DNA of 64,000 nt from an uncultured Pseudomonadota bacterium (lineage in GTDB: Bacteria; Pseudomonadota; Alphaproteobacteria; RF32; CAG-239): contig CACWQS010000001.1 of NCBI GenBank assembly GCA_902763155.1, forward strand, positions 30,878-94,877, given 5' to 3'. The notes below the pieces were generated by a model, which did no database searches, was not told the origin of the DNA, and saw only the letters and a program-made list of their open reading frames with translations. Made by a program: the position numbers and the translations under genes. The number at the start of each line of letters is the position of its first letter. Within the stretch, counting starts at the first letter, position 1. Positions 1 through 64,000 of the stretch are shown here, one piece after another.

Positions 1-1
1 T

Positions 2-418
2 ATAAACTATTTGATGAATATAGAAGAATTAGGCGCTACTTTAATTGCCTTAGGTATAGATATAGATACTTGTGATGAAAAAGAATTTGAATATAAAAGC
101 TCGAAAGAAGCGCGAGAATTTGCCCTAACCGGCGGAGTGGCAAAATCGGTGCAAGCGGCATGGAAGGGGGAAGCCGGTGCCGTTAAACCGGTAATAATAA
201 ACGGATTGGATAAGGCGGCTATCAGAGATTTAAGAATGTATGCCAAAAACGGTAATTGTCCTGCCGGTAATCTGATAGAAGTTATGTGTTGCCAAGGCGG
301 ATGTATTGCCGGTAATGCCTGTTTATCCCCTATAAAAGAAGCATTTAAAAAGATTTCCGACTACGGAGCGAAGGCTCAATCGTTGGAAGAAAGGAAGGAT
401 TTAAATGACAAGCGTTAA
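2..418 (+). CDS. C-terminal fragment of an [FeFe]-hydrogenase-like / iron-sulfur cluster protein; the 5' end runs off the window start
   Basis: The frame is open from position 2. The motif EVMCCQGGCIAGNAC resembles the C-terminal H-cluster region of HydA/Nar1-family proteins (EVMACPGGC...). It overlaps the adhE start by 14 nt. Confidence 0.35.
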   Translation: MNYLMNIEELGATLIALGIDIDTCDEKEFEYKSSKEAREFALTGGVAKSVQAAWKGEAGAVKPVIINGLDKAAIRDLRMYAKNGNCPAGNLIEVMCCQGGCIAGNACLSPIKEAFKKISDYGAKAQSLEERKDLNDKR

Positions 419-2999
419 AACTTTAGAAGACTTAGATAAACTTCTTGATAGAGTTCATATTGCTCAAAATAAGTTTGCCACATTTTCGGAAGCAAAAGTT
501 GATGAAATTTTTAAGGCGGCAGCAATGGCGGCTAATAAAATGCGCATTGAGTTGGCTGAAATGGCGGTTGAAGAAACCGGTATGGGGGTATTGGAAGATA
601 AAGTTATCAAAAATCATTTTGCTTCGGAATACATCTATAATAAACACAAAGGTATTAAAACTTGCGGTATTATCAGCCAAGATAAAATTAACGGGACTAA
701 AATAGTGGCGGCACCGCTTGGGGTGCTTGCCGGTATTGTGCCAACGACAAACCCTACTTCTACGGCTATTTTTAAATCGCTTATTTGCCTAAAAACCAGA
801 AACGGCATAGTTTTTTCACCACATCCGAAAGCAAAAAAATCGACTATTGCTGCAGCAAAAGTTGTTTTAGATGCCGCAGTAAAAGCAGGTGCTCCTGAGG
901 ATATTATCGGTTGGATTGACGAACCTTCGGTTGAGCTGTCGAGCGCATTAATGCAACATCCGAAAGTGCAGGGAATTTTGGCGACCGGTGGGCCGGGGAT
1001 GGTTAAGGCGGCTTATTCCAGCGGCAAACCGGCATTGGGTGTAGGTGCCGGTAATACGCCGGCAATTATTGATGAAACGGCAGACATAAAGTTGGCAGTA
1101 TCGTCGATTTTGTTATCCAAAACTTTTGATAACGGAATGATTTGTGCTTCGGAGCAGTCGGTAATTGTGGTAAAAGATGTTTACGAAGAGGTTAAAAAAG
1201 AATTTGTATATCGCGGCGCGTATCTTTTAAATAAGAAAGAGGCCGAAGCGTTGGGAAAAATCATTTTGACAGATAAAGGTGTGAATGCCGGTATAGTTGG
1301 GCAGACTGCCTATAAAATCGCCGAATTAGCCGGTATTAAAGTACCAAGCGATACGAAAATTTTGCTGGCAGAACAAACAGATTACAGCGCTAAAAATCCG
1401 TATGCTCATGAGAAACTGTCTCCGATTTTAACAATGTATAAGGCTGATGATTTTGAAAAAGCGACAGATATTGCTTTAGCTCTGGTTAATATCGGCGGTT
1501 TAGGGCATACATCGGCTCTATATACAGATGCAAGAGTTCAAGACAGGATTGATATGTATGCCCAAAAAATGCCGACAGGACGTATTCTAATCAATTCTCC
1601 GTCTTCGCAAGGCGGTATCGGAGATTTGTATAATTTTCGCTTGGAACCATCGTTGACTTTGGGTTGCGGTTCTTGGGGAGAAAATTCGGTAAGTGAAAAT
1701 ATCGGTGTAAAACATTTATTAAATTATAAGACGGTTGCAGAAAGGAGAGAGAATATGTTGTGGTTCAGAGTGCCTCCGAAAATCTATTTCAAACGCGGTT
1801 CAACCGAACTGGCGTTACGTGAATATGTCGAAAAGAAAAGGGCGTTTGTGGTTACGGACAGATTTTTGTTTGATTCCGGAGCAACGCGTGCAATAACTGA
1901 TGTTTTTGAAGATATGAATATCGATTATCAAATTTTCTTTGATGTTCAACCGGACCCGACAATATCTACAGCCAAGCAGGTAATGGCCACGGTAAATGCG
2001 TATCAACCGGATTTGATTGTGGCATTAGGCGGTGGTTCGCCGATGGATGTAGCTAAGATTATTTGGTTGTTATATGAGCAGCCTGATACGAATTTTGAAG
2101 ATATATCCATGCGTTTTATGGATATCAGAAAGCGCATATGCTCTATTCCGGAATTAGGAAAAAAAGCGGACTTGGTTTGTATTCCGACGACATCAGGTAC
2201 CGGTTCGGAAGTTACTCCGTTTTCGGTTATTACCGATGATGAAACGCATGTAAAATATGCTATTGCCGATTATGCTCTGACACCTAAAATGGCAATTATT
2301 GATGCCAACTATGTTGATAATATGCCGAAAGGATTGACCGCTGCCGGAGGGATTGATGCATTGGTTCATGCCTTAGAATCTTATGTATCGGTTATGGCAA
2401 CCAACTACACAAATTCACTGGCTCTGGAAGCCATTAAGCAAATTTTCCGTTATTTGCCGGCGGCGTATAACAAGGGAGCAAATGATCCGATAGCCAGAGA
2501 AAAAATGCACAATGCCGCAACTATTGCCGGTATGGCCTTTGCTAATGCTTTTTTAGGGGTTTGCCATTCTATGGCTCATAAATTGGGAGCTATGTATAAC
2601 ATTCCACACGGAATAGCTAATGCACTGTTGATTTGTCAGGTCATTCGGTTTAATGCGACAGATTGCCCGAAAAAACAAGCAGTGTTTCCGCAGTATATAG
2701 CTCCGGAAGCCAAAAAAAGGTATGGGCAAATTGCACACGTGTTATATTTGGCAGATGAAAATGTTTCCGATGATGAAAAAGTGGAACGTTTACTACAAGC
2801 TATTGCTAAGCTGAAGGAGGAAATCGGCATACCTAAGTCCATTCGTGAATGGGGTGTAGATGAAAAGCTTTTCAAGCAAAATTTAGATGAGTTAGTCAGA
2901 TTGGCATTTGATGACCAGTGTACGGGGGCAAATCCGGTATATCCGCTGATGAGCGATATTAAGCAGATGTATCTTGATGCTTATGAAGGAAAATATTAA
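405..2999 (+). CDS. adhE: Bifunctional acetaldehyde-CoA / alcohol dehydrogenase (AdhE), 864 aa
   Basis: Full-length two-domain architecture. The N-terminal aldehyde dehydrogenase domain has the ...GPGMVKAAYSSGKPALGVGAGNTP... motif and the C-terminal iron-dependent ADH domain has GGGSPMDVAKI and His-rich motifs. A GAAAGGAAGGA ribosome-binding site lies upstream. Confidence 0.95.
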   Translation: MTSVKTLEDLDKLLDRVHIAQNKFATFSEAKVDEIFKAAAMAANKMRIELAEMAVEETGMGVLEDKVIKNHFASEYIYNKHKGIKTCGIISQDKINGTKIVAAPLGVLAGIVPTTNPTSTAIFKSLICLKTRNGIVFSPHPKAKKSTIAAAKVVLDAAVKAGAPEDIIGWIDEPSVELSSALMQHPKVQGILATGGPGMVKAAYSSGKPALGVGAGNTPAIIDETADIKLAVSSILLSKTFDNGMICASEQSVIVVKDVYEEVKKEFVYRGAYLLNKKEAEALGKIILTDKGVNAGIVGQTAYKIAELAGIKVPSDTKILLAEQTDYSAKNPYAHEKLSPILTMYKADDFEKATDIALALVNIGGLGHTSALYTDARVQDRIDMYAQKMPTGRILINSPSSQGGIGDLYNFRLEPSLTLGCGSWGENSVSENIGVKHLLNYKTVAERRENMLWFRVPPKIYFKRGSTELALREYVEKKRAFVVTDRFLFDSGATRAITDVFEDMNIDYQIFFDVQPDPTISTAKQVMATVNAYQPDLIVALGGGSPMDVAKIIWLLYEQPDTNFEDISMRFMDIRKRICSIPELGKKADLVCIPTTSGTGSEVTPFSVITDDETHVKYAIADYALTPKMAIIDANYVDNMPKGLTAAGGIDALVHALESYVSVMATNYTNSLALEAIKQIFRYLPAAYNKGANDPIAREKMHNAATIAGMAFANAFLGVCHSMAHKLGAMYNIPHGIANALLICQVIRFNATDCPKKQAVFPQYIAPEAKKRYGQIAHVLYLADENVSDDEKVERLLQAIAKLKEEIGIPKSIREWGVDEKLFKQNLDELVRLAFDDQCTGANPVYPLMSDIKQMYLDAYEGKY

Positions 3000-3143
3000 C
3001 TATACTTTGTTTAAGTAGAAGATGCTTTTTTTAGAGTGTGTGTTGTGAATTTATATTTTTATAATAGTGTTATTACCCTTATCAAACTTATTGTATTAAT
3101 GCACTATAGATTTTTCAAAAGGTTTATTTGATGATATTTATAG

Positions 3144-3182
3144 AAAAATCTGCAGAAGCAATATTACTTCTGCAGATTTTTT
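3144..3182. terminator. Bidirectional rho-independent terminator between convergent adhE and mscL
   Basis: aaaaatctgcagaag-caatatta-cttctgcagatttttt: an 11-bp perfect stem flanked by an A-run and a T-run. Confidence 0.7.
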
Positions 3183-3197
3183 CTAACTTACAAAAAC

Positions 3198-3626
3198 TTA
3201 TTTAATTTCCGAAGTGCAATGCGGGCAACGTGTTGCTTCCAACGGAATATCGCTGCAGCAATACGGGCATTTCTTGGTTGTCGGGGCAGCCGCAGCTGCA
3301 GCATCGGCTTCATCTTTCAACATTTTAGCTTGCAACGTGTTAATCGCCTTAATCAAAATAAACACGGCAAAAGCAACAATAATGAAACTGATAACTGTAT
3401 TTAAAAACGCACCGTATTTAATGGTCACACCTTCAGTTAAATCAATAGCTAAATCAGAAAAATCAACCTTGCCTAAAGCCCACCCGATTGGCGGCATAAT
3501 CACATCTTCAACCAGAGAAGTTACAATTTTGCCGAATGCGGCACCGATGATGATACCTACAGCCATATCCATCACATTACCGCGCATGGCAAATGTTTTG
3601 AATTCGTTAAAAAAGTTCTTAATCAT
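3198..3626 (-). CDS. mscL: Large-conductance mechanosensitive channel MscL with a C-terminal CxxC...CxxC zinc-ribbon-like extension
   Basis: The N-terminus [48 protein letters not shown] is near-identical in pattern to E. coli MscL. The C-terminus [25 protein letters not shown] is atypical. Confidence 0.9.
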
Positions 3627-3644
3627 AATCTTATTCCTTTCTTA

Positions 3645-4901
3645 TTATTGATAAATAGGAAAATCGCGACATAAAGCCACAATTTTTTGTTTTGTTTGCG
3701 CAATTACCTCATCGGCATTGCCGCGAGCCAATGCATCGACCACATCGCCGATGCAGTTTCCAATCAGCTCAAATTCTTTTTCTTTAAATCCGCGAGTTGT
3801 ACCGGCCGGTGTTCCCAAACGCACACCTGAAGTAATTGTAGGCGGCTGCGGATCAAACGGAATGGCATTTTTATTGCAAGTGATATGTGCCTTTTCAAGC
3901 GCTGTGGTTACCACATCGCCGGTTAATCCTTTCGGGCGCAAATCAACGAGAACCAAGTGCGTATCGGTGCCGCCGGAAACAAGTGCCAAACCGCGTTTAA
4001 TCAGCGTTTCGCCGAGTACTTTGGCATTTTTAATTATTTGTGCGGCATAGTCCTTAAACTGCGGTGTTAAATCTTCGCCAAAACAAACGGCCTTACCGGC
4101 AATAACATGTTCCAACGGACCGCCTTGAGTTCCCGGAAATACGGCAGAGTTAATCTTTTTATAAAGTTCGGCATTGTTGGTTAAAATCATACCGCCGCGC
4201 GGGCCGCGTAAAGTTTTATGCGTGGTTGTTGTTACCACATCAGCCAAATTCAGCGGGTTCGGATGCACACCACCGGCAACTAAACCGGCAAAATGCGCCA
4301 TATCCACCATCAAATATGCCCCAACTTTATCGGCAATAGCACGGAATTTGGCAAAATCTATTTGACGAGGGTAGGCGGAACCACCTGCAACAATGACTTT
4401 CGGCTTATATTCCAACGCCAGTTTTTCTGTCGCATCATAGTCAATCAATCCGCTATCTTTACATACACCGTATTGCACTGCCTTAAACATTTTACCGGAA
4501 AGCGACACTTTAGAACCATGCGTTAAATGTCCGCCGGCATCCAAACTCATGCCCATCAGCGTATCGCCCGGCTTCATCAGCGCCACATACACAGCCATAT
4601 TGGCCTGAGAGCCGGAATGCGGCTGCACGTTGACATATTTGGCACCAAACAGCTTTTTGGCACGTTCTTGCGCCAAAACTTCGACTTCATCAATAAATTC
4701 GCAACCGCAATAATAGCGATGAGCCGGATATCCTTCGGCATATTTATTGGTCAGAATCGAGCCTTGTGCTTCCATTACCGCCCTTGATACAATATTTTCC
4801 GAGGCAATCAACTCCACCTGATCTTGTTGGCGTTTCAATTCCTTTTGAATAATATTCCAGATGTCGGCATCTTCCGTTTTTAAGTTTTGTTCAAAATCCA
4901 T
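3645..4901 (-). CDS. glyA: Serine hydroxymethyltransferase
   Basis: 418 aa with a [14 protein letters not shown]-lysine motif. The SHMT N-terminus is conserved. Confidence 0.95.
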
Positions 4902-4907
4902 CTTTTT

Positions 4908-5336
4908 CTACTCCATAATATCCATTTTATCCAAACGACGTTGGTGCCTTCCACCTTCATATACCGCTTGCATAAAAGTATCAATATATTTAATGACGTC
5001 ATCAACAGTCATTGTTCTTCCGCCAAAGACGAGAATATTGGCATTGTTATGCTCTTTGGCGAGGCGTGCCACTTCTTTACTGTAAATCAGCGCGGCGCGA
5101 ATACCTTTGTAGCGATTCGCCGCGATAGAAATTCCCACGCCGGTTCCGCAAATCAAAATTCCCAGATCTGCCGTTTTATTTTGGATGGCGTGAACCATTT
5201 TCTGCGCCACATCCGGATAATCAACCGACTCGGAGTTGTAGGTTCCCAAATCCGATAAATTCAGGTCGGTATAGTGTTTTTTTAAGGCTTCTTTCAAGTC
5301 GTATCCGCCATGGTCGGCGGCAATAGCTATATTCAT
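4908..5336 (-). CDS. rpiB: Ribose-5-phosphate isomerase B (RpiB/LacAB family)
   Basis: 142 aa with MNIAIAADHGGYDLKE...ICGTGVGISIAANR. It lies 6 nt upstream of glyA on the same strand. Confidence 0.9.
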   Translation of the reverse strand: MNIAIAADHGGYDLKEALKKHYTDLNLSDLGTYNSESVDYPDVAQKMVHAIQNKTADLGILICGTGVGISIAANRYKGIRAALIYSKEVARLAKEHNNANILVFGGRTMTVDDVIKYIDTFMQAVYEGGRHQRRLDKMDIME

Positions 5337-5447
5337 TTTTTTCTCCCAAAATATACCTAACTATATAATAAATAAGTAAAATTAAACCCAAAAAAAGTTA
5401 CTTTTACACAAGCATTAAAAAAAAGTGCAAAAAATTAAAAAAAAAGA

Positions 5448-5476
5448 TTGACGTTTGCTAAAAAATAGGTATATAT
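5448..5476 (+). promoter_or_regulatory. Putative sigma70-type promoter for the tRNA-Cys/tRNA-Asn unit
   Basis: A TTGACG -35 element, a 17-nt spacer, and an AT-rich -10 element (ATATAT/TATATG), roughly 40 nt upstream of tRNA-Cys. Confidence 0.35.
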
Positions 5477-5513
5477 GGTTTTTGTTGAGTGAGATTGGTC
5501 CGCAAACGTGAAT

Positions 5514-5588
5514 GGCCGGTTGGCAGAATGGCTCATGCAGAGGATTGCAAATCCTTCTATATCGGTTCAATTCCGGTACCGGCCTCCA
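5514..5588 (+). tRNA. tRNA-Cys (anticodon GCA)
   Basis: The 7-bp acceptor stem GGCCGGT/ACCGGCC, the anticodon loop tt-GCA-aa, the T-loop GGTTCAATTCC, and an encoded 3' CCA were hand-folded. Confidence 0.85.
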
Positions 5589-5595
5589 AGATTAT

Positions 5596-5670
5596 TCCGA
5601 CTTAGCTCAGCGGTAGAGCAATCGGCTGTTAACCGATTGGTCGTTGGTTCGAATCCGACAGTCGGAGCCA
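5596..5670 (+). tRNA. tRNA-Asn (anticodon GTT)
   Basis: The acceptor stem TCCGACT/AGTCGGA, the anticodon stem-loop ATCGG-CTGTTAA-CCGAT, the T-arm GTTGG-TTCGAAT-CCGAC, a discriminator G, and an encoded CCA were identified. Confidence 0.85.
5652..5670 (+). repeat. Direct-repeat copy 1 (tRNA-Asn 3' end, aatccgacagtcggagcca)
   Basis: It is identical to the 19-mer at 6295..6313. Both copies are followed by a similar terminator hairpin. Confidence 0.8.
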
Positions 5671-5679
5671 ATAAAAAAA

Positions 5680-5704
5680 GACCTCCCTTTGGGGAGGTTT
5701 TTTT
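5680..5704 (+). terminator. Rho-independent terminator after tRNA-Asn
   Basis: acctccc-ttt-gggaggt followed by a T7 run. Confidence 0.6.
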
Positions 5705-5913
5705 GTTGCTTTCAGATGACGAGATGAGAACCAATAGAAGTTGGTTCGACTACAAGGCAAAGGCAGACGGGAGTATGCCGGTCGCATTTAGGTAATGAGT
5801 GAAAGGAAAAGTCTCTGGTACACATTAGCATTATTATTGAAAAATACTTGCAAGACTGGCGTGAGCGTGATAGATTAAAAGGCAGAATTTGGTAATCTGT
5901 TAGGAAAATAATA

Positions 5914-6213
5914 ATGCAGAAAATAATAACCGCAGCGAAACATATATTGATTTTTATAGTATCTTTACTAATTACAACAGGATTTACGGTCGGTATTGTT
6001 TCTGCTTTAATTTTACCAGTGTCTGATGAAAATATAATTTCATTCTTCGGTATAAATAAAAAAGAATTTATACAGTACATTTCAGAACTTTTTGCTTGGG
6101 CTTTTATTTTGACGTATTTATTCAAAAATAAAATATCAAACAGAGTGTATTTTATTCTTATTTATTTGTCGTTGTGCGCAATTTTGTTATTTGTACCGAT
6201 GCTGTTGGGGTAA
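5914..6213 (+). CDS. Small hypothetical membrane protein (99 aa, 3 predicted TM helices) inside the tRNA-Asn-flanked insert
   Basis: An ORF with strongly hydrophobic segments. It has no recognisable family and is AT-rich. Confidence 0.3.
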   Translation: MQKIITAAKHILIFIVSLLITTGFTVGIVSALILPVSDENIISFFGINKKEFIQYISELFAWAFILTYLFKNKISNRVYFILIYLSLCAILLFVPMLLG

Positions 6214-6294
6214 TATAGTATAGACAAAGGCGAGCGGCAGAACGCCGGTCGGCGATAAGCCGATTGCCGCAATGAAACGAGCTTAAGCGAGGAT

Positions 6295-6313
6295 AATCCG
6301 ACAGTCGGAGCCA
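6295..6313 (+). repeat. Direct-repeat copy 2: a partial tRNA-Asn 3' end (T-arm 3' half, acceptor 3' strand and CCA) without the 5' part of the tRNA
   Basis: An exact 19-nt match to 5652..5670. The upstream sequence does not fold as a tRNA. Confidence 0.8.
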
Positions 6314-6321
6314 TAAAGAAA

Positions 6322-6346
6322 AGCCACCCCTTGCGGGTGGTTTTTT
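6322..6346. terminator. Bidirectional terminator (ccaccc-cttgc-gggtgg plus a T6 run), similar in structure but not in sequence to the one after tRNA-Asn
   Basis: A hairpin with flanking A-rich and T-rich runs. It lies 20 nt downstream of the aas stop on the opposite strand. Confidence 0.55.
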
Positions 6347-6366
6347 ACCTTCCTAAATACTTTAAT

Positions 6367-8544
6367 CTAAGCTGCAACTGATTGTAATTCGGCCAAGACC
6401 TCTTTTTTCAGCGTTACGTTATCAATCTTGCCGGTGGCCGAGGTCGGAATTTTATCCTTATACAAAATCACTCGCGGCATATACAGTTCCGGATAGCCGT
6501 TTTGCTTGATAAAATCGCGCAACATATCAGTTGTCAGGCTCGGTTCGTTAGTTACCACCACGATTTGCTCGCCTTTGTGTTCGTGCGGAACGGCCACCAC
6601 GCCGCAGCAAAAGTCTTCTTTGCCTTCAAAAGCCTTGGTAATCATATTTTCTACCGCACGCAGAGATACCATTTCTCCACCGATTTTAGCAAAGCGCTTA
6701 ATTCGGTCTTTGATGCTGATAAAGCCGATTTCATCAATTTCGACCACATCGCCGGTATGATACCAACCATCTTCCGGCGGCACCAAAACCCCCGGATTAT
6801 CGGCCATAATGTATCCGGCCATCACATTCGGGCCTTTAACCACCAACTCGCCGCCGTTTTCGATACCGTCAACCTTATCAAGCCGACATTGCATCCCCGG
6901 ACAAAGCTTGCCGATGGTTCCGAATTTGTTAAATACCATGTTGTTCCCCGCTACTGCCGGCGAACATTCGGTAGTTCCGTAAGCTTCCATCAGGCGAACG
7001 CCCAATTTTTCGTTCAAAATATTGCGCGTATCGAGTTTAACCCCTTCGGCGCCGGCATAGCACAAACGCAAAGTGCCGAAATCAAGCGGGTGCGAAATCT
7101 TGGCATAGCTGCGGAAAAACGTGTCGGTTCCAATCATTACCGTAGCGCCAAGTTCATACAATAAGTCGCTGATAATGCGGAAATGCAATGGGGAAGGGTA
7201 AAGAAACACCTTTGCCCCCTGATACAACGCATACAGCGTACCCAAAACCAACCCGAAGCTATGGAAAATCGGCATGGAATTAAGCACCACGTCAGTACGA
7301 TTGAGCGTTTCAAAGGTGGCAATTTGCCAAACATTGGAAATTACATTCCGGTTGGAAAGAACTACTGCTTTCGGGGCACCTTCGGAGCCGGAAGTAAATA
7401 AAATCACGGCACGATCGTCAGGAGTTGCCTTATACGGAACATATTTCACTTTATATTGCAACAAAGCCAAAATCTTGGCAAAAATCGAGATTTTTTTAGC
7501 TTCTTCTTCCAAATAGCAAACCTCAAAACCATTCTCTTTTATGGCTTCTACCACCTCTTCAAGTCCGGCTTTTTTAACAAACATTTTGGAAGTAATAACC
7601 TTTTTGCAAAGGGTACTCTTCAGTCCGCTGACGATATTTTTGACGCCGGCGCTGAAATTAAGCATTACCGGTACTTGACCGTAGGCATTCAGTCCGAAAA
7701 ATGTGCAAATTGCTGCTACCGAATTCGGCAACATTATTGCTACAGATTCCTGATGTGCGGCATTTTTATGGAAGTGCCGCCCGAGAACGTAAGATGCCAG
7801 CATGATATCTTTGAAACTTTTCGGCTTGCGGGTAATATCTTCAAGCACCTTAGGACGCTTAAAACCGAAGGCCTTTTTAGCGTGGATTTTGGCCGCTTTA
7901 ATCAGTTGCGTAAATACCGTAAGTTGCGGATTATACATAGCTTCAAAGGCTTGTTCACGCATAATCATATAGATTTCGTTGGAAATATGGTTACGTTGAT
8001 GGCGCAGTTCGTCTTTGAGCTTTAACGGTCTCGGGGCATCGACCACAATTTTAACTTTCGGGAAATAGCGGTGCGGCAAGCGTCCTCTGGTCTTTGAAAA
8101 ATGGCAATATTGCAAGCCGTTAATCCAAATCGGGATAACCGGAGAATCGGTTTTATCGGCGAGCAAGCCGGCACCTTCATAAATCTTCATAATATTGCCG
8201 TTTAAGGTCATTCTTCCTTCAGGAAACATCACACAAAGACGGCCGGAATTAACTAAAGAAATGAGTTGTTTCAAATCAGGAATATCAATATTGCCGTATT
8301 CAACCACATCGGCGGTTTTCATCAATAAACGCACCCAATAGCTGCGGTACAGTTGTCCGTGCAACGCGAAAACCGGATTTCCCGGTAAAAAAGCAAACAA
8401 CACAATCGGATCAACATAAGAAACGTGGTTAGATATATACAATCCTTTGGTTGGCAGTTTTGAAATGTCAAAACGCATTTCAAAACGAACCTTAAAAAGT
8501 CTGAAAAAACAACGCAAACAAAAACGAACAAAATCACGCATCAT
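6367..8544 (-). CDS. aas: Bifunctional 2-acylglycerophosphoethanolamine acyltransferase / acyl-ACP synthetase (Aas-like)
   Basis: The N-terminal PlsC-type acyltransferase has an HX4D motif (NHVSYVD) and the C-terminal AMP-binding domain has TSGSEGAPKAV. The start was chosen at ATGATG (MMRDF...), which is preceded by a GGGAG ribosome-binding site. The ORF is open up to 8631, which is an alternative start. Confidence 0.75.
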   Translation of the reverse strand: MMRDFVRFCLRCFFRLFKVRFEMRFDISKLPTKGLYISNHVSYVDPIVLFAFLPGNPVFALHGQLYRSYWVRLLMKTADVVEYGNIDIPDLKQLISLVNSGRLCVMFPEGRMTLNGNIMKIYEGAGLLADKTDSPVIPIWINGLQYCHFSKTRGRLPHRYFPKVKIVVDAPRPLKLKDELRHQRNHISNEIYMIMREQAFEAMYNPQLTVFTQLIKAAKIHAKKAFGFKRPKVLEDITRKPKSFKDIMLASYVLGRHFHKNAAHQESVAIMLPNSVAAICTFFGLNAYGQVPVMLNFSAGVKNIVSGLKSTLCKKVITSKMFVKKAGLEEVVEAIKENGFEVCYLEEEAKKISIFAKILALLQYKVKYVPYKATPDDRAVILFTSGSEGAPKAVVLSNRNVISNVWQIATFETLNRTDVVLNSMPIFHSFGLVLGTLYALYQGAKVFLYPSPLHFRIISDLLYELGATVMIGTDTFFRSYAKISHPLDFGTLRLCYAGAEGVKLDTRNILNEKLGVRLMEAYGTTECSPAVAGNNMVFNKFGTIGKLCPGMQCRLDKVDGIENGGELVVKGPNVMAGYIMADNPGVLVPPEDGWYHTGDVVEIDEIGFISIKDRIKRFAKIGGEMVSLRAVENMITKAFEGKEDFCCGVVAVPHEHKGEQIVVVTNEPSLTTDMLRDFIKQNGYPELYMPRVILYKDKIPTSATGKIDNVTLKKEVLAELQSVAA

Positions 8545-8697
8545 GGCATTTTCTCCCAAAATATCCAAACGTGCGGTCAGTATATTATATTTTATTTTGT
8601 GTGTAAAGGACGATATGGCAGAAATACCCATTGACGGTGGAAATATTGTGTGGTATAAGGAGATTGAATAAAAATTATAAATATATTATTAGAAACT

Positions 8698-9522
8698 ATG
8701 AAACAGTCTATGATGAAAGTAGCTATATGCTACGATTTTGATGGAACTCTTGCTCCCGGCAACATGCAAGAATATGGATTTATGAAAGCTCTAAAGACCA
8801 CTCCGAAGAGCTTTTGGAATAAATCGGAAGCACTATCCGTTCAACAACATGCGGATAAGAATCTCTGTTATATGTATACAATGCTCAAAGAAGCTGAGGC
8901 AAAGCAAGTGTCTTTCCGTAAGGAAGATTTGGAAAAATATGGTAAAGATATTGTGCTTTTCAAAGGTGTAGAAACTTGGTTTAGCCGCATCAATGCCTTT
9001 GCCAAGAAAAACGGTATCGAACTACAGCACTATTTACTTTCTTCGGGTTTGAAAGAGATTGTCAGTGGTTTGCCTATCAGTAAAGAGTTCACTCGCGTTT
9101 ATGCTTGCTCTTTCATGTATGATGCAAACGGTGTTGCCTTTTGGCCGGCTCAAGTTGTCAACTACACGACCAAGACACAATATCTGTATCGTATCAATAA
9201 GGGGTGCTTGGATGAAACTGATATTTCGGTGAACGAAAAGATGTCGCATGATTTGCGTGCCATACCTTTTTCGCGAATGCTTTATATCGGCGACGGATTA
9301 ACTGATGTTCCGTGTATGTCAACGCTGCATAAATTTGGTGGACAGGCGCTTGCCGTATATCGTCCGCATACGAAAAACGGTATTACCAATGCGCAAAAGC
9401 TGTTAAAAGGTGAGCGTGTCGATAATATTGCGCCGGCGGATTATTCCGAAGGAAGCAGGATAGATATCATCATCAAAGCTTGGCTTATAAAACTTAAAGC
9501 CGAAAGGGATATGAAATCTTGA
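8698..9522 (+). CDS. HAD-superfamily hydrolase / phosphatase
   Basis: Motif I DFDGTLAP near the N-terminus and an IGDGLTDVP motif III-like region. It is 274 aa. Confidence 0.6.
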   Translation: MKQSMMKVAICYDFDGTLAPGNMQEYGFMKALKTTPKSFWNKSEALSVQQHADKNLCYMYTMLKEAEAKQVSFRKEDLEKYGKDIVLFKGVETWFSRINAFAKKNGIELQHYLLSSGLKEIVSGLPISKEFTRVYACSFMYDANGVAFWPAQVVNYTTKTQYLYRINKGCLDETDISVNEKMSHDLRAIPFSRMLYIGDGLTDVPCMSTLHKFGGQALAVYRPHTKNGITNAQKLLKGERVDNIAPADYSEGSRIDIIIKAWLIKLKAERDMKS

Positions 9523-9528
9523 AAATAA

Positions 9529-9560
9529 GAAAAGGTCGTTATTGTGGCGACCTTTTCTGC
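9529..9560. terminator. Bidirectional terminator-like hairpin between convergent genes
   Basis: aaaggtcg-ttattgtgg-cgacctttt. Confidence 0.4.
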
Positions 9561-9577
9561 GTTTAAAGATGTTTATT

Positions 9578-10540
9578 TTAAGCGCGAACGGCTTGCGTTT
9601 TTATCTGCTTACCGTGGCGCATTTGTTGCACTCCGACGCCTTTTTTACCGGCTAAACGCACATAGCGGAATAACGAACTTTGCACTTTGGGAGGGATAGT
9701 TTTAGAGCTTTTTAGCACATCATTTAGTGTTTTTTCGATACTGAAATAACCATAACGGCGATATATTTCAGCGGCATAAAGGTAATGTGATGCCGAAATA
9801 TCGGCGGGGAGGGTAATTTTTCCATCTTTAATTTGTTTTTCCATATCTGCCAGCATTTTATCGCGTTTTTCGGTACCTATAAATTGAGCTAACCGATGGT
9901 TATAAAAATTAGTATATGCTTTAGATTCTTGAATTGCTGTATCTTTCTTAACTTCAAGCTGTGCTTTTTTAATAAATGTACCTAAAGTGTAGTCAGTCGG
10001 TTTAGGCATGCTAAAGCGCTGAAAATTAGGTAATTTATTGATATTTATTGATGATTTTTGTGATTGCCGATTTTCCATAGCATTAGAATCATTTTTCAAA
10101 CCGAATATACTTCCCATAGCTACCATAACAGCAGGGATTATATATTTTAGTTTGTTCTTTGTTCTTTGCCAAAGGCTGAAACAAGTTGTTGTTTTTTCTT
10201 TCTTTGGCGTATTCCATAATCTGGTCCACCACGTTTGTTCTTTAGGTTTAGATAAATATTCACGCACATCATAAGATATTTGAGTTTGCAACTTGTCTAA
10301 TAATTCATCTCTCTTTTCCAAGCCGAAAGTATTGATATATTCTGCAAACGTTTCGGTGTCGGTTGTTTTTATGTTTAATTCACCGCTAAGAAAATGAGCA
10401 AAATATGTATCTGCCACATTTTGCAGATGTTCAATTTGGGTATATTTGTGTGCTTCCAAATGGTTGCGTCTTATATAGTTTAATTTGCTAATACAGTCGC
10501 GCAAAAAAATTCCTGAAACGTTCAGTTTCTTTTCTTTCAT
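9578..10540 (-). CDS. Hypothetical Lys-rich protein with one central hydrophobic segment (320 aa)
   Basis: A long ORF with no family motif recognised. It has a possible TM helix (YIIPAVMVAMGSIFGL). Confidence 0.4.
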   Translation of the reverse strand: MKEKKLNVSGIFLRDCISKLNYIRRNHLEAHKYTQIEHLQNVADTYFAHFLSGELNIKTTDTETFAEYINTFGLEKRDELLDKLQTQISYDVREYLSKPKEQTWWTRLWNTPKKEKTTTCFSLWQRTKNKLKYIIPAVMVAMGSIFGLKNDSNAMENRQSQKSSININKLPNFQRFSMPKPTDYTLGTFIKKAQLEVKKDTAIQESKAYTNFYNHRLAQFIGTEKRDKMLADMEKQIKDGKITLPADISASHYLYAAEIYRRYGYFSIEKTLNDVLKSSKTIPPKVQSSLFRYVRLAGKKGVGVQQMRHGKQIKTQAVRA

Positions 10541-10769
10541 CTTTTTCCTCTTTATGTATGATTGTTTGTTTTACATTCATAAAAATAGCGTTGCATCAAT
10601 ATAGTTTGATTTTTGGAGCTGTCAATAAATTATTCAACTAAAGAATATTTTTTTAGCGAGTGTATATATCTGTATAAAACAGTTTATTACAGATTGGTCA
10701 TCAAAGACTAATTCTTTATGATACTTAGAAAAACATTTATTGGTTAAAGCAATCGTATAAATTAATTTA

Positions 10770-12203
10770 TTACGAAAGTTTATCTATTGCTGTTTTTATA
10801 CGTTTTAATGTTTCCTCTTTACCCAAAATAACCGCCAATTCGGTGGCACCTCCCGGGGTTGTTTCCTTACCGGAAAGGGCAATTCGTACCGGATATAAAA
10901 TCTGCCCGTTTTTCATTTCATGAGCAACGGCCGTATTTTTTAACGTTTCAAAAAGGTTTTCATTGGTCCATTCGGTTACTTCAGATAATACAGGCAATAC
11001 CAATTCCAATGCCTTTCGAGCGATTTCCGATGTGGTTTTCATCTTTTTGTTTTCATACAGGGCAGGGGAATATTCCTTTACCGCTTGCAAAAAGTCAATT
11101 TGCTCCGTAATTTGTCCCAATGTTTCTACACGCGGTTGCAAAGCCGCACTTAAAGCAATGCGGTCTATCGGAGTTGTGATATGAGCATAATATGGTTCAG
11201 CCAGAGCGGCAAATTCTTCGGCGCTTAAGTTACGGATATAGCACCCGTTCATCCATGTTAATTTGTTAATATCAAAAATTGCCGGAGATTTGTTTAAGCG
11301 TTCTGAAGTGAAGCATTGTTTCAGTTCATCAAGCGAAAAAATTTCGCGTTCATCACCGGGATTCCAGCCTAAGAGGGCAATATAATTCAAAATTGCTTCC
11401 GGTAGATAGCCTTTGGCAACAAGGTCTTGGAAAGAGGCGTCGCCGTTGCGTTTACTTAACTTATGTTGCGCATCTTTCATCACCGGCGGAACATGCACAT
11501 AAATAGGTGGCTCCCAGCCGAAAGCCTCGTAAATAAGATTATATTTCGGAGTGGAAGAAATATATTCGTTACCACGAACAACATGAGAGATTTGCATCAA
11601 ATGGTCATCAATCACATTGGCAAAATTATAGGTCGGCAGACCGTCAGATTTCAGCAATACGCCTTCATCAAGTTCGTCGTAATCAATTTCAATATCACCA
11701 TAAACAACATCATGAAAGATGGAAGTGCCTTTTTTATTGATATTTTGGCGCACCACAAAAGGTTCTCCGGCTGCTATGCGCTTTTTTGCTTCTCCCAGCG
11801 GAATAAGCCGGCACGGGTCTTTTAATTTGGCATGGGTTGTGATGTTTTCTTCCTCGTTTTCTTCTTCATCTTTATGGGCACAAAAACAATAATGCGCTCC
11901 GCCGAGTTCGACTAATTTGTGAGCATATTCGGCATAAATAGATTTGCGTTCCGATTGCACATAAGGACCGAAATTGCCGCCGATATCCGGACCTTCGTCC
12001 CACAGCATTCCCACTCGCTTTAAAGTTTTGAAGATAATATCCGTTGCGCCTTCAACATAGCGTTTTTGGTCGGTATCTTCAATACGCAAAATAAAATCTC
12101 CGCCTGTCGATTTAGCAATCAGATATTCATATAAAGCGGTGCGCAAATTACCGATGTGCATATAACCGGTAGGGCTTGGGGCAAATCTGGTTCTGGTTTT
12201 CAT
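10770..12203 (-). CDS. gltX: Glutamyl-tRNA synthetase
   Basis: HIGH motif (PSPTGYMHIGNLRTALY) and KMSKS motif (KLSKR). The start was set at MKTRTRF, which follows a GAGGAA ribosome-binding site. The ORF is open to 12242. Confidence 0.9.
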   Translation of the reverse strand: MKTRTRFAPSPTGYMHIGNLRTALYEYLIAKSTGGDFILRIEDTDQKRYVEGATDIIFKTLKRVGMLWDEGPDIGGNFGPYVQSERKSIYAEYAHKLVELGGAHYCFCAHKDEEENEEENITTHAKLKDPCRLIPLGEAKKRIAAGEPFVVRQNINKKGTSIFHDVVYGDIEIDYDELDEGVLLKSDGLPTYNFANVIDDHLMQISHVVRGNEYISSTPKYNLIYEAFGWEPPIYVHVPPVMKDAQHKLSKRNGDASFQDLVAKGYLPEAILNYIALLGWNPGDEREIFSLDELKQCFTSERLNKSPAIFDINKLTWMNGCYIRNLSAEEFAALAEPYYAHITTPIDRIALSAALQPRVETLGQITEQIDFLQAVKEYSPALYENKKMKTTSEIARKALELVLPVLSEVTEWTNENLFETLKNTAVAHEMKNGQILYPVRIALSGKETTPGGATELAVILGKEETLKRIKTAIDKLS

Positions 12204-12288
12204 TTGAATTTCCTCATTTTTATTTAACATATACACAAGCATAAAACAAAAAATAGCGAATGCAAGTATTTTCTACTTTTAATTACTT

Positions 12289-14508
12289 TTACTTAAAAAA
12301 TTTGTTATTTTTCGGGAAGCCGAACGGAACCAGTTTTCCTACCTGTGCTCGATGTCCAAGCCAAGTTATCAGTTCTTTTTCGGTGCATATACCGCCGGTA
12401 CGGCTGTAACTGAAGCCGACTTCGCCGTTAAATATTTGAATGTCGGTAATTGAGCCGTCTTTATATTTTTGCAGCAAAACGCCGTGTCCGCGCGCCATCG
12501 TCGGGATTTCTTCCGCCTTAAACACCAATAACTTGCGGTTTTCGCCGACAATTGCCACATAATCACCGGTCATTTTAAGGCAGAATTTGACTGTTTCTCC
12601 GTCAAGCACATTCATAATCTTACGTCCTTGCCGTGTTTGCGCCAAAATATGATTCTCATCAACTATAAATCCATACGCCTTATCCGATGCTAACAAATAT
12701 TGCGCGGCAGGATCATAAACAAACATTGCGGCTACATCGTCATTATTGGCCAAATCTATCATCAGACGCACCGGTTGTCCGAAACCGCGTCCGCTCGGAA
12801 TATCATTTGCCGCAATGCTGAAAAACTTGCCTTTGTTATCTAAAATCACGATTTTATCGGTGGTTTGAGCATGAATAGCAAATGCCAAGGCGTCATCATC
12901 TTTGAATTTGAACTCGTCTTTCAAATCAGCGTAGCCTTTAAGCGCTCGTATCCAGCCTTTTTGCGATAAAATTACGGTAATTGGCTCTTTTTCTATCATC
13001 GCTTCTACCGGTACTTCAATATCAGTTGGTGCTTCGGCAAATTCGGTGCGACGGCGCCCCAGAGCCGTGCGCTTACTATATTTTTCCTTAATACGCTTAA
13101 TTTCTTCAGCTATTGCTTCCCAGCGCTTATCTTCGTTATTTTGCAAGATTTCCAATGTTGCTTTTTCGGTCAACAAATCGCTGTGTTCAGTTTCAATTTG
13201 TGCTTCATCAAGTTTGCGTAAGTTACGCAATTTCATATTTAAAATCGCTTCAGCCTGCGTATCTGTCAGCTTGAATTTTGCCATCATTACCGCCTTTGGT
13301 TCATCTTCTTCGCGGATAATTCGGATAATTTCATCGAGGTTCAGATAGGCAATCAGGTAGCCTTCAAGAATTTCAAGTCTTGCGTTAATTTTATTTAATC
13401 TATAATTGATTTTACGTAATAAAATGTAATTTCTGTGCAGTAAATATGCTTTCAAAACCTCTTTAATACTCATCACGTGCGGCACCCCGTCAGCGTCAAG
13501 CACATTCATATTCATATTGAACTTAGCTTCCATATCGGTCAGCTTATAGAGTTGTTCCATCAGCATTTTGGCATCAACCAGACGGCTTTTCGGCTCTAGC
13601 ACAATCCGCACATCTTGTGCCGATTCATCACGCACATCGCCTAAAAACGGCAGTTTTTTATTAAGCAGAAGCTCGGCGATTTTTTCTATCAGCTTTGATT
13701 TTATTACTCCATACGGAATTTCTGTTACCACAATCTGATATTGCCCATGTCCCAAGTCTTCGGTGCCCCATTTGGCACGAATGCGGAAATTACCTTTTCC
13801 TTGCTGGTAGTTATGTAATATAGTTTCAAAACTATCTACAATGGTGCCGCCGGTCGGAAAATCCGGCCCTTTGATACGTCGCACCATAGCTTCATCGTCG
13901 GCATCGGGATTTTCAATCAAATACAGCATGGCATCACTGACTTCGCTCAAATTATGCGGCGGAATATTGGTTGCCATACCAACGGCAATACCCATCGCGC
14001 CGTTGCACAGCAAATTCGGTACCATTGCAGGCATTACCGACGGTTCACTGTCTTCGCCGTCGTAGGTGTCGACAAACTCAACCGCGTCATCGTTCAATCC
14101 GTCCATCAAATCCATGGCAAATTCGGTCAATCGCGCTTCGGTATAACGCATTGCCGCCGCACCGTCGCCGTCAATATTGCCAAAGTTGCCTTGTCCGTCA
14201 ACCAAAGGATAACGTACCGAAAAATCTTGTGCCAATCTTACCATGGCTCCGTAAACGGCGCTATCGCCGTGCGGGTGATATTTACCGATAACATCACCGA
14301 CAACGCGCGCGCATTTTTTGTAACCATTCTTTGGGTCCAAATGCAGTTGCCGCATGGCATACATCAAACGCCGATGCACAGGCTTTAAGCCATCGCGAAC
14401 ATCGGGAAGCGAGCGTGATACAATGGTTGACATCGCATACGATAAATAACGTTTGCTTAACTCTTCGCTAAATTGCACATCTCTGATTTTGATATTATCT
14501 TCTGCCAT
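12289..14508 (-). CDS. parC: DNA topoisomerase IV subunit A (ParC; GyrA-family, 739 aa)
   Basis: The N-terminus ...[17 protein letters not shown]... and active-site region are typical of GyrA/ParC. The length and lack of a GyrA box fit ParC. Confidence 0.8.
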
Positions 14509-14515
14509 ATTTCAC

Positions 14516-15247
14516 CTACATTTTCTGCGATAAAGCTAAAATATGCAACAAATTAGCACGGTTTTCCGGTAATTGCAAGTTGTGTTGCATTAAAAAATTC
14601 TTATTAAGGAAACTTCCGGTCATCTCTAAAACATTGGCTATTTCAGCCGTTGCGGGTAAATAATTGCGCTCGGCAATATATTGTGGATAAGCATACAACT
14701 TGTCGCTATATGGCGCTCCCACTTTTTCGCATACCGCACGTCCGGTTTTGGGCGATATATAACGCAGATTTTCGCGCGAACCGGTTACCGCACATTCACT
14801 TATATCTAACCCTATGCCTAAAAATTCCAACAGATAAAACTCGAAAAACGAATAATAAACCAACCAATTCGGTTCATCTAAGTGTTTGAAAAAGTCGTCT
14901 ATCGAATTGAAAAGATTACCTAAATCATCATTTTCAGCCACGCAAATATCCAGAAGCCGGCTCATTGAAATCAGCGCTTCGATTTTTTCATTTTCTAACA
15001 TAAAATCCGCCGCATGGGAGTGCACCAGTTCCACGCCTTTAAGACTCAGCATATTTTCTTCCACTCGTGCATAGCCGTTAAACGAAATATAGTTGCCGAG
15101 CTGATAAGTTCCTAAATTACGCTTATTTAGTGCTCCGTTTGCATAACCGACGATTTTTCCGAGCTCGGGACATACCAACGTTACAATCGCCGATTTCTCA
15201 CCGTGATTTCTGATTTTAATGATATATCCTTCGCCGCTTACTTGCAT
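14516..15247 (-). CDS. recO: DNA repair protein RecO
   Basis: 243 aa with a RecO N-terminal OB-fold pattern. It sits in an operon context with parC. Confidence 0.65.
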   Translation of the reverse strand: MQVSGEGYIIKIRNHGEKSAIVTLVCPELGKIVGYANGALNKRNLGTYQLGNYISFNGYARVEENMLSLKGVELVHSHAADFMLENEKIEALISMSRLLDICVAENDDLGNLFNSIDDFFKHLDEPNWLVYYSFFEFYLLEFLGIGLDISECAVTGSRENLRYISPKTGRAVCEKVGAPYSDKLYAYPQYIAERNYLPATAEIANVLEMTGSFLNKNFLMQHNLQLPENRANLLHILALSQKM

Positions 15248-15256
15248 TACTATCCT

Positions 15257-16102
15257 TTATAAATCGTGTATGATTGACTTATTTACCTTATCAAACGCCA
15301 TCAATTCGCTGATTACCCGTTCCATATCTTTCAAAGCGATTGAATTAGGACCGTCCGAAAGTGCTTTATCCGGATTTTCGTGTGTTTCGATAAATACACT
15401 GGCAATGCCGACCGCAACTGCCGCCCGTGCCAAAACCGGTGCGAATTCGCGCTGACCGCCGGTAGTGCCGCCAAGTCCTCCCGGCTGTTGCACTGAGTGG
15501 GTAGCGTCAAATATAACCGGATAGCCGGTATCTTTAGCCATCTGCTTTAAGCCACGCATATCTGTTACCAGCGTATTATAGCCGAAACTGGTACCGCGTT
15601 CGGTAACACAAATCGAATGATTACCGGAATCCTCAGCTTTTTTGACAATATTTTTAACGTCCCACGGAGCTAAAAATTGTCCCTTTTTTATATTGATAAC
15701 TTTACCGGTCTTTGCTGCCGCCACCACCAAATCAGTCTGGCGGCACAAAAACGCCGGAATTTGCAACATATCTACATATTTAGCTGCAATTGCGCATTGT
15801 TCGCGCTCATGAATATCGGTTACAATCGGCAACTGCGGATAAAGTTTCTTGATTTCGGCAAAAGTACGCATGCCTTCTTCAAGTCCCACGCCGCGAGCGC
15901 TGTTAATCGAAGTGCGATTAGCTTTGTCAAAAGAAGCTTTAAAAATATAAGGAATACCGAGTTTTTTTGTTATTTCGACCAATGATCCGGCAATAAAAAT
16001 TGCGTGTTCACGGCTCTCAATTTGGCACGGACCGGCTATCAAAGCCAAAGGTTTTTCGTTTCCCAGTTCAACATTGCCAACCTTAATAACCTTTTGCTCC
16101 AT
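15257..16102 (-). CDS. kdsA: 2-dehydro-3-deoxyphosphooctonate aldolase (KDO-8-phosphate synthase)
   Basis: 281 aa with conserved KASFDKANR..S and GLPV.TD motifs. Confidence 0.9.
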   Translation of the reverse strand: MEQKVIKVGNVELGNEKPLALIAGPCQIESREHAIFIAGSLVEITKKLGIPYIFKASFDKANRTSINSARGVGLEEGMRTFAEIKKLYPQLPIVTDIHEREQCAIAAKYVDMLQIPAFLCRQTDLVVAAAKTGKVINIKKGQFLAPWDVKNIVKKAEDSGNHSICVTERGTSFGYNTLVTDMRGLKQMAKDTGYPVIFDATHSVQQPGGLGGTTGGQREFAPVLARAAVAVGIASVFIETHENPDKALSDGPNSIALKDMERVISELMAFDKVNKSIIHDL

Positions 16103-16114
16103 TTTCTTTTCTCC

Positions 16115-16669
16115 TTAAAGTTCAATCCTTCCGAATGCAAACAATACGTTACCGTCGTTTTTTATTCCCGGGACATACGCTGCTTGAATATTAAATCGTT
16201 TATAGCCGACACCGATAAGCGGTAATGGTAGAGGTACCGGAATATAGGCATATTCATGGCGTTGCGTCAGACCAAGGGTGTATCCGACACCGGCACGCCA
16301 TTCGTGGTGTTCGCCTGCCGTCCAGTTCCATTGTCTGGCATAGCCGAAATAGGTTTCGGCATACGAATTGGAATCTTTAAACGCCATAGCATATATACCA
16401 GACCATGTTTGTTCATCGTTATAATGCGACATACCCAAACCGAAACCCCACGGATGTTCATTATATTTGTTAATATGTTCTCTATCATAGGTTAAACGAT
16501 TATGCCACGCATAAAACGGTACATACATATCATAGTAATGACCGCAATAAATATCTTTAACGTCTTCAACAACAAAATCGGTCCATTCGCCTAATTTATC
16601 GCGCCAAGATGCTTGCGCCGGCAAAGAAATTATAAGGCTCAAAGCCAAAATAAGTAAATTTTTTTTCAT
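16115..16669 (-). CDS. pagP: Lipid A palmitoyltransferase PagP (outer-membrane)
   Basis: A signal peptide is present. The motifs YAMAFKDS, ERPWGFG-like and IPG..NDGNV.FA..R match E. coli PagP. Confidence 0.85.
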   Translation of the reverse strand: MKKNLLILALSLIISLPAQASWRDKLGEWTDFVVEDVKDIYCGHYYDMYVPFYAWHNRLTYDREHINKYNEHPWGFGLGMSHYNDEQTWSGIYAMAFKDSNSYAETYFGYARQWNWTAGEHHEWRAGVGYTLGLTQRHEYAYIPVPLPLPLIGVGYKRFNIQAAYVPGIKNDGNVLFAFGRIEL

Positions 16670-17323
16670 TTATAAGTCTTCCTGTTTTAATAGTTCTTCA
16701 GGTGTTACGATACCGCACGATAACACATATTTGATACCGTCTTCAACACTCATATCCAACTTAATAACATCATTTTCCGGCACAAAAATCAAAAAACCGG
16801 AAGTAGGGTTTGGTGTGGTCGGAACATAAATACTGAGCATTCTTTGCCCGATTTTATCGGCAATTTCGCCGCCGGTATCATCTTTACTGACAAATGCGAT
16901 AGTCCATAAATCTTTTCTGGGATATTGAACCAACACTACTTCGCTGAATGAACGGGATTTTTGCGATAAAAATGTTTCAAAAATTTGTTTCATTAGTGAA
17001 TATATACTTGATATTACCGGCATTTTGCGAATAATTCGTTCCCAAAGTTTCACAAAAAATTTGCCGACATATCCTGTGGTCAGCATACCGATAAGCATCA
17101 GCACTGCAATCAGCAATACCAACCCCAGTCCCGGCACTGCATAAGGCACAAAATTGCCTATTTTCCATTGTTGCGGTATCAGATGGCTGGTTGCTTCGTT
17201 AATCCACATTACCAAGTGATACGACATATAAACCGTAATCGCCACCGGTGCAGCGACAATTACGCCGGTTAAAAGATAATTTTTTACTCTATTCCAAAAT
17301 TTAGTTTTAATATCCTTAGCCAT
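16670..17323 (-). CDS. DUF502-family membrane protein
   Basis: N-terminal TM helices and a conserved DUF502-like core. It is 217 aa. Confidence 0.55.
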   Translation of the reverse strand: MAKDIKTKFWNRVKNYLLTGVIVAAPVAITVYMSYHLVMWINEATSHLIPQQWKIGNFVPYAVPGLGLVLLIAVLMLIGMLTTGYVGKFFVKLWERIIRKMPVISSIYSLMKQIFETFLSQKSRSFSEVVLVQYPRKDLWTIAFVSKDDTGGEIADKIGQRMLSIYVPTTPNPTSGFLIFVPENDVIKLDMSVEDGIKYVLSCGIVTPEELLKQEDL

Positions 17324-19096
17324 TTATTTCCTCATTATATCGTTGATAATCATTTGTACTTTTTGTCTTCCCTGCCATTCGTCCAGTTTGATATAGCCGA
17401 CAACATCATATACATCACCGTGGTTGTTCAGTAATGCCTGTCCGATTTCGTTATCGGCAGAGCGAAAAGCGATTGCCGAGATTGTTGCTCCGCTTGGAGA
17501 AGTCAGCAAACAACGCACGTGCCCGCTACCGATAATTGCCGGTTTGATTATTTGCACATTCTGAAGCAAAATCTGCGGTTCCGGATTACCGGTTCCGAAA
17601 GGTTCCAGCATTGCTAAATTTGCGGCAAAACCAACATTGACCGCACTTAAACTGACGGCGCAATCAATATTTAATATCGGCACAATCTTATCATTACCCA
17701 AATGTTTGAGTACATATTCTCCTACAAACTCTTTAAACGCCGGAATTTGTTCCGTTGTCAGCGAAAATCCGGCCGCCATAGTATGACCGCCACCACCTTT
17801 GATTACCCCATGTTCTTTGGCAGAGATAATCAGCATTCCCAAATCGAGTCCGTCAACCGAGCGTGCCGAACCTTTAACTTCATCAGGTTCAATACTCATC
17901 ACAAACGCCGGCATATTGTAGCGTTCGCGCAATTTTCCCGCCACAATGCCGATAACTCCCTGATGCCAATTATCACCATAGGCAAAAGCCATCGGATATT
18001 CTTGGGCTTCTTTTTCCACTTGTTCGATAGCCTCCAACAGCACAAAGTTTTCTATTTCTTTACGTTCGCCGTTAAAAGAATCAAATTTTATTGCCAGTTC
18101 TTTGGCTTCGTTTTCGTCTTCGGTAGAAAGTAACCGGCTTCCCAAATTGGCATCACCGACGCGTCCGCAGGCATTTATTCGCGGCCCCAGTACAAAACCC
18201 AGATGATAAGCGCGCGGAGCCGTTTCCATTTTAGCAATCCGCATCAAATTTTTTAAGCCCAAATTCTGTTGAGAAGCCATCACCTTCAGACCTTGCTTCA
18301 CATAGGCGCGATTTAAGCCCAACAGCGGAACTACATCGCAAACCGTGCCGAGCGCAACCAAGTCAAGCCAATTCATAAGTGGCGGCTCTGAGTGCGTTTT
18401 GTAAAAACCTTGTTGGCGTAATAAGCGGTTAACCGCCACCAAAAACATAAAGCCAACACCGACTGCCGACATATACTCTAAATATTGATAAGGATTGGTT
18501 TCGTCTAAGCGTTTAGGGTTAATAACAGCATAAACTTCAGGTAAAACGGCTTCGGCTTCATGGTGGTCAAGAACAATAATTTCAAAACCGTCTTGTGTGG
18601 CTTTATTGAGTGGTTCAAAAGCAGTGGTGCCGCAGTCTATGGTTATTACCAATTTTACTCCGGATTGTTTAAATTCGGCAAAAGCCAAATCGTTCGGACC
18701 ATAGCCTTCTTCACGCGAGGGAATATGCACTATCGGCTCTATTCCAACCGCTCTGAAAAAACGTCGCAATTCTGCGGTAGAAGTTGCACCATCGACATCA
18801 TAATCACCGATAACAGCTATTTTTTCGCCGTTGATTACTGCTTCTGCGGTTCTTTTCGCCGCTTTTTCCATATCTTTTAAAACATACGGATCCGGCATCA
18901 GGTCTTTAATCTTAGGTTGCAAAAACGCCGAAACATCATCGTAGGCAATATGTCGGCCGGCTAAAATTTGTGCTATATATGGTGGCACTTCGTAGGCTTG
19001 CGCTACCCGTGCGCACCAACTTTCATCGGTTTGAACCATGCGCCAAATATTACCGCTTAAAGAAATTTTTTCCTGTTCTTGCACCGTTTGCCCCAA
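17324..19096 (-). CDS. recJ: Single-stranded-DNA-specific exonuclease RecJ
   Basis: A DHH/DHHA1 phosphoesterase motif (DHH at ..ILDHHEA..). It is 590 aa. Confidence 0.9.
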   Translation of the reverse strand: MGQTVQEQEKISLSGNIWRMVQTDESWCARVAQAYEVPPYIAQILAGRHIAYDDVSAFLQPKIKDLMPDPYVLKDMEKAAKRTAEAVINGEKIAVIGDYDVDGATSTAELRRFFRAVGIEPIVHIPSREEGYGPNDLAFAEFKQSGVKLVITIDCGTTAFEPLNKATQDGFEIIVLDHHEAEAVLPEVYAVINPKRLDETNPYQYLEYMSAVGVGFMFLVAVNRLLRQQGFYKTHSEPPLMNWLDLVALGTVCDVVPLLGLNRAYVKQGLKVMASQQNLGLKNLMRIAKMETAPRAYHLGFVLGPRINACGRVGDANLGSRLLSTEDENEAKELAIKFDSFNGERKEIENFVLLEAIEQVEKEAQEYPMAFAYGDNWHQGVIGIVAGKLRERYNMPAFVMSIEPDEVKGSARSVDGLDLGMLIISAKEHGVIKGGGGHTMAAGFSLTTEQIPAFKEFVGEYVLKHLGNDKIVPILNIDCAVSLSAVNVGFAANLAMLEPFGTGNPEPQILLQNVQIIKPAIIGSGHVRCLLTSPSGATISAIAFRSADNEIGQALLNNHGDVYDVVGYIKLDEWQGRQKVQMIINDIMRK

Positions 19097-19179
19097 GTCT
19101 AAAATTCAACATGTGTTGATTTTACATATTTTTCTGCCTGATACAAGCACAATAACTCCTTTTTAACAAAATTTTACAC

Positions 19180-19208
19180 TTGCATTAAAGTATTTGAGTA
19201 TTTATAGT
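19180..19208 (+). promoter_or_regulatory. Putative sigma70 promoter (TTGCAT - 17 nt - TATAGT) for the DUF192 gene
   Basis: It has near-consensus hexamers with the correct spacing. A GGAGG ribosome-binding site lies 6 nt before the ATG at 19225. Confidence 0.5.
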
Positions 19209-19224
19209 TGCGTAGGGAGGAAAA

Positions 19225-19653
19225 ATGCGTTTTTTAATATCAATAGCTTTAATTTTGTTTGCAGATACGGCATTTGCAGGGCAAATTGTCAACGTTACGT
19301 CACCACAGAATGAGATTCGTTGTTCGTTTACGATTGAAGTTGCCGATACAACGAAGGCTATTGAAACCGGTTTGATGTATCGGAAAATTTTGCCTGAAGA
19401 TGCAGGTATGTTGTTTGATATGTCGGTTATTCCGCCTCAAAATCCGATAGCGTTTTGGATGAAAAATACTTACATTCCGCTCGATATTTTGTTTATTGAT
19501 GAGGATAATATAATTTTTGATATAAAACAAAATGCCAAGCCGCAAGATACAACACTGATATGGCCAATTCGTCGCCCAAGGTATGTATTGGAAATTAACG
19601 GCGGTAAGGCGCAATCTTGCGGCATCGGTATTGGTGATGTTGTCCGTAAATAA
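19225..19653 (+). CDS. DUF192 (COG1430)-family secreted protein
   Basis: A signal peptide and the conserved GLMYRKILPEDAGMLF...FWMKNTYIPLDILFID core. Confidence 0.7.
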   Translation: MRFLISIALILFADTAFAGQIVNVTSPQNEIRCSFTIEVADTTKAIETGLMYRKILPEDAGMLFDMSVIPPQNPIAFWMKNTYIPLDILFIDEDNIIFDIKQNAKPQDTTLIWPIRRPRYVLEINGGKAQSCGIGIGDVVRK

Positions 19654-19739
19654 ATCTTAAAATATTTTGATTTTATTTACCATAGATTAAGTATCATTTT
19701 ATATTATTTGCAGAAAGAATAATGTAAAGGAACTGTAAA

Positions 19740-20618
19740 ATGAATAAATTTTCTCTTTTAATTATGCCAGTATTGGTTGTTTCATCATTAGCTCAGGCTG
19801 CAGAAACCGAGGCTCCTGAAGGTGCCGGCTCAGAAACTATGGGCTGGACGGCTAATTTGAAAAAAGCCGCTTTCCAAGTGACTTCTACTCAAGTAAGTAA
19901 TGCTGAAGAATATCGCAATTCTCCTAATTCTGAGTTGAGCGGTGACAGCGAAACCGTAGTTAAAGGTGTGTTTGACTTTTCACTTACGCAAGAAAAGGAA
20001 AATTATAAATGGGAAAACTCTTTGTTTGCCGAATATGGTAAAACCAAGCTCAAACCTGTCGACGGTCCGGATGTAACCAACGAAACAGCTGATAAAATAT
20101 TACTTACCACCGATTATTCACGCAAGATGTGGCAATATTGGGATGCCTACGTCGGCCCGTTTGCCAACATCGGTTACCAAACCGAATTTAAGCCGAATGA
20201 CGGAGCTCCTCGCACCAAAATTTTCCGTGGAATGACCGGTCTTAAAATGTTTGACGGAAAATATATCAAAAATTTGTATGGCGCACTTGTTGGTGAATAT
20301 GATTTTACATACAGTAGTGACAAAACTACCAAAGCAGCTTACGAAATAGGTATGGAGGCGGAATGTCCTTTGCGCGAAGGTGTAGTTTTCCATGCAGATA
20401 CTTATTGGCGCGACTATTTTGCTTACAGCGCTTATAATCCGACTGATTTTGAATATGAACTGAGTGCTAAAGCTAATATGATGGTCGATATTTATGAAGG
20501 TCTGCAAATTGGTCCGTTTATTCAGTATTTTCGTGCCGAAGATCGTGGATCCAGTAAAGCAGGAGCCAGCACCATTATCGGTATCGAAGGTTCTTATGGC
20601 GGTTCTTGGGGATTATAA
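19740..20618 (+). CDS. Putative outer-membrane beta-barrel protein (DUF3078/DUF481-like)
   Basis: A signal peptide with alternating amphipathic beta-strand-like segments rich in aromatic and Gly residues. It is 292 aa. Confidence 0.35.
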   Translation: MNKFSLLIMPVLVVSSLAQAAETEAPEGAGSETMGWTANLKKAAFQVTSTQVSNAEEYRNSPNSELSGDSETVVKGVFDFSLTQEKENYKWENSLFAEYGKTKLKPVDGPDVTNETADKILLTTDYSRKMWQYWDAYVGPFANIGYQTEFKPNDGAPRTKIFRGMTGLKMFDGKYIKNLYGALVGEYDFTYSSDKTTKAAYEIGMEAECPLREGVVFHADTYWRDYFAYSAYNPTDFEYELSAKANMMVDIYEGLQIGPFIQYFRAEDRGSSKAGASTIIGIEGSYGGSWGL

Positions 20619-20756
20619 TTTTCTCATCACAGAGATAAGCGGTAAATGTAATGTTTGCCGCTATTTTTGTTTGTATCTGCAGATAAATTGCTTGCAAAGC
20701 GGAAAAATATGTGTTCTAATGCAGAAAAGTAAGGCAATCCGGAGGGGATAAATATT

Positions 20757-21779
20757 ATGTCTATGTGGAAGAAAATTTTTTTGGTGATTTTCTTTATGTG
20801 CACGATGTATTTCGGCGGTTTAAGCACGCAAAGTTCCAGTCCGTTGGCACAAGGGTTCGGTTTTTTTGCGGTAATTATTGCTTTCGGACTTTTATATGTG
20901 ATTTCGCGCGTGATGTGGCAAGCAATGGGGTTTGTTTCGTCTTTTTTTATCATAGGTTCGGTGGTTGTTTTCATTCTCTATAGTCTGGGATTGTTAGGGC
21001 AGAATAGGTCGTTAAGCGGGTTTATAAGTGGTTCCCCCATAAGGCAATTTGCCGGAGCAAACAGCAAAGATGATGTCGGATATGCCGATATAGAGGCCGA
21101 GTTGTATGGTAGCGGCAGTGTTGAGGGTAATAAAGCTCTGTTAGCCGGAGCAGTGCCAGCACAAACGCAGCAAGCAGAATTGATAACGGATGCCGATGAA
21201 GAAGGTTGGTTGGAAACTATTAAAGGCTTCTTTAATTTTGGTGAAAATGCAAATTTGATGGCAGATTTTAATCCGAGTGATTATCCTTATTTGGAAGGTT
21301 CGGCAGCAGTGGTAACTGCCAGTGTTTTACGAATGGAAGGTTTATATATCAAACTTTTAGGGATAGATGCTCCGGATCCGGCGCAAACATGTGCAGACAG
21401 ACATGGTGGACCTTATCGCTGTGGTAAAAGGGCAATTACTTGGTTGCAAAATTGGTTACATAATCAACCCTTAAGATGTCATATTGTAGGTAAGGTTGAA
21501 CATAATCATGCAACGGGAGTATGTTTTACAATAGGCGGGCAATATGATGTTGCGGCAGCGGTGGTCGGAGCCGGTTGGGCGCTGGCGTATTCGCAAAATA
21601 CAAGGATATATGAGCCGTATGAAGAGCAGGCGGCAGAACAAAGACGAGGTTTGTGGAGCGGACGTTTTTATAAGCCGTGGGACTGGAGAAGAATTCAAAA
21701 TCGCAAGGTAAAAATTCAAATTAACAACACGAAATCCGGAGGTTTCGGCTTTATGGATTGGTTAGACGGGTTATTCTAA
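20757..21779 (+). CDS. Membrane-anchored thermonuclease (SNase-like) family protein
   Basis: An N-terminal hydrophobic region with 2-3 TM helices, then an SNase-like core (LLGIDAPD...CGKRA...GLW). Confidence 0.65.
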   Translation: MSMWKKIFLVIFFMCTMYFGGLSTQSSSPLAQGFGFFAVIIAFGLLYVISRVMWQAMGFVSSFFIIGSVVVFILYSLGLLGQNRSLSGFISGSPIRQFAGANSKDDVGYADIEAELYGSGSVEGNKALLAGAVPAQTQQAELITDADEEGWLETIKGFFNFGENANLMADFNPSDYPYLEGSAAVVTASVLRMEGLYIKLLGIDAPDPAQTCADRHGGPYRCGKRAITWLQNWLHNQPLRCHIVGKVEHNHATGVCFTIGGQYDVAAAVVGAGWALAYSQNTRIYEPYEEQAAEQRRGLWSGRFYKPWDWRRIQNRKVKIQINNTKSGGFGFMDWLDGLF

Positions 21780-22228
21780 TGAAAAAAGTATATATTTCAA
21801 GTAGTGAAACGGAAACTGCCGCGGTAGCGAGTAAATTGGCACAAATAACAGAGCGTGGAGATATTTGGGCTTTGAGCGGGACACTCGGAATGGGAAAAAG
21901 TGTGTTCGCAAGAGCGTTTATTCAAACTTTAAGTGATGCTGAAGAGGTGCCTAGTCCGACATTTACTTTGGTTCAGACATACAGAACTCCGATGTTTGAT
22001 ATCTACCATTATGATTTGTATCGCTTAAAAGAAGCTAGTGAGATTTTTGAGTTGGGGGTAGAAGAAGCCTTCTATGAAGGGGTGAGTCTGGTGGAATGGC
22101 CGGAAAAAATGGGCTCATTTGCTCCGCGCAATATGTGGCATATTGTAATTGAAGCCGATGGTGAAAAGCGTAAAATTACCATTTCAACCGATGATGAACA
22201 GAAAATTAAGCGATTGGCAGATGTGTAA
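21779..22228 (+). CDS. tsaE: tRNA threonylcarbamoyladenosine biosynthesis protein TsaE
   Basis: A P-loop GTLGMGKSVFARAF and an SPTFTLVQTY motif. The start ATG overlaps the upstream stop (TAATG). Confidence 0.8.
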   Translation: MKKVYISSSETETAAVASKLAQITERGDIWALSGTLGMGKSVFARAFIQTLSDAEEVPSPTFTLVQTYRTPMFDIYHYDLYRLKEASEIFELGVEEAFYEGVSLVEWPEKMGSFAPRNMWHIVIEADGEKRKITISTDDEQKIKRLADV

Positions 22229-22232
22229 AAGT

Positions 22233-22664
22233 ATGCAAATTCATGCAACTATGGTGGTTTGTAACGGACAAGGGGTTTTGCTTAAAGGAGCAAGCGGTAG
22301 CGGCAAGTCCGATTTGGCTTTGCGTCTGATTACAAACAAAAGGGCAAGACTGGTTGCCGATGATGTGGTAGATTTGTATGAAAAAGATGGAAAAATATTA
22401 GGAACCGCACCGCAAAATTTGCAAGGACTATTAGAGATCCGTGGGGTAGGTATAGTAAAATACCCGTTTATTAATGATGTAGCAATCAGTTTGGTAGTAA
22501 ATTTGGTAGCATCTGATAAAGTGGAGAGAATGCCGAAAAATGAGTATGAAAATATTTTAGGGGTTGAAATTCCGAAAATAGATTTGTATGCTAGAGAGAG
22601 TTCGGCGCCGGAAAAGGTATGGACTAAACTTTTCGGGTGCGTTGTTAATGATATATCTGTATAA
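22233..22664 (+). CDS. hprK: HPr kinase/phosphorylase C-terminal domain-only homolog (short HprK)
   Basis: A Walker A motif GASGSGKSDLALRL and an LLEIRGVGIV signature. There is no N-terminal domain. The frame is open to 22149, but ATG 22233 directly follows the tsaE stop. Confidence 0.65.
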   Translation: MQIHATMVVCNGQGVLLKGASGSGKSDLALRLITNKRARLVADDVVDLYEKDGKILGTAPQNLQGLLEIRGVGIVKYPFINDVAISLVVNLVASDKVERMPKNEYENILGVEIPKIDLYARESSAPEKVWTKLFGCVVNDISV

Positions 22665-22673
22665 GGATTAAAA

Positions 22674-23468
22674 ATGCCGGAAAAGAAAAGTATTGCTTCA
22701 TTTTTGCAGTCTTTAGGGAAACCGCTGGTAGGTTTCGTTATCAGCTTGGGATATTTTTCGCGATTTGTGGCAAAATCGGTATATAATTGTTTTATGCCGC
22801 CGTTTTATGTTAAGTTGTTCTGCCGACAATTTATGAATATCGGTTTTTATTCGTTACCGGTGGTGGGGTTAACTACGCTTTTTGCCGGTATGGTAATTGC
22901 TATTCAAACCTATTCGGGGATTTCAAAATATGGCGCGGAAAGTGCTGTGGCATTGGTGGTATTAATTTCGGTAACACGCGAGTTGGCTCCGGTGCTGTCG
23001 GCTTTGATGGTGGCCGGACGTATCGGTGCGGCGATGGCGGCGGAAATCGGGACAATGCGGGTAACCGAACAGATTGATGCTCTGGTTACATTGTCGGCCA
23101 ACCCGTTCCGTTATTTGATTGCTCCGCGGATTTGGGCGGCAATTGTGGTGATGCCGTTGTTGGTACTTTTCGGTGATGTTATCGGTATTTTCGGCGGATA
23201 TGTGGTTGGTATTTATAAGCTCGACTTCAATCCGGCCAACTACATTAACAACACAATGACTAATTTGCAAACGATAGATGTGATGACCGGTGTGGTAAAA
23301 GCGGCGGTGTTCGGATTTATTATTTCGATTATGGGATGCTACCATGGATATCGTTCCAAAGGTGGGGCGCAAGGTGTGGGGGAAGCAACTACCAACGCCG
23401 TGGTTTCGTCTTCTATTTTGATCTTGATTTTCAACTACTTGATAACGGAAGTGATTTTTTCAAGATAG
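22674..23468 (+). CDS. mlaE: Phospholipid ABC transporter permease MlaE
   Basis: 264 aa with multiple TM helices. The MlaE/YrbE-family conserved core is present. Confidence 0.8.
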   Translation: MPEKKSIASFLQSLGKPLVGFVISLGYFSRFVAKSVYNCFMPPFYVKLFCRQFMNIGFYSLPVVGLTTLFAGMVIAIQTYSGISKYGAESAVALVVLISVTRELAPVLSALMVAGRIGAAMAAEIGTMRVTEQIDALVTLSANPFRYLIAPRIWAAIVVMPLLVLFGDVIGIFGGYVVGIYKLDFNPANYINNTMTNLQTIDVMTGVVKAAVFGFIISIMGCYHGYRSKGGAQGVGEATTNAVVSSSILILIFNYLITEVIFSR

Positions 23469-23476
23469 AGGTTGCC

Positions 23477-24229
23477 ATGACAGATAATAAGATAGAAATC
23501 AGAAACTTGTATAAATCCTTTGGTAAGAAAAAGGTGCTTGATGGGGTTGATTTAGATGTAAAGCGCGGTGAGTCATTAGTAGTTATTGGCGGATCAGGTA
23601 CCGGAAAATCGGTGCTGATTAAGTGTATTCAAGGGCTTCTGATACCCGATTACGGTTCAATTAAGATTGATGATGAGGAAGTAGTCGGTACAAAAAAGGA
23701 CATTCATCAAAAAATGGGAATGTTGTTCCAAGGAGCAGCATTGTTTGATAGCTTGAGTGTTTGGGAAAATGTGGCATTTAGGCTTTTGGAGAACAGTAAT
23801 GTTTCGCGACGTGAGGCACGTTTAAGAGCCGTGCAAGTGTTGCGCCAAGTGGGATTGGCTCCCGATGTGGCGGATTTATCGCCGGCGGAGCTTTCCGGAG
23901 GAATGCAGAAACGTGTAGGATTGGCACGGGCGATTATATGTCAGCCGGAGATTATTTTCTTTGATGAGCCGACGACAGGATTAGATCCGATTATGGCCGA
24001 TGTGATTAATGATTTGATTATTGAATCGGCACGCGGTTTGGGAGCTTCAACATTAACGATTACTCATGATATGGCGTCGGCACGCAAGATTGCCGATAGG
24101 ATAGCAATGCTCTACCAAGGAAAAATTATTTGGAGCGGCACGGTTAAAGAAATGGATAAATCGGATAATCCGTATTTGCGGCAGTTTATCAGCGGCAGTT
24201 CACAAGGACCTATAAAGGTGGAAGTGTAG
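23477..24229 (+). CDS. mlaF: Phospholipid ABC transporter ATP-binding protein MlaF
   Basis: Walker A GGSGTGKS, an LSGGMQKR signature, and Walker B IIFFDEP. The start was set at MTDNKIEI, which follows a GAGG ribosome-binding site. Confidence 0.85.
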   Translation: MTDNKIEIRNLYKSFGKKKVLDGVDLDVKRGESLVVIGGSGTGKSVLIKCIQGLLIPDYGSIKIDDEEVVGTKKDIHQKMGMLFQGAALFDSLSVWENVAFRLLENSNVSRREARLRAVQVLRQVGLAPDVADLSPAELSGGMQKRVGLARAIICQPEIIFFDEPTTGLDPIMADVINDLIIESARGLGASTLTITHDMASARKIADRIAMLYQGKIIWSGTVKEMDKSDNPYLRQFISGSSQGPIKVEV

Positions 24230-24235
24230 GCAATT

Positions 24236-25621
24236 ATGGCAAAAAAAACGGTAACATATATTTGTCAGAATTGCGGAGCGCAATATGTGCGTTGGCAGGG
24301 CAGGTGTGATGGTTGCGGCGAATGGAATACCATTGTGGAAGAAGTTTCGGCGGCAGATGATGGTTTTACAAAGTTAAGCAAGCATAAGCGCGAAGGAAGA
24401 ATGATAGATTTTGTGCCGCTTAAGGGTTCGATGCAAACATATAGCCGAATGCAGACCGGTATAAAAGAAATAGACCGAGTAACCGGTGGAGGTTTGGTGC
24501 CGGGGTCGGTAATTTTGGTAGCCGGAGATCCGGGGATTGGTAAATCGACATTGTTGTTACAGATTTGTGCCGGTTTGGCCAATGGAGAAGAAAAGCGTTC
24601 ATGCTACTATATTTCAGGTGAAGAAGCTATTGACCAAGTAAGGATAAGAGCAGGACGATTGGGATTGAGCGAAAGTCCGGTAAATTTGGCCAGTGCAACC
24701 GATGTGCGAAATATTGTAACAACGCTTGAGAAAACAGATGCTAAGTTGGTGATTATTGATTCGATACAAACGATGTATTTGGATGAAGTGGAATCAACAC
24801 CGGGGAGCGTCGGGCAAGTGCGAGCTTGTGCCTATGAACTTATTAAGTTAGCGAAGCGTAAGGGGTTTGTGCTGTTTTTGGTAGGGCATGTAACTAAACA
24901 GGGCGAGATTGCCGGTCCGCGCGTTTTGGAGCATATGGTTGATACGGTGCTGTATTTTGAAGGAGAACGCGGACACCATTTCAGAATTTTACGGGCGGTA
25001 AAAAATCGTTACGGTGCAACCGATGAAATCGGTGTGTTTGAGATGATGGATAAGGGGTTAGCAGAAGTGGAAAATCCGTCGGCATTGTTCTTGGCCGAGC
25101 GACAAGGGAATATTTCCGGCAGTTGTGTGTTTGCCGGTATTGAAGGTTCCCGTCCGGTGTTGGTTGAGATTCAGGCATTGGTCAGTCCGAGCGGATATTC
25201 AACGCCACGGCGAGCCGTAGTAGGATGGGATTCTAACCGATTGTCGATGATTTTGGCTGTATTGGAATCACGTTGCGGGATGAATTTCAGCGCACATGAT
25301 GTATATTTGAATATTGCCGGCGGGCTGAAAATTAGCGAGCCAGCGGCCGATTTGGCGGTGGCGATGGCGGTGATTTCTTCACTAACCAATAAGCCTTTAC
25401 CGGCTGATATGGTGGTTTTTGGGGAAATAGGCCTCTCAGGGGAAATCAGGACGGTAACGCAAGTTAATTTACGCCTGAAAGAAGCGCAAAAGTTGGGATT
25501 TGTCAGTGCGATTATTCCACCGGCATACGGTAAGGATAAAAAAGAAAAAGGAACTAAAAATTACGATTTATCATGCTATGAAATAGGAAATGTTCATCGC
25601 TTGATTAACTGGTTTAATTAG
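24236..25621 (+). CDS. radA: DNA repair protein RadA/Sms
   Basis: An N-terminal C4 zinc finger (CQNCGAQ...CDGCGEW), a RecA-like P-loop GDPGIGKST, and a C-terminal Lon-like domain. Confidence 0.9.
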   Translation: MAKKTVTYICQNCGAQYVRWQGRCDGCGEWNTIVEEVSAADDGFTKLSKHKREGRMIDFVPLKGSMQTYSRMQTGIKEIDRVTGGGLVPGSVILVAGDPGIGKSTLLLQICAGLANGEEKRSCYYISGEEAIDQVRIRAGRLGLSESPVNLASATDVRNIVTTLEKTDAKLVIIDSIQTMYLDEVESTPGSVGQVRACAYELIKLAKRKGFVLFLVGHVTKQGEIAGPRVLEHMVDTVLYFEGERGHHFRILRAVKNRYGATDEIGVFEMMDKGLAEVENPSALFLAERQGNISGSCVFAGIEGSRPVLVEIQALVSPSGYSTPRRAVVGWDSNRLSMILAVLESRCGMNFSAHDVYLNIAGGLKISEPAADLAVAMAVISSLTNKPLPADMVVFGEIGLSGEIRTVTQVNLRLKEAQKLGFVSAIIPPAYGKDKKEKGTKNYDLSCYEIGNVHRLINWFN

Positions 25622-25631
25622 GAGCAAAAAT

Positions 25632-26519
25632 ATGGAACAGTTAAATAATTTAGACGTGGTATTTTTGATTATTGTCGGTATTTCGGCATTAGTCGGGATA
25701 GCCAGAGGAATGACTAAAGAAATTTTATCTATTTTGGGTTGGGTGTTGGCAGCAGTGGCGATTTTCTATCTGGTGCCGATTGTTAATCCGATAATTGAGC
25801 AATACATTGCTTCTAAAATGTTAGCTAGTATTGTTTCCGGTTTGGCTGTATTGATAGTGTTCTGTATCTTTTGGATATTAACCGCCGACAGATTGGGTTC
25901 GGTGGTGCGTGCCAGCAGATTAAGCGCTTTAGACAGAGTGTTAGGTTTTGTTTTTGGTGCCGCTCGCGGTGTTTTGATTGTGATTTTGGTGGCATTGATG
26001 ATTACAACAATTATACCGGAACAATCAAAAGAAGGTATGTTTAAAGATTCAAAATATTTTAAGTTAGCTAGCGATAGCGCTGAACCTGTTAAAAATATGA
26101 TTCCTGACAATTGGGTAGAGAGTTTCAAAGCCAAGACCGAAGAGTTTGTGTTGCTTAAAGGAGATAAAGATAAGGCTGATAAAGAAGAAAAAGTTGAAGC
26201 TAAGGTAGAAGAAGTGGCTGAAACAAAAGAGGAAGTTAAAGAATTAACTTTAGGCGAAAAACTGAAACAAGCAGCAGATGCGGTTGATAATTTACAGTCT
26301 TTGAAAAAAGACGGGGAAGAATTGTTTAATCAACTGGCGCAACCGAAGACTGTCGGAGACGAGGGGACAACTGTGGAAGATGATTTATCATCAGATTTAG
26401 ATATGCTTTTAGATGTTTTGGAAGACAGAGTGGTAACGACTGATGAAAAAACTCCGGAGTTAAAATCTAAATCACAAGAAATTATGAAGAGCGTTAAAGA
26501 TAAAGTGGAAAAAGAATAA
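25632..26519 (+). CDS. cvpA: CvpA-family membrane protein with a long charged (K/E/D-rich) C-terminal extension
   Basis: The N-terminal ~160 aa match CvpA (..DRVLGFVFGAARGVLIV..). The C-terminal ~130 aa are low-complexity charged sequence. Confidence 0.6.
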   Translation: MEQLNNLDVVFLIIVGISALVGIARGMTKEILSILGWVLAAVAIFYLVPIVNPIIEQYIASKMLASIVSGLAVLIVFCIFWILTADRLGSVVRASRLSALDRVLGFVFGAARGVLIVILVALMITTIIPEQSKEGMFKDSKYFKLASDSAEPVKNMIPDNWVESFKAKTEEFVLLKGDKDKADKEEKVEAKVEEVAETKEEVKELTLGEKLKQAADAVDNLQSLKKDGEELFNQLAQPKTVGDEGTTVEDDLSSDLDMLLDVLEDRVVTTDEKTPELKSKSQEIMKSVKDKVEKE

Positions 26520-26540
26520 TTAACTTACTCTTATAAAAAG

Positions 26541-26576
26541 AAAAGGGGAGATATATAAAAACATCTCCCTTTTTGT
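26541..26576. terminator. Bidirectional terminator between convergent cvpA and ldh
   Basis: gggagat-atataaaaac-atctccc followed by a T-run. Confidence 0.6.
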
Positions 26577-26591
26577 TTTAAACAAAGAAAA

Positions 26592-27536
26592 TTATTTATT
26601 GAGCATTGCCACTGCTTGGTCGGAAAATTCTTTCATTTTTTCAGCACTTGATTTTAATTGTGCATGCTCAGAAGTGGAAAGTTTCGGGGTTATTACATGA
26701 TAAACGCCGCGGCGGTTAATGACGGTAGGCAAAGACAGACAAACATCCTTAACTCCTTCAACTTCATCGTGATGCGATGAAATGGTTAAGATTGAATAGT
26801 CATTATTACTGATAGCACGGCAAATTTGCGTTAATGCACCGGCGATACCATAGCATGTGGCGCCCTTACCTTCAATAATTTCATAAGCTGCATTTATTAC
26901 ACCATCGTTGATTTCGGCTTTTTTAGCATCGTCCAAAACTTTATGAACGCTTTCGGCATATTCTTCTAAGGAAAGAGTGCCGGCTTCAGCGCTAGACCAG
27001 ACGAGGACTTCGCTATCTCCATGTTCACCTAAAACATCGGCATGAACAGATTTGGTTGAAACACCGAGATAAAATGCGAGTAAAGTGCGAAAACGTGAGG
27101 TATCCAGCACTGTGCCGCTACCGATAACACGTTCTTTAGGAAATCCGGAGAGTTTGAGCGCTACTTCAGCCATAATATCGGCAGGATTAGCGGTAATCAG
27201 TAATATGGCGTCAGGTGCATATTTAGCCACTTGCGGAATAATACTTTCAAATATTTTTACGTTACGGCCAAGTAAATCAATGCGGGTTTCTCCCGGTTTT
27301 TGGTTAGCTCCGGCAGTAACAATTACAACCTCGCTACCTGCTAAATCTTCATAGGTTCCGGATTTTACTTTAGCGGCACTGGTAAAAGGGGCGGCATGGG
27401 CAATATCCATTGCTTCGGCGTGAGCCTTTTTCTCATTCATATCAATCAACACAATTTTGTGTGCCACACCGGTAGTCATTAACGAAAAAGCAGCAGCACT
27501 GCCTACGGCACCGGCACCTATAATACCAACTTTCAT
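26592..27536 (-). CDS. ldh: L-lactate dehydrogenase (LDH/MDH superfamily, Gln at the substrate-specificity position)
   Basis: GIIGAGAVGS Rossmann motif. GANQKPGETR has the LDH-type Q rather than the MDH-type R, and the IGEHGDS motif is present. Confidence 0.75.
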   Translation of the reverse strand: MKVGIIGAGAVGSAAAFSLMTTGVAHKIVLIDMNEKKAHAEAMDIAHAAPFTSAAKVKSGTYEDLAGSEVVIVTAGANQKPGETRIDLLGRNVKIFESIIPQVAKYAPDAILLITANPADIMAEVALKLSGFPKERVIGSGTVLDTSRFRTLLAFYLGVSTKSVHADVLGEHGDSEVLVWSSAEAGTLSLEEYAESVHKVLDDAKKAEINDGVINAAYEIIEGKGATCYGIAGALTQICRAISNNDYSILTISSHHDEVEGVKDVCLSLPTVINRRGVYHVITPKLSTSEHAQLKSSAEKMKEFSDQAVAMLNK

Positions 27537-27695
27537 TTTTCTCTCCTTAATATAACAATTCTAAAATTCATACCTTATATAAATAATCTGTATAAAATTG
27601 CAATACTTTTTTTATAAAAAAAACATAACTTTTTATTTATAGCAATAATTGACTTTAATATTTGAGGCGTATATAAACGTTTATGGAGTGAGAAG

Positions 27696-28175
27696 ATGAT
27701 AAAAACAAACGCCATGCGCATTGTAGAAAATGCCAAATTAAAATATAAAGTGTATGAATATGAGCCGCCGGCATCGTTAGATGCTGTATCAATTTCGCAA
27801 AAATTGAAAAAACCGGTGGAACAGACATTTAAGACTTTGGTAACGCAAGCACCAACGCAGCAGCATGGGTTTGAATATTTTGTGTTTGTTATTCCCGCAA
27901 ATGCCGAACTAAGTGTTAAGAAAGCTGCTGTGGCTGCTGGGGTGAAAAATTTAGAAATGTTACCGCTGAAAAAACTTTTGCCGTTGACAGGATATGTGCA
28001 CGGAGGTTGTTCGCCGGTGGGTATGAAGAAAAATTTTCCTGTTTTTATTGATGAAACAGCAATTTTATTTGATACATTTTTTGTAAGTGGCGGTAAGATA
28101 GGGGTAACATTGGAATTAAATGCCGAAGCATTGGCAGAAGCGATAGGGGCTGGATTTGCTGATTTGACTTTATAA
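27696..28175 (+). CDS. ybaK: Cys-tRNA(Pro)/Cys-tRNA(Cys) deacylase YbaK
   Basis: 159 aa with the GGCSPVGMKK motif. It is colinear with E. coli YbaK. Confidence 0.7.
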   Translation: MIKTNAMRIVENAKLKYKVYEYEPPASLDAVSISQKLKKPVEQTFKTLVTQAPTQQHGFEYFVFVIPANAELSVKKAAVAAGVKNLEMLPLKKLLPLTGYVHGGCSPVGMKKNFPVFIDETAILFDTFFVSGGKIGVTLELNAEALAEAIGAGFADLTL

Positions 28176-28261
28176 ATTTTAGGATATAAAGCAGTTGACA
28201 AATCTAGCTTTTTAACATACATTCTAAATACAATGTTTCATTATTTAAAAGTAATTATAGT

Positions 28262-28801
28262 ATGGATAAAAAACAAGTATTAAAACTGGTTGCTATCTTG
28301 GGACAGATGAAGCAACTCAAAAGGCAAGGGTGGATCAATCGCCAAGTAAGAGAGCCGGAAAGCGATGCCGAACATTCTTTCAGTATGGCTGTTTTGGTTA
28401 TGTTGACCGCACCGGAGCATTTGGATATGCTGAAATGTATTAAGATGGCGTTGATACATGATTTGCCTGAGGTTGTATGCGGAGACCATATTCCGGGAGA
28501 GCTATCGCCGGAAGAGAAAAGCCGCATGGAAAATGAAGCAATGCAACAGATTGTGCAAGCTATCGGTTGGCCAGAGCTGGAAGAGCTGTTCACCGAATTT
28601 GAACAAGGGAAAACAGCAGAAGCACGGTTTGTGAAGGCTTTAGACGGGTTGGATAATGTGTTGACCGCAAGATTTTATGAACAGAGGCGCAGCGGGCGCT
28701 TTTTGACTGATGAATTTGCCGCCAACGCTTATCCGAAGATTATGCAGAGCGATGAAGACACGCAAGGAGTATTGCTGGATATTCTCAAGGCTCTGGCTTA
28801 G
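28262..28801 (+). CDS. HD-domain phosphohydrolase (YfbR-like 5'-deoxynucleotidase family)
   Basis: H..SEHS...D motifs (EHSFSMAVL; ALIHDLPEV). It is followed by the hairpin terminator aaaaggcacc-gaaa-gggtgcctttt. Confidence 0.6.
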   Translation: MDKKQVLKLVAILGQMKQLKRQGWINRQVREPESDAEHSFSMAVLVMLTAPEHLDMLKCIKMALIHDLPEVVCGDHIPGELSPEEKSRMENEAMQQIVQAIGWPELEELFTEFEQGKTAEARFVKALDGLDNVLTARFYEQRRSGRFLTDEFAANAYPKIMQSDEDTQGVLLDILKALA

Positions 28802-28804
28802 GCA

Positions 28805-28831
28805 AAAGGCACCGAAAGGGTGCCTTTTGTT
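28805..28831 (+). terminator. Rho-independent terminator
   Basis: aaaggcacc-gaaa-gggtgcctttt followed by a T-run. Confidence 0.6.
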
Positions 28832-28904
28832 ATTTATGGTATTGAAGTTTGCTAAAATATCTATATTATAAAAGTAGTTTTAATCAAAAGATAAGGAGTG
28901 AAAA

Positions 28905-29282
28905 ATGGAATTTTATAAATGTCAGCTTTGCGGTAATATTATTACATTTATGCATAATTCGGGAGTGGTGCCGCATTGTTGCGGTTCGGCGATGATCAAA
29001 TTAACCGAAAATACGGTGGAAGCGGCAACCGAAAAACATATTCCGGTGGCGGATAAAACAACAGGACGCGTGCATATTAAGGTTGGAAGCGTGGCTCATC
29101 CGATGCAAGAGGTGCATTATATCGAGTGGATTGTTTTGGAAACGCAAAACGGAGTAGTGCAGATGAAAAAATTGCACCCGAATGAAGAACCGGAAGCGGT
29201 TTTTGAAGTAGCAGACGGGGATAAGGCTGTAAAGGCCTATGCGTATTGCAACCTGCACGGTTTATGGTCGGCTTCGCTATGA
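28905..29282 (+). CDS. dfx: Desulfoferrodoxin (superoxide reductase, 2Fe class)
   Basis: An N-terminal desulforedoxin-like CxxC...CC motif (CQLCGN...PHCCG) and a C-terminal SOR centre (H...H...C..H: HIPV, HYIEWI, CNLHG). Confidence 0.85.
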   Translation: MEFYKCQLCGNIITFMHNSGVVPHCCGSAMIKLTENTVEAATEKHIPVADKTTGRVHIKVGSVAHPMQEVHYIEWIVLETQNGVVQMKKLHPNEEPEAVFEVADGDKAVKAYAYCNLHGLWSASL

Positions 29283-29383
29283 TTTCGCTATAATAATGAC
29301 CGAAAAATTCTGTTAATCATCGGGAAAAAGACTTTTATTCGCAAAGGAATTTCTTTATACTTACCTTAACAGAAAGGACTGAG

Positions 29384-39168: not shown

Positions 39169-40167
39169 TTAACTCAAGCCTTCATCCTTGTATGGTCTTG
39201 ACAGCAGGGTGTTTATTGCTTCTTCAAGCGAAATTCCCTTAAATAAAAGTCGCTCGACCATTTCGCAAATCGGCATTTCGATATTTAATTCATGAGCGCG
39301 TTTTACAACAGCTACGGCGGTATATATTCCCTCAACCGTTCGAGTGTTTTCCTGCATCGGTTTAGCTGCAGAGCCGCAAACTCCGACTTCGTAGCCAAAG
39401 CTGAAATTGCGTGATTGTGAGCAATTGGCGGTTAAAACCAAGTCGCCTAAGCCGCACATTCCGGTCAATGTCGGCAAATCACCGCCCATGGCATTGGTAA
39501 AGCGTGCCATTTCGTGAAATCCGCGAGTGATGAGGGCGGCACGAGCACCATCTCCCAATGCAGCGCCTTCAATAATGCCGGAAGCAATAGCGATGACGTT
39601 TTTAATGCTACCGCCGATTTGCGGAGCGATAATATCGGTTGCCAAATACGGACGGAAGTATGAAGTTCCTAAAGTTTTAACTAATGTTTTTGCTATATCT
39701 TCCTGTTTGCACGCAATAGTTACCGAAGCGATTTTGCGTTTAGCAACATCTATGGCAAATCCCGGGCCGGAAAGAACGGCAATGGTAGCTTCCGGAATTT
39801 CTTCAGCGGCAATTTCAGAGAGCATTTTGCCGGAAGATTGTTCAATTCCTTTGGCGCATAAAACCAAAATAGTTTCTTTCTTCAAATATGGTTTAATCAT
39901 CTGCATGGTTGCGCGGGTGTATTGCGCTGAAACGGTCAGGAGGATAATATCGGAAAAATCGAACACTTCGGCAACATTACCGGTGGCTTTTATTTGGTCG
40001 GGAAGCGGAATATCCGGCAAAAATAATTTGTTAACGTGGGCATAGTTAATGCTCTCTACCACTTCCGGTTCGCGTGCCCAACACAAAACATTATTGCCGG
40101 CACGGGTTGCGGTTAAGGCTAATCCTGTTCCCCAAATACCGGTACCGATAATTCCAACCTTTGACAT
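39169..40167 (-). CDS. gpsA: NAD(P)H-dependent glycerol-3-phosphate dehydrogenase
   Basis: GTGIWGTGLA Rossmann motif and the conserved GpsA core. It is 332 aa. Confidence 0.9.
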   Translation of the reverse strand: MSKVGIIGTGIWGTGLALTATRAGNNVLCWAREPEVVESINYAHVNKLFLPDIPLPDQIKATGNVAEVFDFSDIILLTVSAQYTRATMQMIKPYLKKETILVLCAKGIEQSSGKMLSEIAAEEIPEATIAVLSGPGFAIDVAKRKIASVTIACKQEDIAKTLVKTLGTSYFRPYLATDIIAPQIGGSIKNVIAIASGIIEGAALGDGARAALITRGFHEMARFTNAMGGDLPTLTGMCGLGDLVLTANCSQSRNFSFGYEVGVCGSAAKPMQENTRTVEGIYTAVAVVKRAHELNIEMPICEMVERLLFKGISLEEAINTLLSRPYKDEGLS

Positions 40168-40260
40168 TTTTCAATTCTCCTTAGTAGCAATACTTTCCAA
40201 AGTGTAGCCATGTTACGGAAAATTTCAAGACCGAATAACAGGTTATAAGCAGGAATATTT

Positions 40261-40298
40261 AAAAACGGACAGGCTGCCCTTGCGGACAGCCTTTTTGG
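40261..40298. terminator. Terminator-like hairpin downstream of fadL
   Basis: aggctg-cccttgcggac-cagcct flanked by an A5 run and a T5 run. Confidence 0.4.
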
Positions 40299-40325
40299 TT
40301 TATAAGAAAGTTATAAGCTCTGCGA

Positions 40326-41603
40326 TTAGAACTTATATTGATATTGGAACGCCAACATATTGCTATGATTGTGATATTTGACGTTCAAATCACCACGTTC
40401 ATCATTACGGGTGCGCCCGTGCATCATGAACAGGTGAGCATAGCCGAGGTCAAACTGATGGTTGCCCACGGCATAGCTGGCTCCGGCCGAAAGCCAGATA
40501 CGATCTGTATCCGGAATACGGTTGGAGCGATAGTAGTTATTAGCTGACGGAGATTGGTCCCAAGCCGTACCGGCACGAAGTGTCCAATTTTCGTTAGCAT
40601 AATATTCCTGACCGAGAGAAATGGTCCAAGAGTCTTTCCATTTATAGTCTACGTCATAGTTACCATTTATACCCATAGCTTGTACAGCCGGCGGAATATC
40701 GTATCCGTTACCAGGGAATGTGTAAAAACGGTGCCATTGAATATATTTTACCGTAGCTTCGGTTGCCCATTTTTCGTTCCATTTATGGAAACCGGATAAT
40801 ATCCAGCTAGCTGGTAATTCCGGATCAGACATGGTATTGATACGATAGAAATCGTCCAAAGTTATACCATATTGTGCGAGCATACCTTGTGCCGCCGGTG
40901 AAAAGTAGAGGTATTGCTTGCCTCTAGGTGATTGTGTGCTTTTGAAACGATAAGATAAGCCGATGCGAGAGTTTTCATCGAATTCATACAATGCACCAAG
41001 TTGGAAAGTATGAGTCCAGCCGTTAACACGGTAGTCATTATAGCCGATAGCAACACCTTGTGCGGCATTTATATTTGACGTAAGTTGACCTTCAATCCAA
41101 CGCAAAATAGCACTGGCACCGAGCGAGAGGCCGTTATCAAAGCGGTAAGCGGTTGAGAAGTTGAAGTCAATCACTTCCAAATAAGACTTGCGTGCGCCGC
41201 TTCCGGTGTGACCGGCTACATGGCTGTCATGTTTATATTTGGTAGATAATCCATAAGGAACATAAATACCGGCGCCGAAAAACCATTTGTTGTTCAAGTT
41301 GTATTGGCTCATCAAGCTTGGCAGCGGTACGAAATAATCCATTTTATCGGTACCATATTTGCTTTTAGCTTTGGAAGCAATTTCGGTAAAAGCCAATCCG
41401 GCTTGGATACCGGAGCGTTTAACCAAAGTCATACCGGCCGGGTTATATGCCATAGCAGAATAGTCATCGCCAACAACACCGATACCGGCAAATGAACGCC
41501 CCAAACCGGTGGTTGACATTTCGTTAAGTTGATAGCCGGCAGCGTGCGCCTGAGTGGAGGCAAGCATAGCGGCTATTGCAGATAAAGTTACTATTTTTTT
41601 CAT
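40326..41603 (-). CDS. fadL: FadL/TodX-family outer-membrane hydrophobic compound transporter
   Basis: A signal peptide, a 425-aa beta-barrel pattern, and a C-terminal ...YQYQYKF aromatic terminus. Confidence 0.65.
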   Translation of the reverse strand: MKKIVTLSAIAAMLASTQAHAAGYQLNEMSTTGLGRSFAGIGVVGDDYSAMAYNPAGMTLVKRSGIQAGLAFTEIASKAKSKYGTDKMDYFVPLPSLMSQYNLNNKWFFGAGIYVPYGLSTKYKHDSHVAGHTGSGARKSYLEVIDFNFSTAYRFDNGLSLGASAILRWIEGQLTSNINAAQGVAIGYNDYRVNGWTHTFQLGALYEFDENSRIGLSYRFKSTQSPRGKQYLYFSPAAQGMLAQYGITLDDFYRINTMSDPELPASWILSGFHKWNEKWATEATVKYIQWHRFYTFPGNGYDIPPAVQAMGINGNYDVDYKWKDSWTISLGQEYYANENWTLRAGTAWDQSPSANNYYRSNRIPDTDRIWLSAGASYAVGNHQFDLGYAHLFMMHGRTRNDERGDLNVKYHNHSNMLAFQYQYKF

Positions 41604-41850
41604 TGTTAGTCCTTTTTTTGATTAGTCCTGTTTTAGAGGCTAACATAATGATATTGGGGCGTCTATACGGTTGGTACGATTTTTGCGGTTTCCTTAAAGA
41701 TACTAATGATAATTTCAGGTGATATGACAGTGTTTTTTAGCGTTTTGCCTGTGGATAACTCTTAAAAACGGCTGATAATTATGGTTTAACGCAAATTTAA
41801 GAAACACTATATAAGATAATATGAGATTTTGATATAAATGAGGTGTGGAT

Positions 41851-42813
41851 ATGGCAACAGTTAATGAAATAGAATTTTCGGATATTTATATTATTCCGGA
41901 TGGAAGTGCTTATATTTGGGGACGCAAAACACCAAGCGGGTTGGTTGCTTGTCATCCGGATGATTTTGATGAGTTTTACCAAGCATTAAAGGATACATTT
42001 GATGGTGAAAATACCAGTTATCTGGTAAAGTTTAAGGGATTGCATTATCGTGTGGAGCGCACGGTAACGTTGGACGGGCAGCAATTTTGCGCTCGTAAGA
42101 TGCCACATTCTGTACCGGATATCAACAAACTTGGTATTGATGAAAAATTGCTTAATTATTTAAAGGGTTTGAGTGGTGCTTCGGGACTTATTTTGTTGGC
42201 CGGAACGACCGGTTCGGGTAAAACTACGACCTTATCGGCTCTTTTGCGCGAGTTTCTGATTCGTGACGGAGGTTATGCTTTTACGTTGGAAGATCCGGTG
42301 GAAATGCCACTTGACGGGACTTATCATACCATAAACGGTGAATTGGGAATTTGTAAACAGATGACACCTCCGGGCGGTTCATGGGAAGTGGGTTTGAAAT
42401 CGATGTTGCGTTCAAAGCCGCGTTATGTCTATCTTGGCGAGATTCGTGATCCGGAAATTGCATCGGAAGCGATGCGTGCGGCCATTTCAGGGCACTTAGT
42501 GCTCTCAACCATTCACGCGGCCACGGTAACCGATGCCATTCAGTCTATTGTGAAATATGCGGCGGCGAGCGGTATTTCGGAAGAAATGGCTTATGACTTG
42601 GTAGGTAACGGTATTTTGGCGGTATTACACCAAAAGTTGGTAGGTGTACCGAAACGCGCGGTATTGGAAGCGGTATTTGCTAATCCTGATGCCAGTAAGG
42701 GCGACCAAGTGCGTGGTATTGTCAAAAGCGGTAAGCTTAATCTTTCGACAACTATTGAGCAACAGCGTATTCGTTTGGCACGCGGTATTCCGCTGTTTGA
42801 CGACAAGGTGTAG
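41851..42813 (+). CDS. PilT/DotB-family secretion ATPase (orphan)
   Basis: Walker A GTTGSGKTTT, a LEDPVE Asp box, and the His box region LGEIRD...GHLVLSTIHA, which align with PilT. The ORF track begins at GTG 41845. ATG 41851 follows a GAGGTG ribosome-binding site. Confidence 0.75.
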   Translation: MATVNEIEFSDIYIIPDGSAYIWGRKTPSGLVACHPDDFDEFYQALKDTFDGENTSYLVKFKGLHYRVERTVTLDGQQFCARKMPHSVPDINKLGIDEKLLNYLKGLSGASGLILLAGTTGSGKTTTLSALLREFLIRDGGYAFTLEDPVEMPLDGTYHTINGELGICKQMTPPGGSWEVGLKSMLRSKPRYVYLGEIRDPEIASEAMRAAISGHLVLSTIHAATVTDAIQSIVKYAAASGISEEMAYDLVGNGILAVLHQKLVGVPKRAVLEAVFANPDASKGDQVRGIVKSGKLNLSTTIEQQRIRLARGIPLFDDKV

Positions 42814-42831
42814 GCGGAAAATATTACCCAT

Positions 42832-42880
42832 AAAAAACGGGACACCCGAATCTCTTGCGAGACCGGGTGTCTTTTTTTTG
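42832..42880. terminator. Strong bidirectional terminator
   Basis: gacacccgaatctc-ttgc-gagaccgggtgtc followed by a T8 run, and preceded by an A6 run. Confidence 0.65.
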
Positions 42881-42892
42881 TTTGTTGTTGGC

Positions 42893-43702
42893 TTACTTCT
42901 TGATTAGTGCCACTATCGCGGTTAAAATCAGGGCGATAAAACCGCCGCCGATTAGCCACAGTAAGGCGTTACGCAAAGCATCGGGAATGTTGACGCCCCA
43001 ACCGCTCAATACACCGGTCAGCATCATTAGGACGAAGCCGGTACATATCACCGTACCGCAGGCACTTGCCCATCTTTCGGTCAGGTTGTTGCTGTAGTTC
43101 ATTGCCTGTGCGGCAAGAACGCATGCAATGCCACCGATAAGCACGATGATTGTGGTGCCCACGATGTAACCAAATACGTTTCCTACTGTTTCAGCTAATG
43201 TCAGGTCGTACCAGCTATCAATGCATGAAATGCCGGCCATGATGGCGATGGATGCACAGATGATTTCGGCACAAACCAAGAAAAACTTGGTTTTACCGTC
43301 TTGCTTTTTCCAATCGTCGACAGCCATTAGTGTCACAGTCATAACTGTGAACAAATAGCATAGGGAAATACCGAACGGTTGTATGTCATTGGGGCAGGCA
43401 GGGAAGTGGCGTGTGATGTATCCGAGATACAAAAACTCCAGACATAGTGGCAAAAATGCTCCTATAGCACCCAAAAGAGCCGTCTTCTGCAAAAACTCTG
43501 CCCAATCTTTACGTTCTCCCCCCATGGTGCCGTGGAACCACGCACCTTCAATCACTATGTACACTATGGCGCAGGCGATAAGTACTAAACACCAAAAAGT
43601 GTTTACGTTGCTTACGAAACAACCAGCCAGCATCAGAGCTACCGGAAGTGCAAACTCAATCAGTCCGAGCGCAACAAGCGCAATTTTCTTAATTGTTTTC
43701 AT
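42893..43702 (-). CDS. Hypothetical polytopic membrane protein (about 7 TM helices)
   Basis: A 269-aa ORF dominated by hydrophobic helices. No family was recognised. Confidence 0.45.
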   Translation of the reverse strand: MKTIKKIALVALGLIEFALPVALMLAGCFVSNVNTFWCLVLIACAIVYIVIEGAWFHGTMGGERKDWAEFLQKTALLGAIGAFLPLCLEFLYLGYITRHFPACPNDIQPFGISLCYLFTVMTVTLMAVDDWKKQDGKTKFFLVCAEIICASIAIMAGISCIDSWYDLTLAETVGNVFGYIVGTTIIVLIGGIACVLAAQAMNYSNNLTERWASACGTVICTGFVLMMLTGVLSGWGVNIPDALRNALLWLIGGGFIALILTAIVALIKK

Positions 43703-44054
43703 AATTTTTTGTAATTAAATTGTTTAAAAAATATTGTTAATTAACTCAAAATCACGTGAAGAAAGTTCATACACTAGTCAGCGCTTCTGCCAACAACGAT
43801 AATATTTATCATAATTTGTATGAACCTAATAATTTTTTGTAAAACTTCCAATAATCCAACAGTTTTGCATTTTCGGCATTGTTGGTTCAATGTTTATTAT
43901 ATAGTAATGAATTTTGTGAATTTTGTCAATAAAAAATGAAAGAATGTGGCAGATTGCAAATTTCTTTAATGATAAACTTTGTTTATAGTTACATTTTTTT
44001 AATAATATACATTCTAAAATGTAGTGGAATAGCAAAAACAAGGAGATAATAATT

Positions 44055-44615
44055 ATGATTTTGTCGGAAAGAATAGAAACAAGAAGGTTGATTTTGGAAC
44101 GGCCGAAACCGACGTTTGAATTAGCGCAAGAAATATACACTTATGTGCAGTTATCTCTTAATAATCTGCAACCTTGGTTGCCGTGGGCGAACTCTATGGA
44201 CAGTGTAGAGGGAGAATTTGCGTATTTGTTAAATTGGTGCAATAAACATTGGGAAGAGAGAACAGGTTTTCCGTTTATAATCAGAGATAAAGATATCAAG
44301 CGCTTTTTGGGTGTGATAGATGTTATAAGAATCGATGAAAAAAACAAAATCGGTGAAATCGGTTATTGGTTACAAAACAATGCAATGGGGCAGGGGTATA
44401 TGCGTGAGGCAGTGTTGGCGGTAGAAAAACAGTGCTTTATGGCCGGTTTGAACAGAATTGAGATTCGCAACGATACTCGAAATGAGGCATCAGCTAATGT
44501 AGCACGCGGAGCAGGTTATCATTTAGATGGCGTGCTGAGACAAGATAAATGGAGTGAATATGATAAAAAGTTTGTCGATTCAAATGTATGGTCAAAATTA
44601 AAAGAGGAAAAATAA
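44055..44615 (+). CDS. GNAT-family N-acetyltransferase (RimJ/RimL-like)
   Basis: An acetyl-CoA binding region IGYWLQNNAMGQGYMREAV. Confidence 0.7.
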   Translation: MILSERIETRRLILERPKPTFELAQEIYTYVQLSLNNLQPWLPWANSMDSVEGEFAYLLNWCNKHWEERTGFPFIIRDKDIKRFLGVIDVIRIDEKNKIGEIGYWLQNNAMGQGYMREAVLAVEKQCFMAGLNRIEIRNDTRNEASANVARGAGYHLDGVLRQDKWSEYDKKFVDSNVWSKLKEEK

Positions 44616-44616
44616 A

Positions 44617-45468
44617 ATGACACGAACTGTGGTTTTAATGACGGCGTTGGTGCTGATTTTTATGTGGCTAGGCAGTATGATTGGCGGAGCGGAAGGAATG
44701 CAAACCGCATTTTTGATTGCTTGCGGTATGAATTTTTTCAGCTATTTTTTCAGCGACAAAATGGTATTAGCGCAATATAAAGCTAAGGAAGTTACCGCTT
44801 CAACAGAACCGGAATTATATGCCATTGTTTCGCGTTTGGCACAAACGGCAAATTTACCGATGCCAAAAGTCTATATTATTCCGGAGCAAGTACCGAATGC
44901 TTTTGCTACGGGGCGTAATCCGCAACATGCAGCGGTGGCGGCAACCCAAGGCTTATTGGAATTGCTTACTCCGCAAGAAATAGAAGGAGTTTTGGCACAC
45001 GAAATGAGCCATGTGCGGCATTATGATATTCTGATTGGTTCGGTTGCTTCGATGTTTGCCGGTGCGATTGCTATGCTTGGCAATGCGGCGCGAATTGCCG
45101 GTGCCGGCACAACCGACAGTCGTGGTAATGGGCGCTCTAATCCGTTGTTTATGTTGGTTGGAGTAATTGTGATGCCGATTGCGGCAACGATTATTCAGAT
45201 GGCAATTTCGCGGACGCGCGAATTTAAGGCTGATGAAGGAGCGGCGCGTCTTACGCTGCATCCGGAATGGCTGATGAGTGCGCTTTCTAAATTGGAAGGT
45301 TATGCCAAAAATTATCAGATGCAGAGGGCAACGGCGCAAACGGCGCACATGTTTATAGTTAATCCGTTTAGCGGTTTTGCGCGTCAGTTCAGCAGTTTAT
45401 TCAGCACTCACCCAAGCACTCAAGCACGTCTGGCTCGTTTGGCTGAAATTCAAAAACAGTTAAGATAG
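44617..45468 (+). CDS. htpX: Zinc metalloprotease HtpX
   Basis: N-terminal TM helices and an HEMSH zinc-binding motif (LAHEMSHVRHYD). It is 283 aa. Confidence 0.85.
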   Translation: MTRTVVLMTALVLIFMWLGSMIGGAEGMQTAFLIACGMNFFSYFFSDKMVLAQYKAKEVTASTEPELYAIVSRLAQTANLPMPKVYIIPEQVPNAFATGRNPQHAAVAATQGLLELLTPQEIEGVLAHEMSHVRHYDILIGSVASMFAGAIAMLGNAARIAGAGTTDSRGNGRSNPLFMLVGVIVMPIAATIIQMAISRTREFKADEGAARLTLHPEWLMSALSKLEGYAKNYQMQRATAQTAHMFIVNPFSGFARQFSSLFSTHPSTQARLARLAEIQKQLR

Positions 45469-45497
45469 GTTAGCTTTATTTTGCGTGATACAAAAGG

Positions 45498-45538
45498 AAC
45501 TCGCTTAGCCCCTGTGGCTAAGCGAGTTTCGCTTTTTT
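45498..45538. terminator. Bidirectional terminator between htpX and lpxA
   Basis: aactcgcttagcc-cctgt-ggctaagcgagtt (13-bp stem) followed by a T-run. Confidence 0.65.
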
Positions 45539-45559
45539 AATATTGTGCTTCGCTTTTTT

Positions 45560-46357
45560 CTAATCTGCTGTGGTAATATTGCGCTTACCGCTGAGAGATT
45601 CTTTGATGAAATCCAGTTGCTCAATAACCATTGCGTTGTCTTTGAACTTTTCATATGCTGCTTCAACGCGTTCATTAAAGTTACCTTCTTTGCCCTTGAA
45701 AATAAACATAAACGCGCGAGTGCAAGCTTTAATCGTTTTTTCATCAATGCCGCTCCGGCTCATACCTATAACATTTAAGCCGCGCAAACGTGCCGGCATA
45801 CCGTTGGCAATACCAAACGGAATAATATCACGCGCCACACCGGAAACACCGCCAACCATAGCTTTGCGACCGATATGAACAAATTGATGCACTGCGCAAT
45901 TTCCGCCCAAAATAACACCATCGCCCAGATGAACGTGCCCACCGATAACCGCATTGTTGGTCATAATCACATTGTTGCCGACAATGCAGTCGTGCGCCAC
46001 GTGTGAGTTAATCATAAACATACAACCATCACCAACCACGGTAGTGAAATGCTCTTTCGGAGTGCCGGCATGCATAGTTACATTTTCGCGAATAATATTG
46101 TTTTTGCCGATAATCAGCTTTGCTTCCGGCTGAAATTCGTTACCATGGTCTTGCGGTCCGCAACCTAAGCGTGCACCCGGAAAAACAATCGTCCCTTCGC
46201 CGATAGTGGTGTTACCGTAAACGGTTACTTGCCCCAAGAGTTTAACATTTTCGCCGATTTTGGCCTGCGAACTAATCCAGCACATAGGGCCGATTTCTGC
46301 GGTTGCGGCGATTTGTGCGCCATCTTCAATAACTGCGGTAGGGTGAATTTTAGCCAT
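45560..46357 (-). CDS. lpxA: Acyl-ACP--UDP-N-acetylglucosamine O-acyltransferase
   Basis: Left-handed beta-helix hexapeptide repeats with the LpxA-specific C-terminal helical domain. It is 265 aa. No lpxD, fabZ or lpxB genes are adjacent. Confidence 0.85.
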   Translation of the reverse strand: MAKIHPTAVIEDGAQIAATAEIGPMCWISSQAKIGENVKLLGQVTVYGNTTIGEGTIVFPGARLGCGPQDHGNEFQPEAKLIIGKNNIIRENVTMHAGTPKEHFTTVVGDGCMFMINSHVAHDCIVGNNVIMTNNAVIGGHVHLGDGVILGGNCAVHQFVHIGRKAMVGGVSGVARDIIPFGIANGMPARLRGLNVIGMSRSGIDEKTIKACTRAFMFIFKGKEGNFNERVEAAYEKFKDNAMVIEQLDFIKESLSGKRNITTAD

Positions 46358-46509
46358 AGTTGTCTTCCTTTTCTCAAAAATATTAAAACTAAAAGTGCTT
46401 TAAGTATAAATTCAGCTATTGAATTTTGCAACACACAAAACATTACAAAATATTTCTTGACACCACACAAAAAAAATGTATGTTGCGATTGAACGAAAGG
46501 ATTGTAGAA

Positions 46510-47352
46510 ATGCTGAAAATTGCTTATCAAGGAGTGCCGGGGGCTTATTCGCATATAGCTTGCAATGAACTTTTTCCGAACCAAGAATATATTGCTTGCG
46601 ACACGTTTGAAATTGCCATGGAAATGGTAAAAAACGGTTTGGTTGATAAGGCGGTAATTCCGGTGGAAAATTCCAACGCCGGACGAGTAACAGATGTGCA
46701 TTTTCTGCTTCCTGAGGCCGGCCTGCATATTATCGGCGAACATTTTTTACGCATCGAACATCAGCTTTTGGCGATTAAAGGAGCCAAGTTGGAAAATATT
46801 GTGAGTGCAGCATCGCATCCGCAGGCTTTAGCGCAATGTTCCGATTTTTTGAAAGCGCATAATATTAAGGCTGTTTCGCGTATTGATACCGCCAAAAGTT
46901 GCGAAAAAATTGTGCTGGAGCAAGATGCCACCAAAGCGGCGATAGCTTCAAAAATGGCGGCAAAAATCTATGATATGGATATTTTGGCTTCAAATATTGA
47001 AAATGCCCGCAATAATACCACGCGCTTTTTAATTATGCAAAAAGAAGCTGAAATGCCGGTTGATGATGGTGGTGATTTTATTACTTCGATTGTTTTTACT
47101 ACCAAGCATATTCCGGCGGCGCTCTACAAGGTTTTGGGAGGTTTTGCCACTAACGGCATAAATATTTCAAAATTGGAAAGTTATTTGTTAAACGGTAAGT
47201 TTTTTTCGGCGCGCTTTTATATAGAAGTGGAGCAGCATCAAGAATCTAAAGCATTGAAATATGCGTTGGAAGAATTGAAGTTCTTTTCGGAAGAATACCA
47301 AATTTTAGGATGCTACAAGGCGCACATGTATAGGAAGAAAAAGCAAATATAA
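46510..47352 (+). CDS. pheA: Prephenate dehydratase with a C-terminal ACT domain
   Basis: Conserved LKIAYQGVPGAYS and ..TRF.. motifs. The start was set at MLKIAY, which follows an AAAGGA ribosome-binding site. The ORF is open to 46426. Confidence 0.8.
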   Translation: MLKIAYQGVPGAYSHIACNELFPNQEYIACDTFEIAMEMVKNGLVDKAVIPVENSNAGRVTDVHFLLPEAGLHIIGEHFLRIEHQLLAIKGAKLENIVSAASHPQALAQCSDFLKAHNIKAVSRIDTAKSCEKIVLEQDATKAAIASKMAAKIYDMDILASNIENARNNTTRFLIMQKEAEMPVDDGGDFITSIVFTTKHIPAALYKVLGGFATNGINISKLESYLLNGKFFSARFYIEVEQHQESKALKYALEELKFFSEEYQILGCYKAHMYRKKKQI

Positions 47353-49353
47353 TTACGTATTTTTCAAAGCCAAGGTTTCCAATTCTTTGAGTTGGTCGCG
47401 ATAGACCATCGCTTGTTCAAATTCCAGATTTTGCGCTGCTTCGCGCATAAGTTTGGTTAATTCCTTGATTTTCTTGTCAATGTTGCGGATTTTTTCCACA
47501 TCATTGGTATCGGTTTTTACAAAATCGGTTTCGGTCATTTCGCGCAAAGTAGCGGAAATACTTTTCTGAATGGTTTGCGGGGTGATACCGTTGGCAATAT
47601 TATATTGCGTTTGTTTTTGGCGCCGGCGGTTGGTTTCATCAAGAGCGATTTTAATCGAATCCGTCAGCTTATCGGCATACAAAATTACCCGTCCTTCGGC
47701 ATTACGCGCGGCACGACCGATGGTCTGAATCAGCGAACGAGTGGAGCGCAAAAATCCTTCTTTATCGGCGTCTAAAATAGCAACCAGTGAACATTCCGGA
47801 ATATCCAAACCCTCGCGCAACAGGTTAATACCGACAAGAACATCAAATTTACCCAAGCGCAAATCACGGATGATTTCAATACGCTCCAAGGTGTCGATAT
47901 CCGAGTGCATATAGCGCACTTTTATTCCGTTTTCGTTCAAATATTCGGTTAAATCTTCCGCCATTTTCTTGGTGAGCGTCGTTACCAAAACGCGCTCGCC
48001 CTTAGTGGCGGTTTTACGACATTCTTCCATTAAATCATCAATCTGATTTTCGACCGGACGCACCAGACAAAGCGGGTCGGTCAAGCCGGTAGGGCGAATA
48101 ACCTGTTCCGCAAACACGCCTTTGCTTTGCTCCAACTCCCAATCTCCCGGAGTGGCCGAAACAAATATGGTTTGCGGACGCATTTTATCCCATTCTTCAA
48201 ACTTGAGAGGGCGATTATCCAAACATGACGGCAGACGAAATCCGTATTCCGATAATGTAGTTTTGCGATTACGGTCGCCACGATACATCGCACCGATTTG
48301 CGGTACTGCAATATGGCTTTCATCAATAAATAACAGAGCGTTTTTCGGAAAATATTCAAACAAAGTCGGCGGCGGTTCGCCGGGTTTGCGACCGGTTAAA
48401 TAACGCGAATAGTTTTCAATCCCTTTACAATGACCTGTTGTATCCATCATTTCCAAATCAAAACGGGTTCGTTGTTCTAAGCGCTGAGCCTCTAACAGCT
48501 TATTGGCCGCGTTAAATTCCTGCAGGCGAACGGCCAAATCTTCTTTGATATGTGTCATTGCCTGCGACAGCGCCGGTCGCGGCGTTACATAGTGATTGGC
48601 CGGATAAACGGTAATTTCTTCCAACTGACGTGTTTTTTTGCCGGTAAGCACGTCAAATTCATAGATTTCTTCTATCTCATCACCAAAAAATGATACCCGC
48701 CACGCACGGTCTTCGTAGTGCGCCGGAAAGATATCGAGCGTATCGCCGTTCACACGAAAAGTGGAGCGCACAAAATTGACCGAACAACGTTCGTACAAAA
48801 GATTTGTGAGTTGGCGATTTATTTCGTGAATATCAACTTCTTCTCCCACTTTAAGCTGAAACACCATTGATGAATATGATTCCATACTGCCCAAGCCGTA
48901 AATACATGAAACCGAGGCAACGATAATCACATCTTTTTCTTCTAAAACATTGCGCGTGGCACCATGGCGCATACGGTCTATTTGTTCATTGATGGCAGAA
49001 TCTTTTTCAATATAGGTATCGGTTTTCGGAATGTAGGCTTCAGGTTGATAATAATCGTAATACGATACGAAATATTCAACGTTATTATGCGGGAAAAATT
49101 CCTTCATTTCGGCATAGAGTTGGGCCGCTAAAATTTTGTTCGGCTCCATAATCAGGGCAGGGCGTTGGCATTGTTCGATAATTTTGGCCATGGTAAAAGT
49201 TTTACCAGAACCGGTAACACCGAGCAAAACCTGATTACGCTCGCCGCGGTTAATACCGTCGCAAAGTTCTTTTATTGCTTGCGGTTGGTCGCCGGAAGGT
49301 TGAAACGGACTCTCAATTTTGAATTTGTTATTCATGTTGCTTAATATATCCAT
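47353..49353 (-). CDS. uvrB: Excinuclease ABC subunit B
   Basis: 666 aa with a Walker A motif GVTGSGKT, helicase motifs, and a C-terminal UVR domain. Confidence 0.95.
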
Positions 49354-49706
49354 TCTTGGCGGGAGCGTAAATAGTCGGCAATTTTTTCTTTGTCTTGCAA
49401 AACTTCTTTGCTTAGTGGTTCAGGAGGTGTTTGCCCTTTGTTAATTGCTTTTCTGCGGTCGGATTGATTTAGACGCACTGCATATTGAGCAAATTGTTCG
49501 GTGCTGTAATTTTGTTCCATATAGCGAATAGCAGCCATCATGGAACGTCGTGCATCGACTATTTTTTCCGGTTCAATTCCGGCGTAATTATCATCATCGG
49601 CGGAAGTGTTTGTGTTATTCTGGAATATCGTTATCGGTGTAATGCTTCCCGCTGATGCATTAACAGCTAAAAATAAGCAATAGCAAAATACCAAATATTT
49701 CATCAA
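49341..49706 (-). CDS. Small secreted hypothetical protein (121 aa)
   Basis: A signal peptide [19 protein letters not shown]. No family was recognised. It overlaps the uvrB start by 13 nt. Confidence 0.4.
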
Positions 49707-49719
49707 AATTCTCCTTGTC

Positions 49720-50319
49720 TTATTTTAATAAATCTTCACCGGTTTGTTTGACTGCATTAAACCATCTTTGTGCGGTGTTAGTTATAGGGGAAGTTAGTCT
49801 GTGCCACTGGTTAACACTTTTTTGTTTTATTTTTTCATAACTAAAGTCAAAATCGGTATCTGGGACTATATTTTCAGTTGTGGGTGCTTCGGGAATTGTT
49901 TGAGTAGACGTCTTTTCCATCAATCCGTCAAACAAAGAGGAATCATCATTATTTTTTTCGGAATCGGCTCTTGAAGTATACGTATAGCCGATTTTACCGA
50001 CACCGCCGACTTGGCGAACATAAGGTTGTTGCCCCGCCGAATTTATGAAAGGTGTAACTGTGGCGGTTTGTCTGTCGGCTTGGTGATAATTTACCTTTTG
50101 CCCCATCGGTTGCTGATTGTCTTTTTGAACCGAACTCCAAGGGTTTTGTGGCAAATCAGTAACGGAATTTTCCGTTTTGACAACTTCTTTAGCGGCAGTA
50201 TCCGTATAGCTTGGCGTTTGCTCAGGGGTACCCCATGGGTTGTTTGGTAAGTTTTCAACCTGCGCCGAAGCATTAGTGCTAAAAAAAATCAGAAGTAAGC
50301 ATAAAATGTATTTTTGCAT
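49720..50319 (-). CDS. Secreted hypothetical protein (about 200 aa) with Q/N/T-rich low-complexity sequence
   Basis: A signal peptide MQKYILCLLLIFFSTNASA and repeated NPWG/NPWS motifs. The frame is open to 50331. Confidence 0.4.
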   Translation of the reverse strand: MQKYILCLLLIFFSTNASAQVENLPNNPWGTPEQTPSYTDTAAKEVVKTENSVTDLPQNPWSSVQKDNQQPMGQKVNYHQADRQTATVTPFINSAGQQPYVRQVGGVGKIGYTYTSRADSEKNNDDSSLFDGLMEKTSTQTIPEAPTTENIVPDTDFDFSYEKIKQKSVNQWHRLTSPITNTAQRWFNAVKQTGEDLLK

Positions 50320-50376
50320 ATTAAACTCCAAAATTCAGCGCGAGTATAACATATAAAAAAGCAAATGTATATAAAA

Positions 50377-51003
50377 TTAAGCTTTTTTACGAGTACGCTT
50401 GCTTTTAGGAGTGTTTTGAGTGTTTTCTATACCGTAGGCGCAGAAAATATCGCCTTTATCGGTTGACTTCTTCAAAATATATGCCGGCGTATTAACTGCT
50501 GTGCAATTATCCGGAATATCCTCTATAACTACTGCATTGGAGCCGATTTTAACATTATTGCCGATGGTAATAGGCCCCAAAATTTGTGCACCGCAACCGA
50601 TGGTAACATTATTACCGATGGTTGGATGGCGTTTTGCAATTTTTTTACCGTTTTTATCAAAAAATTTGCGCCCGCCGAGTGTTACATCATGATACAATGT
50701 TACATTATTACCGATTTGTGCCGTTTCGCCGATTACCACTCCCATACCGTGGTCAATCATAAATCCGCTACCGATTTGGGCTGCCGGATGAATTTCGATG
50801 CCGGTTAAAAAGCGGGCAATTTGCGATATTATCCTTGCGGTTAGGCAGAAATTATGCTTCCAAAGATAGTGAGCTCCGCGATAAATGACGATGGCATGCA
50901 AACCGGAAGAACATAAAACAGCCTCCAATTTACTGCGAGTTGCCGGATCGCGATCTATGATTGCTTGAATGTCTTGCAAAATTATCTTGTAATTTGAATT
51001 CAT
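50377..51003 (-). CDS. cysE: Serine O-acetyltransferase
   Basis: An N-terminal SATase helical domain and a hexapeptide beta-helix ([38 protein letters not shown]). It has a basic C-terminal tail. Confidence 0.85.
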
Positions 51004-51082
51004 TGTGTGTTATATTCCTAAAAGTTATAATGCTTAAATATAAAATTGAATATGTTAAAATAAATATAACGAAAGAAAAAAT

Positions 51083-51835
51083 ATGGTAGAAGTATTGTTT
51101 AACGGTCATGCCGGCCGTATAGAAGGCAGATATCACAAAAGCGAAAGAGCGAATGCTCCTGTGGCTCTTATTTTGCATCCGGATCCTAATTTTGGCGGAA
51201 CAATGAACAATAAAGTAGTATATAGTTTATTCAGTTGCTTTAAGGATTTAGGATTTTCGGTCTTAAGGTTTAACTTCAGAGGGGTAGGGCGTTCGCAAGG
51301 GACTTTTGATGACGGTTTAGGAGAACTTTCTGATGCTACTGTTGCTCTGGATTGGTTGCAGAGTATGAATCCGGATGCTAAACAATGTTGGATTGCCGGA
51401 TATTCTTTCGGAGCATGGATAGGGTTGCAACTGTTGATGCGCAGACCGGATATTAATAACTTCATTGCCGTAACACCGCCGGCTAATGAAAAAGACTTTT
51501 CTTTCTTGGCGCCATGTCCGGCTTCAGGGCTGATTATTCAAGGCGGTAAAGATGAAATTGTTAATCCGGCAGAAGTAGAACGTATGGCACGTCGGCTTAA
51601 TCAGCAACGCCATGTGGAAATAGATTTTGCCATGATTGAAGACGGTGATCATATGTATAATGAGCGCTTGAAGGATTTATACAAAGTAAGCGGGCAATAT
51701 GTTATCAGTGCTATGATGAGAAGACCGCAGATTATGCGTCCGTCTCCTTCCGATGATGAAGATGATGATTTATTGTTGGAAAGTGATGTTGATGATGATT
51801 TGCTTGATGACTATGATGACGATGATGAAATTTAG
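51083..51835 (+). CDS. Alpha/beta-hydrolase-fold protein with a poly-acidic C-terminal tail
   Basis: A GYSFG nucleophile elbow (GxSxG). The C-terminus is SDDEDDDLLLESDVDDDLLDDYDDDDEI. Confidence 0.6.
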   Translation: MVEVLFNGHAGRIEGRYHKSERANAPVALILHPDPNFGGTMNNKVVYSLFSCFKDLGFSVLRFNFRGVGRSQGTFDDGLGELSDATVALDWLQSMNPDAKQCWIAGYSFGAWIGLQLLMRRPDINNFIAVTPPANEKDFSFLAPCPASGLIIQGGKDEIVNPAEVERMARRLNQQRHVEIDFAMIEDGDHMYNERLKDLYKVSGQYVISAMMRRPQIMRPSPSDDEDDDLLLESDVDDDLLDDYDDDDEI

Positions 51836-51856
51836 TGAGATATAAGGATATTTATT

Positions 51857-52600
51857 GTGGCAGAAGAGGAAAAAAGCGGAAGCACGCTTAAAGAAAATAT
51901 TATAACAGTAGTTCTGGCAGTGTTTATTGCCCTTGTTATTCGCAGTTTTTGGCTTGAACCTTTCCGTATCCCGTCAGGTTCAATGTATCCGACCTTACAA
52001 GTTGGAGACTATTTATTTGTCAGTAAATACAGTTACGGATATTCACGATATTCTTTTCCGGCTGGTTTGCCGCTGTTTGACGGACGTATATTTTATAAAG
52101 AGCCAAAGCGCGGAGATATTGTGGTATTTAAATTCCCCAAAAATCCGAATACTGATTTTATTAAGCGTATTATCGGTTTACCCGGGGATAAAATTCAGGT
52201 AAAAGAGGGACGGTTATATATTAACGGTGAAATGATGGAACGTAATGAGAAAGAACGCTACATTATAGATGAGTATGTAAACGTACCGGAATTTTATCAT
52301 CAATACGAAGAAACTTTACCAGAGGGAAAAATTCATCGGATTATCGAAATGTCTGATGAAGAAAGGATAGTAGATAATACAGAGGAATTTGAGGTGCCTG
52401 AAGATATGTTCTTTATGATGGGAGATAATCGTGATCGTTCTGATGACAGCCGTTTGAGTGTCGGTTTTGTGCCGAAGGAAAACTTGGTCGGTAAAGCCCG
52501 TTTTATTTTCTTCTCGCATAGCGATAAAGGTTCACTGATTAAACCTTGGACTTGGTTTAATTCTATCAGGTGGAAGCGCTTCTTTCGAGGAATTGAATAG
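51857..52600 (+). CDS. lepB: Signal peptidase I
   Basis: Box B SGSMYPTL (catalytic Ser) and box D/E GDNRDRSDDSR. Confidence 0.9.
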   Translation: MAEEEKSGSTLKENIITVVLAVFIALVIRSFWLEPFRIPSGSMYPTLQVGDYLFVSKYSYGYSRYSFPAGLPLFDGRIFYKEPKRGDIVVFKFPKNPNTDFIKRIIGLPGDKIQVKEGRLYINGEMMERNEKERYIIDEYVNVPEFYHQYEETLPEGKIHRIIEMSDEERIVDNTEEFEVPEDMFFMMGDNRDRSDDSRLSVGFVPKENLVGKARFIFFSHSDKGSLIKPWTWFNSIRWKRFFRGIE

Positions 52601-52603
52601 ATA

Positions 52604-53251
52604 ATGGAACAACTACAGGAAATTTTGCAATATCATTTTAAAAATCCCAAGCTGTTGCAACAGGCTCTGACGCACAGTAGTGTTACCGGAAATGAACATC
52701 GCAATTATGAACGACTGGAGTTTTTGGGTGACAGAGTGCTCGGTATGACAATGGCTCATTTGCTCTATAAGATGTTTCCGAATGACAGAGAGGGAGTGTT
52801 GGCACAACGACATGTAAAGTTGGTGCGTGCCGAAATGGTGGCACAAGTAGCACGGAAATTGCACTTAGATGAGTATATTATCAGTAAAGATAAGGAAACG
52901 GCACAGGGAACCAATGTTTTGTGTGATGTAGGGGAAGCAATCATCGGAGCTATTTATATCGACTCGAATATAGAAGAGGCAATTGCTTTTGTGGAACGTA
53001 ATTGGCAAGATATGATAGATGTGGATTGCGGAGATCAAAAAGATGCCAAAACCCAGTTACAGGAAAAGTTCCATGCTCTAAAAAAGCCTTCTCCGGTCTA
53101 CGAAGTAGTGGAAAAAACAGGTTCGGAACATTTGCCTATATTTAAAGTTAAAGTGGCTTTCAATGATGAATTGTTTGCTTTAGGTGAGGGAAAAAATAAA
53201 AAAATCGCCGAACAAAATGCGGCAGCGGAACTTTTGGAGAAGATGAGATGA
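52604..53251 (+). CDS. rnc: Ribonuclease III
   Basis: An RNase III signature ERLEFLGDRVLG and a C-terminal dsRBD. Confidence 0.95.
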   Translation: MEQLQEILQYHFKNPKLLQQALTHSSVTGNEHRNYERLEFLGDRVLGMTMAHLLYKMFPNDREGVLAQRHVKLVRAEMVAQVARKLHLDEYIISKDKETAQGTNVLCDVGEAIIGAIYIDSNIEEAIAFVERNWQDMIDVDCGDQKDAKTQLQEKFHALKKPSPVYEVVEKTGSEHLPIFKVKVAFNDELFALGEGKNKKIAEQNAAAELLEKMR

Positions 53252-54144
53252 AACCGACCAGATGCGGATTTGTGGCGCTGATTGGGGCGCCGAATGCCGG
53301 AAAATCGACTATTACCAATAATTTCGTCGGCTCCAAGGTATCAATAGTATCACCGAAAGCTCAAACAACCAGAACCACGATTAAGGGTATCGGGATATAT
53401 GATAACACGCAGATTATCTTTTTGGATACACCGGGGATTTTTAATCCGAAGCGTCGGTTGGATAGGGCAATGGTTGCATCTGCTTGGGACGGTTCAAATG
53501 ATGCGGATATAAATGTTTTGGTGGTTGATGCCAAACGTGGAATGAATGATGAAACTTCGGCGATAATTGATGAATTGATTAAACGTGAAGCTCATGCTGT
53601 TCTTGCTTTTAACAAAATTGATATGGTGTCAGAAGAACGATTGCAAGAGTTAAAAGAAGAATTTGAAAATTTGTTTTGTTTTGACGCAGTATTTATGTTT
53701 TCGGCACAATCAGGAGATCACATAACCGATTTTTATCAATATTTGGCCGATAATTTGCCGGAAAGCCCGTGGTATTATCCGGAGGAGCAAATGTCGGATA
53801 TGCCTTTGCGTTTATTGGCAGCAGAAGTGGTGCGAGAAAAGTTGTTTTTGAATTTGCGTCAAGAATTGCCGTATGCTTTGACGGTGGAGCCGGAACTTTG
53901 GGAACATCAGGAAGACGGCTCAATTCGCGCCGAGATGACGATTTATGTTGAGCGTGAAGGGCAAAAATCTATTATTTTGGGTAAAAATGGCAATATGATT
54001 AAGCAAATCGGACAGAGTGCACGTTTAGAACTGGAGAGCATGCTTGAAGAACGTATTCATCTGTTTTTGTATGTCAAAGTGCGTGAAAATTGGGTAGATG
54101 AACCAACGCACTATAGTGATTGGAACCTCAATTTTAAGGCTTAA
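53248..54144 (+). CDS. era: GTPase Era
   Basis: G1 GAPNAGKST, G3 DTPG, G4 NKID, and a C-terminal KH domain. It overlaps rnc by 4 nt. Confidence 0.95.
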   Translation: MKPTRCGFVALIGAPNAGKSTITNNFVGSKVSIVSPKAQTTRTTIKGIGIYDNTQIIFLDTPGIFNPKRRLDRAMVASAWDGSNDADINVLVVDAKRGMNDETSAIIDELIKREAHAVLAFNKIDMVSEERLQELKEEFENLFCFDAVFMFSAQSGDHITDFYQYLADNLPESPWYYPEEQMSDMPLRLLAAEVVREKLFLNLRQELPYALTVEPELWEHQEDGSIRAEMTIYVEREGQKSIILGKNGNMIKQIGQSARLELESMLEERIHLFLYVKVRENWVDEPTHYSDWNLNFKA

Positions 54145-55064
54145 TCCAAATCAAGCAATTTTTGCGCATAGTCGTGTGCATTAAATGTATCCAAGTCGTC
54201 TATTTTTTCCCCGACACCGATGTAATAAATCGGTAGTTTTTGCTCTTTAGCAATAGCAACTACAACTCCCCCTTTGGCGGAACCGTCAAGTTTGGTGATA
54301 ATCAGCCCGTTCACACCGATAATTTGTTGAAAAGCTTCTGTTTGTGCCAAGGCATTTTGTCCTGTAGTAGCATCAAGAGTCAAAAGTGTTTTGTGCGGTG
54401 CATCGGGTAAGACTTTCTGAATAACTCGGACGATTTTTTTGAGTTCATCCATCAGCCCGTTTTTATTTTGTAATCTGCCGGCAGTGTCTATAAATACCAC
54501 ATCATCATCGGCTTTTACGGCGGCATTGAGCCCATCATAGCACAAACCGGCACTATCGCAACCATCCGGTCCGCTGTAAATTCGGATATTTGAACGTTTG
54601 GCCCATTCCTTAAGTTGTTCTACTGCGGCGGCACGGAAGGTATCGGCAGCAATAAATGATACCTGTTTACCTTGGGCTTGCAATTTGGATGCCAGTTTGC
54701 CGATGGTGGTGGTTTTTCCGGCACCATTAACACCAACCATCAATACTACAAAAGGCTTGGCTCCCGTAAAGTCCGGATTTTGCTGGCAAGGTAATAAAAT
54801 TTGCTCAATTTCTTGCGATAATGCTGTTTTCACTTCTTTATCGGTTATATCATTATCCATTTTTTGTTCAGCAAAACGGTTGATTATATAGGATGTGGTT
54901 TGCACACCAAAATCGGCAGTCAGTAATAAATCTTCCAAATCTTGCAAAGTATTTGCATCTAAGCGCTTTTTATTAAATATATCACTGATTCCGTTTGATA
55001 TTTTGTCTGATGATTTTTTAAGTCCCAAACCTATTTTTTGTAAAAAAGACATACTATTCCTCAC
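54141..55064 (-). CDS. ftsY: Signal recognition particle receptor FtsY (short form)
   Basis: An NG domain with GVNGAGKTTTIGKLA, DTAGR and TKLDG motifs. It is 307 aa. Confidence 0.9.
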   Translation of the reverse strand: MRNSMSFLQKIGLGLKKSSDKISNGISDIFNKKRLDANTLQDLEDLLLTADFGVQTTSYIINRFAEQKMDNDITDKEVKTALSQEIEQILLPCQQNPDFTGAKPFVVLMVGVNGAGKTTTIGKLASKLQAQGKQVSFIAADTFRAAAVEQLKEWAKRSNIRIYSGPDGCDSAGLCYDGLNAAVKADDDVVFIDTAGRLQNKNGLMDELKKIVRVIQKVLPDAPHKTLLTLDATTGQNALAQTEAFQQIIGVNGLIITKLDGSAKGGVVVAIAKEQKLPIYYIGVGEKIDDLDTFNAHDYAQKLLDLD

Positions 55065-56088
55065 TTAATTGTCGTAAAATTGCGGCGCGGTAACGGCGTT
55101 TTTCCATTGGTATTTGCGTCATTTCGGCAGCAGGAGTACCGCTGCGTTCCGAATAGGGAAACACGTGCAATTTGTTTAATTCGGCTTCCGCAACTAATTT
55201 GCAGGTGTTTTCAAAGGCTTCATCAGTTTCGTTGGGAAAACCGCAGATAAAGTCGGCACCAAAACGTGTTTGCGGGCGAATTTGACGGATTTTTTTACAC
55301 AGTTCAATTATTTTCTCGCGATTATGGCGACGCCCCATTTTTCTTAATACATTGTTATCACCGGATTGAATTGAAAGATGAAAATAATTTCCTATATTGT
55401 TGTATTTTTGTAATAAATTGATGAAATTATCGTCAATAGCTGCCGGATCAAGAGAACCGAAATTTAATACCGGTAATTCAGGAATTTGCTCTAAGATATG
55501 CTTAACCAAGTCGGGAAATGACGGTTCATAGGAACAGATATCGACTCCGGTCAGGCAAATATCTTTGAAACCGGCATTAAGAAGTTCGCGGATTTGCTTG
55601 ATTATAAGTTCTTCCGGTACCGAGCGATTGCGTCCTCTGGCATAAGGAACAATGCAATAAGTGCAACGATGATTACAACCTTGCTGGATTTGTACAAAGG
55701 CTTTTTGCCGTCCTTCAAATCCGGTAATTATATAATCGTCGCAATTATCGTCGGCGAAAATATCGCTGACTTGCTTCTTATCAGCAAAAATGCCGTCTAT
55801 ATATTTTTCTATTTCTTTTTTTTCTTTGTTGCCGAGAACCAGCGTTACTTCGGGCATATCGGTAATTTTTGAGGCATTTATTTGGGCGGCACATCCGGTA
55901 ACAATGATGTCGGCATCCGGATTTTCACGCTTGAGTTTACGAATAGCTTGGCGGCATTGGCGTTCAGCCTCGCCGGTAACGGCGCAGGTGTTGACGACAA
56001 TCAGCTTGTCGTAATTTTTCAGTTTTTCCTTAATAACTTCGGACTCGTATGCGTTGATACGGCACCCGAATGTAATTACTTCTGCCAT
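55054..56088 (-). CDS. MiaB/RimO-family radical-SAM methylthiotransferase (MtaB-like) lacking a C-terminal TRAM domain
   Basis: An N-terminal MTTase domain (FGCRINAYESE) and a radical-SAM CNHRCTYC motif. It is only 344 aa and overlaps ftsY by 11 nt. Confidence 0.7.
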   Translation of the reverse strand: MAEVITFGCRINAYESEVIKEKLKNYDKLIVVNTCAVTGEAERQCRQAIRKLKRENPDADIIVTGCAAQINASKITDMPEVTLVLGNKEKKEIEKYIDGIFADKKQVSDIFADDNCDDYIITGFEGRQKAFVQIQQGCNHRCTYCIVPYARGRNRSVPEELIIKQIRELLNAGFKDICLTGVDICSYEPSFPDLVKHILEQIPELPVLNFGSLDPAAIDDNFINLLQKYNNIGNYFHLSIQSGDNNVLRKMGRRHNREKIIELCKKIRQIRPQTRFGADFICGFPNETDEAFENTCKLVAEAELNKLHVFPYSERSGTPAAEMTQIPMEKRRYRAAILRQLSEE

Positions 56089-56146
56089 ATTTTCCCCTTA
56101 CTTAAGCGGCAATATAAGCGAAGGTATGGCAAATTGCAAGGAATTT

Positions 56147-56824
56147 TTATTTCAAATTTTTCTTAATATCCTCCGCATCGTCGTTTATTTGTTTACGTAT
56201 CTGCTCTAATGCATGCTTTATATTATCTGCAGCAAGTTTGCGATAAATAGTACTATCATTATATCCGTAATAAGCTGCGACATATTCACTATCTAAAACA
56301 TTTGCCGTATAACGTTTTATAATTTCTTTTTTATTATTCCAAATTTCTACTTCAACCTCTAGTGATTGTTCCCTTATATCTGCCGGAAATCCTAAAAGAT
56401 TGATTGTTCCTAGAGAAAAGATGGATAAAAGAGCCAAAATAGGCTGTTTATCTTCTCCTCTATATCCCAGTTTCAGTGAAATGTAGCCTTTCTTTTCGCC
56501 ATACGGATCGGTAATGTTTTCCTTAACTTCCTTATTGAAAATATTTATCACGTCATTAACACGAGCATCTTTATATTGGGTACCGGAAACAGCCGTTGTT
56601 TGCACCCAATTTCCCCAACCGCGATTAGCATATCCCACTCCAAAATTATTGGCTGTTCCGGCATAACCACCACCTGTATATACGGCTTCCAAATTATACA
56701 TATCAATCATTGGTTCCATTGCCGGTAATTTGTTTTGGTTCGGGTTTATATTCGGATTAACATCTTGATAATTGATAGATTGACAAGCTGAAAGTAATAG
56801 TATCAACAAAAGGTATTTTTTCAT
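56147..56824 (-). CDS. Hypothetical lipoprotein (225 aa)
   Basis: A lipobox LLLSAC after the signal peptide. No family was recognised. Confidence 0.45.
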   Translation of the reverse strand: MKKYLLLILLLSACQSINYQDVNPNINPNQNKLPAMEPMIDMYNLEAVYTGGGYAGTANNFGVGYANRGWGNWVQTTAVSGTQYKDARVNDVINIFNKEVKENITDPYGEKKGYISLKLGYRGEDKQPILALLSIFSLGTINLLGFPADIREQSLEVEVEIWNNKKEIIKRYTANVLDSEYVAAYYGYNDSTIYRKLAADNIKHALEQIRKQINDDAEDIKKNLK

Positions 56825-57268
56825 TATAAACTTCCTTTTAAAAAATAAAAAAATCGCTTGACGAGAGCGACCGGAAGCTGAAAACTATTCTAGTAAAATA
56901 GTATGACATATTGACCATAAAAATGACTTATTCTGCCATCTTCCGGTCATACCGGAAGATACTGTTTAATGTCTTGTATCCGACATACTAGAAGAGGTTT
57001 TCAGACCTCACGCAAGGTGTCACCTAACGCAAGAATAATGCTAGCGGAAATTTTATGATTTGTAAAGAGTAAATTTGTGCACTTTTTCTGTATATTGTAA
57101 CGCATTGAAAATACGTTATATTTATAATATATAAACAAAATTACTGGGGGAAAATGAAAATAATGCTTGCCATTTGAGGGAAAATTTTGTAAATGAGTAA
57201 CAACAGGCGATGAACGTCTGGTTTGTTGTCTGAGAAAATTTGTTTTAATTATATGAGGTTAATTTATC

Positions 57269-57505
57269 ATGACTGATGATACCGCAGAGCGCGTAAAAAA
57301 GATTGTTGCTAAACACTTAGGTGTTGATGAAGCAAAAGTTGTTGAAACAGCCAGCTTTATTGATGATTTAGGTGCTGATAGCTTGGATACAGTTGAATTG
57401 GTTATGGCTTTTGAAGAAGAATTCGGTTGCGAAATTCCTGATAAAGCTGCAGAAAAGATTTTGACTGTGAAAGATGCTATTGACTATCTTTCTAAGAATG
57501 CGTAA
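57269..57505 (+). CDS. acpP: Acyl carrier protein
   Basis: 78 aa with the phosphopantetheine attachment motif [12 protein letters not shown]. Confidence 0.95.
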
Positions 57506-57527
57506 GTCGTAAGGCTTTATTAAATTA

Positions 57528-57559
57528 AACTCGCTTAGTTAATAACAGCGAGTTTTTTT
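57528..57559 (+). terminator. Rho-independent terminator after acpP
   Basis: aactcgct-tagttaataac-agcgagtt followed by a T7 run. Confidence 0.6.
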
Positions 57560-57584
57560 AGTAACATGAGATTGAGGTAAATAA

Positions 57585-58865
57585 ATGAGAAGAGTTGTTG
57601 TAACCGGTTTAGGCGTAGTTTCGCCTTTCGGACGCGGTGTGGACTACAATTGGCAGTGTTTGATGGAAGGTAAATCAGCCATCCGTCGGATTGAAAATAT
57701 TGATTTAAAAGATATTCCGGTGCAAATTGCCGGTCAGGTGCCGTGGGGAGAGGGGGAACATGATTTTGATCCTGATACTGTAATGCCTCCTAAAGATCAA
57801 AAAAAGGCTGATAAATTTATACTTTATGGTGTGGCGGCCGCTAATGATGCATTAAAAGATGCTGACTACGAGCCGAAAGACTTGAGCGAAGAAGAGCAAT
57901 ATCGCGCCGGTGTGATGATTGGTTCGGGAATCGGCGGGTTGAATAATATTTATGAAAATGCCATATCGTTTAACGAAGTTGGAATTAAGAGGATTTCGCC
58001 GTTCTTTATTCCGTCTTGCCTAATTAACCTGATTTCCGGTACGGTTTCGATTGATCATGGTTTGCGTGGACCGAATCATTCTTGTGTTACGGCTTGTTCT
58101 ACCGGAACGCATGCAATTGGCGATGCCGCGAGAATTATTGCAATGGGAGATGCCGATGTAATGGTTGCCGGCGGGGCAGAATCGGCAGTTAATGTTTTAG
58201 GTTTGGCCGGATTTGCGCGTATGCATGCAATTACCGCCGAATTTAATGATGCGCCGGAAAAAGCATCGCGTCCATGGGATAAGAATCGGAGCGGATTTGT
58301 AATGGGCGAGGGTGCCGGTGCGGTTGTTTTGGAAGAACTTGAACATGCAAAAGCCCGCGGTGCGCACATTTATGCCGAGATTGTCGGTTACGGTATGAGC
58401 GGTGATGCACACCATATCACAGCTCCATGTCCGGATGGCGATGGAGCATATCGGGCGATGAAGATGGCGGTTGGACATGCCAAAGAGCATGGGGTGGATA
58501 TAGAAGATATTAACTACGTTAATGCACATGGCACATCTACGCCGCTTGGTGATGTGGGAGAAGCCGGTGCGGTTCGTCGTTTGTTTGGCGATAAACTGAG
58601 TTGTATGTCAATGTCTTCAACTAAATCGGCAATCGGGCATTTATTGGGTGCTGCCGGTGCAGTGGAAGCAGTTTATACTATTAAGGCGCTTGTGGAACAA
58701 ATCTGTCCGCCGACGCTGAATTTGGAAGAGCCCGATGAGGCGGTTGCCGATATGGATTTGGTGCCGCTTAAACCGAAGAAAAAGACGATTAAAGCTGCAA
58801 TGTCAAATTCGTTTGGGTTTGGCGGAACCAATTCGTCGTTGATTTTCAAGAAATTTGAAGAATAG
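57585..58865 (+). CDS. fabF: 3-oxoacyl-ACP synthase II
   Basis: An active-site Cys in ..TACSTGTHAIG.., His motifs (GHAKEHG; NAHGTSTPLGD) and the C-terminus GFGGTNSSLIF. Confidence 0.95.
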   Translation: MRRVVVTGLGVVSPFGRGVDYNWQCLMEGKSAIRRIENIDLKDIPVQIAGQVPWGEGEHDFDPDTVMPPKDQKKADKFILYGVAAANDALKDADYEPKDLSEEEQYRAGVMIGSGIGGLNNIYENAISFNEVGIKRISPFFIPSCLINLISGTVSIDHGLRGPNHSCVTACSTGTHAIGDAARIIAMGDADVMVAGGAESAVNVLGLAGFARMHAITAEFNDAPEKASRPWDKNRSGFVMGEGAGAVVLEELEHAKARGAHIYAEIVGYGMSGDAHHITAPCPDGDGAYRAMKMAVGHAKEHGVDIEDINYVNAHGTSTPLGDVGEAGAVRRLFGDKLSCMSMSSTKSAIGHLLGAAGAVEAVYTIKALVEQICPPTLNLEEPDEAVADMDLVPLKPKKKTIKAAMSNSFGFGGTNSSLIFKKFEE

Positions 58866-58876
58866 ACGAGGTTGTA

Positions 58877-59836
58877 ATGTTTAAGAAGCTGCTGTTTTTA
58901 CTGATATTGGTTGGCGGAACAGCAGTTTTTTTATATGCCAAAACGCAGCAAATTATACATACGCCGATGCCTGTAAATGAGAATGTAATTTTTCAAATTC
59001 CGCGTGGCGCAACGCTTGAAAAAATCGCTGACATTTTGGAGCAAAATAAGCTGATAGAAAATCGGTTGTATTTTGTTTTATATGCTAAATTAGGAAAAAT
59101 ATATCCGAAAATAAAAGCCGGGGAATATCTGGTGGAAAATGACGTATCATTGCAAAATGTGGCGGAGCTGTTGACAAGCGGCAAGGTGTATTATCGCAAG
59201 ATAACATTTCCTGAGGGGAAAACGGCGGCAGAAATAGCGGAAATATTATATCAAAATGAGTACTTAGAAGGCGATTTTGCCGATTTTGCCGATGGTGAGA
59301 TATTACCGGAAACATATACGTTTTCACGCGGTGATGAACGGCAAATGATAGTAGAACAAAGTAAGGCGGCAATGCAAAAGGTTTTGCAACAAGCTTGGGA
59401 CGAACGCGATGCTGATTTACCGTTGAAAAATAAAGAAGAAATGTTGGTTTTGGCTTCTATTGTCGAAAAAGAAACCGGCGTAGCGGCTGAGCGTTCGCAA
59501 GTAGCTTCGGTATTTATAAATCGTCTGCGTAAAGGAATGTTACTTCAGACCGATCCGACGGTAATTTATGCCATAACCCAAGGTAAAAAAGAATTTGGAC
59601 GTTCGTTGTTGCGTAGGGATTTAGCGATTGATAGTCCGTATAATACCTATAAATATGTCGGCTTACCACCGACACCGATTTGCAATCCGGGAAAAGCGGC
59701 GATTATGGCAGTGGCACATCCGGATAAGACACCGTATTTGTATTTTGTGGCTTCCGGTAACGGGGGGCATAATTTCGCCCGCACATTGTCAGAACATAAC
59801 GCCAATGTGGCAAAATGGCGTTATTTGTCAAAATAG
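58877..59836 (+). CDS. mltG: Endolytic murein transglycosylase MltG (YceG family)
   Basis: An N-terminal TM anchor and the conserved YceG core (LQTDPTVIYA...SPYNTY..GLPPTPI). Confidence 0.8.
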   Translation: MFKKLLFLLILVGGTAVFLYAKTQQIIHTPMPVNENVIFQIPRGATLEKIADILEQNKLIENRLYFVLYAKLGKIYPKIKAGEYLVENDVSLQNVAELLTSGKVYYRKITFPEGKTAAEIAEILYQNEYLEGDFADFADGEILPETYTFSRGDERQMIVEQSKAAMQKVLQQAWDERDADLPLKNKEEMLVLASIVEKETGVAAERSQVASVFINRLRKGMLLQTDPTVIYAITQGKKEFGRSLLRRDLAIDSPYNTYKYVGLPPTPICNPGKAAIMAVAHPDKTPYLYFVASGNGGHNFARTLSEHNANVAKWRYLSK

Positions 59837-59884
59837 CCAAAAAATAGTTGCAAGCAGATTAACATTGTGTTATGCTGAAACACA

Positions 59885-64000: not shown

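Follow-up and report, generated by a model that had tools for sequence, protein, structure and literature searches.

Why does the 3' end of an intact tRNA-Asn gene recur downstream of that gene, and what occupies the DNA between the two copies? In the window, by which we mean the whole stretch of 64,000 nucleotides that was analysed, tRNA-Asn(gtt) lies at 5596-5670 on the plus strand (ARAGORN; Rfam, 70.7 bits). It follows tRNA-Cys(gca) (5514-5588, plus strand; ARAGORN, 56.5 bits with the Rfam tRNA model), the leading gene of a tRNA-Cys/tRNA-Asn pair that is divergent from rpiB (4908-5336, minus strand) and that is kept in 106 metagenome loci. The last 19 nt of tRNA-Asn, AATCCGACAGTCGGAGCCA, form the first repeat copy (5652-5670), and an exact second copy is found at 6295-6313 on the plus strand, as an earlier note on this DNA had claimed. 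These are the two exact occurrences in 64 kb, within which no extra match appeared with up to three mismatches. The shuffle mean was 0.01, and 0 of 100 shuffles reached two occurrences. The repeat starts at T-loop nt 58/59 and is best read as tRNA nt 59-76, i.e. 18 nt; because the body of the element described below ends in A, the 19th base (A58) is ambiguous.

Each repeat copy is followed by a terminator hairpin with a T run. Terminator 1, from the terminator scan (5675-5704, plus strand), has the stem ACCTCCC/GGGAGGT at 5681-5698 with an A run before and a T run after it. Terminator 2 (6324-6346, plus strand) was recognised from its sequence, CCACCC-CTTGC-GGGTGG followed by a T run, with the stem at 6324-6340 and an A run before it. 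The scan reported it for the minus strand; it is bidirectional and also closes the convergent gene of an acyltransferase/acyl-ACP synthetase (6367-8631, minus strand). The two terminators are similar and show one compensatory difference. Two further claims of the earlier note thus stood: a hairpin after each copy, and a second copy lacking an upstream tRNA body, since neither ARAGORN nor Rfam found one at 6200-6313.

The interval had also been described as carrying only a small ORF, a description that had to be revised. An nhmmer profile of what we call the type A module, built from other members with the window left out, matched the window twice: at 5703-5807 with profile positions 2-106 of 142 (E = 1.2e-20) and at 6226-6313 with profile positions 59-142 (E = 2.3e-8). 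Split-profile matches likewise support these two pieces, which overlap across profile positions 59-106. By sequence, the interval consists of two partial copies of a module of approximately 150-190 nt (5711-5831 and 6214-6313) that flank a segment with the small ORF, termed ORF99 here.

Complete modules in related loci follow a constant order. Directly after the CCA of the tRNA comes an intrinsic terminator of the module's own, then arm (a), a purine-rich loop, arm (c), the body and arm (e), and finally the older terminator. The left half reads TTYGACTACAAGCG and the right half GATGAGCGCAGTGAA, followed by the tRNA tail. Arm (a) repeats the local tRNA in inverted orientation, beginning at approximately nt 47/48 and reaching outward at most to approximately nt 73/74. 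This was the case in 14 of the 14 units checked, at five tRNA species, with the inner end of the arm at an offset of 25-31 from the tRNA 3' end (28-29 in 10 of the 14). The body, approximately 90 nt long, forms a conserved three-way junction of P1, S1 with a GNRA tetraloop, and S2, and interrupts a T-arm copy precisely at the 58|59 boundary. In this copy variation is seen at nt 56, the D-loop partner in a real tRNA, but not at T54, T55, G57 and A58. In the units at tRNA-Asn, Arg, Glu and Gln arm (a) reads TTTGAA where the tRNA complement is TTCGAA, which points to common descent of the arm rather than to independent local origin.

In the window this full ordered architecture is present but divided over two truncated copies with ORF99 between them. 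Arm (a), detected by local alignment (5712-5734, plus strand), repeats the T-arm and acceptor 3' strand of tRNA-Asn (approximately nt 48-72) in inverted and degenerate form; it agrees with the reverse complement of the tRNA 3' end at 18 of 22 aligned bases. Together, tRNA 3' end, terminator 1 and arm (a) make up a long imperfect palindrome. Arm (c), GTTGGTTCGA (5740-5749, plus strand), is by sequence a direct copy of tRNA nt 49-58, i.e. the 5' strand of the T-stem plus T54-A58. According to the RNAalifold prediction it pairs with 5728-5734 over the loop TAGAA (5735-5739) in a hairpin, H1, that covaries with the local T-stem. The left partial type A body, CTACAAGG (5750-5831, plus strand; nhmmer), carries S1 at 5762-5779 with a GGGA tetraloop and a decayed S2; it runs into the ORF99 segment without the 3' third of the module. 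The right partial body, ACAAAGGC (6222-6294, plus strand; nhmmer), comprises S1 (6229-6246, GGCA tetraloop), S2 (6249-6263) and a 3' segment with GAGGATA at its end, and is without arms (a) and (c). It leads into arm (e), the second repeat copy at 6295-6313, which as an exact match to tRNA nt 58/59-76 is the right end of the module. Arm (e) has stayed exact in the subfamily of the window, in which the outer half of arm (a) has decayed and pairs poorly with it. Aligning 5755-5784 with 6222-6251 gave 24 identical bases in 31 columns, and S1 of the two pieces differs by compensatory changes (GGCA/TGCC versus GGCG/CGCC). The pieces therefore derive from different modules and not from a fresh target duplication. 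Probably two truncated modules were joined here via ORF99, a horizontally mobile gene that is unrelated to them and encodes a membrane protein of 99 aa.

To characterize the module fold we used an alignment of 14 units (A1), in which the window was included only as a composite of its two halves. RNAalifold returned 20 pairs, 10 of them with compensatory (double) changes. The paired cells of A1 amounted to 94.9%, versus 83.2% in shuffles and 25-43% in slid controls. Among five measures of pairing, four were matched by 0 of 500 shuffles and the fifth (further pair types) by 7 of 500. G-U pairs fall on the tRNA-sense strand, and the S1 loops are GGAA, GAGA, GGGA, GAAA, GUAA, GGCA or GCAA. The unit of locus L008 folds with its 5' arm paired to the tRNA-like 3' end (z = -3.0). 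Hairpins of single-stranded DNA could yield the same covariation and GNRA-like loops as RNA. All modules share the orientation of the tRNA, and a terminator comes with each unit; the terminator 2 hairpin recurs beside modules in loci L111, L125, L147 and L121. The promoter scan found no promoter, and between terminator 1 and arm (a) there is no space for one.

The fold did not correspond to a known RNA family. Rfam covariance models, applied at permissive E-values to the window region, to locus L080 and to five module-bearing loci, returned only tRNAs and terminator-driven chance matches far below the gathering scores. A MIR9563 match in L080 was rejected, being the palindrome of tRNA 3' end, terminator and inverted copy. 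A hammerhead ribozyme (type II topology with a CGAAAG / GAUGAG / GUC core) was rejected by inspection of A1, whose junction strands read CGAAAGG, CCGGUC and GAUGAGCG: C3/U4 lie within the covarying S2, two extra G stand between S1 and the U, and there was no Rfam hammerhead match. A tmRNA or permuted tmRNA was rejected as well, as ARAGORN found none and the acceptor is Asn-like, not Ala-like.

The DNA between the two module pieces is of a different kind. The AT-rich segment at 5832-6213 (plus strand) consists of approximately 80 nt of upstream sequence with an AGGAAA ribosome-binding site, followed by ORF99 (5914-6213), which encodes a predicted membrane protein of 99 aa. The ORF was found where the earlier note had placed it, within a GC trough of 25-32% compared to approximately 45-50% in the flanks. 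Homologues fall into six clusters with 66-94% identity, all 99-101 aa long. With a dN/dS of 0.18-0.29, the gene is under purifying selection. DNA homology between the window and the loci of these homologues is confined to approximately 5832-6212, and no tRNA or module was found near the homologues. ORF99 is a separately mobile gene. It had no Pfam or PHROG family match, and on these grounds its reading as a phage gene was rejected. Elsewhere, the neighbours of its homologues include an endolysin-like fragment and a weak REP_ORF2-G2P match, which are suggestive only. ORF99 and other orphan genes are located exactly in tRNA-adjacent variable regions.

How are the modules distributed? In related rumen and gut Alphaproteobacteria they follow tRNA-Asn, Lys, Arg, Glu, Gln and Pro, the copy after tRNA-Pro in locus L124 being truncated; altogether the family recurs behind at least seven tRNA species. 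In a census, the duplicate of the 3' end was present at 13 of 94 tRNA-Asn loci, at both Arg(acg) loci, at one of four Lys and one of four Glu(ttc) loci, and at none of 93 Cys loci. The distal repeat is always the 3' end of the local tRNA itself, including its lineage-specific variants: CCGAC, CAGGC and CAGAT T-stems as well as T/C acceptor variants are each mirrored exactly. At tRNA-Lys, Arg, Glu and Gln, too, bodies of this one family are closed by the 3' end of the respective tRNA. When bodies from different tRNAs are compared, they prove as similar as those found at one tRNA in different genomes, from which it follows that the body has moved between loci.

Comparison of relatives revealed filled and empty states of the same site (L069/L070, L008/L109 and L080/L145). 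In these pairs a fresh terminator and the new module adjoin the tRNA, and the ancestral terminator stands after the distal repeat. Modules are gained or lost as whole units, within one species also in L144/L055. The expectation of an empty, single-copy site in relatives was borne out for sister lineages (L070, L109, L145); none was found that shares both flanks with this species. Only in this species does the acyltransferase gene follow the tRNA, a synteny without counterpart elsewhere, and all four same-species contigs are filled; an empty site for the species itself was therefore not obtained. Unlike body types are stacked, with an A-like unit followed by B units in L080 and three different units in L038. 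Near-identical tandem units are present in L012, and L144/L055 differ by a one-unit indel. Larger variants carry their extra DNA at one fixed site of the body, after ACAAGCG (window, L125, L021). A further segment, module M, is common to type E units and to the enlarged type A units of L125 and L021. In locus L031 we observed a displaced 3' half of tRNA-Lys that starts in the anticodon loop, which indicates that ordinary islands exist in this clade.

We searched for an autonomous relative or a cognate enzyme. The insert had been suspected to be related to phages or integrative and conjugative elements (ICEs), and this suspicion found no support: blastn of the insert against 50,697 phage and 72,556 plasmid records gave no match, the module query found nothing among plasmids, and pattern scans of viral contigs (three module motifs and two variants of the tRNA-Asn 19-mer) returned nothing or chance matches, none of them confirmed by the profile. 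The only match to the module in the phage collection, MT836861.1, was discarded, since this unverified 'bacteriophage' entry is in fact bacterial, a contig with tRNA-Gln and a module. The absence of an integrase, in turn, was confirmed. There is no recombinase ORF between the repeats, and neither the modules nor the DNA next to them carried a recombinase, transposase or reverse transcriptase. Approximately 20 module-bearing loci were free of integrases, their cargo ORFs being without an integrase domain. Genes tabulated for 1-16.2 kb and 34.6-64 kb of the window (approximately 46 kb) included no recombinase domain except that of an IS3-type transposase behind tRNA-Met. Among eight proteins (ORF99 and seven ORFs beside modules in relatives) only a weak, sub-threshold GIY-YIG match was seen, in L080. 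No IS110, TnpA, TnpB or IscB-like gene was found in or near modules. Left and right body halves kilobases apart were not found either, nor was a full-length autonomous relative. Full-text searches of the literature turned up general treatments of the partial tRNA genes that integration leaves behind, but nothing that describes these modules; integrating elements commonly duplicate part of a tRNA (PMC9897764).

The explanation that we favour, with a probability of roughly 55%, is that the repeated tRNA-Asn tail forms the right-hand boundary of a module that is small, non-autonomous and exchanged horizontally, that lodges behind tRNA genes and that specifies a tRNA-like structured RNA. Such modules would enter at the 3' end of the tRNA and leave the tRNA intact, since its last 18 nt would be supplied or duplicated and a terminator would arrive with the module. 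As they encode no recombinase, their movement would depend on an enzyme whose gene lies elsewhere or, once DNA has been transferred, on ordinary recombination. In the latter case homology would be provided on one side by the conserved tRNA and on the other by the 18-nt repeat. A sense transcript would arise by read-through from the tRNA operon, in which (a) would pair with (c) and (e). The resulting fold would be a tRNA-like helix with a CCA tail that carries the three-way junction.

A direct repeat of a tRNA 3' end readily suggests integration, and the reading as a decayed integrative element was in part sustained: the repeat does bound inserted DNA, filled and empty states exist, the unit next to the tRNA brings its own terminator and no integrase remains; the content, however, is not that of a decayed prophage or ICE. 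According to this explanation, a tyrosine integrase recombined an attP carrying a tRNA 3' end with the T-loop of tRNA-Asn and the interior including int was then lost, so that attL, arm sequences and attR were left; the small modules would be MITE-like deletion derivatives that an integrase encoded elsewhere may move. That the repeat spans T-loop to CCA agrees with it, the T-loop being reportedly a sublocation for tRNA-integrating elements (as Williams is said to have described in 2002). So do the frequent partial tRNA duplications by integrating elements, the new units that adjoin the tRNA with their own terminator as in tandem accretion, the larger variants with extra DNA after ACAAGCG, and the displaced tRNA-Lys half of L031. 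The failure to find an integrase at the approximately 20 module loci or in the tabulated 46 kb of the 64-kb window, half-modules kilobases apart, or similarity to phages, plasmids and viral contigs weighs against it. Moreover, the sequence just 5' of the distal repeat, GCGAAGTA, is unlike the T-stem, whereas a T-loop-type attP core would be expected to resemble it, and it does not mimic T-stem and loop as a symmetric core would. GNRA-capped covarying stems are unexpected for protein-binding att arms, and both the inverted tRNA copy and the direct copy of nt 49-58, re-tailored at seven tRNAs, are left unaccounted for. We therefore regard such a remnant as doubtful. Even less of the evidence fits the alternative that the earlier note had offered, a tandem tRNA-Asn duplicate that decayed until the second repeat copy was the last surviving piece. 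It draws on the similar downstream terminators with their one compensatory difference and on a weak resemblance between 6233-6267 and the D and anticodon arms of tRNA-Asn (alignment score 27 versus a shuffle mean of 15.9, with 1 of 500 shuffles as good). But 6233-6267 falls on stems S1 and S2, a part of the module that does not differ behind tRNA-Lys, Arg and Gln and is thus not derived from the local tRNA-Asn. In addition, the 18-19 nt repeat is exact amid diverged surroundings, the same architecture is present at six other tRNA species, and two tRNA-Asn genes occur at 0 of 106 related loci, although an intact second gene in relatives had been named beforehand as what would favour duplication. 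We consider a decayed duplicate extremely improbable.

Structural conservation brings up two other possibilities. The modules may be resident, non-mobile ncRNA genes linked to tRNAs, i.e. a host RNA with a tRNA-like T-arm/acceptor end that would be processed by tRNA-maturation enzymes. Template switching at the terminator/T-arm palindromes would have produced the inverted and direct duplications of the tRNA 3' end locally, and loss together with tandem amplification through unequal crossing-over would explain the patchiness. The strong covariation, GNRA loops and sense-strand G-U pairs are in line with such an RNA, as are the tRNA orientation and own terminator of all modules, the invariant T54, T55, G57 and A58 with nt 56 free to vary, and the insertion of the body exactly at nt 58|59, a position at which T-loop motifs in other RNAs tolerate insertions. 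The single long palindrome of tRNA 3' end, terminator and inverted copy is as expected from template switching, and the near-identical units of L012 and the L144/L055 indel would fit tandem amplification. Residence is nevertheless made less plausible by the presence of a module at only 13 of 94 tRNA-Asn loci, by the movement between loci that the body similarity across tRNAs reveals, by the common descent of TTTGAA in arm (a) across Asn, Arg, Glu and Gln, and by the stacking of unrelated body types with the new one proximal, which duplication cannot produce; we consider it rather unlikely. Alternatively, the arms could serve an unlinked enzyme as guides by base pairing, either to the two strands of the tRNA gene or to the tRNA itself, or the module could be an IS200/605-like single-stranded DNA element 3' of TTYGA. 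A conserved scaffold whose arms change with the target at seven tRNAs would suit this proposal, as would the complementarity of (a) to one strand and of (c) plus (e) to the other, the 3'-terminal 18 nt of target sequence followed by a terminator as in a 3' guide, and the lack of a target-site duplication at the body ends with a constant left flank TTYGA. Against these points, IS110, TnpA, TnpB and IscB-like genes are absent in or near modules, the regions scanned with the full Rfam library had no match, the arms pair with each other and are hence masked, and in the window subfamily the outer part of arm (a) has decayed while (e) is exact. Guide-like targeting thus appears very improbable.

A related and more far-reaching idea, which we consider improbable, is that the modules are tRNA-gene-homing elements whose address lies in their own folded RNA or single strand. 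Arms (a), (c) and (e) would pair to mimic the 3' duplex of the tRNA gene, with the three-way junction at the exchange point nt 58|59. Guided by this mimic, the module would be placed behind the tRNA that matches it, through an unlinked enzyme or through the action of its own RNA, and re-templating of the arms would retarget it to a new tRNA. If true, this would be programmable, nucleic-acid-guided insertion without a linked protein gene.

How does the favoured module, a mobile unit with a tRNA-like RNA, compare with known systems? With tRNA-targeting integrative elements and their integrase-less derivatives (degenerate genomic islets, CIMEs) it shares the direct repeat of the tRNA 3' end that bounds the insert, a tRNA that stays intact because its 3' end is resupplied, and tandem accumulation beside the tRNA; like CIME-type derivatives it encodes no recombinase. 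It differs from them in being only 150-190 nt long with no integrase-bearing parent found, in an interior that is a covarying structured element instead of att arms, in the added inverted copy of the tRNA 3' end and direct copy of nt 49-58, and in the same body occurring at seven tRNA species with the arms re-tailored. IMEX at dif (CTXphi, RS1, TLC) are small non-autonomous elements that stack at one site, use a host recombinase and have a folded single-stranded attP. Modules stack as well, each ending in a copy of the site, and by analogy their inverted copies ((e), terminator, (a)) could fold as a target-mimicking duplex. Their target, however, is a tRNA 3' end and not dif, they are without a Xer-type site or phage genes, and a single-stranded DNA stage would be purely conjectural.

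On the RNA side, the tRNA-like domain of tmRNA, the Y-RNA-like YrlA and viral 3' tRNA-like structures also join a T-arm and acceptor helix with 3' CCA to a foreign domain, and the conservation of T-loop nucleotides is common to them and the modules. In the modules, by contrast, the T-loop itself hosts the foreign domain (58|59), the arms are exact copies of the adjacent tRNA and not of a generic one, the occurrence is patchy, stacked and tRNA-linked, and neither an Rfam match nor an ARAGORN tmRNA call was obtained. As short, non-coding, hairpin-rich units at gene 3' ends with variable copy number and mosaic combinations (module M), the modules resemble BIME/REP, BOX, Correia and RUP repeats and MITEs. 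Unlike these, they are strictly tied to tRNA 3' ends, are partly copied from the adjacent gene, and have no terminal inverted repeats with target-site duplication. The bridge RNA of IS110 and the omega/reRNA of IS200/IS605 similarly combine a structured scaffold with target-matching segments, including a 3'-terminal target-identical stretch of approximately 18 nt. In contrast to those guide RNAs, modules have no cognate recombinase or nuclease gene and no family-model match, their arms are mutually complementary and the match to the target is much longer. Subterminal hairpins and the constant TTYGA flank are compatible with an IS200/IS605- or IS110-type element and not diagnostic of one. In the material examined the module family had no Rfam match or associated recombinase, and it is undescribed.

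Repeats of tRNA 3' ends are routinely taken as integrase scars; in the present case the scar is part of a module, compact and structured, with arms tailored to its tRNA. Should the modules move without an enzyme of their own, they would represent a cheap route by which short DNA colonises tRNA loci and seeds the adjoining variable regions. If they are RNAs, they would constitute a new class of tRNA-like ncRNA whose T-loop is split by an inserted domain at nt 58|59. In either case, the modules would account for a share of the partial tRNA matches in metagenome-assembled genomes and would provide a testable system.

Within the 64-kb window the 19-mer AATCCGACAGTCGGAGCCA, which ends tRNA-Asn(gtt) (5596-5670), occurs in two exact copies at 5652-5670 and 6295-6313. 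No third match was obtained there with up to 3 mismatches tolerated, and shuffled sequence contained on average 0.01 occurrences. A hairpin rich in G+C, preceded by an A run and trailed by a T run, lies downstream of either copy, its stem being at 5681-5698 in the first case and 6324-6340 in the second. ARAGORN and Rfam both predicted tRNA-Asn and the preceding tRNA-Cys (5514-5588), and neither predicted a tRNA 5' of the second copy. The repeat described in the earlier note, with a terminator hairpin behind both copies, no second tRNA body and an AT-rich 99-aa ORF (ORF99, 5914-6213, in a trough of 25-32% GC), is thereby confirmed.

The locus is flanked on one side by rpiB, glyA, mscL and adhE and on the other by an acyltransferase/acyl-ACP synthetase gene and gltX; the nearest relatives of these genes are found in metagenome-assembled genomes of uncultured rumen and gut Alphaproteobacteria. 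The window matches positions 32919-96918 of a 234,628-bp metagenome contig, and its arrangement is shared by four contigs from the species. A scan for the tRNA-Cys/tRNA-Asn junction provided 106 related metagenome loci (L numbers below denote compared loci or contigs). A second tRNA-Asn was present in 0 of the 106, which by the criterion given in the earlier note removes the suggestion that a tandem tRNA-Asn duplicate had degraded.

For 13 of the 94 tRNA-Asn loci having sufficient downstream sequence, the last 15 nt of the local tRNA-Asn were repeated within 1.5 kb downstream, usually 147-191 nt past the tRNA. The repeated tail matched the local tRNA, with CCGAC, CAGGC and CAGAT T-stems and the T or C acceptor variant, and the intervening sequence was conserved across loci. 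We refer to this element as a unit or module. An nhmmer profile of 142 positions, built from seven units with the window left out, matched the window at 5703-5807 (positions 2-106, E = 1.2e-20) and at 6226-6313 (positions 59-142, E = 2.3e-8). The window thus contains two truncated units, which overlap at positions 59-106. The interval, previously thought to carry nothing but a small ORF, thus holds an ORF99 segment flanked by two partial modules, and that the repeat is the end of a tRNA-linked module is well supported. A fresh target duplication is excluded for this pair, since their S1 stems (part of the body junction described below) differ in a compensatory manner (GGCA/TGCC vs GGCG/CGCC).

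The ORF99 segment (~5832-6212) is homologous, with 76-82% identical DNA, to sequence on seven short metagenome contigs that encode homologues of 99-101 aa and on which no tRNA or module was found. A dN/dS of 0.18-0.29 shows ORF99 to be a real gene; it belongs to no Pfam or PHROG family. In L241 (823-1437) and L247 (58-676) a second conserved 99-aa ORF (MPIPIW...) lies upstream of the homologue, forming a two-gene cassette of which the window has ORF99 only. L241 also carries an endolysin-like PG_binding_3 fragment, and L244 a weak REP_ORF2-G2P protein near the homologue.

In tRNA numbering, the tRNA CCA is followed by a terminator, arm (a), a purine-rich loop (GAGAA, AAGAA, GAAAA and similar), arm (c), the body, arm (e) and a second terminator. 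Arm (a) copies the 3' region of the local tRNA in inverted orientation, and its inner end lies 25-31 nt from the tRNA 3' end in all 14 units compared for it (28-29 in 10 of them), i.e. at about nt 47/48. Together with the tRNA 3' end and the first terminator it forms a single long imperfect palindrome, which was first exposed by a spurious Rfam match and later quantified. Arm (c) copies nt 49-58 (T-stem 5' strand plus TTYGA) and arm (e) nt 59-76, such that the body interrupts a T-arm copy precisely at the boundary of nt 58 and 59. In T-loop motifs of other RNAs, nt 59/60 is the place that tolerates insertions. T54, T55, G57 and A58 are invariant in the alignment, unlike nt 56 (C or T); C56 is presumably required only for the D-loop contact, which the modules lack.

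For an alignment of 14 units RNAalifold predicted a hairpin H1 between arms (a) and (c) and a three-way junction P1/S1/S2, with compensatory double changes in 10 of 20 predicted pairs. Paired cells amounted to 94.9%, compared to 83.2% for column shuffles and 25-43% when partners were slid, and four of five pairing measures were matched by none of 500 shuffles. GNRA loops cap S1 in nearly all units, and G-U pairs lie on the tRNA-sense strand. In the L008 unit arm (a) pairs with arm (e) (z = -3.0), an outer pairing that has decayed in the window's subfamily. These features fit a transcript; a folded single strand of DNA is a possible alternative behind the same features. Scans of the window region, L080 and five further module-bearing loci gave no match of the modules to an Rfam family, and a hammerhead-like reading of the junction failed upon inspection.

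The type A body was also found behind tRNA-Lys (L012, two tandem units; L031), tRNA-Arg (L010), tRNA-Glu (L038, third of three stacked units), tRNA-Pro (L124, truncated), an unidentified tRNA (L021) and tRNA-Gln (GenBank MT836861.1, L254). All complete units terminate in the adjoining tRNA's own 3' end. Bodies of type B (L057, L072, L080, L145) and D (L011) have the same flanks, and type E is instead placed after the T-stem at several human-gut loci. MT836861.1, deposited as 'UNVERIFIED: Bacteriophage sp.', carries genes for a glycosyltransferase, a 958-aa autotransporter-like protein, a CBS-domain transporter and tRNA-Gln and looks like a mislabelled bacterial contig rather than phage. The tRNA-Arg(acg) of two yak-rumen genomes (L010 6623-6699, L011 7641-7717, minus strand) has an A52.C62 T-stem mismatch (GTGAG/CCCGC), a state also copied into arm (a) of the L011 unit; the L011 body opens with the T-loop-like GTTCAATTCCGAC, resembling another tRNA's T-arm. 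At L031 ~12400-12445 (minus strand) AT-rich DNA precedes the 3' half only of tRNA-Lys, from the anticodon loop, and a terminator plus a type A unit come next. The arrangement resembles a larger island's distal end, the island having used an anticodon-loop site and displaced the tRNA tail together with the module. A type B unit at L080 2250-2560 (minus strand), preceded only by CCGGAGCCA and a terminator, lies ~10 kb from that contig's tRNA-Asn array, so that a non-tRNA site is here occupied by a module together with a fragment of a tRNA tail. A short block, AAGGATAAAAACAACC...GGTTGTTTTTACCGCAARWGGCGWAG, which includes a terminator-like hairpin of its own, recurs downstream of tRNAs in L125, L021, L144, L055 and L106: type E units begin with it and enlarged type A units contain it after ACAAGCG, so that units are mosaics of exchangeable blocks.

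Related loci differ by discrete steps. L069 and L070 are exactly one unit apart, as are L080 and L145, and one unit together with 1.15 kb of orphan genes is present in L008 but missing from L109. For each of these pairs the distal terminator is the one common to the empty locus and the new material adjoins the tRNA. Within one human-gut species (upstream 99.4% identical) L144 equals L055 plus one unit. Filled and empty states were thus seen in pairs of related loci, none of them with both flanks of the window; among the loci, an acyltransferase gene downstream of tRNA-Asn is confined to the window's species, so that there is no empty site sharing both flanks. Unrelated body types are stacked behind a single tRNA. 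Asn, Arg, Glu and Gln units share TTTGAA in arm (a), where the tRNA complement would give TTCGAA; the loop part of the arm is therefore inherited and the T-stem part local. One-unit differences, tRNA-proximal additions, heterologous stacks and the common TTTGAA argue more for the insertion and transfer of discrete units than for duplication that is purely local.

Integrating elements are described in general terms as leaving partial tRNA genes behind (PMC9897764). The earlier proposal of an integrative-element remnant is partly supported: the boundaries, the filled and empty states and the missing integrase stood, while its content and an integrase mechanism did not. No integrase, transposase or reverse transcriptase was found inside or adjoining any unit, as the earlier note had stated of an integrase at this locus. 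In gene tables covering ~46 kb of the window, integrase and reverse transcriptase were absent and the sole transposase was an IS3-family DDE enzyme (388 aa, rve and HTH_21, minus strand), ~65 nt after tRNA-Met (63118-63194) at ~63260-64000 and beyond (L249 11715-12881); a second tRNA 3' flank in the window therefore holds different mobile DNA. Searches of the insert and modules for phage, plasmid and viral-contig similarity were negative, and no body halves separated by a long distance were found. Behind the L080 array, ~10876-11730 (minus strand; 676-1530 nt downstream of tRNA-Asn) contains a 284-aa ORF that matches GIY-YIG nucleases weakly (E = 0.0055, under the Pfam cut-off). A 2211-aa ORF at 30806-37441 of the window (minus strand) has no Pfam match on record.

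Candidate movers are a recombinase encoded elsewhere and acting at the T-loop, a guide-like mechanism, and plain recombination after DNA transfer with the conserved tRNA and the 18-nt repeat as arms. The latter would account for the always-exact repeat and the tRNA-proximal position of new units, but all three leave the re-tailoring of arms (a) and (c) to each tRNA unexplained. A published description resembling these modules could not be found in the literature searched. That the modules of this family specify a structured single strand and are exchanged as units is reasonably supported.
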